A program made the position numbers and the translations under genes. DNA of 64,000 bases from an uncultured Gammaproteobacteria bacterium (GTDB taxonomy: Bacteria; Patescibacteriota; Patescibacteriia; Magasanikbacterales; GWA2-37-8). Below the pieces are notes generated by a model, which made no database searches, had not been told where the DNA came from, and worked only from the letters and a program-made list of their open reading frames with translations. Positions 1 through 64,000 of this stretch are shown here, in pieces. The stretch spans positions 14,582-78,581 of the forward strand of contig CAZUFD010000002.1 in the NCBI GenBank assembly GCA_964619625.1, given 5' to 3'. Numbering within the stretch: the stretch's first letter is position 1; each line of letters begins with the position of its first letter.

Positions 1-42
1 TAAAGTTAAACACACTTAACTTTATACTCACTCATTTCGAAT

Positions 43-873
43 ATGAAAACTACAGCCTTAACTTTTGCATTCGCTCTTGAATTCTTATTAATTCCCGCGT
101 TGCCTACCCAGGCTGCCGAAAGCATCAATTTATCCGTACCTTATATCCCCGAAGCGCCGGAAGGACTTATGGTAAAACCATGGAATAACTCATGCGAAGA
201 AGCGTCTACCGCCATGCTTGATGAGTATTATTTTGGCAACCGAAACCAGGGCGTTACTAAAACTAAAGCCAAACAATCCATTTTATACTATATAGATGTT
301 GAAAATAAATTGTTTGGCTACAATGGCAATACCAACGCGGCGGAAATGACAAAAGTGATAAATGAATATTCAAAATATTTTGAAGCTAAAATAAAAACTA
401 ACCCGACTTTGGATGATATAAAAAACGAACTAAAGGCCAGCAAACCGGTAATTGCCCTGCTTTATGGCTATAACCTGCAAAATCCTCGCATCCAATTTGC
501 TCGCAACGGATCATATTACCACACCTTCGTTATAAAAGGCTTTGATGATGAAAAAAAAGAATTTATCGTAAATGATAATGGCGACCTTAAACAAGGCCTT
601 GACTTGCGCTACTCGTATGATACAATCATGGGCGCTTTACGGGATTACGATCATAAAACCAGTAAAACCGTAAAACCTGCAACCGTACTTTTTACCAGCC
701 AGCGAATGCTGGTAAAAACTAAAGATAGCGGTCGGATTTATCTGATTAAAGATAATAAAAAACATCACGTGTCTTCTCCTCAAGTATTTAAAGATCGCAA
801 ATGGAAGTGGGGTTTTGTGATGGTGGTGGAGAAATCTTGGCTAGATAAATTCCAAGTCGGCACGGCAATATGA
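43..873 (+). CDS. Secreted protein with a papain-fold C39-like peptidase domain
   Basis: N-terminal signal peptide (MKTTALTFAFALEFLLIPALPTQA). A Cys motif PWNNSCEEAS and a later His in YYHTFVIKGFDD fit the Peptidase_C39-like family pattern. The family assignment comes from motif memory only. Confidence 0.5.
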   Translation: MKTTALTFAFALEFLLIPALPTQAAESINLSVPYIPEAPEGLMVKPWNNSCEEASTAMLDEYYFGNRNQGVTKTKAKQSILYYIDVENKLFGYNGNTNAAEMTKVINEYSKYFEAKIKTNPTLDDIKNELKASKPVIALLYGYNLQNPRIQFARNGSYYHTFVIKGFDDEKKEFIVNDNGDLKQGLDLRYSYDTIMGALRDYDHKTSKTVKPATVLFTSQRMLVKTKDSGRIYLIKDNKKHHVSSPQVFKDRKWKWGFVMVVEKSWLDKFQVGTAI

Positions 874-879
874 CATGAC

Positions 880-950
880 TCCGAGGTGGTCTAATGGTAG
901 GACAGCAGACTCTGAATCTGCTTATCTTGGTTCGAATCCAAGCCTCGGAA
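880..950 (+). tRNA. tRNA-Gln (anticodon CUG)
   Basis: Cloverleaf folded by hand: acceptor TCCGAGG/CCTCGGA, D-arm GTCTAATGGTAGGAC, anticodon stem GCAGA/TCTGC with loop CTCTGAA (anticodon CTG), T-arm TTGGTTCGAATCCAAG, discriminator A. The U1:A72 pair is typical of tRNA-Gln. Confidence 0.8.
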
Positions 951-1029
951 CAACTTATACACTATTGATTTTTTGCCTAAAAAGGAGTGTAATATACTTG
1001 CTTATCTTTTGGTAAGCAGGAGGAAATTC

Positions 1030-1359
1030 ATGGACACCCGAACTCGAACCATAGGCGCTGTCCAAGCCCTCATGGGTAGAGTGCTCCACCCGTGCGACGG
1101 CTGTCCCAACACAGAGCGTTCTCCGGAGTTCCAAGAGGAATACCGCAAGCGCATTGGCACGCTCTTCATGGTCTTTTACCAAGAAACCGGCATCGACTTG
1201 GCCGGAGAAGTAATCGCGCGCTTGGATATGCCGCTCGGAAAACGAAGCAATGGGCTCTATTGGCATCTGAAGTTTTGGCTAGCAAGCCAAATGCCTGCAG
1301 GCTCAAAAGAGAGGGCCTACTTCACTGAGGTAGACCACCAAAAAAAGCCTGAGGAATAA
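1030..1359 (+). CDS. Hypothetical protein in a GC-rich islet
   Basis: Strong RBS AGGAGG 7 nt upstream of the ATG. GC content is clearly above that of the flanking DNA. The ORF lies directly 3' of tRNA-Gln. No recognisable domain. The antisense ORF 955..1266 was judged less likely because it has no RBS. Confidence 0.4.
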   Translation: MDTRTRTIGAVQALMGRVLHPCDGCPNTERSPEFQEEYRKRIGTLFMVFYQETGIDLAGEVIARLDMPLGKRSNGLYWHLKFWLASQMPAGSKERAYFTEVDHQKKPEE

Positions 1360-1543
1360 CTCGTTCATTCAAACAACCTTCCGAAAGGAAAAATAAAAAC
1401 ATTTGCACTCTTGCTTCACGTAGGAGTGCAACAAAAAATCACTCGCACCCCTACTCAAGATCCTCTATATCTAGAAGACTTAAGCGGAGGAGACAAAAGA
1501 CGAGTGATTTTTTCGTAAACACTGAAAATAATTTTGAATAACA

Positions 1544-1580
1544 AAATAAAATAACTAAGGCCCCGCCGAGGCGGAGCCCA
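1544..1580 (-). terminator. Probable intrinsic terminator (minus strand)
   Basis: Imperfect hairpin GGCCCCGCC-GAG-GCGGAGCCC, followed on the minus strand by a U-rich tract. It lies just downstream of the stop of gene 1597..1902. Confidence 0.4.
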
Positions 1581-1596
1581 TTATCCATAGGGAGCG

Positions 1597-1902
1597 TTAA
1601 CCGACAACCTGCACATTTTCCAGGTTGCCACACATCCCTTTAACGAAATCTTCCACCGCATATCCGGGAACTAACTGCACAACTATGGTACGGATATCGT
1701 CAGCCAGAATTTCTGACTTCTCGAAGAATATCCTTTCATAGACCTCAAGCGTAACCGCCGGCAATATGATCTTCCTGACATTGTGCACTCCCAGTAAACA
1801 CGCCACCGCCCGTTTCCCCCGTAATGGAAGCGTAACCAGGACTTTGCATGGTTTTGGCGGCTGCGGCTCTGACTCTGTTTGGACAGTCTCTGGCTCTTGC
1901 AT
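1597..1902 (-). CDS. Hypothetical protein (GC-rich)
   Basis: 101-aa ORF with elevated GC content and a terminator hairpin downstream. No confident homology could be assigned by eye. Confidence 0.35.
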   Translation of the reverse strand: MQEPETVQTESEPQPPKPCKVLVTLPLRGKRAVACLLGVHNVRKIILPAVTLEVYERIFFEKSEILADDIRTIVVQLVPGYAVEDFVKGMCGNLENVQVVG

Positions 1903-2002
1903 GGCTTTTCTCCACCTCAGGATTTCGTTTTAACCACAAGAGCATACCACAAAAAAAGAACCCTGGCAAGAGTTTCTTTTAATATAAAAGTTTATCTAGA
2001 TT

Positions 2003-2761
2003 TTAACTCTTAAATTTTTTTAACTCTAGAAACAAGAACAGCGGAAATTCTTTTCTAGCCTTATCTTCGGCCAAAAACCGAGGGCCCTGCGTGGGCTGGC
2101 GATGCGAAATCCATTCTTCACACCTGCTTATGCCAAAGCCGTGTTTGGCAAACATCTTAACATACCATTGCAGCGAACGATGAAAAGAAACTGTTTTTTC
2201 CGATTTCTTTTGTCCCGGATGCATATCTATTTCTACTTGGGATTCAGATAAATATGCGTCCATGCGGCGGTACTGCACCCATTCTTTGTCATCCCATCCC
2301 CAACTGGATATTTTTGGCGCGCGAAAGGCCGGATGGTTTAAAACTAAGTATACGCTCCCCTTTTCTTTTAAAACTCTTGCGCATTCTTTTAAAACACCCT
2401 CTGCGTTTTGAATGTTTTGCAATGCCAAAGTTATTATAATCGTATCTATAGAGCCATTTTTACAAAAATCAATATTGTCTGCGGGTGAAACATGGTATTC
2501 TGTTTTTGTGTCGCGTTTTTTGGCAATTTGAATAAGTTCCGGTGAAATGTCGGAAGCAACTACTTTTGCGCCCTTAGTGCCAAAAATACGGGTAAAAAAA
2601 CCCTGGCCACAAGCCAGATCCAAAATAGTTTGGTTTTTATCTAAATTTATAGATCGCAACAGATTTGGCAAAATAACCTTAGTCTGAAAAGAATCATCGT
2701 CTTTTTCCAGCATGCTATCGTACCAATTGGCTACTTTGCCCCAGGAGGTATTTTTCTTCAC
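2003..2761 (-). CDS. Class I SAM-dependent methyltransferase
   Basis: Motif I ILDLACGQGFF and the general layout of Rossmann-fold methyltransferases. Confidence 0.75.
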   Translation of the reverse strand: MKKNTSWGKVANWYDSMLEKDDDSFQTKVILPNLLRSINLDKNQTILDLACGQGFFTRIFGTKGAKVVASDISPELIQIAKKRDTKTEYHVSPADNIDFCKNGSIDTIIITLALQNIQNAEGVLKECARVLKEKGSVYLVLNHPAFRAPKISSWGWDDKEWVQYRRMDAYLSESQVEIDMHPGQKKSEKTVSFHRSLQWYVKMFAKHGFGISRCEEWISHRQPTQGPRFLAEDKARKEFPLFLFLELKKFKS

Positions 2762-2861
2762 AAAAATTTGTTTATATCACCCGTATATCTTATTAAAAAT
2801 AAGCTATCCAGTCAATTAGGCAGGGTTTGCCAAAAACGCTGAAAAGTGCTATTATTTGCCC

Positions 2862-3713
2862 ATGACAACCGTAATTGATGGTAAAAAAATTGCTCTAAAG
2901 ATAGAAAAACAAACTGCCAAACAAGTGGCTGCCTTAAAAAATAAAGGCATCACGCCCAAACTGGCGGTTATTTTAGTTGGAAATGATAAACCGTCTCGCA
3001 CTTACATAAAAAAGAAAAAAGAAGCTGCGCAGCGCGCGGGCATTAATTTTGCCTTGCACGAATTTTCAAAAAATATTTCCAAAGAAGAATTAGTTAGTGC
3101 CATACACAAAATACAAAAAGACCCAGAGCTGACCGGCCTCATTATCCAACTGCCACTGCCGGAACGATTATACAAACCAGAGGTGCTTAACGCGATTTCG
3201 CCCGCTATTGATGTGGACTGCTTAACCGACGCCAATATCGGCAAACTGGTCATGAAAAGCAATCATATAGAACCGCCGACTCCGTGGGCAGTTATAAAAA
3301 CCTTAAAAGAAATAAAATTTAATCTGGTGGGTAAAAATGCCACGATTGTGGGCGCGGGCGCACTGGTCGGCAAACCTTTGGCCATAATGCTGGTAAACGA
3401 ACTAGCCAGCGTTACCACCTGTAATAGTTATACTAAAGATATAAAAAAGAAATGTTTGGAAGCGGATGTAATTGTCTCGGCCGTAGGCAAACAAAATTTA
3501 ATCAAAGCCGATATGGTAAAAAAAGGCGCGGTTGTGATTGATACCGGTATTGTATATATAAACGGCAAAATGTACGGCGATGTGGATTTCCAGCCGGTTT
3601 CCAAAAAAACAAGCTTCATTACCCCCACTCCGGGCGGCATTGGCCCAATTACGGTGGCCAAACTTCTTCTAAATACCGTAACTTGCGCGAAAAAAATAAA
3701 TAAGGTAAAGTAA
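2862..3713 (+). CDS. folD: Bifunctional methylenetetrahydrofolate dehydrogenase/cyclohydrolase
   Basis: Conserved FolD blocks: SRTYIKKK, GLIIQLPLP, VGAGALVGKPLAIML and TPTPGGIGPITVA. An alternative TTG start lies at 2856. Confidence 0.9.
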   Translation: MTTVIDGKKIALKIEKQTAKQVAALKNKGITPKLAVILVGNDKPSRTYIKKKKEAAQRAGINFALHEFSKNISKEELVSAIHKIQKDPELTGLIIQLPLPERLYKPEVLNAISPAIDVDCLTDANIGKLVMKSNHIEPPTPWAVIKTLKEIKFNLVGKNATIVGAGALVGKPLAIMLVNELASVTTCNSYTKDIKKKCLEADVIVSAVGKQNLIKADMVKKGAVVIDTGIVYINGKMYGDVDFQPVSKKTSFITPTPGGIGPITVAKLLLNTVTCAKKINKVK

Positions 3714-3736
3714 AAAATAACAGAGGGGGTGTACAA

Positions 3737-3934
3737 ATGGCGCTCAGAGTAAAAGACCTGTACTGCGCTGGAATTATCAGCCCAAAGAAAGGCGGGGGTT
3801 CCTGTCCGGGAATACTCCAACACCTGGCGACAAAGCAGATCGGCATTGTCGTCTTTTGCCCAACATGCAGAAAAAGAAAGACTGTGGAGGGGTTTGCAAG
3901 CTACCAACAGCTTGTAGAAAAACGGGGCAAATAA
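3737..3934 (+). CDS. Small Cys-rich hypothetical protein (possible zinc ribbon)
   Basis: 65 aa with four Cys (C10, C23, C41, C44) and a purine-rich RBS-like stretch upstream. It could be spurious if the region is actually a structured RNA. Confidence 0.3.
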   Translation: MALRVKDLYCAGIISPKKGGGSCPGILQHLATKQIGIVVFCPTCRKRKTVEGFASYQQLVEKRGK

Positions 3935-4180
3935 TGCCGTTAGAGTTCGACGGGCACTCTTCAACACCGTCAACTCGAATCTATAAATTTATTAATTAAC
4001 AATAATCCACACCTTTATTTGACACTCAAAAATTTAGGTGCTAGTCTAACTTTACAATTTAACTAACATATATCTGTGGAAGTGAGGTTCAATTCCTCCA
4101 CTGTGCCGCAACGGTAAACTCATGCAATTAGCTTGGGAAGTCCGGTCTTCAGATATAGGCCCCATAATATGGGGTTAGTC

Positions 4181-4243
4181 CCGAGCAGGAAATAAAATAT
4201 TTTATATTTTTTGAATCTTTCCCGCTCGGCAAAGATTTTTTTT
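4181..4243 (+). terminator. Long hairpin with a U-tract (terminator-like)
   Basis: 12-bp stem CCGAGCAGGAAA / TTTCCCGCTCGG with one mismatch, an AT-rich loop of about 25 nt, then CAAAGATTTTTTTTG. Confidence 0.4.
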
Positions 4244-4269
4244 GTTAGCGCGCATAATTAAAACTACAT

Positions 4270-4857
4270 ATGCCCAATTCAAACAAACTCCTTCACCGAC
4301 TATTAATTTTTCTAATTTTTATCTCGGTTTTTGCCGCAACTTACTTATTCCTTAACCCAGATAATAATAACGCCTCTCCACCTTTATACCCTGCTCCCAC
4401 AAACACTGCCGCCACCCTTCAAACTGAACCAGGTTTAAAACCGGCGATGCTAAAAAATAAAACTAGCGATGGTAACGAAAAAACTGTAATTAGCCCCACA
4501 GGAACAAATACCACCTCCAACACCGCTCCTTCTTCCCCACCGCCTCCGACCAACTCAACCGAAACTATACCCGTTACATTCAAAATTGAAGACAAGGAGT
4601 ACAGTCCAACCGTAAAGCCGGGCGCTACCGCTTATGAAGCAATGGTTGCATTACGAGAAAGCAAAGATATCTCGTTTTCTACCAAAGTATTTTCCGGCCT
4701 GGGGCATTTCGTAGAAGAAATCAATGGCCAGAAAAATAGTCCGTCTAGCGGTTTCTACTGGACATTTTATATAAATAACGAGGAAGCAAAGGTTGGTGTC
4801 TCAAATTATACCCTTAAACCAAACGATTTAATTACATGGAAGTACGAAAATAAATAA
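4270..4857 (+). CDS. Membrane-anchored DUF4430-domain protein (transcobalamin-beta-like fold family)
   Basis: N-terminal TM helix, a Pro/Thr-rich linker, then a C-terminal region (GHFVEEINGQK...GFYWTFYINNEEAKVGVSNYTLKPNDLITWKY) matching the DUF4430 pattern. Confidence 0.65.
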   Translation: MPNSNKLLHRLLIFLIFISVFAATYLFLNPDNNNASPPLYPAPTNTAATLQTEPGLKPAMLKNKTSDGNEKTVISPTGTNTTSNTAPSSPPPPTNSTETIPVTFKIEDKEYSPTVKPGATAYEAMVALRESKDISFSTKVFSGLGHFVEEINGQKNSPSSGFYWTFYINNEEAKVGVSNYTLKPNDLITWKYENK

Positions 4858-4862
4858 TTTTT

Positions 4863-7103
4863 ATGAAGATACAGAACAAATTAGGGGGATTAACGTATTT
4901 TATATTATTAACAGCGTTGCTATGGGCTTTACCGGCCCTGGCCAACACAACCAGCTCTACTCCTGATATAAATACTTCTACTCCGGAAATGGAACTGTCT
5001 ACCAGCACACCAGCCGTGTCTTTACCCACTTCTACTCTAACGCTTCGTTACGAAGATCAAATTATCTGGACAGGCAGCCTGGAACTGACAAGCACCCTAT
5101 ATCATGACGCAATAAATAATTTGGATTATCAACTTACTACTAATACAGTATTTTCTGCTCTCGTTTTAGCAGACCAGCAAAGCGATGTTTTTACTATTTC
5201 AGATGCCCAATATAATTCCGGTTTTGACAGTTTTTACCTTGCTTGCATAAACATTTCGCCAACTTCTACCCAAAATCCCTGCTACAACTGGAATTATGTG
5301 GTAAATAATAATTACCCAAGTATTGGCATGGATAAATATTCGTTAACTGGCGGTGAAAGTATATACGTCTACTTCTCTACTCCTTGGAAAATTTCCGCCT
5401 CCACTACCACATTTCCGCTAGACACAACCACAACTCTGCAAACCTGGCGCTATCAATTTGATAATCTATCGCAACCGTGGGTATCTGATGAAAACAATTT
5501 GGTGGATATTTCTGTTCCCAACCCTTCTTCAACCGGTTGGTGGGATCAAACGATTACGGTTACCACAACCCAAACCAGCGCCAGCGGCACCGTAGATTTT
5601 AAATTTTCCGCAACCGGTACATATTATGCCAAAATTATTTCTTTAGATTGGACCAAATGGAGCAATCCCATAACCCTTACTGTACTTGAAAATTCTTCTA
5701 GCACAGATTCAGGAACACCTCCGCAAAATGGGGGCGGTTCCGGGCCGGCTGCGGCGGTAAGCACAAGCGAAATAAACAACGCGGTGCAAAAAATATTAAA
5801 CTTTTTGAAATCAAAGCAATTAGATAGCGGCGCGATTGTTGATTTGTCTACTTCAGATTGGTCGGCTATGTCCTTTGGCGCACATGGTACTTATGCCCAG
5901 GATGTACGAACTTCTACATTCTCTCTGTATGATTACTTAAATGTAACTATAGTCACCTCTACAACTCAAACACTCAACAGCTGCACTGAATATGCCAGAC
6001 ATATACTAGGCTTACTTAGTGCCGGATTTACCAAAACAAACAGCCAAATAGTTGACCTAAAAAATAAAATTACAACGGAATGTTTAGCTGGCGGACAAGT
6101 GGGTCAAGCGGGAATAAATGATGATATCTTTATTTTAATGGCTCTGCTGGCTACCAACGAGGGCGCTTCAAATGAACTTGTACAGGCAGCCGTAGCAACG
6201 ATTAAGGCCGACCAGCAAGCAAACGGCGCATTTACCTGGAATGGATGGCCGGGACAAGATGTTACCGGTGCCGCTATTAACGCTCTTAAATATGCTTCTA
6301 CCTTTGGCGTGGCCGTAGACGAAACAATTTTCCAGCAAGCAAAAAATTATCTGCATACCACTCAATTAAACGATGGCGGCTGGGGCTTTGATACTACTTC
6401 CGATCCGCTTACTACAAGTTGGGCCATGTACGGCTTAAACGCGCTTGGCGAAGGTCAAACAGGATGGACAAATACTCAAAATAAAAACCCATGGTCACTC
6501 CTCGTAAATAATGTGAATGATTCGGGCTATTATGAGTCTCCTTGGAGCGCGGATGGTATAGATTGGTTTGCCACCAAACACGCTGTGCCAGCGTTGTTGG
6601 GCAAATCATGGCCAATTATTATCAGCATTCCGGTTGCTCCCGCGGCTCCGGCTTCTTCAGGTTCGGGTTCAAATCCTGTTGTAGCAAGCACCTCGACTCA
6701 AACTGAAACTACCAGTATAATAAGTACTACAACCATAGCAACCTCTACCCCTGCCACAACTACCTCTGAGCTGGTTAATACAGATTCAGAGCCTCAAGGT
6801 GAAATCTTGGGTATAAAAATTGAAAACACAGCTAAACCGGTAAAAACTGCTCGCACTATTTCCGCCAAACCAAAAAGCTTGGCACAAGCTGAAAATAAAA
6901 ATATAAACGCTGAGACGAGCACAACTATATCTACAAATAAAGACTTGGATACAGAAAAAAATTTAGAACTAAATCAAAAAAATACCGGCTCTGATTCATC
7001 TGCTTTAAGGTGGATGATACAAAAACTTCTAGTAATTTGTCTTCTTGCCGCCGGGGCTATTAGCCTATACCTTGGATTTAACCATTTAATGAAGAAAAAA
7101 TAA
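4863..7103 (+). CDS. Large surface protein: DUF4430-like domain plus prenyltransferase/terpene-cyclase-like alpha/alpha-toroid repeats, with a C-terminal TM anchor
   Basis: Signal peptide and Ser/Thr-rich linkers. A DUF4430-like block (CYNWNYVVNNNYPSIGMDKYSLTGGESIYVYF). Repeated DGGWG / SDWSAMS / DGIDWF motifs typical of squalene-cyclase/prenyltransferase repeats. A C-terminal hydrophobic helix followed by KKK. Confidence 0.7.
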   Translation: MKIQNKLGGLTYFILLTALLWALPALANTTSSTPDINTSTPEMELSTSTPAVSLPTSTLTLRYEDQIIWTGSLELTSTLYHDAINNLDYQLTTNTVFSALVLADQQSDVFTISDAQYNSGFDSFYLACINISPTSTQNPCYNWNYVVNNNYPSIGMDKYSLTGGESIYVYFSTPWKISASTTTFPLDTTTTLQTWRYQFDNLSQPWVSDENNLVDISVPNPSSTGWWDQTITVTTTQTSASGTVDFKFSATGTYYAKIISLDWTKWSNPITLTVLENSSSTDSGTPPQNGGGSGPAAAVSTSEINNAVQKILNFLKSKQLDSGAIVDLSTSDWSAMSFGAHGTYAQDVRTSTFSLYDYLNVTIVTSTTQTLNSCTEYARHILGLLSAGFTKTNSQIVDLKNKITTECLAGGQVGQAGINDDIFILMALLATNEGASNELVQAAVATIKADQQANGAFTWNGWPGQDVTGAAINALKYASTFGVAVDETIFQQAKNYLHTTQLNDGGWGFDTTSDPLTTSWAMYGLNALGEGQTGWTNTQNKNPWSLLVNNVNDSGYYESPWSADGIDWFATKHAVPALLGKSWPIIISIPVAPAAPASSGSGSNPVVASTSTQTETTSIISTTTIATSTPATTTSELVNTDSEPQGEILGIKIENTAKPVKTARTISAKPKSLAQAENKNINAETSTTISTNKDLDTEKNLELNQKNTGSDSSALRWMIQKLLVICLLAAGAISLYLGFNHLMKKK

Positions 7104-7107
7104 ACAT

Positions 7108-7629
7108 ATGCAACGCTACCTTCCCGCCTTTCTTCTTATCATCTTAGGCATCTCAACCCGACTCCTTCCTCACCCGGCAAACTTTGCGCCAATCGCGGCC
7201 ATTGCTTTGTTTTCGGGGGTATACTTGCCAAAAAAATTTGCCATTATTATACCTATGGCCGCCATGTTAGTAAGTGATATTATTTTAGGCTTTTATCTCT
7301 GGCCGGTTATGTTATCTGTATATGCTACTTTTGCGCTTACTGGTATTATCGGTTTAGTAGTTCAAAAACACAAAAAATTAAGCACCATACTTAGCGGCAC
7401 ATTGCTGGCGAGCATCCTATTCTTTATCATCACTAACTGGGCGGTATGGGCATTTGGAACCATGTATCCGCACAATCTAAACGGTTTAACACAAAGCTAT
7501 ATAGCGGCTTTGCCATTCTTTAAAAACACCGTGCTTGGAGATTTATTTTATACCGCCTTGCTTGTTGGCAGTATGGAAGCAATTCTGGCTCTACAGGCCA
7601 AGAAAAACAGCTCTTTGGCTCTGGAATAA
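7108..7629 (+). CDS. Small polytopic membrane protein (ECF-transporter S-component-like)
   Basis: 173 aa with 5-6 predicted TM helices. The ATG lies 5 nt after the stop of the upstream DUF4430/prenyltransferase gene, so the two are probably co-transcribed. Confidence 0.55.
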   Translation: MQRYLPAFLLIILGISTRLLPHPANFAPIAAIALFSGVYLPKKFAIIIPMAAMLVSDIILGFYLWPVMLSVYATFALTGIIGLVVQKHKKLSTILSGTLLASILFFIITNWAVWAFGTMYPHNLNGLTQSYIAALPFFKNTVLGDLFYTALLVGSMEAILALQAKKNSSLALE

Positions 7630-9036
7630 TTACGCGTAAGGCAATTCGGCCGGCGGTTCTTCTTTCGGCGGCTCTGGCAGAGGCGGCGGCATCTTTCTCT
7701 TCAATGGACTTTCAGCGAGTTCTTCAATAGGCAAATTGATAGGCGGTTCGGCTCTCTTGCCACCGGTCTTTTGCAGCAGCGGAGTCTTAACGAGCGGCAG
7801 CGGGAAGTGCCATAAGGTAGCCAGCTCTTCCGTATTTAAAACATAAGGGTTTTTTCCCATTTTCAATTTGCGTTTTTTATAGGCTTTAATGAATTTATTT
7901 TTAAGTTCGATAATTTTAGCATTTTTAAAAAAATAGTGAGCGTTAGTTGCCGCAACCGGCACCAAGGCATTTCGGCCAGTAAAATTAAACTGATTTATAG
8001 AACCAACAAATCCGTCTAGACAACGGCCGGGATTAAACACCTCTTTTTTAGCCGCGTAGATAACGCGCATTTTTGATTTAAATCCAACCTTTGATATTTT
8101 ATCTTCTATGGCCGCGATCGTATCTCGGCCTCTTGGGGTCAGATCAGAAACTTTGCCGGGTGTTTCGTGTTCTTCATGACCGCCATGATCCTCGGAAGGA
8201 CCTTTGATCGCGTTAAGCAGTTCGCTGGCAAAAACATTTATCGCTTTAACCACAAAGATCTGATCGTGGTGGGGCGCTTTATTTTCAATAATTTCTTTTA
8301 CGAGTTTTATGCCTTTTTCTTTCCAGCTGCTTGAAGTTGGTTCAATAATAATTTGAAACCATAAATTCTCGCCCGCGCCGATACGGGTAAAATTTTCCAA
8401 AATAGAAGCCATCGGATCGTTAAACTTAAGCTCGTCGGGCATAATGTTATGCTCAAATTCCTCATAGGTGCGAATTGGATACGGATCAGCCGCGACCAGA
8501 CCAAATTCTATGCCAAACATGTTGTGCGTTTCGTTTGGAAACTTGCTCGGAATCAAACTTACGTAATCTTCTACTTCGGTAATTTCTGCCATTGGATACT
8601 GCGCATAAACAGCTGCTTCCACCAGATCACGATGCGCGATTTCGGTATAGATCAAGAATTGAATATATCCTTCTAAACTGATTATTTCCAAACTAAACCA
8701 GCGTTGCTTTGCCCCGCCCCAATATTTTTGCCCGAAATTTGGCTCATCCAAAGCACCGCTTAAATGAGCAAATATCTGCTCTACCGCTTTTGGGCTTTGT
8801 ACCGTATCCGGCGGCACATCTACAGCCAGCACGACCCATTGCCAGTGATGGACATTTAAATCTTGGCGTAGATCAAGCCACAAATGCGCGCCAACGAAAA
8901 AAAACACCAAGGCCAAAAATGCCCAACCAAACATAACAAAAACTACCCGCGTTAATTCCGAGGAAGGCAAACTCAAGATCGTTCCCCAAAAAGAAAAATC
9001 AATTGTAAATCCAAATGGCAAACCTTCTAAACCCAT
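7630..9036 (-). CDS. Hypothetical membrane-associated protein with a Pro-rich C-terminus
   Basis: 468 aa with N-terminal hydrophobic segments and a C-terminal PPPLPEPPKEEPP stretch. No catalytic motif recognised. Confidence 0.55.
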   Translation of the reverse strand: MGLEGLPFGFTIDFSFWGTILSLPSSELTRVVFVMFGWAFLALVFFFVGAHLWLDLRQDLNVHHWQWVVLAVDVPPDTVQSPKAVEQIFAHLSGALDEPNFGQKYWGGAKQRWFSLEIISLEGYIQFLIYTEIAHRDLVEAAVYAQYPMAEITEVEDYVSLIPSKFPNETHNMFGIEFGLVAADPYPIRTYEEFEHNIMPDELKFNDPMASILENFTRIGAGENLWFQIIIEPTSSSWKEKGIKLVKEIIENKAPHHDQIFVVKAINVFASELLNAIKGPSEDHGGHEEHETPGKVSDLTPRGRDTIAAIEDKISKVGFKSKMRVIYAAKKEVFNPGRCLDGFVGSINQFNFTGRNALVPVAATNAHYFFKNAKIIELKNKFIKAYKKRKLKMGKNPYVLNTEELATLWHFPLPLVKTPLLQKTGGKRAEPPINLPIEELAESPLKRKMPPPLPEPPKEEPPAELPYA

Positions 9037-9047
9037 ACTTAGAAGTG

Positions 9048-9209
9048 CTAGTGCTTAAGAATTGATATAATGCCGCCATATACTATAAACATGGCAAAAA
9101 TCGTCCACCACCAGCCAAACTGGCCGGAAACCCAGCCGCTATAATAGGCCAAAGCACAAATTATGGTGGCGCACATCGCGACTAGATGGCGCAGCGTATT
9201 ATCGGACAT
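9048..9209 (-). CDS. Possible 53-aa small membrane protein
   Basis: Hand translation gives MSDNTLRHLVAMCATIICALAYYSGWVSGQFGWWWTIFAMFIVYGGIISILKH. It is shorter than the ORF-track cutoff and is speculative. Confidence 0.25.
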   Translation of the reverse strand: MSDNTLRHLVAMCATIICALAYYSGWVSGQFGWWWTIFAMFIVYGGIISILKH

Positions 9210-9275
9210 ACGATAAAATTACTAATTTCTAAATAGAATTTACTCACCATATCATAACATATTTTAAGTTAAAAC

Positions 9276-9305
9276 AAAAACCGCCATTATGACGGTTTTT
9301 GTTTA
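9276..9305 (-). terminator. Intrinsic terminator downstream of secF
   Basis: Hairpin AAAACCGCCA-TTA-TGACGGTTTT, followed on the minus strand by TTTTTGTTTT. Confidence 0.6.
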
Positions 9306-9317
9306 TTGAAGTTGGGG

Positions 9318-10256
9318 TTACGCCCGATGACGTTCTTGCCAGTTATATACCACCACCAAGAGCGGGCTGGCGATAAACACGGAAGAATAAGCGCCGCTAG
9401 CAATACCTATCAGCAAAGCCAAAGCAAAGTAATGGATACTGAATCCTCCTAAAAAGAATAAAGCGAAGAGCGGCAGCATGGTCTTGAAGGTGGTGTTAAT
9501 AGAACGCATTAAAGTTTGATTTAAGCCAATATTTACTACGTCGGCAAAACTATCCGCGCTATGTCTAAGCAAATTTTCACGAATACGGTCATAAACTACG
9601 ATCGTATCATTTACTGAATAGCCAAGCACCGTTAAAATAGCTACCACAAAGGCCGTGTCTACCTCTACTCCATAAAATCTGCCCAGGAAGGAAAATACAC
9701 CCATTACCAGAAGCACATCATGAAAAAGCGCTACGATGGCCAAGGCTCCATACTTCCAACTTGCTACCGGCCGGGAAACTTTTCTAAAAGCATAGGCTAC
9801 ATAACCAATAATACCCAAATTTACCATTATAATTGCCCAGAAAGATCTGGATTTTAATTGTTTGCTGATGGCCGGACCAATAGTTTCAAATCTATCTTCA
9901 TGGACAATATTATCGCCAACAGCAAATTTTTTAGACAGCCCTGCTAAAACCGACTGATGTTCCTGTTCGGAAAGAAAATCGGTTCTGATAATTACAGCCT
10001 TATCTCCGGTTTTTTGAAAAAAGGTGTTTTTTAAACCGATAGTATCAAAAACTTGTTTTAATTCTTCATTTTCGGGTCTGGTATTAAACGTAATCTCTAT
10101 TAAAGATCCGCTGGTGAAATCTATACCCGGTTTCAAACCCCACATTGCCAAAAATACCACGCAGGTAATCGTAACCAGGGCGCTAAATACTAACAGGAAT
10201 TTTGAATATTTTATAAATGATATAGTCATAATCGAAATGAGTTTATTTACTAACAA
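9318..10256 (-). CDS. secF: Protein-export membrane protein SecF
   Basis: SecF-family TM pattern. It overlaps the secD stop by 14 nt, the usual secDF arrangement. Confidence 0.9.
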   Translation of the reverse strand: MLVNKLISIMTISFIKYSKFLLVFSALVTITCVVFLAMWGLKPGIDFTSGSLIEITFNTRPENEELKQVFDTIGLKNTFFQKTGDKAVIIRTDFLSEQEHQSVLAGLSKKFAVGDNIVHEDRFETIGPAISKQLKSRSFWAIIMVNLGIIGYVAYAFRKVSRPVASWKYGALAIVALFHDVLLVMGVFSFLGRFYGVEVDTAFVVAILTVLGYSVNDTIVVYDRIRENLLRHSADSFADVVNIGLNQTLMRSINTTFKTMLPLFALFFLGGFSIHYFALALLIGIASGAYSSVFIASPLLVVVYNWQERHRA

Positions 10257-12000
10257 CTGCTTCTTCTTTTTTCTTATAACCTAAAAACAAGATATTCCCC
10301 TCTTCTCTTTTCATAAGCAACAAAACAGCTCTCATAATTGTGCGGGTTAAAACGATGGCGGAAAACATACTTACCAAAACACCAATGGCCAAGACTACCG
10401 CAAAGCCTTTCACAAAACCGCCCATCCAAACCATAAATACACAACTTATTAAAGTGGTAATATTACTGTCGCGAATAGATGGCCAGGCTCTAACAAACGC
10501 TTCTTCTACAGCGGATTTTAAACTTCTTCCTTCTCTTAATTCTTCTTTAAGCCTTTCAAAGACAAGCACGTTGGCATCTACCGCCATACCGATGGACAAA
10601 ATAAAGCCGGCGATTCCAGACAGGGTTAAAGTGACATTGATGGTTTTAAATATAACTAAGTTTATGAGCACATAAATACATAGCGATATGGCTGCCAACA
10701 GTCCGGGCAGCCTGTAATATAGAACCATGTAAATAAGCACGGCTATGAGGCCGTAAATACCGGCCATAAAGCTCTTCTGTAAAGAATCCGCGCCTAATGT
10801 GGCATCAACTTTTTGCTGGCTGATAAGCTCTACCGGCACCGGCAATGCTCCGGAATTCAGGCGCTGAGAGAGCAGTCTGGCTTCTTGTACAGAAAAACTG
10901 CCGCTAATCACCGCATTACCGGTTAAAATAGGTTCATTTACCTGTGGAATGCTAATAGCTGATCCATCCAAAAATATCGCTACCGGTCTGCCTACATTGC
11001 GTTTGGTTAAGTCCGCAAACAACTGCGTACCTTCTTCATCAAATTGCAAAGACACATGCACTTGTCCGGTTTGGGGGTCCTGAGTTACTTCGGTTCTCTT
11101 TAATTGTTTTCCGGATAAGCCAGAGGCCTTCCACTGCTCTGCCGGAGGCACGATATCCGTAGGTGATTTTGTTTTAACTAAAATTCTGGCAACATTATAA
11201 ACTTTCGTGCTGCTGGCCGTATCGGTTGTGGTTGTTTGTGAAGATAATCTTTTTAAAACATTTAACCCGTCAAAACTCTTTATTAATTCCTTGCTCACTT
11301 CTCCATCTTTATGGCTTGCGGCCCATTTATAAAATTCGGGGAAAACTTGATCATCAATAAAACCCAAATCACCGCCATCAGTTTTGGTAGTTTCATCCTC
11401 AGAATATTTTGCCGCGGCCTCGGCAAAATCCACGCCTTCAACAATTGCCTTTTGCGCTTCCTTGGCCTTGGCTTGCGCTTGGGCGTTATAGGCGTCCATT
11501 TCTTTCTTCTCTTCTGCAGTCAGCGGTCGCAGCGGCTCATCACTTTCTTCCTTAAATTCCAAAATCGGAGTTTCACCGATCATTTTTATAGCTTGATTAA
11601 CATCGGTTATACCCGGCAACTCCACGATAATTCTATAATCATCATTAACGCGGGTTGTCTGTACCAGCGGTTCCGCTACCCCAAGTCCGCCGCGCACACG
11701 CCGTTCTATAACATCACGCACACCTTCCACGGCGCTAGCTCTGTCGCTGCCTGGAATTACATCCGTATTTGCCTGGTAAACCAAATGAGCGCCGCCCTGC
11801 AGATCAAGGCCTAAATTAAATCCGGCAGCCGGAAAATTCGGCAAACCTATATTGGCTTTTTTATTCATCCAATCTATCCCTTTGTTGGCGTATGTTGGAA
11901 ATACGACTAAAAGACAAAAAACTGCTAAAAACAAGATACCAATAACTCTCCATTTAAGACTTTCTCGCGAAACGGTTTTCACCTTATTTTTTACAGCCAT
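10243..12000 (-). CDS. secD: Protein-export membrane protein SecD, with a parvulin-like insertion
   Basis: SecD blocks are present (LGLDLQGGAHLVYQ, GLGVAEPLVQT, VELPGITD, IFLDGSAISIPQVNEPILTGNAVISGSF, SGALPVPVE). The P1 head region contains a parvulin-type segment (DFAEAAAKYSEDETTKTDGGDLGFIDDQVFPEFYKWA...GEVSKELIKSFDGLNV). Confidence 0.9.
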   Translation of the reverse strand: MAVKNKVKTVSRESLKWRVIGILFLAVFCLLVVFPTYANKGIDWMNKKANIGLPNFPAAGFNLGLDLQGGAHLVYQANTDVIPGSDRASAVEGVRDVIERRVRGGLGVAEPLVQTTRVNDDYRIIVELPGITDVNQAIKMIGETPILEFKEESDEPLRPLTAEEKKEMDAYNAQAQAKAKEAQKAIVEGVDFAEAAAKYSEDETTKTDGGDLGFIDDQVFPEFYKWAASHKDGEVSKELIKSFDGLNVLKRLSSQTTTTDTASSTKVYNVARILVKTKSPTDIVPPAEQWKASGLSGKQLKRTEVTQDPQTGQVHVSLQFDEEGTQLFADLTKRNVGRPVAIFLDGSAISIPQVNEPILTGNAVISGSFSVQEARLLSQRLNSGALPVPVELISQQKVDATLGADSLQKSFMAGIYGLIAVLIYMVLYYRLPGLLAAISLCIYVLINLVIFKTINVTLTLSGIAGFILSIGMAVDANVLVFERLKEELREGRSLKSAVEEAFVRAWPSIRDSNITTLISCVFMVWMGGFVKGFAVVLAIGVLVSMFSAIVLTRTIMRAVLLLMKREEGNILFLGYKKKEEAVVSK

Positions 12001-12121
12001 ACAAGCGCGCGTGTTAATGAGTAATGTAAGAAACGGGCAATAATACCCCTTTTATCTGCTTAATCTTAAAGGATTTGGGATTTTTTGGCAAGACCTGAGT
12101 TTAGACCAAAACGGGGATAAA

Positions 12122-12337
12122 TTACTTGCCAATATATTCAAAACGAGGCATGATTTTGCCGTCTACTTCCACATTTTCTACAAACATTGCAAGCGGCCGC
12201 ACCCAAAATTTGGAATCGCTCTTATATAACGGCTCATAAATAACCATATCTTCAAGCGTCTCACTATGTCTGGCAATGCCGACAACCCTATATTCTTTAT
12301 TTTTATAATGCCTATATTTACCAAGTTTAAGCGACAT
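12122..12337 (-). CDS. DUF1653-family small protein
   Basis: MSLKLGKYRHYKNKEYRVVGIARHSETLEDMVIYEPLY...WVRPLAMF matches the DUF1653 pattern. The start was chosen at the internal Met, because the longer ORF overlaps the upstream gene out of frame. Confidence 0.55.
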   Translation of the reverse strand: MSLKLGKYRHYKNKEYRVVGIARHSETLEDMVIYEPLYKSDSKFWVRPLAMFVENVEVDGKIMPRFEYIGK

Positions 12338-12347
12338 ATATTCTACT

Positions 12348-12716
12348 CTATTTTCTTTTTCCTTTTTTCTCGTTAGTTTTATATCCGGTGTCCGAAGACC
12401 ACACCAACCATAATCGCTTTGCAAAACCACCTTTATTGCGCATATTTTCTTTACGCGCCGCATTTAACTCTCGCGTGCTTATTTTCTTTACTTTTTTTAT
12501 TTCATCAATCACTGCGAGTACATCACAAATTTCATGTACAAGCTCTACGCGTGTTCTGGCATTTTGTACACCGCCAGCTTCTTCTTCAATCTTAGCAAGC
12601 AATGCTTTTTCCAATTGCGATTTAGATAATTTTTTAGTTTCAAACGCTATACCCTTTTTCCGCATCTTTGCCGCCACTCCGTCACGAATAAGTTTATGAT
12701 AAAATATTTTTTTCAT
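12348..12716 (-). CDS. MazG/HisE-like nucleotide pyrophosphohydrolase family protein
   Basis: All-alpha pattern EEEAGGV...ELVHEICDVLAVIDEI, resembling the MazG-like EExxE / DxLxxL helices. Weak assignment. Confidence 0.45.
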   Translation of the reverse strand: MKKIFYHKLIRDGVAAKMRKKGIAFETKKLSKSQLEKALLAKIEEEAGGVQNARTRVELVHEICDVLAVIDEIKKVKKISTRELNAARKENMRNKGGFAKRLWLVWSSDTGYKTNEKKGKRK

Positions 12717-12752
12717 AACTCAACCTTATATTTGGTTCCATATAATTTATTT

Positions 12753-15512
12753 TTAGGCTCCGTGGCAGCGCTTATACTTCTTTCCACTTCCACAGGGGCA
12801 CAAATCATTGCGCCCAACTTCTTTTCCATCCGCACCTTTCTCTGTTCGGCTGTTTGAAACCTCGATCTCGCCATCTATTGCATCACTGGCTCCTTTGAAA
12901 TTCAAATGTTGACTTGTGCCCATTACCGATGGCGCCAATTGAATACCCAAATTTACTTTATATATTAGGTATACCACCTCTTTTTGAATCAAGTTAAGCA
13001 ATTCATTGAACATGCGATACGTTTCTTTTTTGTATTCTACGAGCGGATCGTGCTGGCCGTATCCGCGCAGGCCAATACCGGTACGCAAATAATCCACGGC
13101 CACCAAATGATCCACCCATAAATTATCCATCGCGCGCAAGAGTACCTGTTTTTCTATTTCCAGCAGCATCGCCATATCCGGCACCGCCTTAACAAGCAGC
13201 ATATCGTATTTTTTATTAGCTAAATCCACCAAGTATTCAATAATTTTGGTACGACTTTCCACATCTTCCAATTTCTGGCTTCTTTCTCCTGAAGCAAAAT
13301 CAGTGACCGTATTTTTTTCTTCATCTGACAGGGCAAAAATAGTGGAAACATTTTCCAAAATTTCTTTAACATTCCAATCGTGTCGGCTTTCGGTGTTGGT
13401 ATGAAAAGAAACAACTTGCTCAATCTCTTGTTCTACCATACCCAAAATCATTTGACGCATGGTGATTGCGCCTTCAGGCACAGTATTATTCTTTTCATTA
13501 TCAAAGGCGTTTAAAATTTCTCGGCGTTTGCCATAAATAACTTCTCGGTGGCGATTGAGTACGTCGTCGTATTCCAACAAATGTTTGCGGGTATCAAAAT
13601 GCATCCCTTCCACTTTTCTTTGAGCAGATTCTATAATGCGAGTAATCATTCTTTGTTCTATCGGCATATCATCCGGCACTTTGAGGGTTTCCATCACCCC
13701 GCGAATACGATCGCCGGCAAAAATTCGCATTAAGTCGTCTTCGGTGGAAAGATAAAATTGTGATTCGCCCGGATCTCCCTGACGGCCACTGCGACCGCGC
13801 AATTGATTATCTATACGGCGGCTTTCGTGGCGTTCAGTACCAATAACAAACAAACCGCCCGCTTCACGAACTTTACTGGCTTCTTCGGGCACTACCGGAT
13901 TTCCTCCTAACAATATATCCACACCGCGGCCGGCCATATTGGTAGCAAGCGTCACTGCGCCGGCGCGTCCGGCTTGAGCGATTATCTCACCCTCGCGTTC
14001 GTGGTTTTTGGCGTTTAAAATTTCATGCTTGATTCCTTCACGTTCCAAAAATAAACTGAGGGCTTCGTTTTTATCTACCGCTACCGTACCAATAAGCACC
14101 GGCTGGCCTTTGGCTTGTAATTCTTTTACGGTAAGGGCAATCGCTTTAAATTTCGCACTTTCAGTTTTATAAATTCTATCCGGATGATTATGGCGCTGAT
14201 TTGGCCTATTTGGTGGAATAACGACTACTTCTAATTTATAAATTTTGCCAAATTCCTCGGCTTCGGTTACGGCCGTACCGGTCATGCCTGATAATTTTGG
14301 ATATAATCTAAAATAATTTTGGAAAGTAACAGTGGCCATGGTGCGGCTCTCTTGCTGAATCTTTACCCCTTCTTTGGCTTCTATGGCTTGGTGCAAGCCT
14401 TCGCTATAACGTCGGCCCGGCATTTTTCTACCGGTAAATTCATCTACAATTATTACTTCGCCGTTTTCCAAAATATAATCGCGGTCACGCGCGAACAAAG
14501 CATGAGCGCGTAAAGCTTGTTCCACATGATGCACGGTGCGTATGCCACCCTCGGCATAAATATTATCTATACCCAAGGCTTTTTCAATTTTATTTATGCC
14601 CGCTTCGGTGAGCGTAGACGAACGCATCTTTTCATCCACGTTATAATCTTCGTTTTCTTTAAGACGACTTACCAAATCCGCGAATTTATAATACATATCG
14701 GTGGCATCTTCGGCCGGGGCGGAAATAATAAGCGGTGTTCGCGCTTCATCGATTAAAATAGAGTCAACCTCGTCTACAATGGCGTAAAAAAACGGCCGCT
14801 GCGACATTTCCTGTTTGCTTTGCACCATGTTGTCGCGCAAATAATCAAACCCAAATTCATTATTGGTGCCGTAAGTAATATCGCAAGCGTAGGCCTCTTG
14901 CCTGGAGCATCTTTCCAAAAATTCTGTTTCAACTTTATACATGCCCTTAGCATCTCTTTCTTTGTCGGCGGGGCTGCCTTCGGATAAATCTTCTTCGGGT
15001 TTTATGGATTTTTGCGCGTTATACTTATAAGAAACAAGCTGTTGTTGAATAATACCCACGGTGAGTCCTAGCGCGTCATAAATTTGTGCCATCCAAACGG
15101 CATCGCGTTTGGCCAAATAATCGTTTACGGTAACTACATGCGCGCCTTTGCCCGCGAGCGCGTTTAAATATGTTGGGAGTGTTCCTACCAGAGTTTTACC
15201 TTCGCCGGTTCCCATTTCCGCAATACTGCCGCGATGGAGCACGATACCGCCGATAAGCTGCACATCAAAATGACGCATGCCGGTAATACGCTTGGAAGTT
15301 TCCCGCACTACGGCAAAGGCCTCAGGAAGAATATCGTCCAAAATTTCACCGCTCGCCAAACGGTTTTTAAATTCGTCTGTTTTGGCGCGCAAATCAGCCA
15401 AGGTTAACTTTTCCATAGCCGGCTCCAAAGAGTTAATTTTCTCTACAATTGGCTGGATGCTTTGAATTGCTTTAGCATTAGGATCTCCGAAAATCTTGGT
15501 AAGAAAAGACAT
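12753..15512 (-). CDS. secA: Preprotein translocase ATPase SecA
   Basis: Walker A MGTGEGKT, the DEVD box, extensive SecA blocks, and a C-terminal zinc finger CPCGSGKKYKRCHG. Confidence 0.97.
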   Translation of the reverse strand: MSFLTKIFGDPNAKAIQSIQPIVEKINSLEPAMEKLTLADLRAKTDEFKNRLASGEILDDILPEAFAVVRETSKRITGMRHFDVQLIGGIVLHRGSIAEMGTGEGKTLVGTLPTYLNALAGKGAHVVTVNDYLAKRDAVWMAQIYDALGLTVGIIQQQLVSYKYNAQKSIKPEEDLSEGSPADKERDAKGMYKVETEFLERCSRQEAYACDITYGTNNEFGFDYLRDNMVQSKQEMSQRPFFYAIVDEVDSILIDEARTPLIISAPAEDATDMYYKFADLVSRLKENEDYNVDEKMRSSTLTEAGINKIEKALGIDNIYAEGGIRTVHHVEQALRAHALFARDRDYILENGEVIIVDEFTGRKMPGRRYSEGLHQAIEAKEGVKIQQESRTMATVTFQNYFRLYPKLSGMTGTAVTEAEEFGKIYKLEVVVIPPNRPNQRHNHPDRIYKTESAKFKAIALTVKELQAKGQPVLIGTVAVDKNEALSLFLEREGIKHEILNAKNHEREGEIIAQAGRAGAVTLATNMAGRGVDILLGGNPVVPEEASKVREAGGLFVIGTERHESRRIDNQLRGRSGRQGDPGESQFYLSTEDDLMRIFAGDRIRGVMETLKVPDDMPIEQRMITRIIESAQRKVEGMHFDTRKHLLEYDDVLNRHREVIYGKRREILNAFDNEKNNTVPEGAITMRQMILGMVEQEIEQVVSFHTNTESRHDWNVKEILENVSTIFALSDEEKNTVTDFASGERSQKLEDVESRTKIIEYLVDLANKKYDMLLVKAVPDMAMLLEIEKQVLLRAMDNLWVDHLVAVDYLRTGIGLRGYGQHDPLVEYKKETYRMFNELLNLIQKEVVYLIYKVNLGIQLAPSVMGTSQHLNFKGASDAIDGEIEVSNSRTEKGADGKEVGRNDLCPCGSGKKYKRCHGA

Positions 15513-15573
15513 AAATATTAAAAAAATAGACCCCTTTAAGGTTTCGCTATTTTAGCATACATTATACAGATAA

Positions 15574-15888
15574 TCAAGGCTTTTCTATAGATAAAAGCAC
15601 GCTATTTTTTACTCGCTGGGCTTCGCGCTCCACTACTTCGCCGTCGTATTCTCCCGAATGGGCGGTTACCCCTTCATAAATCGGACGCTTTTGGTCTAAA
15701 TGCAAATCAAAAATCACTTTCCCGCCTTCGGTTTTTATATACACATGAAAACGCGGATAAAAATCGCGATGAATGCGTTTGGCAAAACTAGTTTTGTTCA
15801 TACGTCTATCTATAATTTTGGCATAACCGCAGCGCAAAATAGATTTTTCCGGATCTTTTATTTCTTCCTGGCTGAATTTTATTTGCAT
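15574..15888 (-). CDS. Hypothetical small protein
   Basis: 104-aa ORF starting at MQIKFS, placed after the stop of the upstream gene. No family recognised. Confidence 0.45.
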   Translation of the reverse strand: MQIKFSQEEIKDPEKSILRCGYAKIIDRRMNKTSFAKRIHRDFYPRFHVYIKTEGGKVIFDLHLDQKRPIYEGVTAHSGEYDGEVVEREAQRVKNSVLLSIEKP

Positions 15889-15892
15889 ATAT

Positions 15893-18061
15893 TTATTTAC
15901 CCGCTTTGTACAAAGCCATAATTTCGGCCGGAGCCAAAGGGCGACTATAAACTCGCACATCATCTAGCGCTCCATCAAAATTTCTTCCATTGACCGGATC
16001 TTTAGCTATATTAGTATAACCGCCGGTGGTATCACCAACACCACTGGTAAAATTACCGTTGCCCACATATGTATCTTCAACACCGTTTATATATAATTTT
16101 AGATTGCCTGATGCTAAACCGGAGTTATACGTTGCGGCTACATGATACCATTTATTTGTTGATAAATCGGAATTACCAACTAACGTAACATTTGAACCGC
16201 CATTGCCAACTTGGCCGGTTAAATTACCGTTTGCATCCAAAACTAACCCGTAAAAATCAAGATTAGCATCATTTTTCATAAAAACCTGGTTGTAGTTTTT
16301 ATGAGCGCGAACTTTTATCCAAGAAGAAATAGTAAATTGGGTTGTTAATCTTAAAGATGACGGATCGCCAAGGTTTACAAAATAATTACTATCTTTAAAA
16401 TCTAGGCCCTGCCCTATCTTTCCTCTAGTCGCGCTTATGATTGTGCTTGTTCCATGATTTCCCTGGCCGCTTATGTCGGTACTCGTAACGGATGTCATAT
16501 TCCCGCCATCAAAAGTCCAGTGCCCTACCAAACTATTTTTAGGCTGTACTCTCACTGTATCTGTTTTACTGGTTTTATTATTGGCCATTTTATATAATTC
16601 CGAAACTTCAGCATTAGACAAAGCGCGATTATAAATTCGTATATCATCCAAAGATCCAAAAAATTCCGAACTAACGGCGGTTTTGTCACGGCCAATACTG
16701 GAGGTTGTGGTTCCATCCATTCCCGAAAGAGCTCCGGAAAAACTAGCGCTCGTGTTTCGTAAAATACCATCTACATAAATTCTAATGGGGGTGCCGCTAC
16801 CGTTCCACGTAGCCACTACATGAGTCCATTTGTTTAGTCTGGAACGCACGTTACTGCTTAAATTCCTGCTTGTGCCGCCAATTCTAAGGGTCACATAGGG
16901 AAAAGCTGAACCGTCCGTATTCAAACTTATAAAGGGGGTACCGATTGTGGCCCCAGAAATCATAAACCGATTGCCAAAATCCCCAGGCAAGGTAGTGGTG
17001 TTGGTTTTATACCAAAGCGAAATAGAAATTGCATCTGTAATAGATGGTGTTGTATAGGTTAAAATATCATCATCACCAGCACCGTCAAAAAACATACCTT
17101 GGCCCACTATGCCTCTAATCGTGGCTACACCGCCCTGTCTCGTTGCATGCACCCCATTACCGCTTCTGTCGGTGCTTGTACTAGGAGTTGTATCTCCGCC
17201 ATCAAAAGTCCAGTGTGCTTTTAGTCCATCTCTTAGCTGCGCTCTAATTGCGTCTGTTTTATTTACTTTACCTCCGCCACTTTTGTAAAGCTGTATTACT
17301 TCTACTGATGACAAGGAACGGTTATAGATACGGGCATCGTCAATAGTGCCTGTTGTAAATATGCCATTAAAATTAGCGCCAATATGATACGGCTGAAAAA
17401 AAGCTCCGCTGCCAATGGTGGAGCTGGCTCTATCAATTTCTAAAACACCGTCAATATAAAGACTGCCGGTATTATCCGAGTAGTTGGAGTACGTAATCAA
17501 ATGCCACTTTCCGTCTGCAACCAAAGTGGCTGATTTTATGTTGTGCTGCCAACCGCCATTGTAGTGCGCAAATTCCGCGTAGCCGCTTCGCACAGAAAAA
17601 GTAGCAAAAAGATTACCGCTATTCCAACCGATTAAAGACACGCCATAATCAACATTCTGCCTGAGATCGGTGCCTTTATACCAAGCGCTTAAACTCCAAT
17701 TTTCACTGGAGAGGCGGCCCATATTTCCTCTAACATTAAAATCACCGGTGGCCGGAAGAGTAATATAGTCGCTGCTGGTGCCGTTAAATTTTAAAGCTTG
17801 GCCGATTTTCCCCGCAGTCCGTAGGGTTCCGTTTCTTGTGCCGTTTAATCCGCTGCCGCTTTTATCGGTAACAGCACTCGCAGTCACATGCGGTCCGTCA
17901 AATGTCCACCAACCCTGCAATCCGTTTTTTAAAGAGTTTGAGCTGCTTGTTTTATTAATTACAGCCGCTTCGGTTTGGTTATTTTTATTAAACAAAAACA
18001 ACAATACCGCAAAAACGCAAACAGCTACCGACATTATTTGTAATTTATTTTTCTTTTTCAT
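15893..18061 (-). CDS. Secreted protein with three Laminin-G / concanavalin A-like lectin domains
   Basis: Signal peptide, then three ~230-aa repeats of the pattern GWWTFDG...LNGT...G..GQAL.F.G...Y...DD.RIYNRSLS..EV..LYK, which matches Laminin_G_3. Confidence 0.8.
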   Translation of the reverse strand: MKKKNKLQIMSVAVCVFAVLLFLFNKNNQTEAAVINKTSSSNSLKNGLQGWWTFDGPHVTASAVTDKSGSGLNGTRNGTLRTAGKIGQALKFNGTSSDYITLPATGDFNVRGNMGRLSSENWSLSAWYKGTDLRQNVDYGVSLIGWNSGNLFATFSVRSGYAEFAHYNGGWQHNIKSATLVADGKWHLITYSNYSDNTGSLYIDGVLEIDRASSTIGSGAFFQPYHIGANFNGIFTTGTIDDARIYNRSLSSVEVIQLYKSGGGKVNKTDAIRAQLRDGLKAHWTFDGGDTTPSTSTDRSGNGVHATRQGGVATIRGIVGQGMFFDGAGDDDILTYTTPSITDAISISLWYKTNTTTLPGDFGNRFMISGATIGTPFISLNTDGSAFPYVTLRIGGTSRNLSSNVRSRLNKWTHVVATWNGSGTPIRIYVDGILRNTSASFSGALSGMDGTTTSSIGRDKTAVSSEFFGSLDDIRIYNRALSNAEVSELYKMANNKTSKTDTVRVQPKNSLVGHWTFDGGNMTSVTSTDISGQGNHGTSTIISATRGKIGQGLDFKDSNYFVNLGDPSSLRLTTQFTISSWIKVRAHKNYNQVFMKNDANLDFYGLVLDANGNLTGQVGNGGSNVTLVGNSDLSTNKWYHVAATYNSGLASGNLKLYINGVEDTYVGNGNFTSGVGDTTGGYTNIAKDPVNGRNFDGALDDVRVYSRPLAPAEIMALYKAGK

Positions 18062-18073
18062 GATAATTTTTTG

Positions 18074-21000
18074 CTAAGGCGTGGTGGTAACTACTTCCGA
18101 AACAGAACTGGAAACAACCGATGTTGACGAAGGAGTTGCAGTTAAATTTTCAACAGTACCGGGGGTAGAAGACGGCGCGGGTTCAGCAGCCGACACGGTG
18201 GTGGTATTAGTAGAAACGACTTCGATGTTGCTATTATTGTCCGATGCGGACGGCGTTGGGTTGGGTTGTGCCGCCTGCACATTTGTTCTGTTTAAAATAT
18301 CTTGCAGCTGCTGCTCATTTACACAAGTATTGCCTACGCAAAGCTGCTGGGTAGTAACTTTGTCCGCAAACAATTCTTTTACCGTGGCAATACCGTTTTT
18401 GATTGCTAATCCTAATTTTCTTAAACTATTTTTTACTGCTAAAGTAAACTTATCCAACACAACTTGAGCAAAATTCGGCAAATCAACGCCTATCTGCTCT
18501 TCTGTTAAGCTGCCGGCCGACCAGTGCGGATTTACAAACATGGTCACTGTTCCGATGGCGGCATTTTCTTCCATAGATTGCAAAGCAATACCTATTACTC
18601 TGCCCGGTTCAGTTGCTTTTACGGCCAACCCCGGTTCGGCGGAAGAAGTTAGATAATCCCCTTCTTTAACTATTCCGTTCGCGTTTGAAACTTTAACCGG
18701 CACGCGTCCGCCTAAAGCTACCGGCCTAAATGAAGTAGGATACAAACCTTTTATTCTTACATTACTAACATCGTATCCTCCCAAAATAAAACCGGGATTT
18801 TCGGAAATTACGCCTAGAATATTATCGGCATAAGCAACGGAGCATTTTTTGATAAATGGAGTAGAAGATGCATCTTCTCCGGAACAAACCACTTCGCCGT
18901 AGGTTGGACAATTTCCATTGGCTTCACACTCCGGATCCAACGGATAAGTTTCGGCAATATCCAAAGTGGTCGTGCCGGCAATATATCCGGATGCTTTTAT
19001 AAAACCATTTACACCCAAACCGGCGGTGGTGCTGGCCCCCGCGTCTATATATAATTTATAAGTAGAAGTAGTGCTGGTGTTTATGGAAATTGTTTGGTTT
19101 GCAATACCGCCCGAACCATTGCTTTCGGCATATATCATTAACATCGGATTGTCATTGATGGCGGCAGTGTAGCTATTTGGCGTACCCACCACCGTAGACG
19201 AAACTGTCATATCTACCCAAGTTACCATACCGGCATTATCATCAAAATTTAATGGGCCGGTTTCTAAACTATTTACATATGTAACTGAACTGGAAGCTTC
19301 ATAATACACGCCGTCATTGGCAAAAAAGGCATTGCCCGCATCGTCAATTTTAAATGTAGAGGTGCCGGAAGCGCTGTGCACATTTACCGAAACTGTGGAA
19401 GACGTGTTGCCCGCGCCCCAAATATCTAATTTTGCCAGCGGACTGGTGGTATTTATACCAATAGTGCTATTAAAGTAAGTGCTGCTGCTCGTACCACCGA
19501 CAATTGTCAAATACCCAGCGCTGTCGTTAGCTATGGTACCGCGGAAATTAGCTTTATTTTGAACATAAAACGAATTGCCGCTCCCATTAGCATACAGATA
19601 ACCACCATTAACTGTAATGCCGCCGGAGTCTGAAGCAAAATAAACACTTGGGTTGCCGGTATAAACTCTGGTGCCGCTTATATAACCCTGTACGCCTAAT
19701 GTGTATTGTGGAGAAGAAGAACTTATACCAACATTGCCATTTGTTAATATGTTAAGCAAAGATTCTCCGGTGGAAGAATTTATACTAAAAGGATTGATTC
19801 CGTCTGTGCCTTGCACCGACAGCATGGCTATTGGCGAAGAAGTATTTATACCCACTCTGCCATTTGTAAGAATCGTAAACATAGAAGAAGCGGCGGCCGT
19901 ATTGGTGACGACTGAAAAAGGATTGGCTGTTCCGTCTCCCTGAACTGTCAATCTTGCAATTGCGGTGCTAGTACCGGCGGCCATATTACTACGAGCAAAA
20001 ATATGCCGCGGGCTTCTTGTGCCTCCGCCGATGTCATAGGTGTTGTCGCTGCTAAAACCTAAATCTGTGCTTAAAAGTACCGTGCTGGCAAAAGCACCAA
20101 TAATTACTTGATTTGATGTGTTCAGGCTAAGCAGACCAATATCAGCCGCATTATCCGCTCTTCTGCCATAAATACCGGTATTATTTTCCAGACGAATAGC
20201 GCCGGTGGTGGCTGGAATATTTCCAAAACTTAAAGCGCCCGTGCCGCCAATAGTTAGTGCGGTAGTTGGAGTACTAGAACCAATGCCAATATTTCCATCT
20301 TTATTTATTCTAAACAAGCTGGCGCCGGTAGATGAAGCGATTTCCACAATATTTACGGTAGATGTCCCTTGTAAGGATAGACTCGCCACTGGCGAAGAAG
20401 AGTTTATACCAATTTGCCCCGAAGGGGTAATTCTTAATTTTTCTGTGTTAACTCCCGCGTCATAGGTATTAAACACAAGAGCGCCGGAAGTATTTCCGCC
20501 AGATCTGATGCCGCCAATTTCGGCTATGGCCGTTTCCGAAATTGAAGGACTGTCTATAGCAAACTGCATAACCATTCCAAAACCATCCGCGAGACTGGAA
20601 TTAGACGAATTTTGCGCCAAACGCAGACCTGTCGGTGCCACGTTAGTAAAGGTGGAAGTGCGAACTGACCTTATAATTTCCGACGTATTTCCTTGTACAT
20701 ACAGAGGTGTAGTAACTGTGGAATCATTATAAGGAACTCCGATACCGACTTTTGCCGGAATTACAAGATCACCATCATCACGAGCCATTAAAATAATGCC
20801 AAGGTTTTTTGTACCCGCCGCAGCTGAAGCAGATGTCCATAAAGAAATACCTTCGTTGCCAACTTCCAATAAACCGCCGGTATCGGCCGCTTCTAATTCC
20901 CAATCACCGCTGTTATAGACAAGATTGCGAGTCAGATGTAAAACGCCATCATTACGTAGAACTCCGTTGTTAATTCCTCCACGAGAATTGGCGATTAAGC

Positions 21001-23083
21001 CTGCTTGGTTGCCAATTCTAAGAGTACCAGTTTGTCCAGACGCGCCGTACCGATTAAGATGCAGCTGAGTATTAGAGTCGCTTGCTAGATTAAGAAGCGC
21101 TCCCGGACTTGAAGTGCCGATACCAACCCTGCCATTGGCCATAACTTTTAGGATGCTAGAAGAGGCGGCGGAATCAATGCTAAATATAGAAGATGTGGAA
21201 CCGGTAGAAGATGCAAAAATAGACAAAGCTCCTTGCGACATTATCCCCCCTGCTCCGGCCATAAGCGAAGTCCCGGCCATAATATTGCCTTGAGCTAAAA
21301 TATCATTTCTAGACTGAAGATTACCGACTTCAGCAGAGTGAGCAATAAGGCTGCTTACTTCGGTACCGGAGATGTCTAAGATAGATATTGTATTTGAACC
21401 ATAATTGGCTACATAAATATACCGGCCGGAGACAAAAATAGAATAAGGATTTGTGCCGACAGGCACCGTGGCAATATGGCTAGGAGCCGATGAGCTGGAT
21501 ACATCTACGATAGAAATATTGGCCGAACCCCAATTTGATACATAGGCATAGCGGCCGGAGACATAGATAGCTGTGGGGCTAGTACCAACAGGAACGGTAG
21601 CGATCTGAACGGGAACAGCGGGATTGGAAACATCAACAACAGATACCGTCGCTCCAGAAAAATTCGCCACATAGGCATAGCGGCCGGAAACATATACGCC
21701 TCGCGGATTAGATCCTACCGACACAGTGGCAATTTCAACGGGAGTTGCGGGATTGGAAACATCCACAACCGACATGGTATTTCCAAGATAATTTGCCACA
21801 TAGGCATAGCGGCCGGAAACATAGACTGAACGAGGGCTGTTGCCCACGGAAGTCGTAGCTATTTGAACGGGAGTATATGGATTGGAAACATCAACAACAG
21901 AGATGGTGTTAGAGGTGTGATTTACCACATAAGCATAATGGCCGGAAACATAAATTGTGGTAGGTTGCGCTTCTACAGCCACGCTAGAAAGTTTTCTAGG
22001 GGAAGAAGGATTGGAGATATCAACAACTGAAACCGTGTTGGAAGTATAGTTAGCAACATAGAGATAACGGCCGGAAACAAAAGTGGAAATAGGGTTAGTA
22101 TCTACAGAAGTGGTGGCAATCTGAACGGGAACAGATGGATTGGAAACATCCACAATGGAAATAGTATTAGAATCATAATTAGCTACATAGAGATACTTAC
22201 CGGAAACAAAGAGCCCTCGCGGCACCGAACCCACGGTCACAGTAGAAATTTGAGAGATGGAAGAGGTGTTGCTACGATCTAAAATATTAGAAACATTTCC
22301 TACGACTGATAATTTTTGCGTGGGGGTAGTTGTGCCAATACCAACTAAACTGGTTGGGGTGATAAACAAAGTGGAAGTACCCGTTAAAGCAGTGCCATTA
22401 GAGGCATAATAAGGAAATTGTCCAGCGGTGCCGCTGTTAACTGTGCCGGAACCAAAGGTGGTACTATTTATCCAAACCGGCCTGCCCGCGCCGGCTGACA
22501 TAAGGAAATAACCAAGGGTTCCAACTTCGGTAGCGTTGTATCTAGTGCCATCGGAATAAATTATTGAACCATTGGCGGCAATGGTGGATGAATTTGTACC
22601 GCCATACGCAACACCAACAACGCTTCCGTTCCAAGTGCCGGAAGCTATGGTATTAAAATAGGCGTTACTTAAAAAGTATATTTTATTAGCAAAGGTAGTC
22701 GTAGCACCACTTGTGGAACTAACTGTAAGCGCCCCGTCCGTACCTACGTTTAAAGCCGTATAGTTGGTTGAGTCATAAGCAAAACGCAAAGAAGATGTGC
22801 CCATGGTAATGGCAGTATTCCCGGTAAGCGTGGTGGTAAGCGGCGGATAAACGGTACAATTTGTATCCCCTGGCGAACAGCTTGGATCGGTAGTTTCTCC
22901 GGGCGCGTAAGGGGTGGTGGGCGGACTAGCGAAAGCGGGGTAAAAATAATAAAAAACCATTATTAGGCCAACAAAAATTGAGGATACGGTTATAACCCCA
23001 CTGACAAGTTTGCCTGGTTTTTTCACGCGAGAGTCTATGTAAACTTTCGCGGAAAATAAATTTTTTTCTTTCCGATATCTCAT
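18074..23083 (-). CDS. Giant surface protein (1669 aa) with a YVTN beta-propeller-repeat region and Gly/Ser/Thr-rich beta-helix-like repeats
   Basis: N-terminal TM anchor. About 8 tandem ~40-aa repeats of the form YVANY.SNT.SVVDVSNP..P..IATV.VG..P..V.VSGRYAY (YVTN-family beta-propeller repeat). A long G/S/T/N-rich repeat region. A C-terminal Cys-containing domain and a Ser/Thr-rich tail. Confidence 0.85.
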   Translation of the reverse strand: MRYRKEKNLFSAKVYIDSRVKKPGKLVSGVITVSSIFVGLIMVFYYFYPAFASPPTTPYAPGETTDPSCSPGDTNCTVYPPLTTTLTGNTAITMGTSSLRFAYDSTNYTALNVGTDGALTVSSTSGATTTFANKIYFLSNAYFNTIASGTWNGSVVGVAYGGTNSSTIAANGSIIYSDGTRYNATEVGTLGYFLMSAGAGRPVWINSTTFGSGTVNSGTAGQFPYYASNGTALTGTSTLFITPTSLVGIGTTTPTQKLSVVGNVSNILDRSNTSSISQISTVTVGSVPRGLFVSGKYLYVANYDSNTISIVDVSNPSVPVQIATTSVDTNPISTFVSGRYLYVANYTSNTVSVVDISNPSSPRKLSSVAVEAQPTTIYVSGHYAYVVNHTSNTISVVDVSNPYTPVQIATTSVGNSPRSVYVSGRYAYVANYLGNTMSVVDVSNPATPVEIATVSVGSNPRGVYVSGRYAYVANFSGATVSVVDVSNPAVPVQIATVPVGTSPTAIYVSGRYAYVSNWGSANISIVDVSSSSAPSHIATVPVGTNPYSIFVSGRYIYVANYGSNTISILDISGTEVSSLIAHSAEVGNLQSRNDILAQGNIMAGTSLMAGAGGIMSQGALSIFASSTGSTSSIFSIDSAASSSILKVMANGRVGIGTSSPGALLNLASDSNTQLHLNRYGASGQTGTLRIGNQAGLIANSRGGINNGVLRNDGVLHLTRNLVYNSGDWELEAADTGGLLEVGNEGISLWTSASAAAGTKNLGIILMARDDGDLVIPAKVGIGVPYNDSTVTTPLYVQGNTSEIIRSVRTSTFTNVAPTGLRLAQNSSNSSLADGFGMVMQFAIDSPSISETAIAEIGGIRSGGNTSGALVFNTYDAGVNTEKLRITPSGQIGINSSSPVASLSLQGTSTVNIVEIASSTGASLFRINKDGNIGIGSSTPTTALTIGGTGALSFGNIPATTGAIRLENNTGIYGRRADNAADIGLLSLNTSNQVIIGAFASTVLLSTDLGFSSDNTYDIGGGTRSPRHIFARSNMAAGTSTAIARLTVQGDGTANPFSVVTNTAAASSMFTILTNGRVGINTSSPIAMLSVQGTDGINPFSINSSTGESLLNILTNGNVGISSSSPQYTLGVQGYISGTRVYTGNPSVYFASDSGGITVNGGYLYANGSGNSFYVQNKANFRGTIANDSAGYLTIVGGTSSSTYFNSTIGINTTSPLAKLDIWGAGNTSSTVSVNVHSASGTSTFKIDDAGNAFFANDGVYYEASSSVTYVNSLETGPLNFDDNAGMVTWVDMTVSSTVVGTPNSYTAAINDNPMLMIYAESNGSGGIANQTISINTSTTSTYKLYIDAGASTTAGLGVNGFIKASGYIAGTTTLDIAETYPLDPECEANGNCPTYGEVVCSGEDASSTPFIKKCSVAYADNILGVISENPGFILGGYDVSNVRIKGLYPTSFRPVALGGRVPVKVSNANGIVKEGDYLTSSAEPGLAVKATEPGRVIGIALQSMEENAAIGTVTMFVNPHWSAGSLTEEQIGVDLPNFAQVVLDKFTLAVKNSLRKLGLAIKNGIATVKELFADKVTTQQLCVGNTCVNEQQLQDILNRTNVQAAQPNPTPSASDNNSNIEVVSTNTTTVSAAEPAPSSTPGTVENLTATPSSTSVVSSSVSEVVTTTP

Positions 23084-23126
23084 AGGCCGTCTCCTGTTTA
23101 ATTATACCACATTTTCAGACTTCGCC

Positions 23127-23504
23127 TTACTGCATTATGTAAATTTTATCTACCAGCATTCCCAATAATTCTTTTACATTAACTTGCGCCTCCGTTTCAT
23201 TGCCGCTATTTACGAATTTTTGCCACTGCGCCAAAATTTCCGGATCATTATATTCTTCGTTTAGCCCCCGTACCGCATTTTCCAATTTTAACCGAGTTTC
23301 AAAATCAACTTCTTTATCCGATTTTATAACTAATTTAATAAACATTTTCAGAAAATCCATATATTTAGAACGGTACTGCTGCGAAGACAAAATTACCTTC
23401 GTGCCTTCCAATTCTTTCTTTGCTTGCAAATACAAACTGGCAAATAAAACATTTGTCCCAAACAGTACCAAGAAAATTACAACCCAAAACGCTTTTGATT
23501 TCAT
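23127..23504 (-). CDS. Hypothetical membrane-anchored protein
   Basis: 125 aa with an N-terminal TM helix. Confidence 0.5.
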   Translation of the reverse strand: MKSKAFWVVIFLVLFGTNVLFASLYLQAKKELEGTKVILSSQQYRSKYMDFLKMFIKLVIKSDKEVDFETRLKLENAVRGLNEEYNDPEILAQWQKFVNSGNETEAQVNVKELLGMLVDKIYIMQ

Positions 23505-23600
23505 AATCGCAATGAATGAGTAATAAAATTAAATGCATTTAATTTTATTACGAGTGAATAAGATTATACGGGCTTTAGCCCTTATATAAATTATGAATAT

Positions 23601-25580
23601 TTATTGATTTATCTGATTAGTTAAATTATTATTTTGTTTTTTGTTTCTTCGGTGATCCCTGTAAAAATTAAATAGGAGCAGCATTATTACTACAAATAAT
23701 AACGTGGTTTTCCAATCCAAAATTTTGAGCCACCACAACTCTGATTTCAATTCTATGTTCATATGCACTCCCCCTCCATTATCTACTGAAAACGGTTCGG
23801 TTACAAACTCTTTATACCCCTTGGCTTCTACTTTTATATAGTAAGTTCCACCCGGCACCAAGAAAGAATAGTTGCCGCTTACGCCGGTAATTTGAGGATT
23901 TTCTTGCTGAAATTCTTTGGCCGGCCACTCTGCGTATGAATTATTACTGGTATTTAAGTTATAAATAGTTACTTTGGCATTTGGAATTCTCAACTCTTTA
24001 TCGCCGATTTTTTCATATATATATCCTTCCGGATCTATAACCGTAATCAGGCGAATTTGCTTTGTGCCAAGTTCCGGATCTTCATAGTCAATCACGGTAA
24101 TAATTTCATATTCTCCGGCTGGAATCGGCGATACAATATCGGCTGTATATAGCCCGTCGCCATCCGGGTCTGTGTATTCAAACTCCAATAAAACCAACTT
24201 TTCTTCTACCGATACCGGCTGTGTTTGTTCGTAAGCAAAAGCCGGCTCGGCAAATAAAATTGAATGTATCAAACTAGACAGCGGCATTTCGGTCCTGGCT
24301 TGCGGTTTTTGCGACCTAAAAACCAAATACCCTTTTATACTCTTTACCGGATAATCCGGCCGCATCACGAGCTGCAGCTGCTTGCCGGAAACTGTGGAAA
24401 TTTTTTGCTCCGGACGCCCTTTATTTGTTAAAGATAAAGCAATTTTAAAGTCTACCAACTGCCCGGCAGTACGGGCAAAAATTATATTTGACGGCAATTT
24501 ATCCTTTATACTTTCGGATAAATCCGTTACCGGAATTGCTTTTTCAGCGCCAAATTCACTGGTTTTTATTTCCGGATTATTAAAACCGGCCGTACGAGTT
24601 AAGCCCGGCAAATATAGTTGCGCGGTTTTTACTTTTTCCAAATCGCTCAAGCGTTTTACACCCACTTTTTGCAAAATGCCGCGTACTTGGGGAAATTTAT
24701 TTTCTAAAGCCAAAAATTCTTTTGGCAGCGGCGCGAACACGAACCTGTCTACCGGAGGCTTTAAATAAGCAAAGGTATTCCTAAAAACCAAGGGAGTTTC
24801 TCTGGCTACAAATTTTTCAATCGGAATCTTATTATCTACAGCTGGCGGCCTAAACCACTTTGGCAGCCAAAGCTTTGCTTCGGAATATAATTTGGCGAGC
24901 GGCGGGGCCAATTTTTCAATTGGGAATATTTTGGCAATAACTGGTTTAATCGCTTCTTTAACTTTTTCAATTATCTTGCCGACTGTGGGCGCAGTTGGTT
25001 TAGGGGCTACTAGCGTGGTGGTAGCCGGAACAGTGGTGGTAGAAATTGGCAAGGTGGTGGTGACGGTAGTGGTTACAACAGCGGCTCCAGAACCACCAGA
25101 GGCTGTGACGGGAAACGCAGTGCCGTTACTTTGCTGCCCACTGCTCCTGGCGCTTGCCGGGCGCCAGTCGGTTTGCACCAAACAATTCGCGCAGCTAAAA
25201 TTTATGGCGCCCGTATTATCGCCCGTGGCAGTACCGGAAAACACGCCGTTTGAATTTATAGTTACGCCGGAAAAATTTATCCAGCCAATGTTTGCTCCCC
25301 AAGCGCTTCCGGACAAAACACCTTCTCCGTTATTGGTAACACCGCTCGTTGTTGGGTTTAATTTTATCCATCCATATAGGTCGCTCCAGGCATGGCCCGT
25401 GAGTCCGGCATCCGTAACATGTACATTGCCGTTTGTAGCGGCAAACTTTATCCAGCCAATGTTTGCGCTCCAAGCATTGCCGGTACTAATTGTACCATCT
25501 GTCGTAGACGCAAAAACAGGCTTTGCTAAAAAAAGCGCTGTTAAAAATAATAACAACTTCCACTTTTGCCCTGAAACCAT
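23601..25580 (-). CDS. Surface protein with N-terminal AWSxNIGWIxF repeats, a CarboxypepD_reg/prealbumin-like domain and a C-terminal TM anchor
   Basis: Signal peptide. Three ~35-aa repeats (NAWSANIGWIKF / HAWSDLYGWIKL / SAWGANIGWINF), a Thr-rich linker, a beta-sandwich-like segment (YSFLVPGGTYYIKVEAKGYKEFVTEPFSV), and a C-terminal hydrophobic helix. Confidence 0.7.
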   Translation of the reverse strand: MVSGQKWKLLLFLTALFLAKPVFASTTDGTISTGNAWSANIGWIKFAATNGNVHVTDAGLTGHAWSDLYGWIKLNPTTSGVTNNGEGVLSGSAWGANIGWINFSGVTINSNGVFSGTATGDNTGAINFSCANCLVQTDWRPASARSSGQQSNGTAFPVTASGGSGAAVVTTTVTTTLPISTTTVPATTTLVAPKPTAPTVGKIIEKVKEAIKPVIAKIFPIEKLAPPLAKLYSEAKLWLPKWFRPPAVDNKIPIEKFVARETPLVFRNTFAYLKPPVDRFVFAPLPKEFLALENKFPQVRGILQKVGVKRLSDLEKVKTAQLYLPGLTRTAGFNNPEIKTSEFGAEKAIPVTDLSESIKDKLPSNIIFARTAGQLVDFKIALSLTNKGRPEQKISTVSGKQLQLVMRPDYPVKSIKGYLVFRSQKPQARTEMPLSSLIHSILFAEPAFAYEQTQPVSVEEKLVLLEFEYTDPDGDGLYTADIVSPIPAGEYEIITVIDYEDPELGTKQIRLITVIDPEGYIYEKIGDKELRIPNAKVTIYNLNTSNNSYAEWPAKEFQQENPQITGVSGNYSFLVPGGTYYIKVEAKGYKEFVTEPFSVDNGGGVHMNIELKSELWWLKILDWKTTLLFVVIMLLLFNFYRDHRRNKKQNNNLTNQINQ

Positions 25581-25725
25581 ACTGGGTCAGAATAATCCCA
25601 AGATACAACTTAACCTACTTAAATTGTAGCACAATTTCTAAGGATGAGCTAAATATGAAAACTTGTTTTCATATTTACGAGGCCTGACGAAATTGCAAAG
25701 CTCTGCTTCCATTTAAGATTGTTTT

Positions 25726-26301
25726 TTAACCACCGACTTGAGGCGCAGTTACCTTGGCGGCGCTAACAAAACAACTTCGACAAACCGGCTGGTAGGTAAA
25801 GGTACCATCGTCCGGTATAACCGGCGGCATACCACCGGTTAAAGGCACGCCTTTTTTAAAAACTTGCGAGTAAACTGCGACCGGCTGGCGACAAAGTTCG
25901 CAAACAGCGCGTTTATATTTAACTTCTTTCGGGCCAAGTTCTAGCAAACCTTTTACAATATCAAACATGTTGCCTTTGTAATCTATATCCAAGCCAGCCG
26001 CTACCACTTTTACGCCCCTGTTTAACAACTCCGCTACTACGGCCACATCTTTTGGATCAAACATGTGCAGCTCGTCTATCCCAATAACTGATAAATTTTT
26101 ATTTAAAGCATCAGAGAGGCTGTCAACTTTTTTTGCTTCAATAATCACACCGTTTCGTGAAGAAATATGCTCGTCTCGGACATTGCGCGATGATTGATAT
26201 AACACAAAGGGGATATCGGTATATTTAAGCGGCGCGAAATGACTAATTAAATCAAAAGATTTTCCACTCTTCATCGGTCCCAGAATTAATGTTAAGTCCA
26301 T
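25726..26301 (-). CDS. tdk: Thymidine kinase
   Basis: P-loop GPMKSGKS. The C-terminal zinc ribbon (C..C...C..C) is typical of type II thymidine kinase. Confidence 0.9.
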   Translation of the reverse strand: MDLTLILGPMKSGKSFDLISHFAPLKYTDIPFVLYQSSRNVRDEHISSRNGVIIEAKKVDSLSDALNKNLSVIGIDELHMFDPKDVAVVAELLNRGVKVVAAGLDIDYKGNMFDIVKGLLELGPKEVKYKRAVCELCRQPVAVYSQVFKKGVPLTGGMPPVIPDDGTFTYQPVCRSCFVSAAKVTAPQVGG

Positions 26302-26506
26302 ACTAATATATAAATTTGAATTTGTTTCGAATTTCGATATTGCAATTTATCATCAACATTATACCACGCTTAGATTATTTTCAAAATTAAAATTCGTTTA
26401 AAAAAATTAACGAGCCGGTTCCCGCGACTGCGAGAAACGACTCTTAATGTACCTACCCCAACCCTTAATCTTTTCTACTCTTTCAGCCCCTTCGTAGCAA
26501 CCGATC

Positions 26507-27433
26507 TTAGAAGTTAAGTTTTGCGGTTAGGTCTGCCCCCCAGACCCAATCCTCTTGGCCAAACTTCCCCCAGAGAACCCTTGTTGAGAGACTCCATCTT
26601 TCTCCCCCAACCCGCGCTTCCGGCGTAGCCCCAACAAGATGAATATTCTCTCGCAGCTTTTGCAGAATTCGCTCAGAGTCAATGAAGCTATGCTTCAAAG
26701 CCAGCTCTGCAACATCATCAGGAATGATATTGCCGCCAGGCCGCAGAATCCCCCATTCAAACCCCAAACCCAGATGAAGGTTCCGGTTCACTTCCAGCTC
26801 GCCCTTGACCCTGAACTTCCAGGAGTTCAAGTAAACACCCAGCCTGACATGATCATTGGCGAATCCGGAAAAGTCGGAAAAGCTATCTCGGGTAGCAAAT
26901 CCCAACCAATCCACTCGCCACGAGTCTACATCAAGCTCCTGCCTCACAACCTCTGCCCAAACACTCCCTTTGCCAAGGCGCCAATCGCCCAGGCAACGGT
27001 GAAACAGGCACCAATTGCTGAGGTTCAGGTTCCAGTTTCCGAGGTCCCTGCCCACTCCGATCAAGGTCTCAAACCCCTGGGCGGTTGCAGACAAATTCCC
27101 CATCCATCTGTAATCCCAGTGAGACAACTTGTAGTCTTCGGAGCGAAGACCTTCGGCGAACTTCACCTTCCAATTACCGTGCTGGTAACCGCACTCAAAC
27201 CCCCAAGCTCTGGCACGAAAGGCAAGTCTATTGTCACCCTTGGTATTGCTGTGCGAAAAGCCGGTCAGCAACTCCCAACGGGTATAGATCCCACACAACA
27301 CATCGTGGTGTGGCGCTGGCTCAACCAGCTCCGGCGGTGCGCGCTCCTGCTTTGGCTCATCGGCCATTGCCGAAGTCGTGTACCACGTAATACAAACTAC
27401 CAGTAGAAGCCCTGCAAGAATACGAATGTGCAT
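26507..27433 (-). CDS. GC-rich, Trp-rich secreted protein with an OMP beta-barrel-like signature
   Basis: Signal peptide MHIRILAGLLLVVCITWYTTSAMA. Amphipathic alternating strands throughout. Ends with ...DLTAKLNF, i.e. a C-terminal Phe as in outer-membrane beta-barrels. GC content is far above the genome background. The antisense ORF 26639..27406 is regarded as a shadow ORF. Confidence 0.5.
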   Translation of the reverse strand: MHIRILAGLLLVVCITWYTTSAMADEPKQERAPPELVEPAPHHDVLCGIYTRWELLTGFSHSNTKGDNRLAFRARAWGFECGYQHGNWKVKFAEGLRSEDYKLSHWDYRWMGNLSATAQGFETLIGVGRDLGNWNLNLSNWCLFHRCLGDWRLGKGSVWAEVVRQELDVDSWRVDWLGFATRDSFSDFSGFANDHVRLGVYLNSWKFRVKGELEVNRNLHLGLGFEWGILRPGGNIIPDDVAELALKHSFIDSERILQKLRENIHLVGATPEARVGGERWSLSTRVLWGKFGQEDWVWGADLTAKLNF

Positions 27434-27504
27434 GGACTTGTTCCCCCCTTATATTCTAAGGTAGACCTTATATTAATTTATGTCAAATATAAAAAGAAGA
27501 TAAA

Positions 27505-28038
27505 TTAGTTGTAAAAGTTAGAATACTTTTGTCTAAACTTTGCGAGCTTTGGAGCGATGACTGCCTGGCAATAGGCATGATCCGGATTTTTTTTAAAATA
27601 ATTTTGATGATAACTTTCCGCTTCGTAAAATTTCTCGAGCGGCAATACTTCGGTTACAAAAGGATCATCGTATGCTTTAGCTTGGGACAGTTCCGCAATT
27701 ATTTTTTCGGCCGCTTGTTTTTGTATGTCATTTTCATAAAAAATTACGGACCGGTATTGCGTACCAATGTCACTGCCCTGACGATTGCGCGTAGTCGGAT
27801 TATGAATTAAGAAAAAAATATGCAAAATATCATCCAGGGTTATGTGCGCCGGATCATAGGTAATTTTTACCACTTCCGCATGGCCGGTACTGCCGCCGCA
27901 CACTTGTTCATAAGATGGATTTACGGTCGTGCCGCCAGCATATCCCGAAACTGCCGATACTACTCCTTTGGTATGAGAATAGGCCGCTTCCACGCACCAA
28001 AAACAACCTCCGCCTAACACAATTGATTCTGGTTGCAT
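27505..28038 (-). CDS. msrA: Peptide methionine sulfoxide reductase MsrA
   Basis: Active-site GGGCFWCVEAAY near the N-terminus. Confidence 0.9.
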   Translation of the reverse strand: MQPESIVLGGGCFWCVEAAYSHTKGVVSAVSGYAGGTTVNPSYEQVCGGSTGHAEVVKITYDPAHITLDDILHIFFLIHNPTTRNRQGSDIGTQYRSVIFYENDIQKQAAEKIIAELSQAKAYDDPFVTEVLPLEKFYEAESYHQNYFKKNPDHAYCQAVIAPKLAKFRQKYSNFYN

Positions 28039-28100
28039 AAAAATTTTTAACTAAAAATGATTGCCTATATAGCAATCATTTTATCATTTTAATCAATTAT

Positions 28101-29363
28101 TTAATAGCGTCTGCGGAAATTTCTATTTCCACCGCTGCCGCCATGCGGTCGTCTTGGCGGAAAGTTGCCGCGGCGCTGATTTTCTTGTTCTTTAAAGAAA
28201 CTTGGCGCGGCATTGGCTCGGCGAGGCGGCAAAACCGGCAACGCCATAATCGGAATAGTTTTTTTAATGAGTCTTTCAATTTGTCGTATGTCTCCGCGTT
28301 CATCCGGCGAGGCAAAAGAAATAGCCTTGCCTAAATTATCCGCGCGGCCGGTACGGCCAATACGGTGAACATAATCTTCGGAGTTATCCGGTAGATCATA
28401 ATTTATTACAAGCGAGATGCCGGTTACATCAATACCGCGGGAAGCAATATCGGTTGCCACAAGCACTCGGTATTTTCCTCTCTTAAATCCCTCCAGAGCT
28501 TCCTTGCGCTGAGCCAGCGAACGATTAGAGTGGATTTCCGCGGCCGTATGGCCCATGCTGCGCACATTCATATTAATTCTTTTGGCGCCATGTTTAGTGC
28601 GGGAAAAAATCAACACCGAACCATTCGTTTCAGATAAAATTTTATCAAGTAATTGTGTTTTGGCATCTTTGTTTACAATAAACATTTCTTGTTCCACATT
28701 TTTTGAAGAAGTTCCAGCCGGAGCCACTTCAATGCGAAGCGGAATTTTCATATAGCGGCTGGCAATTTCGGCAATCGCTTTCGGCATGGTTGCTGAAAAC
28801 ATTAGCGTCTGTCTGTCGGTTGGCACCATTCCTAAAATTTGTTTGATTTGCGGCATAAAACCAATATCAAACATGCGATCGGCTTCATCAAGCACTACGA
28901 TCTTCATTCTATTTAAAGTTAGATTTCTTTGATCGATATGATCCATTAATCTACCTGGAGTAGAAACTATAATATGCGGACCACGAGCAAGCATCTGTCT
29001 TTGCTGGTAAGCAGAGGCTCCGCCAATAAGAACAGCGGTACGAAGACCCAAGGGGCGGCCGATAGTTTGTAGAACTTGGTCAACCTGCAAGGCAAGTTCA
29101 CGAGTAGGAAGTAAAATTAAACCCTGACCAGGACCTGTCATTTGGGACAAGATTTGGATCATAGGTATACCGAAAGCAAGTGTTTTACCAGTTCCAGTCT
29201 GAGCAATACCAACTATATCTTTGCCCTGCAAAGCTTGCGGTATACATTGGTGCTGAATAGGCGTAGGTACAACAAATTTCAACCTTTCTAGGTTGTCCAA
29301 AAGTTTTGGAGCGATGCCAAGATCGCTAAAACGACCTGGCGCTGGCGTGTTATGTGTCATCAT
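28101..29363 (-). CDS. DEAD-box ATP-dependent RNA helicase
   Basis: Q-motif PTPIQ, Walker A AQTGTGKT, DEAD, SAT, HRIGRTGR, and an Arg/Gly-rich C-terminal tail. Confidence 0.9.
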   Translation of the reverse strand: MMTHNTPAPGRFSDLGIAPKLLDNLERLKFVVPTPIQHQCIPQALQGKDIVGIAQTGTGKTLAFGIPMIQILSQMTGPGQGLILLPTRELALQVDQVLQTIGRPLGLRTAVLIGGASAYQQRQMLARGPHIIVSTPGRLMDHIDQRNLTLNRMKIVVLDEADRMFDIGFMPQIKQILGMVPTDRQTLMFSATMPKAIAEIASRYMKIPLRIEVAPAGTSSKNVEQEMFIVNKDAKTQLLDKILSETNGSVLIFSRTKHGAKRINMNVRSMGHTAAEIHSNRSLAQRKEALEGFKRGKYRVLVATDIASRGIDVTGISLVINYDLPDNSEDYVHRIGRTGRADNLGKAISFASPDERGDIRQIERLIKKTIPIMALPVLPPRRANAAPSFFKEQENQRRGNFPPRRPHGGSGGNRNFRRRY

Positions 29364-29557
29364 ATATTGATGTTAGTGACCCGATTAACTTATAGGGCCA
29401 CATAATGACACATAAAGAGATCCGAGTCCTTGGCTTGCTTATAGCTTAGCCATTGATTAATGAAAAATTAGTATAACACAAAAACAGTCCTTTGTCAACC
29501 CTAGAACATAAAAAGCACGCCAATCGGCATGCTTTTTACTAAAAGTTTAGAAGTTGA

Positions 29558-29812
29558 TTAGGAAAGGTGTTTGGAAACGAGTTTAGTCATTTCAAACATA
29601 TTTACCATTGCTTTTCCGCCAAATACTACTTTCAAAGCATCATCGGCATTGATATTGCGTTTATTTTTTTGATCCTGAAGACCCTTTTCTTTAATATAAG
29701 CCCAGAGTTTTTTAACCACTTCAGAGCGTGGCATTGGACCTTTTCCCACTACTACAGCGAGTTCTGCGCTGATAGTCATCGGCTTCATGAAAGCCGCGTT
29801 TGCTTTTGGCAT
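29558..29812 (-). CDS. SWIB/MDM2-domain protein
   Basis: 84 aa. The pattern ISAELAVVVG...RSEVVKKLWAYIKEKGLQD..NKR.I..DD.L matches the SWIB fold family. Confidence 0.75.
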   Translation of the reverse strand: MPKANAAFMKPMTISAELAVVVGKGPMPRSEVVKKLWAYIKEKGLQDQKNKRNINADDALKVVFGGKAMVNMFEMTKLVSKHLS

Positions 29813-29889
29813 AGACTTTGTTTATGAATTAAATAGTTAAATTACTAGATATAATGATAGCATACCCTGCAAAAAATGCAACAAGGGGC

Positions 29890-30645
29890 TTATTTCATTT
29901 TAATATTTCGCACAACTGTCCATTGCATCACTGCAAACAGCACTACCGAAAGACCAAGAATAACCAAAAAAGAAAATAACGGATTTACATCGCTATAACC
30001 GGTAATGGCATAGCGGAAAAAATTAACATTGTGATGAATCGGGTTAAACAAACTCACTGTATTCCACGGAGCCGGTAATGTAGCCACCGGATAAAACACG
30101 CCAGCCAAAAATATCATAGGCTGCATCACAAACGTATTCATAAATGTTAAAGCTTCAAAATTTTTGGCCAAAAAACCAAACGCCACGCCAAGCATGCCAA
30201 ATTCAAGGCCCGTTAAAAATAATGCTGCCACAAGCGCCAGCGGATGCGCGGGAATCCCCATGGCCGGAATAAACCAAACCGTGCCGACAACTGCGATAAG
30301 CACCGTAGTTACCCCACGAGTAAGAGCTGCAAAAGCATAGGCCACGCCAATTCTCCAGGCTGGAATTGGCGCAAGCTGTATATCTATCATATTGCCCAAA
30401 TTTCTCGCGATTACAAGCGCAAATGATGGATTAGAAAAACTGGTGTTTACAATAAGCATGGCGAGAAGTCCTGTATATACAAATGTTAAGTATGGCAAAG
30501 AACCTATTTCACGTCCTGAAGTTACAATTCCAAACACACCTAAATATAGACCAATGGAGACAATCGGGTTAAATACGGTATCAATCCAAATTTTTTGGAA
30601 TCGCTTTACTTCTCTGGCATACAGCGCCCACATGTTTGTTTGCAT
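29890..30645 (-). CDS. ABC-2 family transporter permease
   Basis: Six predicted TM helices. Sits directly downstream of an ABC ATPase gene. Confidence 0.8.
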   Translation of the reverse strand: MQTNMWALYAREVKRFQKIWIDTVFNPIVSIGLYLGVFGIVTSGREIGSLPYLTFVYTGLLAMLIVNTSFSNPSFALVIARNLGNMIDIQLAPIPAWRIGVAYAFAALTRGVTTVLIAVVGTVWFIPAMGIPAHPLALVAALFLTGLEFGMLGVAFGFLAKNFEALTFMNTFVMQPMIFLAGVFYPVATLPAPWNTVSLFNPIHHNVNFFRYAITGYSDVNPLFSFLVILGLSVVLFAVMQWTVVRNIKMK

Positions 30646-30668
30646 AGTTTTTTACAAAATACTAAATA

Positions 30669-31571
30669 CTAATTGCCAGTCAATTTCAAAAAGATATGTT
30701 CAAGCGAAGCCGCTTCGGATCGGATTGATTTTAAATTATGATTGTAATGGCTGGTGAGTTTGGCCATATCGGTTGCTAAATCCGTAGTGATTGGAAATTC
30801 GTATTCCACTCCCACTTCCGAAACTCCGGCAAGCGGCGCGGCATTGCGGTCAAACAATTCAAAGTGAATTGTATTTTTGGAAAATTCCTGTTGAATATCT
30901 TTGAGCCGTCCGCTTTTAATAAGTTTGCCGTGATTGATAAGCGCGATTGATTCACAAAGCTGCTCGGCTTCTTCCAAATAATGCGTGGTAAACAAAATCG
31001 TTGTGCCTTCAGCATTAAGCCGCTGCACCAAACTCCAAATTTTTTGTCGCAAACTTACATCCACACCCGCGGTCGGCTCATCTAAAATCACTAGTTTTGG
31101 ACGATGTAAAATTGCTTTGGCAACCATTAGTCTGCGTTTCATGCCGCCTGATAAATTACGCGCGCGTTCATGTATTTTATCTTCCAAACCCAAATCTTCC
31201 AACACAGTTTTAATCCTAGCTTTGCGTTCGCCGCGCGGCACACCATACATGCCGCTAAAATAATACAAGACTTCTTCCACCGTAAAGGCCATTTCCATGA
31301 CAATTTCCTGCGGCACAACACCGATAAGCTGTTTAGTTTTGTTTGATTCTTTTACAACATCTAAACCAAACAATTCAATACTCCCCTGGTTTGGCAACAA
31401 GAGTCCGCTAATCATGTTAATAAGCGTAGACTTACCCGCTCCGTTTGGACCCAAGAGTCCGTAAATTTTTCCTGGTTCAATATCCAAAGAAACACCGTCT
31501 ACGGCTTTAAACTCCTGGCCTTTAGGATTTTTAAAAATTTTAGAAACATTATTTATACGCAGCGGCAACAT
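30669..31571 (-). CDS. ABC transporter ATP-binding protein
   Basis: Walker A GLLGPNGAGKST, signature LSGGMKRRL, Walker B ILDEPT. Confidence 0.9.
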   Translation of the reverse strand: MLPLRINNVSKIFKNPKGQEFKAVDGVSLDIEPGKIYGLLGPNGAGKSTLINMISGLLLPNQGSIELFGLDVVKESNKTKQLIGVVPQEIVMEMAFTVEEVLYYFSGMYGVPRGERKARIKTVLEDLGLEDKIHERARNLSGGMKRRLMVAKAILHRPKLVILDEPTAGVDVSLRQKIWSLVQRLNAEGTTILFTTHYLEEAEQLCESIALINHGKLIKSGRLKDIQQEFSKNTIHFELFDRNAAPLAGVSEVGVEYEFPITTDLATDMAKLTSHYNHNLKSIRSEAASLEHIFLKLTGN

Positions 31572-31644
31572 ACAAGATAATTAATATAAGCACTTATTGT
31601 AGCACAAGAAAACAATTAAGACTAGGGTGTTATATAGAGAATTC

Positions 31645-31681
31645 ATTAAAAATACGAACGCACCGATGGGTATCGGTGCGT
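31645..31681 (-). terminator. Intrinsic terminator downstream of the metzincin gene
   Basis: 10-bp stem ACGCACCGAT / ATCGGTGCGT with loop GGGT, followed on the minus strand by TTCGTATTTTTAATG. Confidence 0.55.
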
Positions 31682-31741
31682 ACTAACTTATGAGCGACTC
31701 TTCGTCAGGGACGAGCGAGTAGCATCACTAGGGTTGAACCA

Positions 31742-32401
31742 CTAATCGTTGAGGCAGTGGAACTTGGCAGGCGCGAGGCGGTCGTAGGTGTCCTCTGCCA
31801 GTCTGGCTGCGGGAGCATAGTAGTTGGGGTCGCAGCTTGCGTGGCTGCAGATCTCATCCACATCTGCTCCGGTCAGACGGACGCTGGTAGGACGCGACGT
31901 CAGGACTCCTTCCTGATCATCTCCTAGGTGTCCGGCACCGAGTGCATGGCCCATTTCGTGAGCCGCAACGTTCTGCATCATCCATGTGCACGAGGTGTTG
32001 GGAGGACAGGTACCGTTGCCGTAGATGAAGATGTTGTCCCCATCATACTCACCGGCCAACCAGTCGCTCTCGTCAGAACGCGCTCCTTCCCACAGATCTC
32101 TACCGTCTTGCGTTGGGTAGTTCTCGTAGATCCAGTAGATACACCGGACCCCGTTGTTCTCCCCGCTGCCGTAGAGACCGGGCTTCTCGCCATCGTAGGC
32201 AAGGAACTGGTTCTCGTTCTCGTATCGCGCGTTGGCGTTGATGTCGGCAATCGCGGCCTTGATCTGATCGATCTGAGGCTGATGCCAACCGCCGCAGGCA
32301 TAGACCGTAATGGTCTGCTGCTTCTCCACCTCTTCTAGAGGCGGCGCTCCTGCACAGGCTGCCAGCACTGTGAAGAAGAACAGAAGAATGAAAGTCTTCA
32401 T
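31742..32401 (-). CDS. Lipoprotein zinc metalloprotease of the metzincin type (HExxHxxGxxH)
   Basis: RBS GGGGAGA upstream of MKTFILLFFFTVLAACAG (lipobox LAAC). Zinc-binding motif HEMGHALGAGH. GC content is much higher than the background. Several antisense shadow ORFs lie inside it. Confidence 0.8.
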   Translation of the reverse strand: MKTFILLFFFTVLAACAGAPPLEEVEKQQTITVYACGGWHQPQIDQIKAAIADINANARYENENQFLAYDGEKPGLYGSGENNGVRCIYWIYENYPTQDGRDLWEGARSDESDWLAGEYDGDNIFIYGNGTCPPNTSCTWMMQNVAAHEMGHALGAGHLGDDQEGVLTSRPTSVRLTGADVDEICSHASCDPNYYAPAARLAEDTYDRLAPAKFHCLND

Positions 32402-32540
32402 GGTCTTGTCTCCCCAGGCTAAGCCTGTTTTTTGGTTGTGTAAGAACGAAACTAGACACGATAATATACCCGCATTATACCACAAAACAGGGCTTTTGTC
32501 AAGCCCCTTACGCTATTATTTTGGCTAACTTTAGATAAAA

Positions 32541-34949
32541 TTAGTCTTCATCTGCCAACTCAACCCCAGCCGGATCAAGGCCACGTTTGGCCGGGCCGTG
32601 CAAAAGAGAACCATCTTTATTAAACCTAGAGCCGTGGCATGGACAATCCCAAGTTTTCGCATCATCATTCCAGCCAATAGTACAGCCAAGGTGCGGGCAA
32701 ACCGCCGAAAATGTTTGCACCTTTCCACCAGTTTTAACTACCGCCACTTTTTTACCCTCCAATTCCACCACCTCACCTTTGTCCTCCTGCAAATTAGCAA
32801 ATTTTTTATCTTTTTTCATAATTGAAATGTTGGTTTTATTATTTTTTGGCCAAACCAAAGTTCGGTCGCAAGCAAACAAAGTTTGAAAAGAATTAGTTTT
32901 ATTCATTACCAAATCCGCGGCTATGCTGCCACCAAAAAATCCTTGGGCTGTGCCATTGCCCGCCCAGCCGGTTAGAAAAATAACATTATTGCCATAAGCC
33001 GAATGCGGACCAACCAAAGGCAAGGTATCGGCCGTAGAAAAAATAGATCCTTGCCAGCTATTTATTATGTTAAACTGATTTTTCTCTCCCGCCAAATCTC
33101 GTAGCCACGTTTCCAATTTTTCATGCGGATTTCCTTTTGGTTTTGGTTCGTCTACAAACCAATCCTCGCCGCCCAAAAGAAATTCACTTTCCCCTACCGA
33201 ACGAAAATAATGATATGGATCTAAATCGTCGCAAAAAAATCCATTTCGCAGCGGCGGCTGGCCGGAAAACTTTATATCAATGACATAACTTATAGAACTG
33301 CGAATAAGGCTAGCGACTTTTGAAAAAAATTTATTAGATGGAATACCGGTTGCAACGATAAGTTTTTCTGTCACTATACCCCCCTCTTTGGTTTTTAAAT
33401 TGATTGTATCTCCCAAAGAAATATCTGTTACTTCGCTGTTTTCAAAAAATACCGCGCCATTTTTTACGGCCTTCTCCGCCAAAGCCAATAAAAATTTACG
33501 GATATGAAAAATACCGTCTGAATTATGCCTGCGATACGCTTGGCTTATTCCAACTCCCAACGCTCTGCTTGCTTTATCTTTATCTAACACCTCAAACCCG
33601 GAATCTTTTTCTTTAAGCCGATTAAAAGTTTTAGAAAAATCTGCTAATGATTTTTTATCTGTTTGCTTTGTAAAACAAAACGCATCAATATCCTGCCAGT
33701 CGCAATTAATTTTTTCTTCAACGATTGTTTTTTTAAATAAACTAATCGCAACATCGCTCGCCTCCCAAGCTTTTAAAGTCGCATCTATGTTTTCTAAAAA
33801 CCTGGTGGCACAGGCGGTAGAGTAGCCTGAATCTCCGCTGCCAATCGTGCCCGCCTCAACCACGGCCACTTTAACTCCGGCTTTAGATAAAAAATATGCG
33901 GCCGAAACTCCGGCCATTCCCCCGCCGACAACAACCGCATCAAAATTATTATCGCCTTTAAGCGTCGGAAAACGCGCTGTTGCCGGAACATCTCTAAACC
34001 AATAAGAAGGCTCATCTGAAATTTTTGCTACCTCTTTGCCACACGAACAATGTACGCATTTTTTCTGTTTCTCTTTGCCGAGCCCGCCTGCAACGCTTGC
34101 GCCGGCATTACGGGCAGGCAAAAACCACAAACTGGCAACCAGATTTCCGACGAGCAGTCCGTATACTAACGGATCAAAACTAAATAAATTAAATGTACGA
34201 GTTAGATACGTCATAACCACTGCCGCCACCGCCACCAAAGCCGCATAAAATATTTCTTGTTTTTTATTAACAAAGATTGAAGTCAAAGGCTCAACCAGCA
34301 TGACCGTAGCAAAGAAAAGCACTACTCCGGTAAGTAAATTGGCAGACAGCAGCCGTGGTAATAAATTTATAGTTACACCATCCGCAACAGATAAAACACT
34401 AAAGGCAGCCGCATACACAAGCAAAAATGTTCCGGTGATATGCCAGCGATTTTGCTTCCAAAGAATAATAAGCGCGGCCAAAACGATAAAAATAAATAAC
34501 AAAACTGCTGGGTCAAACAAATTAAATTTTACGAGTGACGGCACTTGAGCTGCGGCCACAGCCCACCAAGCGGCAATGGGCGTAAAAATACCCACAATCG
34601 CCAAGGCGCTGGAGGCCGGATTAAACACGTGGCGATTTTTACCAAAATGAAGCATCTGTTTGGTGGCCACGGCCAAGAGCGGCAGAAGAATAATAAAAAT
34701 CCAGCGCGGATTGGGTAAAGCGACAATCGCTAAAACAAATCCAGATATCCACGATGAAACCGGAAGATACCAAACTCGGTCGCGAACATAAGTCCAAAAC
34801 AAATCGTACAATGAATAAAGCAATACAATTAAAAGACTGCTGCCAAACATTTTCAAATCTTTAAAATATAAAGATGAAAACAAAAGCAACAGGCCCAAAT
34901 AAAAAACCATGAAATATTTAATCGGCAAACGATTCTTTAAACTGACCAT
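32541..34949 (-). CDS. Fusion protein: RnfD/NqrB-like polytopic membrane domain + FAD-dependent (DAO-family) oxidoreductase + C-terminal Rieske [2Fe-2S] domain
   Basis: The N-terminal ~300 aa have ~8 TM helices and the RnfD/NqrB blocks [22 protein letters not shown] and [10 protein letters not shown]. The centre has a GxGxxG Rossmann fold ([22 protein letters not shown]) of glycine-oxidase/DAO type. The C-terminus has Rieske boxes CPHLGC ... CPCHGS, including the second Cys of each box as in bc1/b6f-type Rieske clusters. Confidence 0.85.
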   Translation of the reverse strand: [802 protein letters not shown]

Positions 34950-34970
34950 AATCCGAGTTTTGCAAAATTA

Positions 34971-35537
34971 CTACTTAACAATAACTGTGCCGCGCATGGA
35001 ACCATGGAAAGAGCACGTATAATTATAGGTACCGGCCGAAGTAAACGTGTGGCTAAATGTTTGCCCAGAAGACATGGCACCGCTACTGAACGAACCGTTG
35101 TCGGCAGTGACTGTGTGTGGCGCGCCGTCGTTATTGGTCCAAGTTATAGTATCACCTGCGGAAATCGTAATACTGTTTGGTTGGAAAGAAAATCCAGCAA
35201 TAACGGCGCTAACTTTTTTAGGCGCAGGCGTTGGCGCAGGCGTTGGAGTTGGTTGAGGAGTTGGAACCGGAGCGCTTTGTGTAGGCTGGTCTGGGGCGGT
35301 GGACGGCTCAGATTTGGTTGGCGCGGTATCGGTCGGCTTGCTTGCCGGTTCGCTGGCAGATGAAACAGCTGGGGCAGATGTTGGCAAACTTCCACCAGCT
35401 GGTTCTGACGAAGGCTGGCCTTGCGTAGGCGCAACTACGGCATCTGTATTTGTACTTGTGTCTGATTTAACACAACCGGCACCCATTAACACTACGCCTA
35501 CGAGCGCTGCTAACAAAGAAAGTTTTGTTTTATACAT
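34971..35537 (-). CDS. Lipoprotein cupredoxin (plastocyanin/amicyanin-like type-1 blue copper protein)
   Basis: Lipobox LMGAGC, a Pro/Thr/Ala-rich linker, and C-terminal cupredoxin ligands in the pattern H (APHTV) ... C-x2-H-x4-M (YTCSFHGSMRGTV). Confidence 0.85.
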   Translation of the reverse strand: MYKTKLSLLAALVGVVLMGAGCVKSDTSTNTDAVVAPTQGQPSSEPAGGSLPTSAPAVSSASEPASKPTDTAPTKSEPSTAPDQPTQSAPVPTPQPTPTPAPTPAPKKVSAVIAGFSFQPNSITISAGDTITWTNNDGAPHTVTADNGSFSSGAMSSGQTFSHTFTSAGTYNYTCSFHGSMRGTVIVK

Positions 35538-35580
35538 AATAAAATTAATTAAAAAACACTTTTATATTATACACGCAAAA

Positions 35581-35991
35581 TTATCTAAGGAAAAATCTAT
35601 GGGTTTGCCTATAAGACAAACGATATAAGAAAGTTAAGGCAAACCAATATGCGCTATGCTCAAGGTTTATAAACCCGCGAAAATTAAACGGACTGGCAGT
35701 ATAATCCCACAAACGATAATCAAGCAAAGACAGAGACACGATTCCGCCAAAAAGCTCTAGAACCACACATAAAATTGTGCCAACAAATATACTGGGCCAA
35801 AACTTTAATCTGGCAAATCTAAAAAGTACAAAAAGCATTACCGCGGCCATGCCATAGATAAGAGAAAAATATGGCACCAGTGTGCCGGGCGAGTATTTTC
35901 CAGCATAAAAAGTGCGGTAGGCAGTATCTATCCCCCAGCCGAAAATTCCTCCGCCAATAAAAATCTTTGCATATAACAATACCTGACGCAT
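35581..35991 (-). CDS. Hypothetical integral membrane protein
   Basis: 136 aa with four predicted TM helices. Confidence 0.5.
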   Translation of the reverse strand: MRQVLLYAKIFIGGGIFGWGIDTAYRTFYAGKYSPGTLVPYFSLIYGMAAVMLFVLFRFARLKFWPSIFVGTILCVVLELFGGIVSLSLLDYRLWDYTASPFNFRGFINLEHSAYWFALTFLYRLSYRQTHRFFLR

Positions 35992-36012
35992 AGAGGGAAA
36001 AACTTATCGCGA

Positions 36013-37164
36013 TTATTGTTTTTTAATTAACGTCTTATTCACCCACTGACCATCGCCAATTCTATACCAACCTGTCTTTTCTTCAAGAATACGAACAGTC
36101 ATATTTTTATTTATTTTTGTAACTACGGAATATTTTGTAGCTGGGCCACTACGAACATTTAATCCATTGGTTGTCGGATTGCCTCGTCCAAGCAATGTGG
36201 AAGCTCCCATCATCAGCGGCAAGGTGCGGCTTGGTTCTACAAAATATTGTCCGGGTAAATTATAGCCACAGCTAGCGCTTCCTCCCCCATCTGCTTGCAA
36301 TTGATTTTCTTCTGGAACTCCCGCGGCCGAAAGCGCACGACTGGCCTCACCCACCGTAGCCGATTGGCTGCAATAAATAACAAGCTCCTGTTTGTTTGGC
36401 ATAACTCCAATAAACAAACGGGCCGTACCCACACCATCACTTTTACTAACATCGGGTGCCAAACTTTCAAACGCCTGATCACCGCTTGCGGTACCCACAA
36501 AAACATCCGCGTCAAATTGTTGGATATTGGCCCGACCAGTGCGGTTGTTAATGAGTAACATACGACGGGAACTCGCTATATCAAAATCCGGACGACTGCC
36601 GCTGGAAATAACGGTGGTGGTGCCAACCGTATATTTAAGCGCCATACTTAAATCGGATGTTGGCAAGGTAATATTAAAAAATGGCGCGTTCCAGACAAAC
36701 TTATTATCTTTAGATACTCCCTTGCCCTGTTCGGCAACAAATCGCGGGAAGGCAAAATTATGATACGGACTTGCCACTGACACGGGCGGTGTTATAACGG
36801 GCGTAGAAGTTTGCGCGCTTCCAAATGGATCTTCAGTGGTAGTTGGAGTAACAACTGCTGGCGTTGAATACCCAACATCAATAGCAGTTACAAATGGGGC
36901 GTTAATTTGTCCCCAATCTAACGGTTCGCTGCTGGTGGAAAAAATAAATTCAATTTCGTTTTGGGGCAGATAAATACGAGTGATAAAATCCAACGAACCG
37001 TTACCGGCTGGTGCTTTAAAATAACTGGCAATTCCCTGCGCTTTAGCCCAGGTAATCGGCGTGTACCCTTCTGGTGTAGCCGGTTTCCAAGCGGCGGCAC
37101 TGGCGCTAAGTGGAGCTAAAAGCAAAACGAAAAACGCAAAAAGGCTAAAAGATATTTTTTGCAT
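36013..37164 (-). CDS. Secreted phosphodiester-glycosidase-family (NAGPA-like) protein with a C-terminal SH3b domain
   Basis: Signal peptide. The ADGGGSASCG motif is typical of the phosphodiester glycosidase family. The C-terminal LNVRSGPATKYSVVTKINKNMTVRILEEKTGWYRI resembles bacterial SH3 (SH3_3). Confidence 0.65.
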   Translation of the reverse strand: MQKISFSLFAFFVLLLAPLSASAAAWKPATPEGYTPITWAKAQGIASYFKAPAGNGSLDFITRIYLPQNEIEFIFSTSSEPLDWGQINAPFVTAIDVGYSTPAVVTPTTTEDPFGSAQTSTPVITPPVSVASPYHNFAFPRFVAEQGKGVSKDNKFVWNAPFFNITLPTSDLSMALKYTVGTTTVISSGSRPDFDIASSRRMLLINNRTGRANIQQFDADVFVGTASGDQAFESLAPDVSKSDGVGTARLFIGVMPNKQELVIYCSQSATVGEASRALSAAGVPEENQLQADGGGSASCGYNLPGQYFVEPSRTLPLMMGASTLLGRGNPTTNGLNVRSGPATKYSVVTKINKNMTVRILEEKTGWYRIGDGQWVNKTLIKKQ

Positions 37165-37266
37165 AAAAAAATATTAAAAATTAGTTCTTGTATTATAACA
37201 CAGAATAAAAAGAAAAGCTTAAATTTAGATGTAAAAGTATTTGACGTATAATTAATAGACTAAATC

Positions 37267-37299
37267 AAAAAAACAAGGCCCATCAGAACCTTGTTTTTT
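37267..37299 (-). terminator. Intrinsic terminator (hairpin is bidirectional)
   Basis: Stem AACAAGG / CCTTGTT with loop CCCATCAGAA, flanked by an A-run and a T-run. It lies downstream of DUF1761 gene 37318..37734. Confidence 0.55.
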
Positions 37300-37317
37300 G
37301 AAGTCTATAATTTAAAT

Positions 37318-37734
37318 TTATACCCAAGCGCCAATAATCGCGCCCGCGGCTAGCAAAGTAACTAACATATTCAAACTTTCCAACCAGAATAATGTTTTGT
37401 TTCCGCCCCAGAGCACATCACCAACTTTAACGGGCAAAACAAAACCAAACCACATGATAAAGCCGCTCATAGCTCCGTTTGCCCAACCAATCTGAGCAAA
37501 ACCAACAATTATTCCGGCCAACACATAAAACATCACCAGACTGGCAATAAATTGCCCTGCATAGCTCATCCACATCTTTTTCTTCATGGCCGCCTGCTGT
37601 TCCGGCGTCCATTTATCCATACCCATAGCAGCCATAAACTTTTTGCCAAACAAAGGCCCATACCAAATACTGCCAATAACCATAGAGGCTACTGCAGCAG
37701 CTAATATCGCCCAACAATTAACGCTTGCCCACAT
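37318..37734 (-). CDS. DUF1761-family membrane protein
   Basis: Four TM helices. MWASVNCWAILAAAVASMVIGSIWYGPLFGKKFM resembles the DUF1761 N-terminus. Confidence 0.6.
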   Translation of the reverse strand: MWASVNCWAILAAAVASMVIGSIWYGPLFGKKFMAAMGMDKWTPEQQAAMKKKMWMSYAGQFIASLVMFYVLAGIIVGFAQIGWANGAMSGFIMWFGFVLPVKVGDVLWGGNKTLFWLESLNMLVTLLAAGAIIGAWV

Positions 37735-37759
37735 ACGAATTTTAAATTAAAAAATTAAA

Positions 37760-38197
37760 CTAACGTAATAGATAAACTGATATAAAAAGCACTATAAAAT
37801 TTATTGCCGACAGCACGCACCACGTGCAAAAAGCTTTCAACACTACTGCTTGCACATAAGTAAAGTACATTGAAAATAAAAAACCAATCGTAACAATGAC
37901 TGTAATTGGCCAGAACGGCGCAAGCCCTTGGGTAAATAAAATAGAAAAAAATATAATACCCGCATACATAGCAAGCCCTAAAAATGCATTTGGGATGCCA
38001 AACATTCTGCTCTGCGGACTAGACTGCACTTTCGCGCACCATTCTGCTGGAAAGAACCAACAGGCCACCGGCGTCTTTTTTATGGCATGATAAGATAAGT
38101 ATATGGTATCTAAAATTCCAATACCGGCAAATATGAAAATTAGTGTCAAATAGAGCGGCATAAATTTAAATAATAAATTATTCAGTAGTCTTTCCAT
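37760..38197 (-). CDS. Vitamin K epoxide reductase (VKOR) family protein
   Basis: Polytopic membrane protein with a loop Cys pair (CWFFPAEWC) and the TM CxxC motif (CTWC) characteristic of bacterial VKOR homologues. The start was chosen at MERLL; the longer N-terminal extension is probably not translated. Confidence 0.7.
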   Translation of the reverse strand: MERLLNNLLFKFMPLYLTLIFIFAGIGILDTIYLSYHAIKKTPVACWFFPAEWCAKVQSSPQSRMFGIPNAFLGLAMYAGIIFFSILFTQGLAPFWPITVIVTIGFLFSMYFTYVQAVVLKAFCTWCVLSAINFIVLFISVYLLR

Positions 38198-38573
38198 CAA
38201 AATACTCTTCGTTAGTTTCGGCCTCTGCTTTTGTTTTAGCAATGACCCCGTCTTGATGGTTTGGTGGTGAATATAGAGTATATAATTTGAGCGGTTTATC
38301 AGAAGTAGTATTGATGATGTTGTGTTTTGTTCCAGCTGGAACGACAACTACAAATCCATCACTTATTATGTGTTCAACATCATCCAGAACTGCTTTCCCT
38401 TTGCCTGATTCACATCTAATAAACTGGTCTAACTGATGCACTTCCGCGCCAATATCCTCATTTGGTAGCAAACTCATCACAACCAGTTGACTGTTTTTAG
38501 CAGTATACAAAACTTTCCTAAAATAATCATTCCCTAAAGAAATTTTTTCTATATTTGCTACATATCCTTTCAT
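38178..38573 (-). CDS. Cupin-domain protein
   Basis: 131 aa. The two-His/Glu pattern GAEVHQLDQFIRCESGKG...VVVPAGTKHNI fits a cupin beta-barrel. Confidence 0.65.
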   Translation of the reverse strand: MKGYVANIEKISLGNDYFRKVLYTAKNSQLVVMSLLPNEDIGAEVHQLDQFIRCESGKGKAVLDDVEHIISDGFVVVVPAGTKHNIINTTSDKPLKLYTLYSPPNHQDGVIAKTKAEAETNEEYFDGKTTE

Positions 38574-38681
38574 AGAAAATATTGTGAATTATTAAATTTT
38601 AATTTAACACACTTATACTCTATTATTTATAGTACCTTTTTAGATTACTTTTGTCTATTTAGTTCTAATCATACGCCATAT

Positions 38682-38711
38682 ATCAAAATAACCGCTTAGG
38701 GTTAAGCGGTT
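38682..38711 (-). terminator. Intrinsic terminator downstream of tRNA-Trp
   Basis: 9-bp stem AACCGCTTA / TAAGCGGTT, followed on the minus strand by ATTTTGATAT. Confidence 0.55.
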
Positions 38712-38724
38712 ATTTCGGTCTGTG

Positions 38725-38796
38725 CAGGCCCGCTCGGATTCGAACCGAGAACCTCGGTTTTGGAGACCGATGTTTTACCATTGAAACTACAGGCCT
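38725..38796 (-). tRNA. tRNA-Trp (anticodon CCA)
   Basis: Minus-strand cloverleaf AGGCCTG...: D-loop AGTTTCAATGGTAAAAC, anticodon stem TCGGT/ACCGA with loop CTCCAAA (anticodon CCA), T-arm GGTTCTCGGTTCGAATCCGAG. Confidence 0.8.
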
Positions 38797-38836
38797 AATG
38801 GCACAAGAGCCCCGCTAAGCGAGGCCCTCGTGGGTT

Positions 38837-38992
38837 TTACTTGGTTTCTTTATGAGTCGTGTGCTTCTTGCAAAATTTGCAGAACTTTTCCAACTCCAAA
38901 CGATTCTTCAAAACTCTTTTATTTTTGTTTGGAAAATAGTTCATACGTTTGCATTCCGTACACTCCATTTTCACCCTATTATCTTGTGACAT
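38837..38992 (-). CDS. rpmG: 50S ribosomal protein L33
   Basis: Hand translation: [51 protein letters not shown], a CxxC...CxxC L33 signature. Below the 60-aa cutoff of the ORF track. Confidence 0.8.
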
Positions 38993-39025
38993 AATATAAA
39001 TAAATTATTTTTAAAACTCGACTCG

Positions 39026-39098
39026 AGCCGTTGTCGGGAATTGAACCCGAGACCTTTTCCTTACCATGGAAATGCTCTACCATCTGAGCTACAACGGC
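39026..39098 (-). tRNA. tRNA-Thr (anticodon GGU)
   Basis: Minus strand GCCGTTGTAGCTCAGATGGTAGAGCATTTCCATGGTAAGGAAAAGGTCTCGGGTTCAATTCCCGACAACGGCT. Anticodon loop ATGGTAA. Confidence 0.8.
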
Positions 39099-39103
39099 AG
39101 TTG

Positions 39104-39185
39104 TGGGTGGAGTAGGATTCGAACCTACGAAGGCGGAGCCAACAGATTTACAGTCTGCTCCCTTTGACCGCTCGGGAATCCACCC
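39104..39185 (-). tRNA. tRNA-Tyr (anticodon GUA)
   Basis: Minus strand GGGTGGATTCCCGAGCGGTCAAAGGGAGCAGACTGTAAATCTG..., with a long variable arm. Anticodon loop CTGTAAA. T-arm GTAGGTTCGAATCCTAC. Confidence 0.8.
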
Positions 39186-39213
39186 ATTTACAACACACTA
39201 TCGTGTTGCTCTG

Positions 39214-39286
39214 AGCCGTCTCGGGGATTCGAACCCCGGACCCACAGTTTACAAAACTGTTGCTCTACCAGCTGAGCTAAGACGGC
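39214..39286 (-). tRNA. tRNA-Thr (anticodon UGU)
   Basis: Minus strand GCCGTCTTAGCTCAGCTGGTAGAGCAACAGTTTTGTAAACTGTGGGTCCGGGGTTCGAATCCCCGAGACGGCT. Anticodon loop TTTGTAA. Confidence 0.8.
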
Positions 39287-39313
39287 ACTTCACTGGCCTC
39301 GTCATGCCAGTCT

Positions 39314-40216
39314 TTATATTTTATAAATTCTATCTTTAAGGCTATGTAATTTCTGATTTTCGGGATTGACTAACCGCAAATCGCCATACGCCTTGATAGC
39401 TAATGGCTTATCGCCGCATATTATAGCAATTTCAATCAGGAAGTCAAGGTACTTTGGATTTTGAGGTTCTAGCTCTACAGCCTGCAATATGGACTCTTTA
39501 GCCACCTGGGGCTGGCCAACCTTTAACAGCAGTTCGGAAAGGTGGAAAAACCGAGGTGAAAACGAATCATTGACCAAAACCGCCCGTTGGTAATACTCTA
39601 TCGCCTCTTCCAAATCGCCCTGACTTTCGGCAATTTCAGCTAGTTTTACGAGGACACTGTCATCATCCGGCTCCATTTTGATAAGGAACTGATACGTTTG
39701 CCTGGCTTCTTCTACGGAATTTTTAGCTAGATATGTATCGCCTAGTCCTCTATACGCGCTCGTGGATTTAGGGTCATTTTTTATGGCTGTAATAAATCGC
39801 TCTTCGGCTTGATCGTAATTTCCCTCATTTAAATGCTGCTCGCCCTCAATTATTAACTGTGATAATTTTTCTTCTTGGTTTTCCACCGGCAGAGCTTCAT
39901 TCTTTAATTTTGTTTTTAATACCTGTTCGTGATGCAGCATGCGTTCAATTTTACCGACATAAATTCTAAATTGCAGCTGCAGTTTGCCCCACAATGCTTT
40001 GCGCAGCGGCCCAAAGATTTTCACGATCTTTTTTTTGAGCAAACTTGTATTTTCTTCAATGCGTTTATTTATAATCTCCTTTTTCTTGCGATATATTTTT
40101 TCTTCCTGCAAATTTTTAATATCTAAATTGGCGAGCTGCGGAAATTTATGAATAACAACAAACACGACTACTCCCAAGGCAACGGCACCGATTATTAAAA
40201 ATATCGCGGACAACAT
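39314..40216 (-). CDS. Membrane-anchored tetratricopeptide-repeat protein
   Basis: N-terminal TM helix, then several TPR-like 34-aa repeats (YRGLGDTYLAKNSVEEARQTYQFLIKMEPDD...). Confidence 0.7.
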   Translation of the reverse strand: MLSAIFLIIGAVALGVVVFVVIHKFPQLANLDIKNLQEEKIYRKKKEIINKRIEENTSLLKKKIVKIFGPLRKALWGKLQLQFRIYVGKIERMLHHEQVLKTKLKNEALPVENQEEKLSQLIIEGEQHLNEGNYDQAEERFITAIKNDPKSTSAYRGLGDTYLAKNSVEEARQTYQFLIKMEPDDDSVLVKLAEIAESQGDLEEAIEYYQRAVLVNDSFSPRFFHLSELLLKVGQPQVAKESILQAVELEPQNPKYLDFLIEIAIICGDKPLAIKAYGDLRLVNPENQKLHSLKDRIYKI

Positions 40217-40222
40217 ATATAT

Positions 40223-40969
40223 TTATCTAAAAGAATCTACAATCGCTTCCCAGCTTTCCATGTTTGCCGAGGCTGCGCCGACAAGCACGCCGTTAATATT
40301 TGGATTATTTAAATACTGTTGCACGTTTTCCGGACGCACGCTGCCGCCATAGAGAATCACAGGCGCAATACCGGTTAAGGCTATGACTTGTTTTTTGATC
40401 AGTTCATGCATGCGTTCGGCTTCTACCGGATCACAGGCCTGGCCGGTGCCGATTGCCCAAACAGGCTCGTAAGCCACAATAAGCTCTCTGTTTTCAGGCC
40501 AGGCAATAGTATGGAACGCAGATCTGATTTGAGTTTCAATTGTCTCTTCAGTTTTATTACTCTGTCTTTCATGTTCTGTTTCACCCACACAAATTACGGG
40601 CACAAGACTCGCGGCCAGCGCGGCTTCTACTTTTTGTCTGACCTCGTGATTGGTCTCATTAAATATATGACGCCGTTCAGAATGACCCACCAGCGCGTAG
40701 GTACAACCCGCGGCTTTATACATAAGGGCTGAAATTTCGCCGGTATAACCGCCTTTATCTACCCAATAAACATTTTGTGCGCCGACACTAATAGGCGTAT
40801 CTTTTAAAGTTTTAGATACATCGGACAGCGCCAGAGCGCTTGGAAAAACCGCCATAACAATATGTTCCGGCAGCGTTAACTTTTTCGCGAGCGCCAAAGC
40901 CAATGCCTCACTTTCACTGTGATCCAAGTACATTTTCCAATTGGCGAATAAATATTTTTTGTCGCTCAT
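40223..40969 (-). CDS. tpiA: Triose-phosphate isomerase
   Basis: ANWKMY, GAQNVYW..GGYTGEIS, LVGHSERR, and an AYEPVWAIGTG-type block. Confidence 0.92.
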   Translation of the reverse strand: MSDKKYLFANWKMYLDHSESEALALALAKKLTLPEHIVMAVFPSALALSDVSKTLKDTPISVGAQNVYWVDKGGYTGEISALMYKAAGCTYALVGHSERRHIFNETNHEVRQKVEAALAASLVPVICVGETEHERQSNKTEETIETQIRSAFHTIAWPENRELIVAYEPVWAIGTGQACDPVEAERMHELIKKQVIALTGIAPVILYGGSVRPENVQQYLNNPNINGVLVGAASANMESWEAIVDSFR

Positions 40970-41010
40970 ATTTATCCTATTAAAGGTGAATTATTTTTAA
41001 ATAAAGTGAG

Positions 41011-42297
41011 TTAGTGTTTTAACAACTCTAAAACTTTGGCTTTGTTCATTGGGCTGATAACGGCAAAACGAGCTTGGCTCATATTAAATATTTTATTAGC
41101 TATTCGTTTTACATCCGCGGCTGTAACCTTATTTATTTTTTTCACCACTTGTTCGTATGTTTGAATTGTGTCGGCAAACCAAAACTGCTTGGAAAACCAT
41201 TGGGCCTGGGCGCTGGAATTTTCCATTGATAATTCCATGCGTCCGGCAATATTGCTTTTCGCATCCGCCAGTTCTTTAGCCGAAACTGTTTCTTTTTGAA
41301 TTTTTTCTAACTCGGTTTTTATCACTTTCACGGCATCCCCCAGTCTGGATGGATCAAGACCGGCTTGAATACTGGCAATACCGACATCTTTAAAAGATCC
41401 GGAATCAGTACGAACCACATACGCTAAACCTCGCTTTTCGCGCACTTCCACAAACAGTCGCGAACTCATGCCGCCGCCTAAAATATTTAAGAGCACCGAG
41501 AGCGCGTATCTGTCTTTATCATTATAATGAAGACCGGGAAAACCCATAATCATCTGCGCTTGATCCAGTTTTCTTTCGGAAACCATGACTCTGTCAGCCA
41601 ACGGCAGCGCTTTATTGCTCCAGACAAATTTTTTAAATTTATTTTTTAATTCTTTTTCCCCGGCGCCGGTAGGAGCATTAAAACAGTTGAGGGCTTTTTT
41701 TAATTTTGACTCATTTATGTTACCGGCTACCACAAGCACCATATTGCCCGGGAAATAATAATTCTTATAGTATTTCCATAACTGCTCGCGACTTACACCG
41801 CGTACGGTTTCCGGCGTACCGCCGATATCCCATCCGAGCGGATGATCATCGCCAAACATTACGCGTTCGGACAAATTTTCCACGGCCATTACGGGATTAT
41901 CTTCATACATGCGAACCTCCTCCACGATCACGCCTTTTTCCTTTTCTACTTCTTCGGTTTCAAATTTAGAATTAAAAATTATATCTGCCAGCCAATCAAA
42001 GGCTTTTTCCATATTTACTTCACCGGTTTTTACGTAATAACCGGTGTAATCTTTGGAAGTAAACGCGTTATACTCCGCTCCAAACGCGTCCAGTTCACGG
42101 GTGATTTCCAAATGAGTCGGACGTTTTTTCGTGCCTTTAAACATCATGTGTTCCACGAAATGGGAAGAGCCTGACATTTGTTTTTGCTCATAACGGGAAC
42201 CAACCGGAAACATAGCCATGATAGTAAGGGCTTTGGTGCCGCTAACGGGAACCTTGATAAGCGTAATGCCATTTTTTAATTTGGAAATTTTGTACAT
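41011..42297 (-). CDS. M16-family (pitrilysin/insulinase-like) zinc peptidase
   Basis: Inverted zinc motif HFVEHMMFKGT (HxxEH) followed by a downstream Glu. Confidence 0.85.
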   Translation of the reverse strand: MYKISKLKNGITLIKVPVSGTKALTIMAMFPVGSRYEQKQMSGSSHFVEHMMFKGTKKRPTHLEITRELDAFGAEYNAFTSKDYTGYYVKTGEVNMEKAFDWLADIIFNSKFETEEVEKEKGVIVEEVRMYEDNPVMAVENLSERVMFGDDHPLGWDIGGTPETVRGVSREQLWKYYKNYYFPGNMVLVVAGNINESKLKKALNCFNAPTGAGEKELKNKFKKFVWSNKALPLADRVMVSERKLDQAQMIMGFPGLHYNDKDRYALSVLLNILGGGMSSRLFVEVREKRGLAYVVRTDSGSFKDVGIASIQAGLDPSRLGDAVKVIKTELEKIQKETVSAKELADAKSNIAGRMELSMENSSAQAQWFSKQFWFADTIQTYEQVVKKINKVTAADVKRIANKIFNMSQARFAVISPMNKAKVLELLKH

Positions 42298-42300
42298 ACG

Positions 42301-43683
42301 TTAATTATCAAACTTTTCTTTCAAATAATTTTTTAAGTCTTCCATAGCTATTCTTTCTTGGGCCATAGTATCTCTATCTCGCACCGTCACTTTTTTGTCT
42401 TCCAGTGAATCAAAATCAAGCGTTACGCAATATGGCGTACCGATTTCATCCTGGCGGCGATAGCGTTTGCCGATACTTTGGGTTTCGTCATATTCCACCG
42501 AGAAATCTTTGCGCAAGTTTGCTGCCAACTCTTTGGCTACGCTAGATAATTCTTCTTTTTTGGATAATGGTAACACTGCCACTTGAATTGGAGCCAAATG
42601 TTTTGGAAACTTCATTACGATACGCGCTTCAGTTTCGCCTTTTTCGGCGGTTGGCGCTTCTTCTTCATGATAGGCTTCAAGCAAACATACCAAGAGCATA
42701 CGATCTATACCAAAGGTAGGCTCTATAACGTGAGGGACAAATTTTTCGTTTGTTTCCGGATCAGTATAGTGTAAATCCTGGCCGCTGACGGTTTCATGCC
42801 GGGATAAATCAAAATCCGTGCGATAGGCAATGCCGTGGAGTTCTTTGACGCCAAACGGATATTTATATTCAATATCAACCGTGCGTTTGCTGTAGTGCGC
42901 TCGTTCGCCATCCGGGATTTCATGCCAAACTAAATTATCCATATTTATTTGCATAATATCCTTCCACCAGCGCTTTATTTCTCCCAGCCACATTTCAAAA
43001 ACTGTTTCCCAATCTTTTGGGCTGATAAAATACTCAAATTCACCGATTTCAAATTCACGAGTGCGGAAAATAAAATTGCCCGGCGTGATCTCGTTGCGAA
43101 AATTCTTACCAATCTGGGCAATACCAAATGGCAAACGACGGCGAGTAACATTTAAAATATTTTTGAAATTTACGAACATGCCTCCCGCGGTTTCCGGACG
43201 CAAATAGGCTGTGGTAGATGAGTCCTCGTTTACACCCAAATATGTTTTAAACATCAAATTAAACGCCTTTGGTTCTGTGAGCGCGCCCTCACAATCCGGA
43301 CATTTTAGTTCGGCAATTGTTTTAGCATTTTCTTTGTCATACCCCGGCTTGGCGCTCGCTGCTTCAAGTAAATGATCGGTGCGGAAACGGTGGTGGCATT
43401 TCTTGCATTCCACCAGTTCGTCGCTAAAATTTTGTAAGTGTCCTGACGCTTCCCAAACCTTGGGATTCATAATAATAGCCGTATCAAGCGGTACCATATC
43501 TGCTCGCTGCTGCACAAAAAATTTCCACCAAGCTTTTTTAATATTTTGTTTAAGCAAGTGTCCCAGCGGGCCATAATCCCAGCTGTTTGCCAAACCGCCA
43601 TAAATCTCGCTGCCCGGGAACACAAAACCGCGCCGTTTGGCCAGAGATACTATTTTATCCATTAAATCGTTTTGTTCTGACAT
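42301..43683 (-). CDS. glyS: Glycine--tRNA ligase (class II, alpha2 dimeric type)
   Basis: N-terminus MSEQNDLMDKIVSLAKRRGFVFPGSEIYGGLANSWDYGPLG is typical of alpha2 GlyRS, with class II motifs downstream. The start was chosen at the internal ATG; the longer ORF extends into the leader. Confidence 0.9.
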   Translation of the reverse strand: MSEQNDLMDKIVSLAKRRGFVFPGSEIYGGLANSWDYGPLGHLLKQNIKKAWWKFFVQQRADMVPLDTAIIMNPKVWEASGHLQNFSDELVECKKCHHRFRTDHLLEAASAKPGYDKENAKTIAELKCPDCEGALTEPKAFNLMFKTYLGVNEDSSTTAYLRPETAGGMFVNFKNILNVTRRRLPFGIAQIGKNFRNEITPGNFIFRTREFEIGEFEYFISPKDWETVFEMWLGEIKRWWKDIMQINMDNLVWHEIPDGERAHYSKRTVDIEYKYPFGVKELHGIAYRTDFDLSRHETVSGQDLHYTDPETNEKFVPHVIEPTFGIDRMLLVCLLEAYHEEEAPTAEKGETEARIVMKFPKHLAPIQVAVLPLSKKEELSSVAKELAANLRKDFSVEYDETQSIGKRYRRQDEIGTPYCVTLDFDSLEDKKVTVRDRDTMAQERIAMEDLKNYLKEKFDN

Positions 43684-43857
43684 ATACCTATTGACAGTTG
43701 CTAAAATTATGTTTATACTATTGGCTCCGGCATTGTAGTAAGTCAACGGGCGTTTACCTGACAGCCGCGGGATTCCCCCCTCCCAAGGCAAGGTTGCCCT
43801 TACGACACTCTACTTTGCCGGACTTTTTTTTAAATTATTATACCAAAGTTTTACTAA

Positions 43858-44005
43858 ACAAAAAAGGCCTCTGTAGGCCTTGGGGTCCCGATTCTATCGG
43901 GATGGTTCCACCCAAGTTTTTTTCGCTATTCTCAGCGAAAAACACTCTTTTGAATTACAGCTTACTCCAAAGGCGCCAACCTTCTTCATCGCTTGCCGAA
44001 CTCTG
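43858..44005 (-). promoter_or_regulatory. Candidate T-box riboswitch (Gly specifier, ultrashort Stem I) in the glyS leader
   Basis: Minus-strand elements in order: GA/K-turn motif GCGATGA...AGTAAGC; a short stem AAGG / CCTT with loop UUGGCGC carrying GGC; a Stem III-like hairpin TTTCGCT-GAGAA-TAGCGAAA; an antiterminator with helix CTTGGG, the 7-nt bulge UGGAACC, the A2 helix TCCCGAT-AGA-ATCGGGA and closing CCCAAG; then a competing terminator AAGGCCT-ACAG-AGGCCTT followed by a U6 tract. Confidence 0.45.
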
Positions 44006-44010
44006 TATAA

Positions 44011-44039
44011 ATTATACCTAAATTATGCAGAATAGTCAA
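44011..44039 (-). promoter_or_regulatory. Sigma-70-like promoter (TTGACT-N17-TATAAT) driving the T-box leader
   Basis: The minus strand reads TTGACT attctgcataatttagg TATAAT. The -35 hexamer overlaps the stop codon of the upstream gene. Confidence 0.45.
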
Positions 44040-44656
44040 TTTATATCTTTAGTGACTTCGGCAGCCACATCAATTAGATCGGCAAATTCTTTTTCCGACA
44101 ATCCAAGCTCTTCGGCCGTAAACTTAAAACCTCTTTGCATATTAAGAAATTTATTATAAAAAGCATTTCTCACTCCAGCCTCTTCCCAAGGAACTTCTTT
44201 TAAGGCTAACTTCAAAAAACCGCAAGTCACTTTACGGTTAAGCATATCTAATTCGTTTGAGGAAAGTCCTAAGTCTTTCAGCTCAATTCCCTGTTCTTTG
44301 AGTACACCGAGAGATGTTTTGACAAAAGTTGTTAGATTATCTCCGGCTCCATGCCCCGGAGCGATGATTTCCCTAAACCGCGCGGCGTAATATGCTTTAA
44401 GCAATTCTTTTGCCTTATACTCTAAATTTTCCAACATATCCGTATACATACCTGCTGCCGGATCTTTTTTCTGGGTTTTGCAGAACTCAAGGGACTTTAC
44501 CACTAAAGTTAACACCTCTTTAAAACCATCTAAAACACTGACGTTTTCTAAGTAACCGGGAAGTTTACCAAGCATGTCTTCTACCTCTTTGATCCTGTTT
44601 TTAATGTCTTGCTCCCGCTCCGCATCCTGTTTCAAAAAGTCGCCTTTTTCTGACAT
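44036..44656 (-). CDS. Hypothetical protein
   Basis: 206-aa ORF between frr and the glyS leader. No family recognised. Confidence 0.55.
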   Translation of the reverse strand: MSEKGDFLKQDAEREQDIKNRIKEVEDMLGKLPGYLENVSVLDGFKEVLTLVVKSLEFCKTQKKDPAAGMYTDMLENLEYKAKELLKAYYAARFREIIAPGHGAGDNLTTFVKTSLGVLKEQGIELKDLGLSSNELDMLNRKVTCGFLKLALKEVPWEEAGVRNAFYNKFLNMQRGFKFTAEELGLSEKEFADLIDVAAEVTKDIN

Positions 44657-44659
44657 ATA

Positions 44660-45208
44660 TTAAATTGTATTTATTTCAGCTTCTTTCTTTTCGGTAATTT
44701 CTTTTACTTTGTCATTATATTCTTTAACTGTTTTATCTAATTCTTCTTCCAAGCGATACTTTTCATCTTCGGTAACTTCGCCTCCATCTTCGGCGGCTTT
44801 TACCATTTCTTTTATTTCTTCACGCACTTTACGCAAAGCAATTCTGGCCGCTTCTTCTTTTTGGTGCAAAACTTTTATGAGTTCGCCTCTGCGTTCACTG
44901 GTAAGTTCGGGCAAAAATATGCGAATTTGACTGCCGGTGTTTACCGGATTGATGCCTAAACCGGAATCACGCACCGCTTTTTCTATGGCTTGCAGAATAC
45001 TTTTATCCCATGGATCAATATTTACGGTTTTGGCGTCCGGAATAGTAATAGAAGCCAAAGATTTTAAAGTCTGATAGGTACCATACGCTTCCACGGAAAT
45101 ATCCTCAACGATGGCTGCCGAAGCACGACCAGTACGAAGACCGGAAATATCTTCTTTAAAAAAAGTAATAGCCTTTTCAAAATCCCCCTTAAAATCTGAA
45201 ATTTGCAT
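44660..45208 (-). CDS. frr: Ribosome recycling factor
   Basis: 182 aa. Conserved RRF blocks GLRTGRASAAIVEDI and IPDAKTVNIDPWDKS, and a coiled-coil C-terminal half. Confidence 0.9.
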   Translation of the reverse strand: MQISDFKGDFEKAITFFKEDISGLRTGRASAAIVEDISVEAYGTYQTLKSLASITIPDAKTVNIDPWDKSILQAIEKAVRDSGLGINPVNTGSQIRIFLPELTSERRGELIKVLHQKEEAARIALRKVREEIKEMVKAAEDGGEVTEDEKYRLEEELDKTVKEYNDKVKEITEKKEAEINTI

Positions 45209-45214
45209 ACGGTT

Positions 45215-46294
45215 TTATAATGTTGTAAATCCTAAAAATATAGTTTTACCATTTTCTTTATTTATGAGCAGTTCTACCGGAATGGAATTAGTCGGTAGTT
45301 TTTTGGTTACCCAGTTTGCGCCGCCATCGCTCGTTTTATATAACGTAGACCGAATATTTTGATTGTTGTCTCCCAAGATTGTACCCGTGTAATACATTTC
45401 GGCAAGATTTTTTGGGTTCTGGGCAAAACCATAAATGTTTACACTGCCCGGCGGAGTAAGTAATTTTATCTCGCTCCAGCTGGCGCCGGCGTCTGCTGAG
45501 CGCAAGATACCATACTTGGAAATCCAGAACAAGTGATCTTTTTGGGTGGGGCTAAATACAAAACGGTAAAAACTCATGCTGCCGTTAAAATTTTCAAAGC
45601 CGGTGCTGGCGCTTGTCCAAGTTACGCCTTCATCTTCGGAACGATATAATCCGGTTTCATAGGCTGCGGCATACAATCGTCCGGGATTAAATGGGTCAAC
45701 TGCCAAATGCCGCAATTGAAAATTAAAACTATGCACCAAACGCCAACTGGCTCCGCCGTCTTTACTCCTAAAAATATCACCGCCCGACTGGGCCCCGTAC
45801 ACTATTTTTGAATCGGTATAATCAACCGCAATTGCGGCCATGCGCTGTGTGGGTCGCTCTTCAGAAAAAACGAGTTTCCAACTTCTCTGGCAATCGGTAG
45901 TTTTATAAATATGAGCGCCATCACTTGCGTAAATTGTACATTTATCGGTTGGGTCCACCGCTAAGGCGTAGATATATTTACCCGTCATAAACGGGCTTGC
46001 TTCCCAAGTGTCGCCATTGTCATAGCTATAATATAAACCCTGTCCTCGCGTACCCATATATAATGCTTTTGGATCGCTTGGGTCGGTAAACATTTTATAT
46101 ACCTTAGCACCCGACAAATTCTTTATGCCTTGCGCGGTAACCAAAGTATTTTTTTGCTGCCAGGTTTCACCGCCATCATTTGATGTAAACGCTCCCATCG
46201 GCCCTTGCGCGCTACCGGTAAATTGAATACAACCGGCACCGGTAAGCACTACGGCCATAACAAGCGCCGACAAGACGTATATTTTTTTAGACAT
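45215..46294 (-). CDS. Lipoprotein with BNR/Asp-box repeats (Ycf48/sialidase-like beta-propeller)
   Basis: Lipobox LTGAGC. Six S-x-D-x-G-x-T-W-type repeats (SNDGGETW, YDNGDTW, SKDGGASW, SEDEGVTW, SADAGASW, TSDGGANW). Confidence 0.75.
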   Translation of the reverse strand: MSKKIYVLSALVMAVVLTGAGCIQFTGSAQGPMGAFTSNDGGETWQQKNTLVTAQGIKNLSGAKVYKMFTDPSDPKALYMGTRGQGLYYSYDNGDTWEASPFMTGKYIYALAVDPTDKCTIYASDGAHIYKTTDCQRSWKLVFSEERPTQRMAAIAVDYTDSKIVYGAQSGGDIFRSKDGGASWRLVHSFNFQLRHLAVDPFNPGRLYAAAYETGLYRSEDEGVTWTSASTGFENFNGSMSFYRFVFSPTQKDHLFWISKYGILRSADAGASWSEIKLLTPPGSVNIYGFAQNPKNLAEMYYTGTILGDNNQNIRSTLYKTSDGGANWVTKKLPTNSIPVELLINKENGKTIFLGFTTL

Positions 46295-46300
46295 AACCCA

Positions 46301-47239
46301 TCAACTTAATGATAATAATATTTGTTCTATAACTAATTTTGGATTTATATTTTGCGCGAGCAACATTTGTGATTTTTTAAAATTATCTATAAGTCCCACC
46401 ATTTGCGATAAAGACAATTTGCTTTTGGCAATGATTTTATTATCTCTGTTTGCCAGTTTGTCTAACATAACATCGCGCCATAGCACTGTCCAGGTTTCCA
46501 GCACACCTTGTAATTTCTCTCCGGCGCGCGTACTTTCGTCTTTATCGTTAAATAAATCATCCACGCCTTTAATTTTTTTAAAAAACGGCTCGCCAACTAT
46601 TTGTTCCCATCGCTCTAATTCACCCTTAAACTGCTCGTGCAACGCCGGATCAGCGCATAAATCAATAGCTCGTCCCGGTCTGCCCCATGATAATTTGGCG
46701 GCTTCGCTCGCGATCTTTTTATCATTTCCCAATTTTATTAAATTCTGCTCAATCTCGGATTCGCTTACCAGTGGAAAATATATTATCTGGCAACGCGAGC
46801 GAATTGTAGAGAGCAGCTTGCTATCATCGGCCACAAGTAAAAAAAATACTCTATCGTTTCCCGCTTCTTCCAAAATTTTTAAGAGTGCGTTTCCGGATTC
46901 TTCGTTAAGCAGTTCGGCTTCATCTATGATTACCGACTGATGGCCGCCAAACCAAGACTTGCGTCCCAAACGCTCTTTAATGCTGCGCGCCTGGGCAATA
47001 GAAATTTCTTTTTTTAATTTTCCGGTTTTTTCGTCAACTTGACGGGATAAATAATAAAAATCGGGGTGGGTGTCTAATTTGGCTTCGTCTACTTTTAACA
47101 ATGTAGCTGAAAAATATCTAGCCACGGTTTTTTTTCCAACTTGTTCCTTGCCCACGAAACAATATGCCTGCGACAAAGAATTTTTGGCGATAAGGTTTTC
47201 AAAAAAAGAAATAATTTTACCGTGCCCGATAATAGACAT
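46301..47239 (-). CDS. holB: DNA polymerase III subunit delta'
   Basis: AAA+ clamp-loader pattern (GHGKII...AYCFVGKEQVGKKT), Walker B IIDEAELL, SRC-like region SRCQ. Confidence 0.85.
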   Translation of the reverse strand: MSIIGHGKIISFFENLIAKNSLSQAYCFVGKEQVGKKTVARYFSATLLKVDEAKLDTHPDFYYLSRQVDEKTGKLKKEISIAQARSIKERLGRKSWFGGHQSVIIDEAELLNEESGNALLKILEEAGNDRVFFLLVADDSKLLSTIRSRCQIIYFPLVSESEIEQNLIKLGNDKKIASEAAKLSWGRPGRAIDLCADPALHEQFKGELERWEQIVGEPFFKKIKGVDDLFNDKDESTRAGEKLQGVLETWTVLWRDVMLDKLANRDNKIIAKSKLSLSQMVGLIDNFKKSQMLLAQNINPKLVIEQILLSLS

Positions 47240-47301
47240 ACAAATTTCCCAAACTCTATATTCTGCATTCTTAAGCTATTATACCACAAATCCACCGTAA
47301 T

Positions 47302-48309
47302 TTATTTGGTTGCCAAAATACTGCGTTTATAATTTTCCAAATTGTCCAACGCGATGCCCGTGCCTTTGGCCACGCAGAGCAATGGCTCTTCGGCCACATA
47401 GGTAGCCACACCCGTAGCTTGAGCAATGAGTTCGTTAAGATTTCGCAGCATAGCCGAACCGCCGGACAAAATTATGCCCTTGTCTATCACATCCGCGGAA
47501 AGTTCCGGTGGGGTTTTGTAAAGCACGCCTTTTATAGCTTCGGTTAAATTTCCCAACTCATGCTGCAAAGCTTCGGTAGTATCATCGGAACTAACAAGTA
47601 TAGTTTTCGGCAAACCGGTAATCATATCACGGCCTTTTACTTCCATGGTAAGCGGCTTTTCCATATACATGGCCGAACCAACTTTGATTTTTATTTCTTC
47701 CGCTGTTCTTTCGCCGATGGCCAAATTATATTTATGGCGAACATATTCCATGATAGCTTGATCAAACTTATTGCCGCCCACGCGAGCCGAACCCCAGGAA
47801 ACTATTCCGCCCAGAGAAATCACGGCAATTTCAGCTGTGCCGCCGCCAATATCTATAATCATATGACCCGAAGCCGCGCCAATTGGAATATCGGCGCCAA
47901 TTGCGGCCACCACCGGTTCTTTAATGATATATGCGGCGCGCGCGCCGGCAGCGATGGTTGCGTCAATTACAGCTCGGCGTTCGGTGGAAGTAATCCCAGC
48001 CGGCACGGCCACCATAACTTCCGGACGAAACAAACGCACACCGCCCAAAGCTTTATTTATAAAATACCTAAGCATGGCTTCGGTGGTATGGTAGTTGGCA
48101 ATCACACCATCTTTAAGCGGACGTTCGGCCAAGATCGCGTCCGGAGCGCGCCCAATCATATCTTTAGCCTCAACTCCTACGGCGAGCACTTTGCCATCGG
48201 CTTTAGATATGGCCACAACACTGGGTTCATTAATAACAATTCCTTTTTTTGGAACATATACAAGCACATTAGTCGTACCCAGATCAATGCCGATTTTTTT
48301 TATAAACAT
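47302..48309 (-). CDS. mreB: Rod shape-determining protein MreB
   Basis: Actin-fold motifs IGIDLGTTNVLVY, DIGGGTAEIAVISLGG, and high similarity to MreB/Mbl throughout. Confidence 0.92.
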   Translation of the reverse strand: MFIKKIGIDLGTTNVLVYVPKKGIVINEPSVVAISKADGKVLAVGVEAKDMIGRAPDAILAERPLKDGVIANYHTTEAMLRYFINKALGGVRLFRPEVMVAVPAGITSTERRAVIDATIAAGARAAYIIKEPVVAAIGADIPIGAASGHMIIDIGGGTAEIAVISLGGIVSWGSARVGGNKFDQAIMEYVRHKYNLAIGERTAEEIKIKVGSAMYMEKPLTMEVKGRDMITGLPKTILVSSDDTTEALQHELGNLTEAIKGVLYKTPPELSADVIDKGIILSGGSAMLRNLNELIAQATGVATYVAEEPLLCVAKGTGIALDNLENYKRSILATK

Positions 48310-48402
48310 AACGAGTGAGTGAAATGGATGAATTTATTCAGACATTTTCGAGCGAGTTTTGTTTATATGCGGCTTTAAGCCCATATAAACATAGTAAATT
48401 TT

Positions 48403-49836
48403 TTAGTTAGCCAAGCCTACTTCTATAGTACGATCAACTGTCAAATCCGTTTTATAATTATATTTTTGATCGCCAATATTTTCTTGAGCTTCACTTGGGC
48501 TTGCTGATACGATATTTTTACCAAAATTAAGGTTGAGCGTCAATTTATCCGCGATCGTTCCTAATTGTTTTTGCACAAGCAGATTATACGAATTGTTTTT
48601 TATTTGCTCAGCTACTTGCGGCGCCACATAAAACTGCCAGGCGAGCTCACCGGTTTTGCCCGGTTCAATGGAAATAAATGCGCCAAACCACTGCCGGCCA
48701 TTTTCCATTCCCTGATCTACAACTCCGGGCTCGATTGATCTGTCTGCTTTCATACTGCCGGAAACCGAAATAAATTTACTGCCTTCAGGCAAGAAAACCC
48801 TGGCATACGTTCTGTATCTCGTTGTAAATTTCGTAAAGCTGCCATTATTTTTATATTTCATTTTCACCGTGCCAACATATTTATCCGTGCCGCTTGGCGC
48901 AACCGAATACGATAATTCTTTATCCATGACCTTATCGGTTTTAAGCGCGGCCATATTGGCATCCGCCCATAATATATAATCTTTTTTATCCTGTTTCATT
49001 TCTCCGCTCCAACCTCGGGCTACCAAAATTTTTTGTATTTCTAAGTCCGTGGAATACGCCAATATATGTTTCTCCAGCAACATGCGCTGGCTTAAAGCAA
49101 AATAACTGGACCAGTGTTTAAACAAATCGCCGCGAATACGAGCTAAAAGCGCATGGCTTAAATCGGCTAAAATTTTCTTGCGCTCGTCAAAATGCAAACC
49201 ATCTTCGGCAAAACCAAATTCCACTTCATACTCCAATTTTTCCGTAAAGTTGTCCGCGTTAAATTCTTCGCCATTTACGGTAATCGGCCCGCTGATGCGC
49301 AAAATTTCTTCAAGTAGAGTGGGTGTAATGCCGATTACGCCAGTAATTTCTTCGGCCGCAATACCTCGTTCTTTTTTAAACAAGTCCAGTGATTTCATGG
49401 AAGAGGCTGCAAAATCCGGCGACCAGTTACTGTCCCTAAAACCCCATCTTTTGACGAGCACATATTTTTGCAGCGGTTCGGGCGGCACGGACTCAAAATC
49501 TTGCGGCGCCTGGTTATCTAAAATTTCAGTTCCTTCCACTTTTAAAATATGCGGTATGCCTTTATCAACTCGCACGACGCTATAGGCGCCGATAAATCCC
49601 CCGCCCGGACGAATTTCAGTATTGTTTAAAAATAACACCAAATAGCTCTGCGGTTTTTCAAAACCCAATACTTTCGGAATCAGGATATTTTCTGCCGGAT
49701 CAGAAACAACCGTTTCGGCAACCTTTTTTATTACAGCCGATTGCAATCCGCCTTCGGAACGAGACCAGCGCCACAGCCCCAAAGCGCCGATAACAACTAT
49801 CGCAAAGAGTGAAATAAAAATTATTTTTTTTATCAT
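48403..49836 (-). CDS. Membrane-anchored hypothetical protein (possibly DUF4012 family)
   Basis: N-terminal TM helix and a large extracytoplasmic domain. It sits immediately upstream of a GT2 membrane glycosyltransferase, as DUF4012 proteins often do. The family call is tentative. Confidence 0.55.
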   Translation of the reverse strand: MIKKIIFISLFAIVVIGALGLWRWSRSEGGLQSAVIKKVAETVVSDPAENILIPKVLGFEKPQSYLVLFLNNTEIRPGGGFIGAYSVVRVDKGIPHILKVEGTEILDNQAPQDFESVPPEPLQKYVLVKRWGFRDSNWSPDFAASSMKSLDLFKKERGIAAEEITGVIGITPTLLEEILRISGPITVNGEEFNADNFTEKLEYEVEFGFAEDGLHFDERKKILADLSHALLARIRGDLFKHWSSYFALSQRMLLEKHILAYSTDLEIQKILVARGWSGEMKQDKKDYILWADANMAALKTDKVMDKELSYSVAPSGTDKYVGTVKMKYKNNGSFTKFTTRYRTYARVFLPEGSKFISVSGSMKADRSIEPGVVDQGMENGRQWFGAFISIEPGKTGELAWQFYVAPQVAEQIKNNSYNLLVQKQLGTIADKLTLNLNFGKNIVSASPSEAQENIGDQKYNYKTDLTVDRTIEVGLAN

Positions 49837-49859
49837 ATGTTTAGTCCATATAAACGAAA

Positions 49860-51344
49860 CTAACTTCTCTTTTTTACGGAAACGTTAAAACCAAGGTATT
49901 TGCCAAACATGAGATGAGTAACCGCGTCCAGACAAGGCAGCGACGAAAAGAAAATAAGCGATATCGGCAAAAGAAACCATTGCAGAATCATAAATAAATA
50001 TCCATGACGCGGGTGATTTTCCGGACGTGCCGGTAAAATCAACATGCTCATTACGGCTGAAACGAGCAGCCCGAGCATAGCCAATGTCATCAGAATTTCT
50101 AAAATATTGGGGGCATTAAAAAATAAAGCGCTCTGCCGAACTTCATTCCCCGCCACCCACAGAGGCAATCGGCCAATGAGGGTGATAAGAATTGCCACCA
50201 CCGCCCAACTCCACTTGCCCTCCCATTCATGAAACAGCGCTGATACTTTTTTAAACCAGGGAATTTTTTTATTCTGGCGGAATTGCCACAATAAATACGG
50301 AATATGTTCCGTGCCCCAGGCCCAGCGGCGCTGCTGCAAATATAAATTTTTCAAACTGCGCCACCACGAGTCGTCGCGCACCGTATCCATAGATACGGGA
50401 ATATACAGTGGCGTGACTTCATAATCTCCATTATACCGCAACCAGCATTGATAAAAAATACGCGAATCTTCGCTGACAATGTCCTTGCTATGCCCCCCGC
50501 AATCCATAATCGCTTTAAAACTCATGCTGTGCGAAGAAAATGTAACCAGGCTGTCTAACCTGGCCAAGCTAAACAACATCCAAAAACTGGTACCGAAGGC
50601 CATGATACGGATAATGGCCGGCGACTCCCACAAATTATTATTATATAAAGTGAGCGGTTGGAACGAACTGTGATCCGGTCGCGGATGGCTATTATACAAA
50701 TACGCCAGATGCGCGAAGTATTCGCTATGCACAATCGTATCAATATCAAAAACCGAAGTAATAATATCTATGTACTCCCAGCCGCGCTGGTCGGCATATT
50801 TCTTAAATTCCCATTCGGCATAGTGAATATTGGAACCTTTCCCCGGAATTTCATCGGGCAAATTTTCCGGATGCGTATAAAAAATTATATCCGCGAATTT
50901 TCCCGAATAATTCTCAACAACTAATTTTTGTATGCTTTGTGAGTGTTCCAGTTTTCTAGCCTCGCCGGAAATTACCAGATAGGTTTTGCTGGCTGGAAAG
51001 CTGGATTTTAAAAAACTATTCAACGTCGGCGCCACTACATCCCAACTTTCATTATACAGAGGCAGAAAAACGACATTCTTTCTTTTTTCCCAATCTGGAA
51101 ATTCGGCTTTAAGTTTTTCAAACCAATTTATTTTTATGGCCTTGCGGAAGCGCCTCCAAGACAAAAACAAATAAAAAGAAAAGTATGATACGCGGATAAC
51201 CCAATACACATCAAAGACCAGAATAAAATAAATCATCCATAACGGCTTGGCAAAGGATAAAATAATGGTCAAAAAAATCGTAAGCCAAATACTTAAGCCC
51301 GGTAACATTTCGTACAGACGATACCTGTGATAATTTGAGATCAT
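49860..51344 (-). CDS. Integral-membrane family 2 glycosyltransferase (processive, QxxRW type)
   Basis: Multiple TM helices, a DxD-like block, and QQRRWAWG (QxxRW), as in cellulose/chitin-synthase-like processive GT2 enzymes. Confidence 0.85.
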   Translation of the reverse strand: MISNYHRYRLYEMLPGLSIWLTIFLTIILSFAKPLWMIYFILVFDVYWVIRVSYFSFYLFLSWRRFRKAIKINWFEKLKAEFPDWEKRKNVVFLPLYNESWDVVAPTLNSFLKSSFPASKTYLVISGEARKLEHSQSIQKLVVENYSGKFADIIFYTHPENLPDEIPGKGSNIHYAEWEFKKYADQRGWEYIDIITSVFDIDTIVHSEYFAHLAYLYNSHPRPDHSSFQPLTLYNNNLWESPAIIRIMAFGTSFWMLFSLARLDSLVTFSSHSMSFKAIMDCGGHSKDIVSEDSRIFYQCWLRYNGDYEVTPLYIPVSMDTVRDDSWWRSLKNLYLQQRRWAWGTEHIPYLLWQFRQNKKIPWFKKVSALFHEWEGKWSWAVVAILITLIGRLPLWVAGNEVRQSALFFNAPNILEILMTLAMLGLLVSAVMSMLILPARPENHPRHGYLFMILQWFLLPISLIFFSSLPCLDAVTHLMFGKYLGFNVSVKKRS

Positions 51345-51793
51345 ACCTGGTTATTTTTTCCTTGTATATGAGCCTCCGCGCTATATTCGGGCATCACATA
51401 CTGTCCGGCCTTAGCCTCTTTGGCCTTAGCTGAAGCCGCCCGCTGGTCAAAATTCTTTTCTAATTTTATAACCGGAATATGCAAGCCATAAGCTAAGGTG
51501 TTAGCCAGAGTTACGGCCAGCCTAGTGGCTGTAAACCTTCCCACACCCATCACCACGCCCACGCATGTAATATCTTTTACAGATAGGTTAAGGTCAGATA
51601 AAAACTTGTCCAAACAAACGAGCAAATCATCACTCTGTTTCGTTTTAAAAACCTTTGATCTAATATTGTGTCCGGAAGTTTTTTGTTTTGACGAAGCCGC
51701 GGTTCTTTTAAAAACACCTTGAACAAATTTATTATCCATTTCAGCATAGAACACACCCCTATCGTCTTCGGTATTGTCAATAACAAGCAGCAT
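51341..51793 (-). CDS. TsaB (YeaZ)-like protein, short form
   Basis: 150 aa. GVVMGVGRFTATRLAVTLANTLAYGLHIPVI matches the TsaB GPGSFTGLRIG...IP block. The C-terminal part of canonical TsaB is absent. Confidence 0.55.
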   Translation of the reverse strand: MLLVIDNTEDDRGVFYAEMDNKFVQGVFKRTAASSKQKTSGHNIRSKVFKTKQSDDLLVCLDKFLSDLNLSVKDITCVGVVMGVGRFTATRLAVTLANTLAYGLHIPVIKLEKNFDQRAASAKAKEAKAGQYVMPEYSAEAHIQGKNNQV

Positions 51794-51799
51794 AGCCGA

Positions 51800-52399
51800 T
51801 TACATTTTATTTATTTCGTCAATCACTTTTACATACTTGCCTTCAAAGATGCTATATAAGAATTTATCGCCAATTTCACGACGATCGTTTAATTCTTTTT
51901 CACTCATGATTGTATAGCGAAGCGACTTGCCCAGCTTTTTCTCAAAATCAGCCACCAGCTTTGAAACCAAAACCGGTTTTATTTCTCCCACGAGTAAAAT
52001 ATCGGTTTCCGCGTTTTTAGCATCCGTAAAGCAACCGGTAAACAATAGTAATTTCAGCTTGCCGGCTTTGCTCTTTAAGAGTTCAATCAGCTCACGCTCA
52101 TACAGTATTTGCGCCTTAAACAACAGGGCTTTAAGTTCCGCATACAGCAAACAAGCGGTATCTAATTTATAATATTTTGAACGGCCAGTACCGGATTGTT
52201 CGGCAGAATCGGTAATTTCGGCAACCGTAGGCATAATAATACCCACTTTTTCCAAATTACTGAGTTCGCGCCTGACCGCGTTAAGCTGGGATTCAGCCAG
52301 TCTTGCCAGTTCGCGCACATAAAATGGCCGATCCGGAGAATGGAAGAAAATATGCAAAAGTTTTATCCTCGTCTTTGAACCAAAAAGTTGTTCAAGCAT
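51800..52399 (-). CDS. Winged-helix DNA-binding domain fused to a minimal nucleotidyltransferase-like domain
   Basis: N-terminal ArsR-like wHTH (RIKLLHIFFHSPDRPFYVRELARLAESQLNAVRRELSNLEKVGII). C-terminal GCFTDAKNAETDILLVG resembles the Pol-beta NTase GS...D.D motif. Confidence 0.55.
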   Translation of the reverse strand: MLEQLFGSKTRIKLLHIFFHSPDRPFYVRELARLAESQLNAVRRELSNLEKVGIIMPTVAEITDSAEQSGTGRSKYYKLDTACLLYAELKALLFKAQILYERELIELLKSKAGKLKLLLFTGCFTDAKNAETDILLVGEIKPVLVSKLVADFEKKLGKSLRYTIMSEKELNDRREIGDKFLYSIFEGKYVKVIDEINKM

Positions 52400-52498
52400 A
52401 TCGCTAAGGTTGGACTAAATAAGAAAATCGTAATAAATAGCTTTACTATTTTACGCCGTTTATAGTATAATTATTAAAGAAGAAAAAGTCAAAATACC

Positions 52499-54784
52499 AT
52501 GGATAAAACACTACACTTACATGAATTTTTCGTGGAAGGAAACAACCCCGAAGAATCGCATGTCTTATTAAATATCACCGAACCCTCTACTTCAGCCGAA
52601 AGAAGCAAGGGCTATTTTTTCGTAATCTGCGAAATAAACAACGGCGACACCAAATATATCGCCAAGATGCAAAATATCATAGATGAGATAGAAAATAGTT
52701 ACTACGAAATTCCAGATCAAGAATACCAAACTGCCTTAGAAATCGTCTTAAACAAGGTCAATCAAGAAAACATGTCCATGATCCAGCCAGAGATTGGCTT
52801 GCATTGCATTGTGGGCGCGATTCGCGAAAATGATATTATCTTTAGCTTTTACGGGCATCCGCAAATGGTGCTTTTCTACAAAACCAAAGACGGCCTATAC
52901 AAAAAAATGGATTTGGTAGAAGAAAATAAATCTACCGAAAACTCGGAAAACAATCAGCTGTTTTCCCAAATTGTTCAGGGAAAAATCGGCCCCAACGATT
53001 TTTTCTTTGCCGGTACGCCAAATATTATAAACTACTTCAATCATGACCGCCTGCAAAAAATTATTACCACCCGCCCGCCGCGCCAAAGTTCCGAACACTT
53101 GCAGCGAGTATTGTCCGAACTTCAAAACAATATTTCATTTGGCGGCATCATAATTAACCTGCAAAAAAGTACGGAGCCTATTCCAACTCCAAGAATCTCT
53201 CCTGTTAAAAAAGGAGAATCCGCCCGCTCATTAAAGAGCTTGTTTAGCACTGAACAAAATACAGCGAGCATTCTCTCTCCGTCTTTACTGCCAAAATTTC
53301 AAGACAAAGTAAATAACGCCTTTACCGATCAAGAAGAGCCTGAAATGATGCAGCCAAACCCAACCGGCTTGCGCGCCAATACCGAAATTACTTCTTCACA
53401 CTTACGCGCCAGACAAGACCGGATACGACCGGCGGCTAGGCCTAACACCCAGGAAATAATTAAAAAAATAATATTTATTATCTGGCAAATCATAAAATAC
53501 ACGGGCCGAGCAATTATGATTCTCTTGCTTTTTATTGGCACTGTATTTTCCACGCTTGGCAGAAACGCGATGTTATTATTTTTCGTGGTTACCAATTACC
53601 AAAATAGACGCCGCAACATTTTGACTCAGTGGGGCAACTGGTGGCGCAATCTAAAGAATAACCTTAAGCAACTGCCGCTTATTACCAAAGCTTTGCTTAT
53701 TGTCTCCATAATTTTAGTACTCGTATTTACCGTTGGAATCGTGTATGTGAAAAATAAACAGAAAAAAGAAGCTCGTGTAAAACAATCCATGCAAATCGCT
53801 CAGATGATACAAAATAAACAAGATGAGGCCGAGAGTTCTTTGGTATACGGCGATACGGATACGGCTATAACCAAACTACAAGAGGCTGAAGAAATTCTCA
53901 CCACTCTCCCTTGCGAGACAAACGCTGAAAAAGCAACGTGCCAAAACCTAAAAACCCAGCTAGTTGCCTTACAATTAAGGGCTCGCCATATCACTCTGGT
54001 CACCCCGCAGCTTCTGGCGGATTGGAATACGCTCGCTCCCAACAACCAAATGGAAAACATCTTCCTGCTTAACAATAAAATTTACGGATTTGGCAAAACT
54101 AACTCCGACATCTTGGCCTATGACATGCTGACCAAAGAGTCACAGCTCACCAGTCCAAACTTATCTGTAAACAACTTTATTACAGTTTCCGTACCAAAAG
54201 AAAATGATTACGCGGTACTACTGTATGACAACCAACACGTGGTACAGTTCCAACCAACGGAGAATTCCTGGAAAAAGGTAGATATCTCCTACCCTGCTCA
54301 AAATGCTAACATTTCTAGTTTGGCCGTATATAATCGCAGACTCTACACCCTGGACGCTCAAAACAATAAAATCTACCGCCATGATTCAATTAAAACCGGC
54401 TTCTCCACGGGCAAAGAATGGACCCAAAATAACACGACGGATATTAAATCCGGCATTGATATGTCTATAGACGGCGATGTCTTTATCTTAGGCAAGAACG
54501 GCAGTATTTATAAATTTACCAAAGGCCAAACACAAAACTTTAATCTTTCCAAAATTGATCCGCCGCTCACTTCGGCTGATAAAATTTGGACATATAATGA
54601 TCTTAACTATCTTTATATTTTAGACAGTGCTGGCAAAAGAATTATCATTGCGAATAAAACCGGTGAATTTAAATCCCAAATTACAGCCAGTGAATTTGTC
54701 CATCCTACGGGTATGATTATAGATGAGCAAAAAAAGATTGCTTATATTATAGACGGCAACAAACTATACCAGATTGGGTTATAA
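52499..54784 (+). CDS. Large membrane protein with a C-terminal NHL/beta-propeller-like extracellular domain
   Basis: 761 aa with central TM segments, a coiled-coil, and C-terminal repeats (YTLDAQNNKIYRHD, YILDSAGKRIIIANKTGEF, YIIDGNKLYQIG) resembling NHL-type blades. Confidence 0.6.
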   Translation: MDKTLHLHEFFVEGNNPEESHVLLNITEPSTSAERSKGYFFVICEINNGDTKYIAKMQNIIDEIENSYYEIPDQEYQTALEIVLNKVNQENMSMIQPEIGLHCIVGAIRENDIIFSFYGHPQMVLFYKTKDGLYKKMDLVEENKSTENSENNQLFSQIVQGKIGPNDFFFAGTPNIINYFNHDRLQKIITTRPPRQSSEHLQRVLSELQNNISFGGIIINLQKSTEPIPTPRISPVKKGESARSLKSLFSTEQNTASILSPSLLPKFQDKVNNAFTDQEEPEMMQPNPTGLRANTEITSSHLRARQDRIRPAARPNTQEIIKKIIFIIWQIIKYTGRAIMILLLFIGTVFSTLGRNAMLLFFVVTNYQNRRRNILTQWGNWWRNLKNNLKQLPLITKALLIVSIILVLVFTVGIVYVKNKQKKEARVKQSMQIAQMIQNKQDEAESSLVYGDTDTAITKLQEAEEILTTLPCETNAEKATCQNLKTQLVALQLRARHITLVTPQLLADWNTLAPNNQMENIFLLNNKIYGFGKTNSDILAYDMLTKESQLTSPNLSVNNFITVSVPKENDYAVLLYDNQHVVQFQPTENSWKKVDISYPAQNANISSLAVYNRRLYTLDAQNNKIYRHDSIKTGFSTGKEWTQNNTTDIKSGIDMSIDGDVFILGKNGSIYKFTKGQTQNFNLSKIDPPLTSADKIWTYNDLNYLYILDSAGKRIIIANKTGEFKSQITASEFVHPTGMIIDEQKKIAYIIDGNKLYQIGL

Positions 54785-54867
54785 TTGCTAAGGACGAAAC
54801 AAATAAAATTTTAATTTTATTTGTGAGACCTGACGCAATTTCAAGCTTTGCTTATAATAAATAAAAT

Positions 54868-54897
54868 AAAAAAGACCCCGAATTATGGAGTCTTTTT
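54868..54897. terminator. Bidirectional intrinsic terminator between two convergent genes
   Basis: AAAAAGACCCC-GAATTAT-GGAGTCTTTTTT hairpin, with A- and T-runs on both sides. It lies between the stop of gene 52499..54784 and the rplL stop. Confidence 0.6.
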
Positions 54898-54946
54898 TAT
54901 TTTATAGGGATCCTTCGATTACAACCTCAGGATGACTTTAAAATTA

Positions 54947-55354
54947 TTATTTTAATGTCACTTTACCGCCAGCTTCTTCAATTTTCTTCTTCATAGCTTC
55001 GGCTTCCTCTTTCTTTACTGCTTCCTTAATTACCTTAGGAGCGCCATCAACCATAGCTTTGGCATCAGCCAGTCCAAGACCGGTAATTTCCTTAACTGCC
55101 TTGATAACATTGATTTTGCTAGCACCACCGTCTGTAAGTTCAACATTGAACTCAGTTTTTTCTTCAGCGGCAGCAGCGCCTCCGGCAGCTGGAGCGGCAG
55201 CCATCATCATGGCTGGAGCAGCGGCAGATACGCCGAATTTCTCTTCCAAAACTTTTACAAGTTCGGAAAGATCGAGCACTGACATTTTTTCAATTTCAGC
55301 CACCAAATCCTTGAATTTGGCAGGCACTTCTACAACTTTATTTTCTTCTGACAT
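54947..55354 (-). CDS. rplL: 50S ribosomal protein L7/L12
   Basis: Ala-rich hinge [22 protein letters not shown] and the C-terminal domain ...[29 protein letters not shown]. Confidence 0.95.
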
Positions 55355-55375
55355 AGAATTAGTTAAATATGTAAA

Positions 55376-55915
55376 TTATGATTTTGCTTTGGCGATATTA
55401 TTAAGCACTCCAACAAGCCCGCGTAAGTTTCCAGCCATGACGTTTACAAATCCGGAAACCGGAGCGTTAAGAGTTCCAACCAATTTTGCCAAGAGTTCCC
55501 GCTTGCTTGGCAAGCTGGCCAAACTCTTTACCATGGAAACATCTATAAATTTGCCTTCCAGCACACCACCAAATAGTTTAACTATTTCGTGATCTTTGGA
55601 GAATGTGTGCACTATTTTTGCGGCGGAAACTTCGTCTCCCAAAGCCATAAAAGTAGCCACACCGCCGGAGAAAACTTTAGGATCAATATCTTTGAGTCCC
55701 AATTCTTCACACGCGCGCTTTACCAGGGTTTTCTTGGCAGCTACAACTTTGATGTTGTTTTTTCGGCATTCTCGGCGCAATTCTTCTGCTTCCGAAACCT
55801 TCAATCCTTGAAAATTGGCAAAAACCACGGCCTTAGCCGCTTTAAGACCATCTTCCAAAGATTTAACGGTATCTTGTTTCTGCAGTTTTGTTTTTGGCAT
55901 ATGTATGTTTTTCAA
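55376..55915 (-). CDS. rplJ: 50S ribosomal protein L10
   Basis: 179 aa. The L10-family pattern is present, and it sits immediately upstream of rplL. Confidence 0.88.
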   Translation of the reverse strand: MKNIHMPKTKLQKQDTVKSLEDGLKAAKAVVFANFQGLKVSEAEELRRECRKNNIKVVAAKKTLVKRACEELGLKDIDPKVFSGGVATFMALGDEVSAAKIVHTFSKDHEIVKLFGGVLEGKFIDVSMVKSLASLPSKRELLAKLVGTLNAPVSGFVNVMAGNLRGLVGVLNNIAKAKS

Positions 55916-56091
55916 ACAAAAAATCTGTGTTCTCCACAGACCTCTAGCACAAATCGACCGAATCTAGCTAAACAGCTATTATTTGTACCTCGGCAGGCCT
56001 GCCCGTAAATCGGGCAAATTAGATCCTTTCGGACACCTACTGTCTATGGTTAGACCAAGTATATATATAATGATAAAAAAAGTCAAGGGCT

Positions 56092-56496
56092 CTATTTCTT
56101 ATGCCTCCCGATACCAAGATTGATATCTTCAAGTCCCACTTCCCAGGTTTTAGGTACGCCAACACTGGCAAAATCTCTGATCTTCCGCATGTCGCTAATC
56201 CCCAATTTTGCGAGCTCCTGTATGAGCGCGGGTTTGTTAACTTTTTCATCACCTGAAACAACCTTAATGCACATCTCTCTTATTCTTAACCGTTCATAGC
56301 CCGGATCTTGTTTGGCGAGAGCCAGTATTTCCGCATCCTGAACCACATCAAAGCTATGCTTTAGACTACTTCTGGCCGCAGCCCGATCTTCTTCACTTTT
56401 ACCAAAAACTGCTGTAATAGCTAATTCAATTTTTACCCTTTGTCTTCCAATTTCTCTTGATCCTATTCCCGTTCCTCCTTCAGATGATTTTGCCAT
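56092..56496 (-). CDS. Hypothetical protein in the position normally held by rplK-rplA
   Basis: ORF of 135-144 aa (MAKSSEGGTGIGSREIGRQRVKIELAITAVF...). It has no similarity to L11 or L1. The start was chosen at MAKSS. Confidence 0.5.
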   Translation of the reverse strand: MAKSSEGGTGIGSREIGRQRVKIELAITAVFGKSEEDRAAARSSLKHSFDVVQDAEILALAKQDPGYERLRIREMCIKVVSGDEKVNKPALIQELAKLGISDMRKIRDFASVGVPKTWEVGLEDINLGIGRHKK

Positions 56497-56525
56497 ATGC
56501 GAAATAAGTGAATTAAATAATTTCA

Positions 56526-56570
56526 TTAGAAAATAATGAGCTTGCTAAATTATTTTCTAATGAAATTATT
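56526..56570 (-). repeat. Perfect 17-bp inverted repeat (hairpin) upstream of, and overlapping, the first ATG of 56092..56526
   Basis: TTTCATTAGAAAATAAT-gagcttgctaa-ATTATTTTCTAATGAAA. On the minus strand it follows the pyrH-like stop and is followed by a T-rich tract. Confidence 0.5.
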
Positions 56571-56621
56571 TATGAGCGAATGAGTATATATGCGGCTTTA
56601 GCCCATATATATTAAAATTAA

Positions 56622-57305
56622 TTACTGTATAATCGTACCATTAAACGACTCGCCGCTCAAGGCTTGGTTTAATAAATTTAAATTTGTGCCTTTTACAAAC
56701 TTTACTGTTAACCCCAGTTTCTGCGCGGTTTTGGCTGCCACCGGATCAAACGGAAAATTTGCCCCCGGGCTCCATTTGTCGCCTATAATACCTCTCATTT
56801 CCTTCCAACTTAACTCTGACAGCGCCTTGGCGCCTGGATATTTTTTTGGATCAGCCGTATAGACATAATCAATATTAGACGCGTTAATCACTTCTGTAGC
56901 TCCGTACGTTTTTGCCAGAAGCACAGCGTCGTGGTCGGTAGAACAGCCCGGCTTCCAACCCGCGGCCATAAGTATTGGCTTGGTGCTTTTAATTTTTTTT
57001 GTTGGGTTGGTAATGATTTCACTATGCGCGTAATCTTTAAATAAAAATCTTACAAATTCCGCGTTAAATATGGTGGATTTTATCCCCAACCAATCTAAAT
57101 CCGTATTTGTCATGTCAGCCACCTGGCTGGCCGCGTTTTGATAATTACGGCATGTCGCTCCCCCGCCGATTACCAGAATAAATTTCTCGCCTTTTTTAAC
57201 TCGTTCCACAATTAAATCACGCAATTTTTTAAGAAATTCAATATCAAAACCAGACGGAGGAATAATAATAGAGCCCCCTATAGAAATTATTCTAAACTTG
57301 TTCAT
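56622..57305 (-). CDS. pyrH: UMP kinase-like amino-acid-kinase-family protein (archaeal-type PyrH)
   Basis: N-terminal IISIGGSII and ILVIGGGATCRNY glycine-rich loops are typical of the uridylate kinase family. The ~225-aa length matches short-form UMPK. Confidence 0.6.
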   Translation of the reverse strand: MNKFRIISIGGSIIIPPSGFDIEFLKKLRDLIVERVKKGEKFILVIGGGATCRNYQNAASQVADMTNTDLDWLGIKSTIFNAEFVRFLFKDYAHSEIITNPTKKIKSTKPILMAAGWKPGCSTDHDAVLLAKTYGATEVINASNIDYVYTADPKKYPGAKALSELSWKEMRGIIGDKWSPGANFPFDPVAAKTAQKLGLTVKFVKGTNLNLLNQALSGESFNGTIIQ

Positions 57306-57459
57306 AAAAATTTTTCCGTACTTTAGGATTATCTATTCTAGCTTTTTTGTTAGCCACAAAAATCGCTTTATTTGCCTTAAACAAACTCGGCGTGCGATAC
57401 GCGGTTTTGCCTTTTTGCGCTCGATTGGAAGAATAATTTTTCATGCAGAGCTCTGCTAT

Positions 57460-57816
57460 TTAACTATTGGTACTATTACTGCTCTTAATTAACGAACTTA
57501 CGGCCCAGCCCACCAACCACATAATTATTGCTCCCCAGAGCGCGGCCCAAAAACCTGACACATAAAAACCCTTAACAATTGTTGAGGCAAGTAAAAACAT
57601 GGCTGCATTTATTACAAACGTAAAAAGCCCTAGGGTTAGAATATTTATTGGCAATGTTAAAACAATAAGAAGCGGACGAATGAGAGCGTTAATAAGCCCC
57701 AAAATTAATGCTGCCACCAGCGCCGCGTATACGCTATCCACCATAATACCCGGCACCAAATAGGCCACGAGCATTAGGGTTGCCGCACTCACCAACCACC
57801 GAAGAACTAATTGCAT
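57460..57816 (-). CDS. DUF360 / phage-holin-4-like small membrane protein
   Basis: 118 aa with 3-4 TM helices. The N-terminal pattern LVSAATLMLVAYLVPGI and overall topology match the YvlD/DUF360 family. Confidence 0.6.
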   Translation of the reverse strand: MQLVLRWLVSAATLMLVAYLVPGIMVDSVYAALVAALILGLINALIRPLLIVLTLPINILTLGLFTFVINAAMFLLASTIVKGFYVSGFWAALWGAIIMWLVGWAVSSLIKSSNSTNS

Positions 57817-57837
57817 ATTCTTTTATTAAAAATAAAT

Positions 57838-58452
57838 TTAACCAACTAATAATCTAAACAGTCCGTTTATGAGCGGAGAGATAAGTTCAAACAAAAAGAA
57901 AACAAAAAATAATAAAATTACAAAACCGTACCGTTCCAAAAAATTCTTAATTTTATAGGCCGAGCTTGGCAATACGGCATACAAAACTTTTGATCCGTCA
58001 AGCGGCGGGATCGGCACTAAATTAAATATCATTAACATAATATTAGCATACACAATAATTGCTAAAATTTCAGCCAGGCCTAGTGGCAGGGGCAAAAAGC
58101 GTATAAGCAAGGCAAATGCTACAGCCAAAAGAAGGTTGGCGGCTGGTCCGGCGAGCGCCACCATAACTGGCCCCCATTTCTGATTTTTTAAATTATACGG
58201 GTTATACGGCACGGGTTTGGCATATGCAAATAAAAATCTACCGCCCGTGAGAATTGAAAGCATTATTGGCATTAAAATCGTACCCCAAGGATCTATGTGG
58301 GCCATAGGGTTTACAGTCAGTCTTCCGGCATGACGGGCGGTAGGGTCGCCAAGCATATCTGCCACCCAGCCATGAGCATATTCATGGATAATCGCCGAAG
58401 GCACAATGACCAAAAAATAAAAGATAAAGTCCATAAGTAACAGAGTTGACAA
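57838..58452 (-). CDS. Site-2 protease family (M50) zinc metalloprotease
   Basis: HExxH in a TM helix (IIHEYAHGWVADMLGD), a second Zn ligand region, and a polytopic topology. Confidence 0.75.
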   Translation of the reverse strand: MSTLLLMDFIFYFLVIVPSAIIHEYAHGWVADMLGDPTARHAGRLTVNPMAHIDPWGTILMPIMLSILTGGRFLFAYAKPVPYNPYNLKNQKWGPVMVALAGPAANLLLAVAFALLIRFLPLPLGLAEILAIIVYANIMLMIFNLVPIPPLDGSKVLYAVLPSSAYKIKNFLERYGFVILLFFVFFLFELISPLINGLFRLLVG

Positions 58453-58522
58453 AACTTAAGTAGTAGCGTATACTGTAACCATTGTATTTAAGTATACTTA
58501 AAAAATCTTAAAGTTTCAACAT

Positions 58523-58699
58523 ATGTCCCGAGCTTGCTATATCTGCGAGAAGTCCGCTGCCCGCGCCAACCACGTGAGCCATTCCAATCGCAAAGTACCA
58601 CGCAGACAAAATCCAAACTTACAGTTGGTTAGAGTAGACGGCAAAAGTATCAAAGCCTGCTCCACCTGCCGCCGTACGATGGTAAAAAAATTGGCATAA
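58523..58699 (+). CDS. rpmB: 50S ribosomal protein L28
   Basis: Hand translation: MSRACYICEKSAARANHVSHSNRKVPRRQNPNLQLVRVDGKSIKACSTCRRTMVKKLA, with the L28 signature C..C...N.VSHSN.K..R...PNLQ. Below the ORF-track cutoff. The antisense ORF 58537..58806 is spurious. Confidence 0.8.
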   Translation: MSRACYICEKSAARANHVSHSNRKVPRRQNPNLQLVRVDGKSIKACSTCRRTMVKKLA

Positions 58700-58717
58700 A
58701 TAAAATATACAGCCACA

Positions 58718-58752
58718 AAAACACCTCTATTACTTCGAGGTGTTTTTGTTTT
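58718..58752 (+). terminator. Intrinsic terminator of rpmB
   Basis: 10-bp stem AAAACACCTC / GAGGTGTTTT with loop TATTACTTC, then TTTTTGTTTTT. Confidence 0.65.
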
Positions 58753-58867
58753 TAGTAAAATTAATTGACAGTAGGCACAAAATATTATTACATACCTATT
58801 GTCCATCGGCTGAACTACTTTCGCACCAACATGCGAGTTGGCTCAACCCGAGAAACGGAGAAGTACC

Positions 58868-59041
58868 ATGAAGGTCATACTCATTACCAAAGGCAGCGCG
58901 CCTTTTCTGATCGTTTACCTCATTGCCAGTGTGCTCGCCTGGGTCAATCAGGAACACCTCCTGTCCGTACTGTGCGTGGCGCTTGTAGCCATTCACATCT
59001 TCGCAATCAATTTCTATGTCCTGCTCAAAGAGAGGAAATAG
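58868..59041 (+). CDS. Possible small membrane protein (57 aa)
   Basis: RBS GGAGAAG 5 nt upstream of the ATG. Two hydrophobic helices. GC content slightly raised. Speculative. Confidence 0.3.
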   Translation: MKVILITKGSAPFLIVYLIASVLAWVNQEHLLSVLCVALVAIHIFAINFYVLLKERK

Positions 59042-59132
59042 AAATGGAAACAAACTCTCCTTAGCCGGTACCCAGGTACCGGCTTTCGCAATATTGATTT
59101 TTTATTTTTTAAAAAGTATAATTGCCAGCAAT

Positions 59133-59206
59133 CGGGGTGTAGTTCAGTTGGCTAGAACGCATGGCTGGGGGTCATGAGGTCGCAGGTTCAAGTCCTGTCA
59201 CCCCGA
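59133..59206 (+). tRNA. tRNA-Pro (anticodon GGG)
   Basis: CGGGGTG acceptor stem pairing with CACCCCG, D-arm GTTCAGTTGGCTAGAAC, anticodon stem CATGG/TCATG with loop CTGGGGG, T-arm GCAGGTTCAAGTCCTGT, discriminator A. Confidence 0.8.
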
Positions 59207-59209
59207 CAA

Positions 59210-59797
59210 TTATCTAAAACGCACTTCCACTTCCCTATTTCCGGGAATCAGTTTTAGCAGTCGTTCAATTTCTTTTTTAGTATTTTCTTTAGCTTCATTT
59301 TGCACTATTTCACTATGCGCCGCGGTCAAAGCTGCCTCTTTTAATTTAGTGTAAGCGGCATTATAACCGTCATCATTGTTAAAAATTTTTTTGAAGATTC
59401 CCTGTTTATTTTGCAAAGCAATATCGCCTATGAGCTCCACCCCATGATCTTCCAAGGCTGGTACATTAACCGTGATGGTTTGGGCGCTAACAGAAATATC
59501 TTCCAGCGATATTTTATTTAAATCTACTCCCAAACTCGCTTTCATCGTACCCATAGCCACGATATCTTGACCCCAAAAAAAGTCTTTAAACGCGCTGCCC
59601 GTGGAGCGGTCTATGGTAATCTGCTGGGTAATAATATATGTTTCAGTAACCAAAAATCCTTCGTGCTTTAACGCTTGTACGATAGATTGTGAACTTACCT
59701 GTTCACCTGGTTGACTTGGTTTGCCAAGACGGTAGCCCACCAAAAGACTTGCAGCTACGATTACTAAGACACCGATAGTTATTAATTTGTTTTTCAT
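59210..59797 (-). CDS. DUF4230-family membrane-anchored protein
   Basis: N-terminal TM helix. The pattern ...DFFWGQDIVAMGTMKASLGVDLNKI... matches the DUF4230 family. Confidence 0.6.
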   Translation of the reverse strand: MKNKLITIGVLVIVAASLLVGYRLGKPSQPGEQVSSQSIVQALKHEGFLVTETYIITQQITIDRSTGSAFKDFFWGQDIVAMGTMKASLGVDLNKISLEDISVSAQTITVNVPALEDHGVELIGDIALQNKQGIFKKIFNNDDGYNAAYTKLKEAALTAAHSEIVQNEAKENTKKEIERLLKLIPGNREVEVRFR

Positions 59798-59981
59798 AAA
59801 TTGATATTTAATGTAACACAGACCCTTATCTTTGCCAAGTTATTTTATAAAAACAAAAAACCGCCTGCTCACTAGTTTCCACATTGGTGAAAAATAATGA
59901 GCATAGCGGCGGTCTTGTGTTGACCTCCGCCATGCTTACTCCCAAGGAGTCAAGCGAAGCGAAGGTCTGGTTGCGAATGGT

Positions 59982-60425
59982 TCAGTTCACGGTAGCCTGC
60001 TGGTATCGGACCGCAGACGGACGACGGTGGCCTGAAGAAGGCAGCAGTGCCTTCACCACCGACGGAGTCGGAGGCTGAGCCACAAGCTCAGGCATCGTGA
60101 CCGAGCAGCGCATCAGAACGACCCAGACCGGATCAGGCTTCACCCCTCCCTGCAATTTCAGGGCCGCGGCGGTAGCATGACGGTCTGTCACCACCTCACC
60201 TGTCATGGCAGTGACGAGCTGCACGTCGCGCATCGCCCGCATCAACAGGTGGGCGTGACGCTGCTGCTGAGCACGAGAGTCAGCGCGATGATTGGGAATA
60301 TCGCCGTAGCGCACCTTCCCAACATGGAACTGACGGGCGCCTTTCTCACCCTCTGGGTCACGTGACATCACGACGCAGACCACTTCTACGTCGTCCTGCG
60401 AACGCTTGGTTGACCGTTTCTTCAT
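59982..60425 (-). CDS. GC-rich hypothetical protein (148 aa)
   Basis: Strong RBS AAGGGGGG 5 nt upstream of the ATG (MKKRSTKRSQDD...). GC content is far above background. No family recognised. Confidence 0.4.
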   Translation of the reverse strand: MKKRSTKRSQDDVEVVCVVMSRDPEGEKGARQFHVGKVRYGDIPNHRADSRAQQQRHAHLLMRAMRDVQLVTAMTGEVVTDRHATAAALKLQGGVKPDPVWVVLMRCSVTMPELVAQPPTPSVVKALLPSSGHRRPSAVRYQQATVN

Positions 60426-60450
60426 GGTTCCCCCCTTATGAAGATTGGGC

Positions 60451-60639
60451 CTACCGGCGACCCGAGCGGGAACCGCCCGGCATTGTTCCCCGACGACCAT
60501 TGTCGCCCGGGGGACGGTTGTGGAAGGCATCCTTCTGACGCCGGATTCCAGCCTCGGTGTTATCGCCGGACGGATCATCCGTCTCGTTGCGCGCTTCCTC
60601 GATCGAGATGTTGGAAGAGTGACCGTTCCATCGAGTCAT
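60451..60639 (-). CDS. GC-rich small basic protein, predicted disordered (62 aa)
   Basis: RBS GAGAGGAAAC upstream. Arg/Gly/Asp-rich and low-complexity. It lies directly upstream of 59982..60425, so the two may be co-transcribed. Confidence 0.3.
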   Translation of the reverse strand: MTRWNGHSSNISIEEARNETDDPSGDNTEAGIRRQKDAFHNRPPGDNGRRGTMPGGSRSGRR

Positions 60640-60923
60640 GTGAAGTTTCCTCTCAGACTTAACCGGTGAAGATCAAGCAAAGAAATTCCAACTGGAATGC
60701 CTTAAGTGGCCTGCAGAACCGCACTCGCGACTCTGCACTTCCATACTTGCACCGATCTGCGTACTGCATACCTGAATTTCAGATATAAAATACGCAGACC
60801 GGTGAAACATTTAAAAATATTTTATCTGTAAAAGAACTTGCAACAGTATACGTTAAAAAATAAATTTTGTCAATAAAAATAAGAATCGCTCCCTCTACGA
60901 CCGAGCGACCCTCCTCACTAGCT

Positions 60924-62006
60924 CTAAAGTTCCACTAGTGTATTTTCTCCCAAAATCATTTTTTGATGCCCCGATTCATTCTTTGTCACCATTACCCCCA
61001 AACCAACAATACTTCCTATGAGTTTAATATCACAATCAATGGTGCATTTATTTAAAATGATTGAATCTTTAATTTCTGCTTTGCGAATCTTAGTGCCCGC
61101 GCCAATCGTAGTATTAGGACTAATTATACAATCTTCCAGGGTGCAGTTTTCACCAATAAGCACTGGGCCGGTAATTGTAACGTTTTTATTTACGGTTGTA
61201 CCTACGCCAATTCTCACGTTGCCGCTTATGCGCGCTCCAGATTCAACAGCCCCTTCAATGTTAAAATTTTCGGCTGGGATTTCTTTAAGCAATAATTCGC
61301 TGGCCAGAATCAGATCTTCCGGTTTACCGGTATCCTTCCACCAGCCGGTAATTTCTTTATACCCGACTTTAAAATTATTTTTTAATAAATCCGAGTGAAT
61401 GCTGGAAATTTCATATTCTCCCCTCTCGCTTTTCTCAATATTATTAAAGGCTTTAAAAAATACGCCCGGACCATATAAATAAATACCGGTAACCGCAAAA
61501 TTATTAGGAGGAGTTGCGGGTTTTTCTAGAACATCCGTTAACGTACCGCTGGCGTCTAACACCGGCACGCCAAATCGTTCCGGATCCGGCACTTGCGACA
61601 GAGCAAGCATGCAATCGTAGTTGCCTTCTATAAATTCATCTACAAAATCTTTAATGCTGCCTAAAATAACATTATCCGATAAATAAAATAAAAACGGATC
61701 ATTGCCGATAAACTTTTCGGCCTGTTTTACCACATGGGCCACCCCTTGCGGCCCACCCTCCTGCTCAAAGAATGTAATCTTTATTCCCCAATGACCGCCA
61801 TCACCGATATATTTTTGCAATTCCGTTTCCCCAGGATTGGTATTTATAAAAATCTCTTCCACTCCCGCACTTACCGCCTTTTCAATCGCATGAAAAATCA
61901 TCGGCTTGTTGGCCAGCGGAATTAAGTGTTTGTTCATAGTGGAAGTTACAGGGCGAAGTCTAGTAGCCCTGCCACCTCCGGTTAATATCGCTTTTTTAAT
62001 TTTCAT
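60924..62006 (-). CDS. Sugar-1-phosphate nucleotidyltransferase (RmlA-like, long form with a C-terminal left-handed beta-helix)
   Basis: N-terminal LTGGGRATRLRPVTSTMNKHLIP (G-x-G-x-R-L motif). C-terminal hexapeptide repeats. The start was chosen at MKIKK. Confidence 0.85.
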   Translation of the reverse strand: MKIKKAILTGGGRATRLRPVTSTMNKHLIPLANKPMIFHAIEKAVSAGVEEIFINTNPGETELQKYIGDGGHWGIKITFFEQEGGPQGVAHVVKQAEKFIGNDPFLFYLSDNVILGSIKDFVDEFIEGNYDCMLALSQVPDPERFGVPVLDASGTLTDVLEKPATPPNNFAVTGIYLYGPGVFFKAFNNIEKSERGEYEISSIHSDLLKNNFKVGYKEITGWWKDTGKPEDLILASELLLKEIPAENFNIEGAVESGARISGNVRIGVGTTVNKNVTITGPVLIGENCTLEDCIISPNTTIGAGTKIRKAEIKDSIILNKCTIDCDIKLIGSIVGLGVMVTKNESGHQKMILGENTLVEL

Positions 62007-62017
62007 ATGCACTTGTT

Positions 62018-63109
62018 CTACCAAAAAATTATCCGTTTGGCAATAAACCAATAGGCTGTCATAAGCGGGTTGGCAATATACTTAAGCAAAGGATTATTAA
62101 TGTCTTTTTCTTCAAAAACAACCTTACCCGCAGCCATTTCTAACATTTTTTTATCACTGACTTTACGAATAGATTGGATATGTTTACGCTTTTCCAGCCA
62201 CAAATCCCAATGTTTCGGATCAAGCCAGTACGCGTAAATACTCATCCGCACTTTAAACCAACCGGTCATGATGGAAAAAAGGATCAAACCAAATTCCATA
62301 ATTATGGCCATGGGCAAAAGCAGAATTAAAGTCGTCCACTTAAAATACATAAGCATCACGCCGTAACGGTTTCTTTCCATATAATAAAACTTGTCCTGGT
62401 TGCGGCTAAATTGATACTTATGATAAAAAATCGCGTCCCGGACGATACAGACTTTATAACCCACCGCTCTCATACGCAATGAATATTCCAAATCTTCATG
62501 ATACAAGAAAAAATCTTTATCCCAGGCGCCGTATTCCCTAAGCAATTTAGCTCGCATCAGCAACGAAGCGCCACTGGCATAACCGACCTCTTCAACCTCT
62601 TTTAATTTTAAATCGCTTTTTTTGTGTCTGAAGCTGCCGCAATAACCAAAACCTAGATAATGAAATAAATTACCGGCTGTATTTACTAATTCTGTTTCCG
62701 GATAAAGCAATAACAAAGATTGAGCCGCGCCAATCTGCGGGTCCCGCTCTAAGGCAGCCACCATTTGCTCCAAACAATCGGCGGCCATAAAGCCGTCATT
62801 ATTATGGAAATAAATATATTCAAAACCGTGTTCCAAAGCCCAGGCAATGCCTACATTATTTCCGCCGGAAAAACCAAGATTTTCTTTTTGCGGCAATAAC
62901 GTAACATGCGGAATGGCAGTCCCAGAAATTGGTAATAATTTTTCTTCCAGGTTTCTCATGGAAGAGCCAAATTTAGGATGGAGATTATCTACCACAATAA
63001 ACTCTACTCTATCTTTTGGATAGGTAATTTTTTCTAAAGACGACACCACATCGTCCAAATAGATGTCCGAGTTAAACGAAAGGTAAATAATTGCCACTTT
63101 TGGATTCAT
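62018..63109 (-). CDS. Family 2 glycosyltransferase
   Basis: GT-A fold N-terminus (VAIIYLSFNS...VDN...) and DxD-like motifs. A C-terminal TM region. Confidence 0.8.
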   Translation of the reverse strand: MNPKVAIIYLSFNSDIYLDDVVSSLEKITYPKDRVEFIVVDNLHPKFGSSMRNLEEKLLPISGTAIPHVTLLPQKENLGFSGGNNVGIAWALEHGFEYIYFHNNDGFMAADCLEQMVAALERDPQIGAAQSLLLLYPETELVNTAGNLFHYLGFGYCGSFRHKKSDLKLKEVEEVGYASGASLLMRAKLLREYGAWDKDFFLYHEDLEYSLRMRAVGYKVCIVRDAIFYHKYQFSRNQDKFYYMERNRYGVMLMYFKWTTLILLLPMAIIMEFGLILFSIMTGWFKVRMSIYAYWLDPKHWDLWLEKRKHIQSIRKVSDKKMLEMAAGKVVFEEKDINNPLLKYIANPLMTAYWFIAKRIIFW

Positions 63110-63111
63110 AC

Positions 63112-63951
63112 TTAGTGAGGAAAATGTTTAAAATTATGACGCCATTTCCACATATATTGCAGCCAGCTCTGCAAATGAATGCGGGCCAGCTTGTTTTTTA
63201 TAAGCGCCTTAAAAATACCGGGTACCTTAGCTGAATCACGATTATATTTATGCGTAATTATAATATCATGCACGTAATATATTGGCCAACCATTATTCCA
63301 CATCGTGCGGCACCAGTCGCTATCTTCCAGGTACATAAAATACTGCTCATCAAACCAGCCAACTTGATCTATAGCTTCCTTGCGCACGACCATGGCTGCC
63401 CCAAGCACCCAATCTACGGGTCGAGTGGAATTATGATCAAAATCTTTCATAAGCAACCAGTCGGAAAACTTTTTTACCCAGCTGTATTTTTTATCAAAAT
63501 TTATTTGTTTAAGCGGCTTGATAAGCATTGATTGCAAATCAAATCTATAGCAAGAATACTGTAACGTACCGTCAATATTTAACAGCTTCGTGCCAATACA
63601 GCCAATCTTTGGATGCTCGTCCATGAATTTTATTACTCGCTCTATAACATAAGAATTTTCGGGAATAACCGTATCCGGATTTAAGGCAAAGTAATATCGA
63701 GCCGGGGCGGATTTAAAACCGATCGTGTTGCCTTTGCCAAAACCTACATTACCACCACAGTCCACATAGTTTACCAAAGGAAATTGCGCAGCCAAGGCTT
63801 CTTTTATGCCATCCTGATTTTGTGAGTTGTCAGCTACGGTAACGGCAACGGCATACGGACAATTAGATATATCATTAAAAACTGAAGCCACGGCATGCAA
63901 AATGTCGTCTTTCATCAAATAATTTACAAAAACTATATTTATGTCCTTCAT
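63112..63951 (-). CDS. Family 2 glycosyltransferase
   Basis: GT-A fold pattern (IVFVNY...VADNSQN...YLEDSDW). Adjacent to two other sugar-metabolism genes. Confidence 0.8.
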   Translation of the reverse strand: MKDINIVFVNYLMKDDILHAVASVFNDISNCPYAVAVTVADNSQNQDGIKEALAAQFPLVNYVDCGGNVGFGKGNTIGFKSAPARYYFALNPDTVIPENSYVIERVIKFMDEHPKIGCIGTKLLNIDGTLQYSCYRFDLQSMLIKPLKQINFDKKYSWVKKFSDWLLMKDFDHNSTRPVDWVLGAAMVVRKEAIDQVGWFDEQYFMYLEDSDWCRTMWNNGWPIYYVHDIIITHKYNRDSAKVPGIFKALIKNKLARIHLQSWLQYMWKWRHNFKHFPH

Positions 63952-64000
63952 AATCGAAATGAGTGAGTGAAGTGATAAATTTGTTTGATCACTTCCGAAC

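Follow-up and report, generated by a model that had tools for sequence, protein, structure and literature searches.

Three genes, here called g1, g2 and g3, lie on the plus strand of a 64-kb stretch of DNA (the window), with gaps of only 5 nt between g1 and g2 and 4 nt between g2 and g3. ORF calling places them exactly where the initial annotation had put three co-directional, closely packed genes, at 4270-7629. The genes of that feature stand and its 5′ end does not, as an AdoCbl riboswitch had been missed; because this cobalamin riboswitch and its expression platform lie 5′ of g1, the start of the feature is moved to about 4053 (Table 1). The annotation had proposed a search for cobalamin riboswitches, and it is directly 5′ of g1 that one is found.

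Table 1. Features of the three-gene locus and its leader, with positions counted from the first letter of the window
Feature	Position	Strand	Residues	Remarks
TACAAT, -10-like promoter hexamer	4053..4058	+		Directly 5′ of riboswitch helix P1
AdoCbl (cobalamin) riboswitch aptamer	4060..4177	+		Rfam RF01482, clan CL00101; covariance-model match
Invariant element GUCCCGAGCAGGA	4178-4190	+		5′ arm of P13-like hairpin
12-bp hairpin, equivalent of regulatory helix P13	4181-4229	+		Fold predictions
Weak terminator-like hairpin and U run (U8)	4215..4243	+		AUCUUU:AAAGAU, 10-nt loop; read from sequence
g1	4270..4857	+	195 aa	ORF; DUF4430 protein, CbrS-like
g1 hydrophobic anchor			aa 5-31	
g1 S/T/P/N-rich linker			~80 aa in length	
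g1 DUF4430 domain			aa 113-195	
g2	4863..7103	+	746 aa	ORF; DUF4430-like + alpha/alpha-toroid, putative capture protein
g2 signal peptide		+	aa 1-27	ALA|N cleavage-type site
g2 DUF4430-like domain	5025-5387	+	about aa 55-175	Pfam, AF2
g2 beta-sandwich	5388-5696	+	about aa 176-278	AF2
g2 alpha/alpha-toroid	5754-6632	+	aa 298-590	AF2, Foldseek, Pfam
g2 S/T-rich linker	6633-6995	+		Disordered (AF2)
g2 C-terminal TM anchor	6996-7097	+	aa 712-745	AF2, hydropathy
g3	7108..7629	+	173 aa	ORF; DUF6580 membrane protein, putative corrinoid translocator

The aptamer reaches 52.8 bits where the Rfam gathering score is 50, with E=7.8e-7 over the whole window. Its helix P1 pairs 4070-4076 with 4150-4156, its invariant core is GGAAGUGAGGUUCAAUUCCUCCACUGUGCCGCAACGGUAA, and a B12-box-like AAGUCCGGUCUUC is located at about 4139-4151. 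Orthologous aptamers of the same operon elsewhere score 51.5 (locus L002), 58.9 (L020), 64.7 (L031) and 52.0 bits (L034), all above the gathering score, and that of L001 reaches 49.9 bits against the 50 needed; at a Woesebacteria locus (L072) it is a riboswitch of a different class, AdoCbl-II, that is 5′ of the operon. Among 30 species, 89.6% of the cells in the 23 aptamer pairs are paired, as against 42-53% in controls with slid partners, with compensatory double changes in 15 of the pairs and a covariation score that none of 500 shuffles matched. The TACAAT hexamer, which shows almost no variation in the 30-species alignment (A5), is inferred to be a promoter element.

The P13-like hairpin 3′ of the aptamer is a candidate anti-terminator. 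Its invariant element occurs in 37 loci, and at L031 the Rfam P13 helix was itself aligned onto the equivalent hairpin. The terminator-like hairpin shares the sequence of its 5′ arm and loop with the 3′ arm of the P13-like one, and 28 of 37 relatives have the same design, with terminator stems stronger than here; at 21 of these 28 loci there is significant complementarity between the element and the terminator 5′ arm and loop. The expression platform is of the transcription-attenuation type. The riboswitch would presumably turn the operon off when intracellular AdoCbl is sufficient, keeping in mind that the platform, read simply, could predict ligand-induced read-through instead.

The DUF4430 domain of g1 (PF14478; aa 118-193) has a Pfam score of 60.1 bits against a cutoff of 23.8, and the hydropathy profile has a single hydrophobic segment, at the N-terminus, so that the anchor, linker and C-terminal DUF4430 domain earlier assigned to this protein are borne out. 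It had also been termed lipoprotein-like; there is no cysteine anywhere in g1, and it is therefore not a lipoprotein. BLASTP relates g1 to the Lactobacillus helveticus DUF4430 protein adjoining CbrT (E=1e-7). By its family assignment the domain is of the transcobalamin beta-domain fold type, and in TCN proteins DUF4430 forms the C-terminal part (PMC4350170).

Hydropathy of g2 shows hydrophobic segments at its N- and C-terminus, and its AF2 model has pLDDT >90 in the folded parts, with a beta/alpha N-terminal domain (modelled at aa 56-171), a beta-sandwich (aa 175-275) and disordered, S/T-rich linkers. The toroid is a single all-helical domain of 12 helices (aa 301-578, pLDDT >90). The only Pfam match of g2 over threshold is a marginal one to SQHop_cyclase_C (aa 427-536; 26.8 bits, cutoff 26.1), and against NCBIfam cyclase models it falls far short (22.5, cutoff 322.7). 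The alpha/alpha-toroid and C-terminal anchor of the initial annotation are nevertheless sustained, by AF2, Foldseek, SQHop_cyclase_C and hydropathy. As for its DUF4430-like block, g2 itself, with 21.8 bits over aa 111-172, is just under the 23.8 cutoff, while 17 of 21 members of its family match DUF4430 (best E=1.6e-13) and an HMM built from the g2 N-terminal domain alone detects g1 (E=1.9e-6) together with 64 small DUF4430 ORFs. The N-terminal domain is thus likely homologous to DUF4430. Foldseek aligns the toroid with haptocorrin (4kki; E=8.9e-6, TMt 0.46) and transcobalamin (2bb6; E=4.4e-5, TMt 0.47), at a sequence identity of only 10-14%, and the matches to terpene cyclases and complement TED domains are equally good. 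A PDB sequence search with P0060 gave no match. In Pfam, PF01122 (Cobalamin_bind), the eukaryotic cobalamin-binding protein family, has no g2 match at E<=0.1 and does match six of the 21 relatives of g2, at best with E=1.5e-7. The domains and model together point to g2 as a putative surface-tethered, transcobalamin-like capture protein.

The third protein is polytopic by hydropathy and matches a single Pfam family, DUF6580 (PF20221; 164.7 bits). Its AF2 model (pLDDT 88, pTM 0.80) has the six-helix S-component fold, and every top match in Foldseek is an S-component, with 4huq_S at TM 0.66/0.69 and rmsd 3.4 Å, and TmRibU, FolT, PanT and YkoE also found; outside S-components TM is below 0.35. Of the suggestion that g3 resembles an ECF S-component, the fold and polytopic nature hold and membership in a classical S-component Pfam family does not, its place being taken by DUF6580. 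Similarity to CbrT is slight for g3 itself (phmmer E=0.018 to 6fnp_A) and for its profile against the PDB (E=1.4). When the DUF6580 and CbrT families are compared, hhalign gives 92.4% probability (E=5.1e-7, 104 columns) and the signature motifs align, so these profile comparisons support the g3 family being a remote homolog of the B12 S-component CbrT. A CbrT fragment matches PF12822 without a DUF6580 match; with g3 it is the opposite. Invariant polar residues of g3 are R18, H22, N25, D57, N110 and N140, and it contains no cysteine. It is the putative corrinoid translocator.

A relative is encoded in at least 540 species genomes. In 77 of 83 Patescibacteria loci a DUF4430 and/or toroid gene is directly 5′ of DUF6580, and the three-gene set recurs in L001-L003, the flanks of L003 being unrelated. 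Conservation of the neighbourhood, on which the initial annotation had staked its proposal, holds across about 80 species, also where the flanks of the locus are unrelated. Two DUF4430 domains plus a toroid, which had appeared unusual, turn out to be the norm in the clade and the commonest layout among relatives. In 13 loci the toroid is a separate protein encoded between the DUF4430 and DUF6580 genes (D|T|S layout), and 22 loci are minimal DUF4430-DUF6580 pairs with no toroid gene. Of the 49 toroid-containing clusters whose upstream sequence is intact, 48 are preceded by the aptamer according to an nhmmer profile; at 15 of 19 minimal pairs no riboswitch was detected.

No B12-dependent enzyme gene is present in the 64-kb window. 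In other CPR lineages, adjacent and co-directional genes are those for NrdJ, of the AdoCbl-dependent type, at five loci (TIGR02504, 586-655 bits, cutoff 400), for BtuR/CobO adenosyltransferase at four (PF02572, E=8e-60), and for B12-binding radical SAM proteins at six; these neighbours provide independent, gene-context support for corrinoid uptake. Genes for ECF A or T components are absent from the window, and at 84 loci none lies closer than 6 kb to the cluster, which is uninformative because the Lactobacillus locus likewise lacks them nearby. Group II ECF modules are usually unlinked to the S-component gene, Lactobacillus locus L085 being an example.

Taken together, we consider it probable, with good confidence, that g1-g2-g3 is a cobalamin-riboswitch-controlled operon of Candidatus Magasanikbacteria (Patescibacteria/CPR) for corrinoid/vitamin B12 capture and import. 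The earlier idea of surface corrinoid scavenging and uptake is strongly supported, by the domain assignments, the riboswitch, the conserved linkage, the B12-gene neighbours and the DUF4430-CbrT pair at a validated Lactobacillus B12 locus. In the mechanism we propose, g2 would be exported and held at the membrane by its C-terminal helix via a flexible S/T-rich stalk of ~120 aa, and would bind a corrinoid with its DUF4430-like domain on one side and a single mouth of the toroid on the other, comparable to the beta/alpha interface of transcobalamin. The DUF4430 domain of g1 on its ~80-aa tether, a counterpart of Lactobacillus CbrS, may supply the second half of a binding site or shuttle the ligand to the membrane, where g3 would take the corrinoid and translocate it by S-component toppling. 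Energy could come from a shared EcfA/EcfA'/EcfT module whose genes lie elsewhere; alternatively g3 may act alone, as do BtuM and solitary BioY. This operon type looks like the standard route of B12 scavenging in Patescibacteria, a large symbiotic group with tiny genomes.

Import of heme or another tetrapyrrole in place of corrinoids has been argued for lsa1836-1840 of Lactobacillus sakei, where a deletion mutant showed reduced heme uptake and heme was docked at a modelled alpha/beta interface (bioRxiv 10.1101/864751). For the present operon it is very improbable: a cobalamin-specific riboswitch is in control here and in dozens of relatives, the neighbours elsewhere are NrdJ, BtuR and B12-radical-SAM genes with no heme enzymes, and CbrT, the closest characterised homolog of g3, carries cobalamin and cobinamide (PMC5997447). 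The surface proteins might alternatively sequester corrinoids, to store them, to compete with the host or to steal from it, or g3 might export or salvage a corrinoid precursor; the high-affinity surface B12 binders of Bacteroides (BtuG) are known to serve competition besides uptake (PMC6143338). Here, however, the capture genes are in tight translational coupling, with gaps of 4-5 nt, to an S-component-fold gene, g3 is homologous to an importer, and cobalamin-consuming enzymes and an adenosyltransferase are adjacent at other loci. CPR genomes are not known to encode corrinoid synthesis, and this reading too has a very small probability.

Somewhat more has to be weighed for the view that g1 and g3 alone take up B12 while g2, an extracellular enzyme or a protein of the envelope with no related function, only shares the transcript. 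The database name of g2 is ‘terpene cyclase/mutase family protein’ and some sources call its relatives terpene cyclase; SQHop_cyclase_C is its sole Pfam match over threshold; Foldseek has no preference for transcobalamin over cyclases or TED domains, and from the 22 loci with the minimal pair it follows that the toroid is not essential. An enzyme is nevertheless hard to reconcile with the absence of both the catalytic DxDD (class II) and DDxxD motifs from the whole of g2 and with its one toroid, cyclases having a two-domain architecture. Also against an unrelated role are the predicted export and stalk tethering of g2, its own DUF4430-like domain, the Cobalamin_bind matches of its relatives, the near-constant riboswitch at toroid-containing clusters, and the separate toroid gene retaining its place between the DUF4430 and DUF6580 genes. 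We regard it as unlikely, and prefer g2 as part of the corrinoid capture and import system.

Of known systems, Bacteroides BtuG/BtuH (PMC6143338) resemble the operon in concept, as riboswitch-linked surface proteins that capture corrinoids with high affinity for a membrane transporter. Their folds are unrelated to those of g1 and g2, BtuG being a beta-propeller, and they are outer-membrane lipoproteins feeding the TonB-dependent BtuB, whereas g1 and g2 have single-membrane anchors and no lipobox. BtuM (PMC6072759), a solitary S-component-like B12 transporter, has in common with g3 its small size, the S-component fold in the membrane, an implied part in B12 uptake and the lack of nearby ECF module genes. 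It ligates the corrin cobalt via a conserved cysteine, which g3 lacks, PDB searches gave no BtuM sequence match to g3, and BtuM is mostly in Proteobacteria, with BtuB. Transcobalamin, intrinsic factor and haptocorrin of humans and other eukaryotes share the alpha/alpha-toroid and DUF4430 beta domain as building blocks. In them alpha is N-terminal and beta C-terminal with a short linker; g2 has the two the other way round and, between them, a beta-sandwich and disordered linker. The transcobalamin family is also soluble where g2 is membrane-tethered, and g2 itself has no PF01122 match.

Another is the ‘ECF-like’ system Lsa1836-1840 of L. sakei, whose secreted transcobalamin-like proteins, beta-like of the DUF4430 type and alpha-like with a toroid of the prenyltransferase type, have their genes beside those of an ECF transporter and are proposed to hand over a tetrapyrrole to its S-component (bioRxiv 10.1101/864751). 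Its separate DUF4430 and toroid genes are mirrored by the CPR D|T|S layout. The L. sakei operon has its own ATPase and T component, absent from the CPR operon, and its ligand according to its authors is heme; in the present operon one anchored protein combines the beta-like part with the alpha-like one and is accompanied by a separate DUF4430 protein, and there is a B12 riboswitch.

There is also the Lactobacillales cluster nrdJ-cbrS-cbrT-pduO, in which experiments established CbrT as a transporter of cobalamin and of cobinamide (PDB 6FNP; Santos et al. 2018, PMC5997447). The Lactobacillus gene between nrdJ and cbrT encodes a DUF4430 protein (L085, L087) and, from its position, is evidently “CbrS”. 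The systems share a small DUF4430 gene, at L085 and L087 directly 5′ of, and co-directional with, an S-component-fold gene, and NrdJ and adenosyltransferase neighbours are found also at some CPR loci, though the adenosyltransferase is of the PduO type in the former and the BtuR type in the latter. They differ further in that g3 is in DUF6580 and CbrT in PF12822, in the AdoCbl riboswitch, none being detected at the Lactobacillus loci, and in the large toroid-containing protein that is extra in the CPR operon. For g3, dependence on an EcfAA'T module like that of ECF-CbrT is one of two options. The operon is a CbrS/CbrT-like system, and so of a known type, with a putative transcobalamin-like capture protein added.

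The three ORFs delimited in the initial annotation proved exact in position, and they lie on one strand with gaps of 5 nt between the first and second and 4 nt between the second and third. The first product has a single, N-terminal hydrophobic segment and its proposed DUF4430 domain is borne out by Pfam (60.1 bits, cutoff 23.8, residues 118-193). It had been described as lipoprotein-like, but it contains no cysteine and so is not a lipoprotein. The second, with a hydrophobic segment at each end, was thought to combine a further DUF4430-like block with prenyltransferase-type repeats. Pfam sustains the latter marginally (SQHop_cyclase_C, 26.8 against 26.1, residues 427-536) and leaves the former below threshold (21.8 against 23.8, residues 111-172). 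The third, polytopic and likewise devoid of cysteine, is a strong member of DUF6580 (164.7 bits). Its start is supported by homologs of 171-180 aa and by an invariant N-terminal RLLPHPANF motif; as the deposited NCBI protein that matches it, P0084, has 134 aa (99% identity, 77% coverage), that version appears to be N-terminally truncated. The names of near-identical proteins in the databases place the organism in Candidatus Magasanikbacteria (Patescibacteria/CPR).

Features of the operon and of other parts of the window, with predicted parts of the toroid protein in residues
Feature	Position	Strand	Remarks
tRNA gene	880-950		
Interval before methyltransferase gene	955-1970		~1 kb
Small Cys-rich ORF	3737-3934	+	65 aa; C10, C23, CPTC at 41-44
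TACAAT	4053-4058		just 5′ of P1; probable -10 box
AdoCbl aptamer	4060-4177	+	
Invariant element GUCCCGAGCAGGA	4178-4190		directly 3′ of aptamer
Predicted hairpin	4181-4229		12 bp
Terminator-like hairpin and U-run	4215-4243		stem AUCUUU/AAAGAU, weak
DUF4430 gene	4270-4857	+	195 aa
Toroid-protein gene	4863-7103	+	746 aa
Signal-peptide-like N-terminus, then beta/alpha domain	residues 56-171		AF2 model
Beta-sandwich, then disordered linker	residues 175-275		AF2 model
12-helix toroid	residues 301-578		AF2 model
Disordered S/T-rich stalk (~120 residues), then C-terminal TM helix	residues 712-745 (helix)		AF2 model
DUF6580 gene	7108-7629	+	173 aa
DUF8128 gene	7630-9036	-	468 aa
Oxidoreductase fusion	32541-34949	-	802 aa
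Cupredoxin-like neighbor	34971-35537	-	

An AlphaFold2 model of the second protein, built from a 75-sequence alignment and with pLDDT mostly above 90 in its folded parts, contains the anticipated toroid. Foldseek with the full-length protein confirms an alpha/alpha-toroid and leaves the choice of family impossible, as complement/alpha2-macroglobulin TED domains, squalene-hopene cyclase, drimenyl-diphosphate synthase and MstE score similarly to haptocorrin (4kki, E=8.9e-6) and transcobalamin (2bb6, E=4.4e-5). The family profile finds just cyclases, MstE and complement TED in the PDB and not transcobalamin, and P0060, a relative that matches PF01122, retrieved no PDB entry by sequence. An enzyme of the cyclase or prenyltransferase type is unlikely, since neither of the catalytic motifs, DxDD and DDxxD, is present. 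Among a 21-member set of the family, DUF4430 is matched by 17 (best E=1.6e-13) and PF01122, the eukaryotic cobalamin-binding protein family, by six (best E=1.5e-7), while an HMM of the N-domain alone retrieves the first gene's product at E=1.9e-6. TCN proteins end in a DUF4430 domain (PMC4350170), and at the level of sequence the family appears to bridge to both transcobalamin domains. The polar and aromatic positions of the toroid that hardly vary (D332/W333, Y377/R379, N419-D421, D466/T468 and T518/W520) map to alternate helices of the model or to the beginnings of these, a pattern which suggests that they are arrayed around one mouth of the barrel.

The model of the DUF6580 protein (pLDDT 88, pTM 0.80) has good Foldseek matches to ECF S-components alone, namely 4huq_S (TM 0.66/0.69, rmsd 3.4 A), TmRibU, FolT, PanT and YkoE; E-values are weak, and all other matches have TM below 0.35. 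By sequence against the PDB, the match to the S-component CbrT is weaker with the family profile (E=1.4) than with the single sequence (E=0.018), which puts the link beyond proof by sequence search alone. It was settled by aligning the DUF6580 family of the CPR with the CbrT family (hhalign probability 92.4%, E=5.1e-7), whereby the signature motif RLLPHPANFAPI falls on RI..IPIPNVQPVT and SDI.IGFY.W on SNI.LGFGIW. A few CbrT relatives match both Pfam models, PF12822 and DUF6580.

Relatives were sought in one genome per GTDB species and the loci annotated by HMM. The expectation that the neighborhood would be conserved held, with the triad recurring in three relatives, in one of which (L003) the flanks are entirely different, and a very distant locus, L004, keeping the riboswitch, the DUF4430 gene and the toroid-protein gene. 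DUF6580 relatives occur in at least 540 species genomes; the best 80 DUF6580-bearing genomes are essentially all Patescibacteria MAGs, from many classes. At 77 of 83 DUF6580 genes a DUF4430 gene, a toroid gene or both lie directly upstream on the same strand. The arrangement in the window, a DUF4430 gene, a fused DUF4430-toroid gene and a DUF6580 gene, is found at 20 loci; the DUF4430-DUF6580 pair stands alone at 22, the pair has an unfused toroid gene between its members at 13, a second DUF4430 gene follows the fusion at 11 and the fusion precedes the pair at five, with the rest of the loci having rarer or truncated layouts. Co-directional with the pair in CPR lineages other than that of the window are genes for the AdoCbl-dependent ribonucleotide reductase NrdJ (five loci; TIGR02504, 586-655 bits against a cutoff of 400), the corrinoid adenosyltransferase BtuR/CobO (four loci; PF02572, E=8e-60) and B12-binding radical SAM proteins (six loci). 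In about 1 Mb of loci just two ABC ATPase ORFs were seen, neither adjacent.

Another candidate for a functional partner is the DUF8128 (PF26449) protein, whose gene converges on the DUF6580 gene with abutting stop codons and whose family follows DUF6580 at 29 of the 83 loci. It is rejected, being convergent, absent from L003 and usually in the company of secDF, which points to synteny rather than function as the probable cause of the proximity. In one CPR sublineage the toroid gene and the DUF4430-DUF6580 pair are separated by a gene for a ~183-aa protein (L049, L058, L078, L079, as at 4977-5528, L080 and also L069), which has a TM segment at its C-terminus, matches no Pfam family and may be an extra component of the system. 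In L004, LAGLIDADG homing-endonuclease ORFs lie within or beside the 23S rRNA gene (227-3826), a sign of rRNA introns. Such introns are typical of CPR.

The search for a cobalamin riboswitch revealed, directly upstream of the operon, an AdoCbl aptamer that the initial annotation had missed. It lies within the 556-nt gap 5′ of the DUF4430 gene and scores 52.8 bits against a Rfam gathering score of 50 (E=7.8e-7 for the entire window). Orthologous operons have it at 51.5 (L002), 49.9 (L001), 58.9 (L020), 64.7 (L031) and 52.0 bits (L034), its core is recognizable by eye in L003 and the distant L004, and in the Woesebacteria locus L072 the equivalent position is occupied by a different cobalamin class, AdoCbl-II (41.5 bits against 36.5). 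Across a 30-species alignment the core is invariant and helices P1, P3 and P6 covary: 89.6% of cells are paired, against 42-53% with slid partners, compensatory changes occur at 15 of 23 pairs, and none of 500 shuffles reached the observed covariation score. The TACAAT is nearly invariant. The riboswitch profile matches 48 of the 49 toroid-containing clusters with intact upstream sequence and only four of 19 minimal DUF4430-DUF6580 pairs. Between folD and the riboswitch promoter is the small Cys-rich ORF, which has no Pfam match and could encode a zinc-ribbon protein; a small Cys-containing ORF is in the same place in L001 (about 4831-5075) and L002 (4694-4924). A SAM-I/IV riboswitch (41.9 bits, gathering score 41.1) is present on the plus strand of L075, a CPR MAG locus, at 4372-4482, ~1.1 kb upstream of a minimal pair.

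The invariant element GUCCCGAGCAGGA forms the 5′ arm of the predicted hairpin, which Rfam aligns as helix P13 in L031, and the 3′ arm overlaps the terminator-like hairpin, so that pairing of the element with its P13 partner would compete with termination. A clean terminator is found in 28 of the 37 loci with the element, and 21 of these 28 show significant complementarity between the element and the terminator 5′ arm and loop; as read from these sequences, the design would be one of transcription attenuation. In most species the element also has partial complementarity to the P6 3′ strand of the aptamer, which was all that emerged from a search for a conserved partner there; L5-L13 kissing-loop complementarity was sought and none was evident. 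The element is invariant in the 37 loci though its partners, the P6 3′ strand and its own P13 strand, vary. A naive reading of the platform would even have ligand induce read-through, while the usual B12-OFF logic is assumed by analogy only. Together, aptamer and platform make up a riboswitch subclass that is compact and whose expression-platform element is conserved to an unusual degree.

Elsewhere in the window, the interval preceding the methyltransferase gene has short overlapping ORFs only and no Rfam match at the gathering threshold. The fusion protein seems, by eye, to start with a polytopic region, to include an oxidoreductase part of FAD/NAD type and to end in a Rieske-type motif, CPHLGC...CPCHGS, and its neighbor to have a cupredoxin-like C-terminus, HTV...CSFHGSM; judged from these motifs, the two look like redox equipment unusual for a CPR genome.

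CPR bacteria, or Patescibacteria, are ultra-small symbionts, largely uncultured and lacking most biosynthetic pathways, and to our knowledge their cofactor supply is poorly known. The anatomy of the proteins suggests that the toroid protein, on its long-stalk tether, would capture a corrinoid between its DUF4430-like domain and its toroid, that the separately tethered DUF4430 protein, equivalent to CbrS, would complete the binding site or shuttle the ligand, and that the DUF6580 protein would bind and translocate it; by analogy, the riboswitch would adjust expression to intracellular AdoCbl. A broader reading, possible rather than probable, is that the DUF6580, DUF4430 and toroid proteins could be the main means by which the whole Patescibacteria radiation acquires B12, independent of an ECF ATPase module, with a long-stalked, transcobalamin-like two-domain receptor on the surface taking corrinoids from host or community and handing them to a solitary S-component by way of a DUF4430 shuttle on a tether. 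The system would also be the bacterial stock of the toroid plus DUF4430 of eukaryotic transcobalamin, intrinsic factor and haptocorrin, and the riboswitch could have an unusual P6/P13/terminator relay with a polarity unlike the textbook OFF switch. A concrete, testable function is proposed for DUF6580 and bacterial DUF4430, both 'domains of unknown function', and for a protein to which the wrong name 'terpene cyclase' is routinely given. This assignment would extend to the 540 or more species genomes, the human B12 carriers would be linked in both their halves to proteins of bacteria, and B12-dependence would be a handle for co-culture or cultivation attempts with CPR organisms.

Among the closest known systems is ECF-CbrT (PDB 6FNP), the B12 transporter of Lactobacillus delbrueckii, with the gene cluster nrdJ-cbrS-cbrT-pduO (PMC5997447). 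CbrT orthologs lie in the order class II RNR, DUF4430, CbrT, PduO in L. helveticus and DUF4430, CbrT, PduO on a contig of L. delbrueckii type, so the DUF4430 protein at the cbrS position is taken to be CbrS, and the DUF4430 and S-component pair thus occurs at an experimentally validated B12 locus. The window's DUF4430 protein matches that adjoining CbrT in L. helveticus (E=1e-7); CbrT is assigned to PF12822 and its counterpart here to DUF6580. As the Lactobacillus locus too is without linked ECF genes, their absence from the window operon is uninformative. In L. sakei, lsa1836-1840 combine secreted transcobalamin beta-like and alpha-like proteins with a complete ECF transporter, and heme is argued to be the ligand (bioRxiv 10.1101/864751). 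BtuM and solitary BioY are S-component-like proteins able to work without an ECF module (PMC6072759), but the defining cysteine of BtuM is absent from the DUF6580 protein. Searches of the available literature on DUF6580, on B12 uptake, cobalamin with riboswitches and B12 with RNR in Patescibacteria, and on CPR ECF transporters found nothing relevant. The components and the concept are already known from Firmicutes; new are the occurrence of the system across the CPR, a DUF6580 branch among CbrT-like proteins, an anchored receptor in which beta, Ig and toroid parts are fused, and the close link of all this to a compact riboswitch subclass.

What the first reader, a model, noticed from the sequence alone, without database searches (positions are those of the whole stretch)
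32541..35537. RnfD/NqrB-like membrane domain fused to an FAD oxidoreductase and a high-potential Rieske domain, next to a lipoprotein cupredoxin: a candidate undescribed membrane redox module
Gene 32541..34949 (802 aa) combines three parts that are normally separate. (i) An N-terminal ~300-aa polytopic domain with clear RnfD/NqrB blocks ([22 protein letters not shown] matches E. coli RnfD [30 protein letters not shown] matches RWHIPLSFLV). The covalent-FMN site is altered: RnfD LLSGAT aligns with LLSANL here, so the flavinylated Thr is lost. (ii) A DAO/glycine-oxidase-type FAD domain (GxGxxG). (iii) A C-terminal Rieske domain with both CxHxGC and CxCH boxes, as in bc1/b6f-type high-potential clusters, preceded by an extra CVHCSC cysteine cluster. 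The next gene, 34971..35537, is a lipid-anchored type-1 copper protein (H...C-x2-H-x4-M). A Rieske + cupredoxin + flavin pair anchored on an Rnf-like scaffold implies a periplasm/cell-surface-facing electron-transfer chain. That is unexpected in an organism whose other genes suggest a reduced, fermentative lifestyle. I do not know of this domain architecture having been described.
Basis: partly seen in the sequence, partly recalled or inferred. Interest (0 to 1): 0.78.

Follow-up and report, generated by a model that had tools for sequence, protein, structure and literature searches.

The report
Membrane flavin-Rieske-copper electron-export module
A tiny-genome bacterium fuses an RnfD-like membrane domain to a flavin enzyme and an iron-sulfur domain and encodes an outward-facing blue copper protein next door; this looks like an undescribed copper-linked version of a recently recognised system for moving electrons out of cells that lack a normal respiratory chain.

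Summary

The fusion is not an assembly artefact. The protein database holds 16 other clusters with the same triple fusion. Relatives encode the same parts as separate adjacent genes in the same order, or as partial fusions.

The real flavinylation threonine of RnfD lies in an extracellular loop that this family has deleted. The residues lining RnfD's riboflavin/Na+ site are invariant.

The closest described system is the "NQR/RNF-like" complex: an RnfD-like domain fused to an NAD(P)H-binding domain, with a flavinylated partner and ApbE. The window lacks that NAD(P)H-binding domain, the flavinylated partner and ApbE. It has DAO+Rieske inside the cell and a cupredoxin outside. I call it a new variant of a known kind.

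The most likely mechanism is inferred, not shown: cytoplasmic substrate to FAD, to Rieske, to a non-covalent flavin in the membrane domain, to extracellular copper. The substrate, the membrane cofactor and the final acceptor are unknown.

The parts
34971..35537 (-). Gene for a membrane-tethered type-1 copper protein (188 aa), first gene of the pair
   Evidence: ORF. PF00127 E 3.4e-15 and PF13473 E 3.7e-10. Best NCBIfam match is amicyanin, 57.5 bits, below its 110.2 cut-off.
35475..35537 (-). Signal peptide ending in the lipobox-like M-G-A-G-C (Cys22)
   Evidence: Read directly from the sequence. The same ...GAGC motif occurs in homologues L004, L006, L007, L009-L011 and L024. The lipobox is atypical (Gly at -3), so lipid anchoring is probable, not certain.
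35217..35474 (-). Pro/Thr/Ser/Ala-rich low-complexity tether (residues 22-107)
   Evidence: Composition is P20, T14, S13, A12 of 85 residues. Similar tethers occur in the partner proteins of other loci.
34974..35216 (-). Cupredoxin domain with ligands H141, C175, H178, M181 (C-x2-H-x2-M)
   Evidence: Motif search and alignment. H141 is conserved in 98% of 46 partner proteins. The C-x2-H-x2-M motif is shared with L004, L006-L011, L014, L027 and L036.
32541..34949 (-). Fusion gene (802 aa): RnfD-like membrane domain + DAO-type FAD domain + Rieske domain. It starts 21 nt after the cupredoxin stop.
   Evidence: ORF. Intergenic sequence. Identical to database protein P0034. 16 further triple fusions of 736-810 aa at 56-68% identity. 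Same gene plus upstream cupredoxin in L006, L007, L008, L087 and L088. AF2 mean pLDDT 90.7.
34101..34949 (-). RnfD/NqrB-fold membrane domain (residues 1-283), lacking the extracellular five-helix linker that carries the covalent FMN in RnfD and NqrB
34614..34634 (-). Motif R106-H-V-F-N110-P-A. N110 corresponds to C. tetanomorphum RnfD N124 (proposed Na+ site).
   Evidence: Invariant in family alignment A1. Mapping through RsxD N122. Role of N124 taken from PMC9588780.
34278..34316 (-). Motif FFATVMLVE220PLTS. E220 corresponds to RnfD D248 / RsxD D289 (riboflavin and Na+ site).
   Evidence: Invariant F212, F213, M217, E220, P221 and T223. Mapping. Role of D248 taken from PMC9588780.
34005..34100 (-). 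Disordered Lys-rich linker (residues 284-315), predicted to be cytoplasmic
   Evidence: pLDDT below 50 for residues 281-295. 7 Lys/Arg in residues 277-310.
34041..34058 (-). C298-x2-C301-x-C303 motif in the linker, role unknown
   Evidence: Kept in 12 of 17 triple fusions. Absent from 5 of them and from all 6 double fusions.
32865..34004 (-). DAO-type FAD domain (residues 316-695) with GGGMAG at 342-347
   Evidence: PF01266 E 1.1e-44. Foldseek best match is glycine oxidase 4ysh, TM 0.84-0.85 normalised to the target, followed by sarcosine oxidase and proline dehydrogenase.
32544..32864 (-). Rieske [2Fe-2S] domain (residues 696-802). Boxes C751-P-H753-L-G-C756 and C769-P-C771-H772-G-S-R-F.
   Evidence: PF00355 E 1.1e-12. 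Best solved relatives are b6f- and bc1-type Rieske proteins. The boxes are invariant in all 17 triple fusions. Coordinates.
32474..32507 (-). Hairpin plus a perfect sigma-70 consensus promoter just after the fusion gene's stop codon: probable operon end and start of the next transcription unit
   Evidence: Consensus scan only: 12 of 12 hexamer matches with TG. Not evidence of function.

Best explanation
The two genes most likely encode a self-contained, one-way electron conduit across the cell membrane.

**Proposed path (inferred).** A cytoplasmic DAO-type flavoenzyme domain oxidises an unknown small substrate, probably an amine or amino acid. It passes single electrons from FAD to the fused bc1/b6f-type Rieske [2Fe-2S] cluster. 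The Rieske cluster plays the part that the cytoplasmic Fe-S subunit plays in Rnf. It feeds a non-covalently bound flavin, riboflavin-like, held in the RnfD-fold membrane domain at the conserved N110/E220 site. From there the electron reaches the extracellular face. In true RnfD a loop with covalent FMN caps that face, but here the loop is deleted. The tethered type-1 copper protein takes the electron there and hands it to an unidentified external acceptor.

**What is shown.**
- The domain identities and folds.
- The loss of the covalent-FMN loop, with retention of the riboflavin/Na+-site residues.
- The reality and recurrence of the fusion.
- The conserved gene linkage of RnfD-like proteins with a flavoprotein, a Rieske protein and a cupredoxin.
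- The outside location of the cupredoxin.

**What is inferred.** The direction of flow, the flavin in the membrane domain, physical docking of the Rieske domain and the cupredoxin, the substrate, the acceptor, and any ion coupling.

**Classification.** It is a sister variant of the published flavinylation-associated NQR/RNF-like system. DAO+Rieske replaces the NAD(P)H-binding domain, and a blue copper protein replaces the flavinylated FMN_bind partner.
For: **Fold and homology of the membrane domain**
- hhalign 96% to RsxD.
- PF03116 hits in 21 of 34 family members.

**RnfD as an electron conduit.** In Rnf, RnfD carries electrons between an outer FMN, an inner riboflavin 7.7 A away and a cytoplasmic Fe-S cluster 11.7 A away. 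D248 is implicated in riboflavin and Na+ binding, and both RnfD termini are cytoplasmic (PMC9588780). The equivalents of D248, N124 and the AKQ lysine (E220, N110, K97) are invariant here. The FMN-bearing loop is deleted.

**Modular genetics**
- The same parts occur as separate genes in the same order: cupredoxin > RnfD-like > DAO > Rieske in L004.
- They occur as RnfD-like+DAO fusions followed by a separate Rieske gene in L089 and L090.
- They occur as an RnfD-like+Rieske fusion followed by a cupredoxin-fold gene in L021.
- The flavoprotein is swapped for FMN_red, FNR-like or TrxR-like enzymes in other loci.
- Different cytoplasmic reductases joined to one membrane module point to electron input from the cytoplasm.

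**Cupredoxin partner**
- 36 of 80 species-level loci have a cupredoxin-fold gene within 2.5 kb, mostly adjacent and on the same strand.
- All 45 such partners have a signal peptide or membrane anchor followed by a tether.
- In most of these loci the true type-1 copper class occurs with a Rieske domain or gene.

**Precedent.** The sister system was independently proposed to move electrons one way, from NAD(P)H to extracytosolic acceptors, using a non-covalent flavin site in the RnfD-like subunit.

**Topology.** The tail after the last helix carries 7 Lys/Arg. Free-standing Rieske homologues are only 84-97 aa.
Against: - No cofactor, docking geometry or activity has been observed. I could not read model coordinates, so I could not measure Rieske-to-membrane-site or copper-to-cavity distances.
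- With the outer FMN gone, a single inner flavin may be too far from an external copper centre unless a second flavin binds in the open cavity.
- No terminal acceptor is conserved nearby.
- Two double-fusion loci have no cupredoxin within 4 kb, and 19 of the 55 short RnfD-like loci have no detected partner.
- Most partners of distant family members lack the Cys ligand, so they are not simple blue copper carriers.
- The window's own membrane domain scores nothing against Pfam. The family profile also finds no PDB chain by hmmsearch.
Confidence: 0.55

Rival explanations
1. Same hardware, opposite direction. The cupredoxin collects electrons from an external donor, such as Fe(II), reduced copper or a host redox protein. 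The RnfD-like domain carries them inward to the Rieske cluster and FAD to reduce a cytoplasmic substrate, perhaps with Na+ export as in forward Rnf.
For: In Rnf working forward, electrons move from the outer FMN to the inner riboflavin while Na+ moves outward (PMC9588780). The N110/E220 ion-site residues are conserved. From general knowledge, cupredoxin-plus-membrane-ferredoxin systems that take electrons from periplasmic Fe(II) exist (FtrABCD); I did not test this here.
Against: By general knowledge of these cofactor classes, type-1 copper and a bc1/b6f-like Rieske cluster (disulfide cysteines and the CPCHGS serine present) sit at much higher potential than a DAO-type FAD, so inward flow would be steeply uphill. 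The interchangeable partners (FNR-like, FMN_red, TrxR-like) are typical NAD(P)H-oxidising electron donors.
Confidence: 0.1
2. The RnfD-like domain is not an electron conduit. It would be a channel or a membrane anchor, for example for the amine substrate, ammonium or a cation, given the Amt/urea-channel-like fold. The DAO-Rieske part would hand electrons to a soluble cytoplasmic acceptor. The cupredoxin would be linked for another reason, such as copper handling.
Confidence: 0.15
3. It is an ordinary member of the published flavinylation-dependent NQR/RNF-like system. A flavinylated FMN_bind partner and ApbE would be encoded elsewhere in the genome, and the cupredoxin would act only downstream of them.
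For: L008 and L087 carry FMN_bind-ApbE-RnfD-like+FNR about 0.5-3 kb downstream of the triple fusion, so such genomes can have ApbE. Only 64 kb of this genome is visible.
Against: In those loci the FMN_bind and ApbE genes sit directly next to their own RnfD-like+FNR gene, not next to the fusion. Sensitive searches find no FMN_bind or ApbE gene in the window or beside any short, cupredoxin-linked family member. The defining PF00175 domain is absent. The cupredoxin is the gene that is translationally adjacent (21 nt).
Confidence: 0.1
4. The 802-aa ORF is an assembly or frameshift artefact that joins separate genes.
For: Relatives do encode the parts separately, only about 10 nt apart (L004).
Against: The protein database holds 16 other triple-fusion clusters. 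Five loci examined from different assemblies and sample sources carry the fusion. Their linkers align, including a semi-conserved CxxCxC motif. Intermediate double fusions exist.
Confidence: 0.01

Closest known systems
NQR/RNF-like flavinylation-associated system (Meheust et al. 2021, eLife, PMC8238504; Huang et al. 2024, mSystems, PMC11334425)
   Same: Both have an N-terminal NqrB/RnfD-like membrane domain without the flavinylation threonine, fused to a cytoplasmic redox domain and paired with a membrane-tethered extracytosolic one-electron carrier. Both are found largely in CPR bacteria. The published system was proposed to export electrons one way. Examples occur in my own loci (L008 second copy, L041, L066, L068, L073, L074, L079-L081, L087).
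   Different: The cytoplasmic module is DAO+Rieske, not a PF00175 NAD(P)H-binding domain. The outside partner is a type-1 copper protein, not a flavinylated FMN_bind protein. No ApbE is nearby. The membrane domains are only about 27-33% identical to the window's. That system has only been modelled and surveyed, not characterised biochemically.
RnfD / NqrB subunits of the Rnf and Na+-NQR complexes
   Different: The extracellular five-helix linker with the covalent-FMN threonine is absent. The domain is shorter (about 280 aa against 310-415). No RnfG-like FMN_bind gene is in the window; RnfA, C and E were not searched for. It is fused to its own electron-input domains.
YhfW-type soluble FAD-dependent oxidoreductase with a C-terminal Rieske domain (B. 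subtilis YhfW and thousands of proteins of about 500 aa)
   Same: PF01266 and PF00355 in one chain. 30-34% identity to residues 292-802.
   Different: YhfW-type proteins have no membrane domain and no linked cupredoxin. Their function is unknown too (PMC7317962).
Amicyanin/plastocyanin-type blue copper proteins, and the Rieske to plastocyanin leg of the cytochrome b6f pathway
   Same: His/Cys/His/Met ligand set with amicyanin-like C-x2-H-x2-M spacing. A bc1/b6f-like Rieske cluster lies upstream of a blue copper protein.
   Different: Here the Rieske domain is predicted to be on the opposite (cytoplasmic) side of the membrane from the copper protein. No cytochrome b or f and no quinone-binding partner is present. 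The cupredoxin falls below the amicyanin and plastocyanin equivalog cut-offs.

Membership tests
PF03116 superfamily (NQR2/RnfD/RnfE), RnfD/NqrB branch | The window sequence itself scores above the Pfam gathering cut-off | tested here: not met
   No hit even at E<=10 for residues 1-336. No NCBIfam hit either.
PF03116 superfamily (NQR2/RnfD/RnfE), RnfD/NqrB branch | Homology shown by profile methods and through close relatives | tested here: met
   21 of 34 relatives at 35-54% identity hit PF03116, up to 58 bits against a cut-off of 27.7, over profile positions 9-286 of 296. hhalign to RsxD gives 96%, E 2.9e-9. There is no match to RsxE.
PF03116 superfamily (NQR2/RnfD/RnfE), RnfD/NqrB branch | RnfD/NqrB three-dimensional fold | tested here: met
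Canonical RnfD/NqrB subunit of an Rnf or Na+-NQR complex | Threonine carrying covalent FMN in the extracellular five-helix linker (RsxD T187 = CtRnfD T153) | tested here: not met
   The roughly 64-residue segment that contains it is absent from the whole family.
Canonical RnfD/NqrB subunit of an Rnf or Na+-NQR complex | Encoded together with the other complex subunits (RnfG/NqrC-like FMN_bind, RnfA/E, RnfC/B) | tested here: not met
   No FMN_bind gene in the 64-kb window with either seed. The neighbouring genes are unrelated. RnfA, RnfE and RnfC were not searched for specifically, and the rest of the genome is not visible.
Canonical RnfD/NqrB subunit of an Rnf or Na+-NQR complex | Conserved Asn and acidic residue of the riboflavin/Na+ site (CtRnfD N124, D248) | tested here: met
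   N110 and E220 are invariant in the family and align to RsxD N122 and D289, which equal CtRnfD N124 and D248. Their roles are taken from PMC9588780. Asp is replaced by Glu.
Published NQR/RNF-like system (Meheust 2021 operational definition) | [quoted passage not shown] | tested here: met
   See the PF03116 rows above.
Published NQR/RNF-like system (Meheust 2021 operational definition) | Cytosolic C-terminal PF00175 NAD-binding domain | tested here: not met
   The C-terminal part is PF01266 (DAO) plus PF00355 (Rieske). PF00175 is not found. PF00175 is present in the ~500-aa relatives.
Published NQR/RNF-like system (Meheust 2021 operational definition) | Located in a flavinylation-associated gene cluster (FMN_bind or ApbE gene nearby) | tested here: not met
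   jackhmmer with E. coli ApbE and RsxG, and with the Patescibacterial FMN_bind and ApbE of L087, finds these genes only beside the FNR-fused variants. It finds none in the window.
YhfW-type DAO-Rieske oxidoreductases | PF01266 followed by PF00355 in one polypeptide | tested here: met
   30-34% identity to proteins of about 500 aa with that architecture.
YhfW-type DAO-Rieske oxidoreductases | Soluble protein of about 500 aa without a membrane domain | tested here: not met
   A 283-aa polytopic domain precedes the DAO domain.
Type-1 (blue) copper cupredoxins | Cupredoxin domain above the Pfam cut-off, with the His...Cys...His...Met ligand set | tested here: met
   PF00127 56.7 bits against a cut-off of 21.2. 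H141, C175, H178 and M181 are present. Copper binding itself cannot be tested here.
Amicyanin (TIGR02657) or plastocyanin (TIGR02656) equivalogs | Score above the curated equivalog cut-off | tested here: not met
   57.5 against 110.2, and 51.4 against 87.85.
bc1/b6f-type Rieske subunit | CxHxGC and CxCH boxes, including the two disulfide cysteines | tested here: met
   C751-P-H-L-G-C756 and C769-P-C771-H772. They are invariant in the 17 fusions.
bc1/b6f-type Rieske subunit | Stand-alone subunit with an N-terminal anchor, scoring above the PetC or Rieske_proteo cut-offs | tested here: not met
   It is a C-terminal domain of a fusion. It scores 59.9 bits against 250 (PetC) and 41.4 against 97.4 (Rieske_proteo). 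Partnership with cytochrome b was not tested; no cytochrome b turned up among the 27 window proteins scanned.
bc1/b6f-type Rieske subunit | High midpoint potential | not testable with these tools
   Sequence hints only: the Ser of CPCHGS is present, and the Tyr two residues later is Phe.

The most novel reading that the evidence does not exclude
The module would be a minimal respiratory-like chain without quinones or cytochromes, used by ultra-small CPR bacteria, with cousins in DPANN archaea. One polypeptide would oxidise a cytoplasmic amine or amino acid and pass electrons through FAD, a Rieske cluster and a membrane-embedded flavin to a tethered blue copper protein on the cell surface. That protein would then reduce oxygen, metals or a host cell's redox proteins. 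Because the RnfD ion-site residues (N110, E220) are kept, electron passage could be coupled to Na+/H+ movement. That would give organisms thought to be purely fermentative a way to balance redox or conserve energy at the cell surface.
Probability: 0.2. Interest if true: 0.85.

Novelty: new variant of a known kind. Interest (0 to 1): 0.62.

Why it matters
CPR bacteria and DPANN archaea are generally described as lacking electron-transport chains. How they dispose of reducing power, and how they interact chemically with their hosts, remains open.

This locus belongs to a sizeable family of stripped-down RnfD-like membrane proteins (897 clusters at 50% identity with E<=1e-10). These proteins are repeatedly wired to different cytoplasmic flavin dehydrogenases on the inside. 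On the outside they pair with either flavinylated proteins (already described) or cupredoxin-fold proteins (not described in the papers I could search).

The window's form is the most integrated version: dehydrogenase, iron-sulfur relay and membrane conduit in one chain, with its copper partner encoded next door. That makes it a convenient two-gene target for expression and for testing:
- whether an RnfD fold alone can carry electrons across a membrane;
- which flavin it uses once the covalent site is lost;
- whether ion movement is coupled.

It also corrects database annotation. These proteins are currently labelled only 'FAD-dependent oxidoreductase' or 'Rieske family protein'.

Tried and rejected
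- **Pfam and NCBIfam on the N-terminal domain alone:** no hits. The relationship had to be shown through relatives, hhalign and a fold search.
- **First homologue search with the N-terminal domain:** returned only stand-alone proteins and wrongly suggested the fusion was unique. The C-terminal query recovered the window protein itself and 16 other fusions.
- **Exact look-up of the window protein's contig:** not on record. I infer a Magasanikbacteria-like Patescibacterium from synteny and 60-66% identity with L006 and L007.
- **E. coli RsxG as an FMN_bind seed:** too distant, it found only itself. I repeated the search with the L087 FMN_bind protein.
- **Full-model Foldseek search:** dominated by the DAO domain, so I made a separate membrane-domain model.
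- **Search for a conserved terminal oxidase or reductase near the module:** none. Only the module's own parts and local synteny recur.
- **Survey of ten further window genes:** housekeeping only.
- **Assembly artefact:** considered and rejected (see rivals).
- **RnfE/NqrD-like identity:** rejected, no hhalign match.
- **'Enediyne biosynthesis protein E5':** this is JGI's name for one distant homologue. I did not test it; it remains only a lead.
- **Domain docking:** model coordinates are not exposed, so I could not measure inter-cofactor distances or assess docking.

Full report
**1. What is in the sequence**

On the minus strand, ORF 34971..35537 (188 aa) is followed 21 nt later by ORF 32541..34949 (802 aa). 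Directly after the second stop codon there is a hairpin and a perfect sigma-70 consensus, which fits an operon end. This is a consensus match only.

Pfam places a DAO-type FAD domain at residues 337-680 (E 1.1e-44) and a Rieske domain at 718-790 (E 1.1e-12). The small protein is a plastocyanin/azurin-family cupredoxin (E 3.4e-15). No curated NCBIfam equivalog cut-off is reached by either protein.

Exact motifs:
- GGGMAG at 342-347.
- Rieske boxes C751-P-H-L-G-C756 and C769-P-C-H772.
- A C298-V-H-C-S-C303 motif in the linker.
- In the cupredoxin: H141 and C175-x2-H178-x2-M181, behind a signal peptide that ends M-G-A-G-C22 and an 85-residue Pro/Thr/Ser/Ala tether.

**2. The membrane domain is RnfD/NqrB-like, but stripped down**

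On its own, the N-terminal 283 aa hit nothing in Pfam or NCBIfam. A homologue search found 33 stand-alone proteins of 254-315 aa at 37-54% identity.
- 21 of the 34 aligned members hit PF03116 above its gathering score and across almost the whole model.
- hhalign of the family against E. coli RsxD gives 96% probability, E 2.9e-9. There is no match to RsxE.

- Aligning RsxD to the solved C. tetanomorphum RnfD shows that the covalent-FMN Thr153 equals RsxD T187, in D-G-I-S-Q-A-T.
- That residue lies in the extracellular 'five-helix linker' (PMC9588780).
- The whole segment of about 64 residues is missing from this family.

The residues that the Rnf structure paper assigns to the riboflavin/Na+ site are kept and invariant. 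CtRnfD N124 corresponds to N110. D248 corresponds to E220. The AKQ lysine corresponds to K97.

**3. The fusion is real and sits in a graded series of architectures**

A search with residues 292-802 found the following:
- the window protein itself (P0034);
- 16 other triple fusions (736-810 aa, 56-68% identity);
- six RnfD-like+DAO double fusions (633-676 aa);
- stand-alone DAOs of about 385 aa (39-50% identity);
- thousands of generic soluble DAO-Rieske proteins of about 500 aa (30-34% identity).

In species-representative genomes the triple fusion, preceded by a cupredoxin gene, occurs in L006, L007 (Candidatus Magasanikbacteria) and L008 (Parcubacteria). It also occurs in L087 and L088.

Other arrangements of the same parts:
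- L004 has four separate genes in the same order: cupredoxin, RnfD-like, DAO, Rieske.
- The double fusions are followed by a separate 92-93-aa Rieske gene.
- L021 is an RnfD-like+Rieske fusion followed by a cupredoxin-fold gene.

An assembly artefact is excluded.

**4. The wider family and its partners**

A profile search of 1.84 billion cluster representatives finds 1,920 relatives at E<=1e-3, 897 at E<=1e-10 and 47 at E<=1e-30. Most are about 250-280 aa.

Among 80 species-level loci the hosts are mostly Patescibacteria, with some DPANN archaea, Omnitrophota and two Actinobacteria.
- 36 loci have a cupredoxin-fold gene within 2.5 kb, usually adjacent and on the same strand.
- All 45 such partners carry a signal peptide or anchor plus a tether.

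The partners fall into two classes:
- True type-1 copper proteins (C-x2-H-x2-M). In most loci these occur with a Rieske domain or gene, in the window's clade.
- Cys-less, His-rich cupredoxin-fold proteins (HPxH...YH[D/N]HLN; PF13473), found next to more distant members.

The cytoplasmic partner varies: DAO, an FMN_red/flavodoxin-like protein, an FNR-like reductase, or TrxR-like flavoproteins.

A third branch of about 500 aa carries a C-terminal PF00175 domain. In about half of the FNR-fused loci (11 of 22) it sits directly after FMN_bind and/or ApbE genes; some of those FMN_bind proteins have a recognisable DxxSGAT motif. Neither FMN_bind nor ApbE is found in the window or beside any short, cupredoxin-linked member.

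L008 and L087 carry both systems within about 3 kb.

**5. Comparison with what is known**

The FMN_bind-ApbE-[RnfD-like+PF00175] branch is the 'NQR/RNF-like system' of Meheust et al. 2021 and Huang et al. 2024. They reported 127 clusters, mainly in Actinobacteria and CPR. In their system the flavinylation Thr is not conserved, a non-covalent flavin site was suggested, and one-way NAD(P)H-to-outside electron flow was proposed.

Neither paper mentions cupredoxin, copper or Rieske. Four further full-text searches found no description of the window's architecture.

Against the published operational definition, the window meets one criterion of three: it has the PF03116-like membrane domain. It fails the other two: it has no PF00175 domain and lies in no flavinylation gene cluster.

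The soluble YhfW-type DAO-Rieske proteins are themselves of unknown function.

**6. Mechanism**

Shown:
- The folds, the motifs, the deletion of the FMN loop, the conserved inner-site residues, the modular gene linkage and the outside location of the cupredoxin.
- The full-length model is confident per domain (mean pLDDT 90.7) but has a disordered linker at residues 281-295.
- The FAD domain has the glycine/sarcosine-oxidase fold (TM 0.84).

Inferred topology:
- RnfD's C-terminus is cytoplasmic.
- The post-helix tail is Lys/Arg-rich.
- Free-standing Rieske and DAO homologues have no export signals.
- So FAD and Rieske are inside the cell and copper is outside.

In Rnf the RnfD subunit relays electrons between an outer FMN, an inner riboflavin and a cytoplasmic Fe-S cluster. 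By analogy, the most economical reading is: substrate, then FAD, then Rieske, then a flavin in the membrane domain, then copper, then an unknown acceptor. I put this at about 0.55.

The outward direction rests on general knowledge of cofactor potentials and on the NAD(P)H-type donors seen in sister loci.

Open points:
- the second (outer) cofactor, if there is one;
- the optional CxxCxC motif, present in 12 of 17 fusions;
- the substrate;
- the terminal acceptor, since none is conserved nearby;
- whether the conserved ion-site residues mean Na+/H+ coupling.

**7. Verdict**

This is a real, recurrent and uncharacterised module. It is best filed as a new variant (copper- and Rieske-linked, DAO-driven) of the recently recognised RnfD-like extracytosolic electron-transfer systems. 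It is not a categorically new machine.

Interest is moderate to high. It offers a compact two-gene system for testing how an RnfD fold alone conducts electrons, and how CPR and DPANN organisms might move electrons to their surface.

Noticed in passing
window 37760..38347 (-): A VKOR-family protein (PF07884, E 4e-24) lies 2.2 kb upstream of the cupredoxin gene. VKOR enzymes normally pass electrons to quinones, which this kind of reduced genome may not make, so its oxidant here is unclear.
   Followed up: no
L019, L020, L022-L026, L032, L035, L039, L044, L046, L050, L053, L054, L057, L060-L062, L067, L071, L076, L084, L085 (partner ORFs listed): A second class of tethered cupredoxin-fold partners lacks the Cys ligand and has conserved HPxH and YH(D/N)HLN motifs (PF13473 confirmed for seven examples). 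Their metal site and role are unknown. They are the commonest neighbour of the more distant RnfD-like genes.
   Followed up: partly
window 34041..34058 (-), residues 298-303: A C-x2-C-x-C motif sits in the disordered linker between the membrane and FAD domains. It is conserved in 12 of 17 triple fusions and absent from the rest and from all double fusions. It could be an optional metal site.
   Followed up: partly
L008:10846-13643 and L087:9165-10433: Genomes with the triple fusion can also carry the published FMN_bind-ApbE-RnfD-like+FNR system about 0.5-3 kb downstream. That gives two RnfD-like export systems with different outside partners side by side.
   Followed up: partly
L037, L048, L059, L063, L075: Short RnfD-like genes also occur in DPANN archaea (Iainarchaeum, Aenigmatarchaeota, Nanoarchaeia). 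L037 and L059 have cupredoxin-fold neighbours, and L063 has a Rieske neighbour.
   Followed up: no
window 32474..32507 (-) and ORF 31742..32485 (-): A perfect TTGACA-17-TATAAT promoter with TG overlaps a hairpin just after the fusion gene. The listed TTG start of the next ORF, an HExxH metalloprotease-like lipoprotein, lies upstream of this promoter. The true start is probably the later Met of 'MKTFILLFFF'.
   Followed up: no
window 27505..28038 (-): This ORF has the MsrA 'GCFWC' signature (methionine sulfoxide reductase). Together with VKOR, it hints at exposure to oxidants.
   Followed up: no
window 18074..23083 (-): A very large ORF (1669 aa) that I did not examine.
   Followed up: no
P0033: JGI names one distant stand-alone homologue 'enediyne biosynthesis protein E5'. 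This suggests the enediyne-cassette membrane protein may belong to the same RnfD-like family. I did not test it.
   Followed up: no
P0038 / L087: One triple fusion is deposited under 'Candidatus Udaeobacter sp.' (Verrucomicrobiota). Its locus also carries a CPR-type FMN_bind-ApbE-RnfD-like+FNR system. This could be mis-binning or horizontal transfer.
   Followed up: no

Follow-up and report, generated by a model that had tools for sequence, protein, structure and literature searches.

A probable glycine-specific T-box of minimal architecture in the glyS leader of a Candidatus Magasanikbacteria relative

Results

The glyS locus and its host

The window, which is the whole stretch of DNA that was analysed (64,000 nt), carries on its minus strand a glyS gene in whose product the glycyl-tRNA synthetase (GlyRS) domains PF00587 (tRNA-synt_2b) and PF03129 (HGTP_anticodon) were found, in line with the assignment in the first-pass annotation (Table 1). 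The gene is followed by one for an M16 peptidase and then by tpiA, which is also co-directional with glyS. Upstream of the glyS leader lies a 206-aa ORF that stops at 44036 and overlaps the -35 hexamer of a promoter, P1. An exact match to the GlyRS protein of the window is not on record, and the closest GlyRS genes, at 80-92% amino-acid identity, come from Candidatus Magasanikbacteria and Patescibacteria MAGs. With these as its nearest relatives the host belongs to the CPR, and the impression of a CPR-like genome gained from the letters alone was right.

Scans of the window and of 80 GlyRS loci turned up no gene for tRNA-Gly. Bacterial tRNA-Gly carries the discriminator U73, and the cognate tRNA-Gly of this host presumably carries it as well. 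Among six ORFs of the window scanned against Pfam there was no further aminoacyl-tRNA synthetase gene, and no other T-box was found within the 64 kb. At the Rfam gathering thresholds the window yields only tRNAs, an AdoCbl riboswitch and an L10 leader. Shine-Dalgarno (SD) sequences are rare in the genome, where a crude test placed them before 5 of 45 genes, and none stands before glyS; given this rarity, the missing SD of glyS is uninformative and a sequestrator mechanism is unlikely. Leaderless translation from P2, the putative second promoter described below, had been considered on the grounds of the missing SD and was dropped for the same reason.

Table 1. Positions of the glyS leader, its parts and the neighbouring features in the window, with the covariation of the modelled helices among 14 leaders.
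Feature	Position	Strand	Sequence or remark	Pairs with both-side changes; pairing
Whole element	44039-43858	-	motifs read directly on the minus strand	
Promoter P1	44011..44039	-	TTGACT 44039-44034, 17 nt, TATAAT 44016-44011; 11/12 consensus positions	
Ultrashort Stem I	43958..43998	-	41 nt: base helix, K-turn, 5-bp helix, terminal loop	
Stem I base helix	43998-43991 with 43965-43958	-	CGGCAAGC with GUAAGCUG	6/8
K-turn	43990-43986 opposite 43968-43965	-	GAUGA opposite GGA(G); aligns to the K-turn of the Rfam model	
Specifier hairpin	43984-43980 / 43973-43969, loop 43979-43974	-	GAAGG / CCUUU, loop UUGGCG	4/5; 100% paired
Specifier GGC (glycine codon)	43975..43977	-	3' side of the terminal loop, then G	
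Linker	43943..43957	-	single-stranded, ~15 nt; purine flank (A)GAGUG at its end, in agreement with the motif RRRxG	
Stem III and 3' AA flank	43917..43942	-	stem 43942-43919, AA 43918-43917	9/9; 91.8% of cells paired
Antiterminator	43879..43916	-	A1, 7-nt T-box bulge, A2	
A1	43916-43911 / 43884-43879	-	CUUGGG / CCCAAG	1/6; 100% paired
T-box bulge	43910-43904	-	UGGAACC	
A2	43902-43896 / 43892-43886	-	UCCCGAU / AUCGGGA; closing pair A.C	5/6
Intrinsic terminator	43860..43881	-	AAGGCCU-ACAG-AGGCCUU and U6; hairpin 43881-43864, T6 run 43865-43860	
P2	43837..43845	-	extended -10 element TGGTATAAT, downstream of the terminator; putative promoter	
E2	43726..43831	.	~98-nt imperfect hairpin 43823-43726 and A8/T8 run 43824-43831	
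Antisense promoter-like site	43691..43719	+	TTGACA-N17-TATACT; 11/12 consensus positions; points into E2	
glyS	42301..43683	-	460-aa glycyl-tRNA synthetase, class-II single-chain (alpha2) type, ATG at 43683	
M16 peptidase gene	41011-42297	co-directional with glyS	starts 3 nt after glyS	

Architecture of the leader

The sequence GGGTGGAACC stands upstream of glyS in 9 of 80 GlyRS loci of GTDB species representatives, and exact-protein look-ups provided four additional distinct leaders. Our comparison set consists of 14 distinct orthologous glyS leaders from Magasanikbacteria MAGs. All 14 share the K-turn, a 5-bp helix, the GGC loop, a short linker, Stem III, the A1/bulge/A2 arrangement, the terminator and the U-tract, so the conservation upstream of glyS that the first-pass annotation had proposed to check is found, and the same reduced architecture in 14 of 14 copies speaks for a stable design and not for random erosion. 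The promoter TTGACT-N17-TATAAT was correctly placed on the minus strand, and a counterpart (TTGACA/T-N17-TATAAT/TATAGT) lies upstream of the T-box in the relatives.

Stem I is ultrashort. A GA/K-turn motif had been proposed at its base and is present as GAUGA/GGAG, its 3' half being GGAG and not AGUAAGC as a whole; UGA and GGAG are kept in every leader. Likewise the specifier loop does contain GGC followed by a purine, but it is the 6-nt UUGGCG and not UUGGCGC. GGC is the sole triplet common to all 14 terminal loops, each upstream of a GlyRS gene, so specifier and gene agree; the base after it is a purine in 12 leaders, the exceptions being L008 and L031 with U. An AG bulge, a distal loop and a platform are all missing, and Stem I ends in a loop of 5-8 nt throughout the set. 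When aligned to the T-box family RF00230, 8 nt stand in for the 76 positions that the model gives to distal Stem I, and 2 nt stand in place of each of the Stem II segments (27 and 13 positions). The linker of about 15 nt therefore leaves no room for Stem II or a IIA/B pseudoknot; in L011 and L029 the linker carries an extra hairpin.

The Stem III-like hairpin, the antiterminator with A1, UGGAACC bulge and A2, and the terminator followed by U6 were all found as first described. The flanks of Stem III (5' RRRxG and 3' AA) are constant across leaders and the UGGAACC bulge is invariant (14/14). The pair closing A2 is A.C in seven leaders, U-A in five and G-C in two, and the canonical G.U is absent. 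The first three nucleotides of the terminator (AAG) are the last three of A1, an overlap that is kept with a U6-7 run in all 14 leaders. This 3-nt overlap between antiterminator and terminator appears smaller than in canonical T-boxes.

Constrained folds of the window leader gave -19.2 kcal/mol for the terminator and -16.6 kcal/mol for the antiterminator conformer, and the terminator conformer is ahead by 0.2-2.8 kcal/mol in 13 of the 14 leaders. The unconstrained MFE structure is a hybrid, with an A1 of 4 or 5 bp alongside a terminator that is 1 or 2 bp short of its full stem.

Evidence for a conserved RNA

In a permissive search of the 501-nt region 43600-44100, RF00230 was the top Rfam match (28.4 bits, E=1.7e-4), with an alignment that spans the whole model (positions 1-219) and has K-turn, Stem III, T-box sequence and A1/A2 in register. 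The expected relation to RF00230 thus appears as a full-length and locally significant match, but one that stays far below the gathering threshold of 93 owing to the absence of distal Stem I and Stem II. Three relatives score 28.9-31.8 bits, no member of the class exceeds 32 bits, and in six other relatives no match was obtained at E<=0.1. The leader folds more stably than its shuffles (z = -3.2).

A covariance model trained on 10 leaders gave 110-127 bits to the four leaders left out of its training. In the window and 70 other GlyRS loci it returned a single extra match at chance level (16 bits, E=0.73), and none in the relatives without a T-box. No canonical T-box reached the Rfam threshold upstream of glyS in GlyRS loci from 36 other, more distant CPR lineages.

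In the alignment of the 14 leaders the paired cells amount to 92.5%, compared with 30-53% in controls whose 3' partners had been shifted by 1-3 columns. Changes on both sides occur in 25 of the 34 modelled pairs and in every helix (Table 1), none of 500 shuffles reached any of five measures, and an independent MAFFT alignment gave the same covariation picture. In L011 and L029 a U-A pair of A1 has become C-G, and the terminator absorbs the same change as G.U. The terminator stem also covaries (AAGGCC/GGCCUU versus AAGACC/GGUCUU). Identity to the window's leader is 54-99% at matching length and about 39% for two leaders with inserts. Between the window and L001 the leader is 86% identical at the nucleotide level, compared with 82% for glyS and 66-76% for the neighbours; the corresponding values are 82% versus 76% for L206, and 98.6% versus 89.8% overall for L003. 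The covariation, together with a leader conserved beyond glyS and the flanking genes, argues for purifying selection on an RNA. Taken together, the motifs, the RF00230 alignment and the covariation support the original proposal that this is a T-box leader specific for glycine whose Stem I is ultrashort.

A putative second promoter and loss of the T-box in relatives

A gap of roughly 175 nt with an extended -10-like sequence had been regarded as an oddity of the locus. The distance from the U-tract to the glyS ATG is 176 nt, and the -10 sequence, which we call P2, is conserved; the gap also holds a hairpin, E2. A TGnTATAAT/TATACT element follows the terminator in 12 of 14 T-box leaders, often 8-13 nt before the ATG. 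L028 and L030 have no recognisable element of this kind, and in L031 TATACT follows immediately on the TG. The element is also found in five relatives without a T-box (L006, L201, L211, L212 and L213). In these five the P1 -10 hexamer is fused to the terminator hairpin (TATAAT-T-AAGGCC...GGCCTT-T6), which suggests that the T-box was deleted cleanly. Given its loss in close relatives, the T-box is dispensable, at least in some lineages. From the arrangement of these elements it is most likely that glyS has in P2 a promoter independent of the T-box, which would then modulate rather than gate its expression.

The hairpin element E2

E2 lies between P2 and the glyS ATG, and its A8 run precedes the hairpin on the glyS strand. 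On this strand it reads as a 5'-UTR hairpin, and on the plus strand as a hairpin followed by U8. Compared with shuffles its fold has z = -3.1 in the window and -5.7 in L006. It is found at the same place in L003, which has the T-box, in L006, which has none, and in truncated form in L002. The hairpin persists at 34% sequence divergence, with clean compensation in two pairs only among the three sequences. A multicopy repeat was rejected, as the 64-kb window has a single copy and a search of 94 sequences gave only four. When metagenome contigs were searched with a pattern for the inner hairpin, there was no E2 among the matches listed, which were chance matches in high-GC contigs and contributed nothing on the T-box.

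An antisense promoter-like site points into E2; some 8 nt separate its -35 from the start codon of glyS. In L006 and L003 the site also has 11 of 12 consensus positions, and the hexamers and the 17-nt spacing are kept with a different spacer in L006. About 7 nt after the site on the plus strand comes the E2 hairpin and then T8, and the three together have the outline of a putative antisense RNA of about 105 nt. G.U pairs favour the fold in the glyS sense, which counts against this reading: the MFE values for the glyS-sense and antisense strands are -43.9 and -43.6 kcal/mol in the window, -46.0 and -42.9 kcal/mol in L003, and -49.7 and -33.9 kcal/mol in L006. E2 may be a 5'-UTR hairpin, a cis-antisense pair, or both.

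Known RNAs were also considered for E2. Its plus strand appears to share GUUUACC...AAGGCA with the E. coli 4.5S sequence. The SRP/4.5S RNA was rejected, since L006 does not preserve the motifs, the apical loop varies and neither strand has an Rfam match. A glycine riboswitch, 6S RNA or ribozyme was rejected in view of the single-hairpin shape and the absence of an Rfam match at E<=10.

Discussion

Comparison with known T-boxes

Three layouts of T-boxes have been described (PMC7583486, PMC11404447). The commonest transcriptional T-box has a long Stem I and Stem II; glycine T-boxes have a long Stem I without Stem II, which is attributed to the strong GGC:GCC helix; and in translational actinobacterial ileS T-boxes Stem I is intermediate or ultrashort, while Stem II and the IIA/B pseudoknot are obligatory. 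According to PMC7583486, transcriptional T-boxes cannot do without the Stem I platform (IDTM), which they need for sufficiently fast loading of tRNA and whose disruption abolishes read-through, and a truncated Stem I scarcely binds tRNA without Stem II. The leader described here is best read as joining the ultrashort Stem I, known only from ileS, to the Stem II-less glycine design and a terminator.

The closest counterparts in specificity are the glycine T-boxes of Bacillales and Clostridia (glyQ(S) of B. subtilis, G. kaustophilus and O. iheyensis, glyS of S. aureus and C. tetani), which are class I, transcriptional and without Stem II. They share with the leader the GGC specifier, the UGGAACC bulge, which is typical of glycyl T-boxes (PMC11404447), the K-turn at the base of Stem I, a single-stranded linker replacing Stem II, the purine flanks of Stem III, for which the motif 5'-RRRxG ... 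AA-3' has been defined (PMC7583486), and an A1/A2 helix pair competing with an intrinsic terminator upstream of a glycyl-tRNA synthetase gene. Their Stem I, however, is about 85-100 nt long, and its internal specifier loop, S-turn, AG bulge and distal loop together form the platform for the tRNA elbow, whereas that of the leader measures only 41 nt and has the specifier loop at its tip. The leader also differs in the replaced G.U closing A2, in its 3-nt terminator overlap and in RF00230 scores of 28-32 versus 93 bits.

The likeness to the ultrashort actinobacterial ileS class that was noted in the first-pass annotation holds for Stem I and goes no further. Actinobacterial ileS T-boxes with an ultrashort Stem I, such as those of Mycobacterium, are class II translational T-boxes in the accounts of Sherwood et al. 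2015 that PMC7583486 and PMC12990946 give. The actinobacterial ileS T-boxes and the leader have in common a truncated Stem I without elbow platform and, as proposed for the leader, contact to tRNA through the anticodon and the 3'-NCCA only. The former need the S-turn of Stem II and the IIA/B pseudoknot, which steady the codon-anticodon helix and make up for the lost platform, and of which the leader has neither; they control translation by sequestering the SD, whereas the leader has no sequestrator and carries a terminator and U-tract; and their specifier is AUC, not GGC.

Non-canonical glycine T-boxes are also represented by the atypical glyQS leaders of S. pyogenes and S. pneumoniae, with an A2 G-C pair and short linkers (PMC11404447), which indicate that the family tolerates variation. 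These keep a long Stem I with AG bulge and apical loop, which the leader does not, and they deviate by loss of the K-turn or gain of Stem II, opposite to the reduction seen here. By homology and most of the defining features the leader is, as judged from its sequence, a T-box. Lacking the platform, Stem II and the A2 G.U, and with its low Rfam score, it is a variant set apart from ordinary T-box members. In a literature search of incomplete coverage, nothing relevant was found on T-boxes in Patescibacteria, CPR or Parcubacteria (the first-pass annotation had likewise been aware of no reports from CPR-like genomes), and no description of a glycine design that combines an ultrashort Stem I with the lack of Stem II.

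Proposed mechanism

We consider it probable, from the conserved sequence and structure, that the leader is a T-box of minimal architecture that responds to tRNA-Gly and attenuates transcription, thereby controlling read-through from P1 into glyS. Its control probably extends to the co-directional M16 peptidase and tpiA genes. As such an attenuator the leader would bind tRNA, discriminate its charging state and terminate transcription, with both P1 and P2 active as promoters.

The nascent leader would form the K-turn and the 5-bp hairpin, whose loop would offer GGC to the GCC anticodon of tRNA-Gly. Beyond the linker, Stem III, the purine flanks and the helices A1 and A2 would make up the discriminator, in which UGGA of the bulge could pair with the free 3'-UCCA of uncharged tRNA-Gly. 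This pairing would keep A1 closed and let RNA polymerase read through. As the 3' strand of A1 (CCCAAG) holds the first AAG of the terminator, the base of the terminator beside the U-tract would then be blocked. With charged tRNA-Gly the 3' end would be rejected, so that the slightly more stable terminator would form and transcription would stop at U6. P2, being independent of the T-box, would probably provide basal expression of glyS, with the T-box as a booster when glycyl-tRNA is low.

The platform and Stem II are probably dispensable in this setting owing to the all-G/C codon-anticodon helix, an argument raised for glycine T-boxes (PMC7583486), together with the very small energy gap and the 3-nt overlap of the two conformers. 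A small overlap and a small energy gap could allow even a weak complex, with two contacts to tRNA, to tip the switch, and the three contested pairs form the base of the terminator, where completion of the stem would matter most for termination.

We lean towards, but hold less firmly, the further reading that this is the smallest natural T-box (about 140 nt from Stem I to U-tract), that it works as a transcriptional switch and that it extends the family to the CPR. That tRNA-Gly is captured by a 3-bp codon-anticodon helix and a 4-bp UGGA/UCCA helix only is, in our judgement, somewhat favoured to the same degree.

Alternative explanations

Several arguments can be raised against T-box function. 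Published work requires the platform or Stem II, and the leader has neither; the G.U closing A2, which acts as a steric sensor, is replaced in all leaders; and antiterminator and terminator overlap by 3 nt only, with an MFE structure that is a hybrid of both. The conserved P2 downstream of the terminator is an argument against gating of glyS by the T-box. The loss of the T-box in L006, L201 and L211-L213 and an Rfam score far short of the gathering threshold also weigh against it. A G-C pair instead of the G.U closing A2 has been reported to work in S. pneumoniae (PMC11404447).

Such considerations lead to the view of the leader as a relic T-box that no longer responds to tRNA and serves as a fixed attenuator, or as a terminator for P1 and the upstream gene, with glyS transcribed from P2. 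The loss of two domains published as necessary for tRNA capture would fit this view, as would the conservation of P2, the complete deletion of the T-box in sister lineages and the closing pair of A2, which is not G.U. Decay, however, would not be expected to keep GGC, UGGAACC, the K-turn and the flanks of Stem III invariant, and here every helix has been repaired by compensatory change across leaders that are only 54-60% identical, the leader is conserved beyond the adjacent coding sequence and the reduced architecture is identical in all 14 copies. Covariation at such divergence, combined with conservation, makes a decaying relic unlikely in our view.

We regard it as more doubtful still that the T-box functions only with a helper, which could be a K-turn-binding protein of the L7Ae type or another protein, pausing of RNA polymerase, or the E2/antisense unit. 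In favour of a helper are the strict conservation of the K-turn, the known assistance that T-boxes receive from K-turn-binding proteins (PMC7583486), and the limitation of the proposed tRNA contacts to two short Watson-Crick helices. Against this, E2 is missing from most of the loci that bear the T-box and so is not a general cofactor, and the small energy gap between the conformers may remove the need for a helper altogether.

The last alternative, a chance resemblance in which the hairpin merely terminates the upstream 206-aa ORF and glyS is transcribed from P2, could draw on the overlap of the ORF end with the P1 -35, on the position of P2 downstream of the hairpin and on the RF00230 score below threshold, but it is extremely improbable and effectively refuted by the full set of T-box motifs in canonical order, the covariation in five helices despite 54-60% identity, the 110-127 bits of leaders outside the model training, the retention of the hairpin in L212 and L213 although their upstream gene is divergent, and the 54-86% identity of orthologous leaders, which are thus not assembly duplicates of one sequence.

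The preferred reading of the leader as a tRNA-Gly-responsive attenuator leaves room for other inputs. The conserved P2, and E2 with its own antisense promoter-like site, suggest that glyS is probably not under T-box control alone, and a cis-antisense RNA unit (E2) acting on the leader in some lineages is a possible further layer.

Significance

The leader provides a natural test of the minimal RNA needed for sensing uncharged tRNA, because it lacks two tRNA-gripping domains that were thought necessary. If the reading as the smallest T-box is true, it contradicts the generalisation that transcriptional T-boxes require the platform, and with a conserved class that has neither platform nor Stem II one could test directly what the sensing of tRNA charging minimally requires, as set out in PMC7583486. 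Such a compact scaffold would also be of use for structural work and synthetic biology. T-box regulation would, on the same reading, be extended to the CPR/Patescibacteria, where standard Rfam annotation misses it; as the class scores about 30 bits versus 93, pipelines of the Rfam or TBDB style will not report its members. Ultrasmall CPR genomes, with few known regulators, would thus keep RNA-based sensing of amino acids, and similar reduced T-boxes on other genes may hide in uncultivated lineages.

A putative second promoter and a hairpin element upstream of glyS

The leader of the glycyl-tRNA synthetase gene (glyS) carries, between the terminator of the minimal glycine T-box and the start codon, an extended -10 motif that we term P2, to distinguish it from P1, the promoter upstream of the T-box (see the table for coordinates). 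Among the GlyRS loci of related MAGs (L-numbers), a motif of this type is found at the equivalent position in L001, L003, L008, L011, L029, L031, L036, L204 and L206-L208, and is also retained in L006, L201 and L211-L213, which have no T-box; it often lies 8-13 nt 5' of the glyS ATG. The conserved extended -10 probably marks a second promoter that is independent of the T-box.

Between the T-box terminator and P2 on one side and the glyS ATG on the other lies the hairpin element E2, which is present as a single copy in the window, gave no match in Rfam, and is kept at the same site in relatives, whether or not these have the T-box. It could be a structure of the 5'-UTR or an antisense RNA of about 105 nt. 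A promoter-like site antisense to glyS is oriented toward E2, and its -35 hexamer begins some 8 nt away from the start codon of glyS; the hexamers and their spacing are the same in the window, L003 and L006, while the sequence of the spacer varies.

Features in the window and in related GlyRS loci
Feature	Position	Strand	Remarks
P2 extended -10, TGnTATAAT/TATACT	window 43837-43845	-	conserved a short way 3' of T-box terminator
E2	window 43726-43831	both	~98-nt imperfect hairpin with flanking A8/T8 run
E2 counterparts	L003 2858-2961; L006 2869-2964; L002 2922-2996
Antisense promoter-like site, TTGACA-N17-TATACT	window 43691-43719	+	11/12 consensus positions
Antisense promoter-like site, relatives	L006 2996-2968; L003 2993-2965	-
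T-box-less leaders	L006 2779-2835; L201 ~1405-1470; L211 ~25-95; L212 and L213 ~900-990
Additional hairpin, Stem I-Stem III interval	L011 ~2705-2760; L029 ~2795-2860		40-60 nt
Stem III 5' purine flank (AAGU/GAGU) and complementary A1 start (ACUU)	window 43943-43949 with 43914-43917	-
ORF of 206 aa between frr and T-box promoter	window 44036-44656	-
AdoCbl riboswitch match	window 4060-4177	+	52.8 bits, narrowly above threshold 50
DUF4430-domain ORFs	window 4270-4857; 4863-7103
Ribosomal protein L10 leader match	window 55909-56067	-	46.4 bits, narrowly above threshold 44
ORF of 174 aa	window 55376-55900

Variation of the leader among relatives

Close relatives lacking the T-box retain P1, with its -10 joined straight onto the terminator hairpin (TATAAT-T-AAGGCC..GGCCTT-T6), an arrangement that suggests clean excision of the entire riboswitch; a transcript from P1 would there start within the hairpin arm. 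The additional hairpins of L011 and L029, the latter also having a long AU-rich extension of A2, might be a vestige of Stem II or lineage-specific insertions. In the terminator-state fold obtained with RNAalifold, Stem III is lengthened through pairing of its purine flank with the start of A1, a complementarity that may represent anti-antiterminator pairing or possibly a mere by-product of two conserved motifs.

The 206-aa ORF has no Pfam match, and in its place relatives have unrelated ORFs of 100-103 aa or no ORF at all, which makes the spacer between frr and glyS a variable region.

Many MAG records (L002, L006, L007, L010, L013 and others) whose GlyRS shares 80-90% identity with the Magasanikbacteria enzyme bear the title 'uncultured Gammaproteobacteria' or 'Candidatus Udaeobacter'; the recorded taxonomy of these assemblies looks unreliable.

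Other features of the window

A recognisable Shine-Dalgarno motif precedes only 5 of the 45 long ORFs in the window. Start codons lie in A/U-rich surroundings, several with an extended -10 a few bases 5' (e.g. at 2862).

The ribosomal protein L10 leader match is directly 5' of the 174-aa ORF. The AdoCbl riboswitch match lies upstream of the two DUF4430-domain ORFs, an arrangement that would fit a CPR operon for cobalamin-related uptake or binding.
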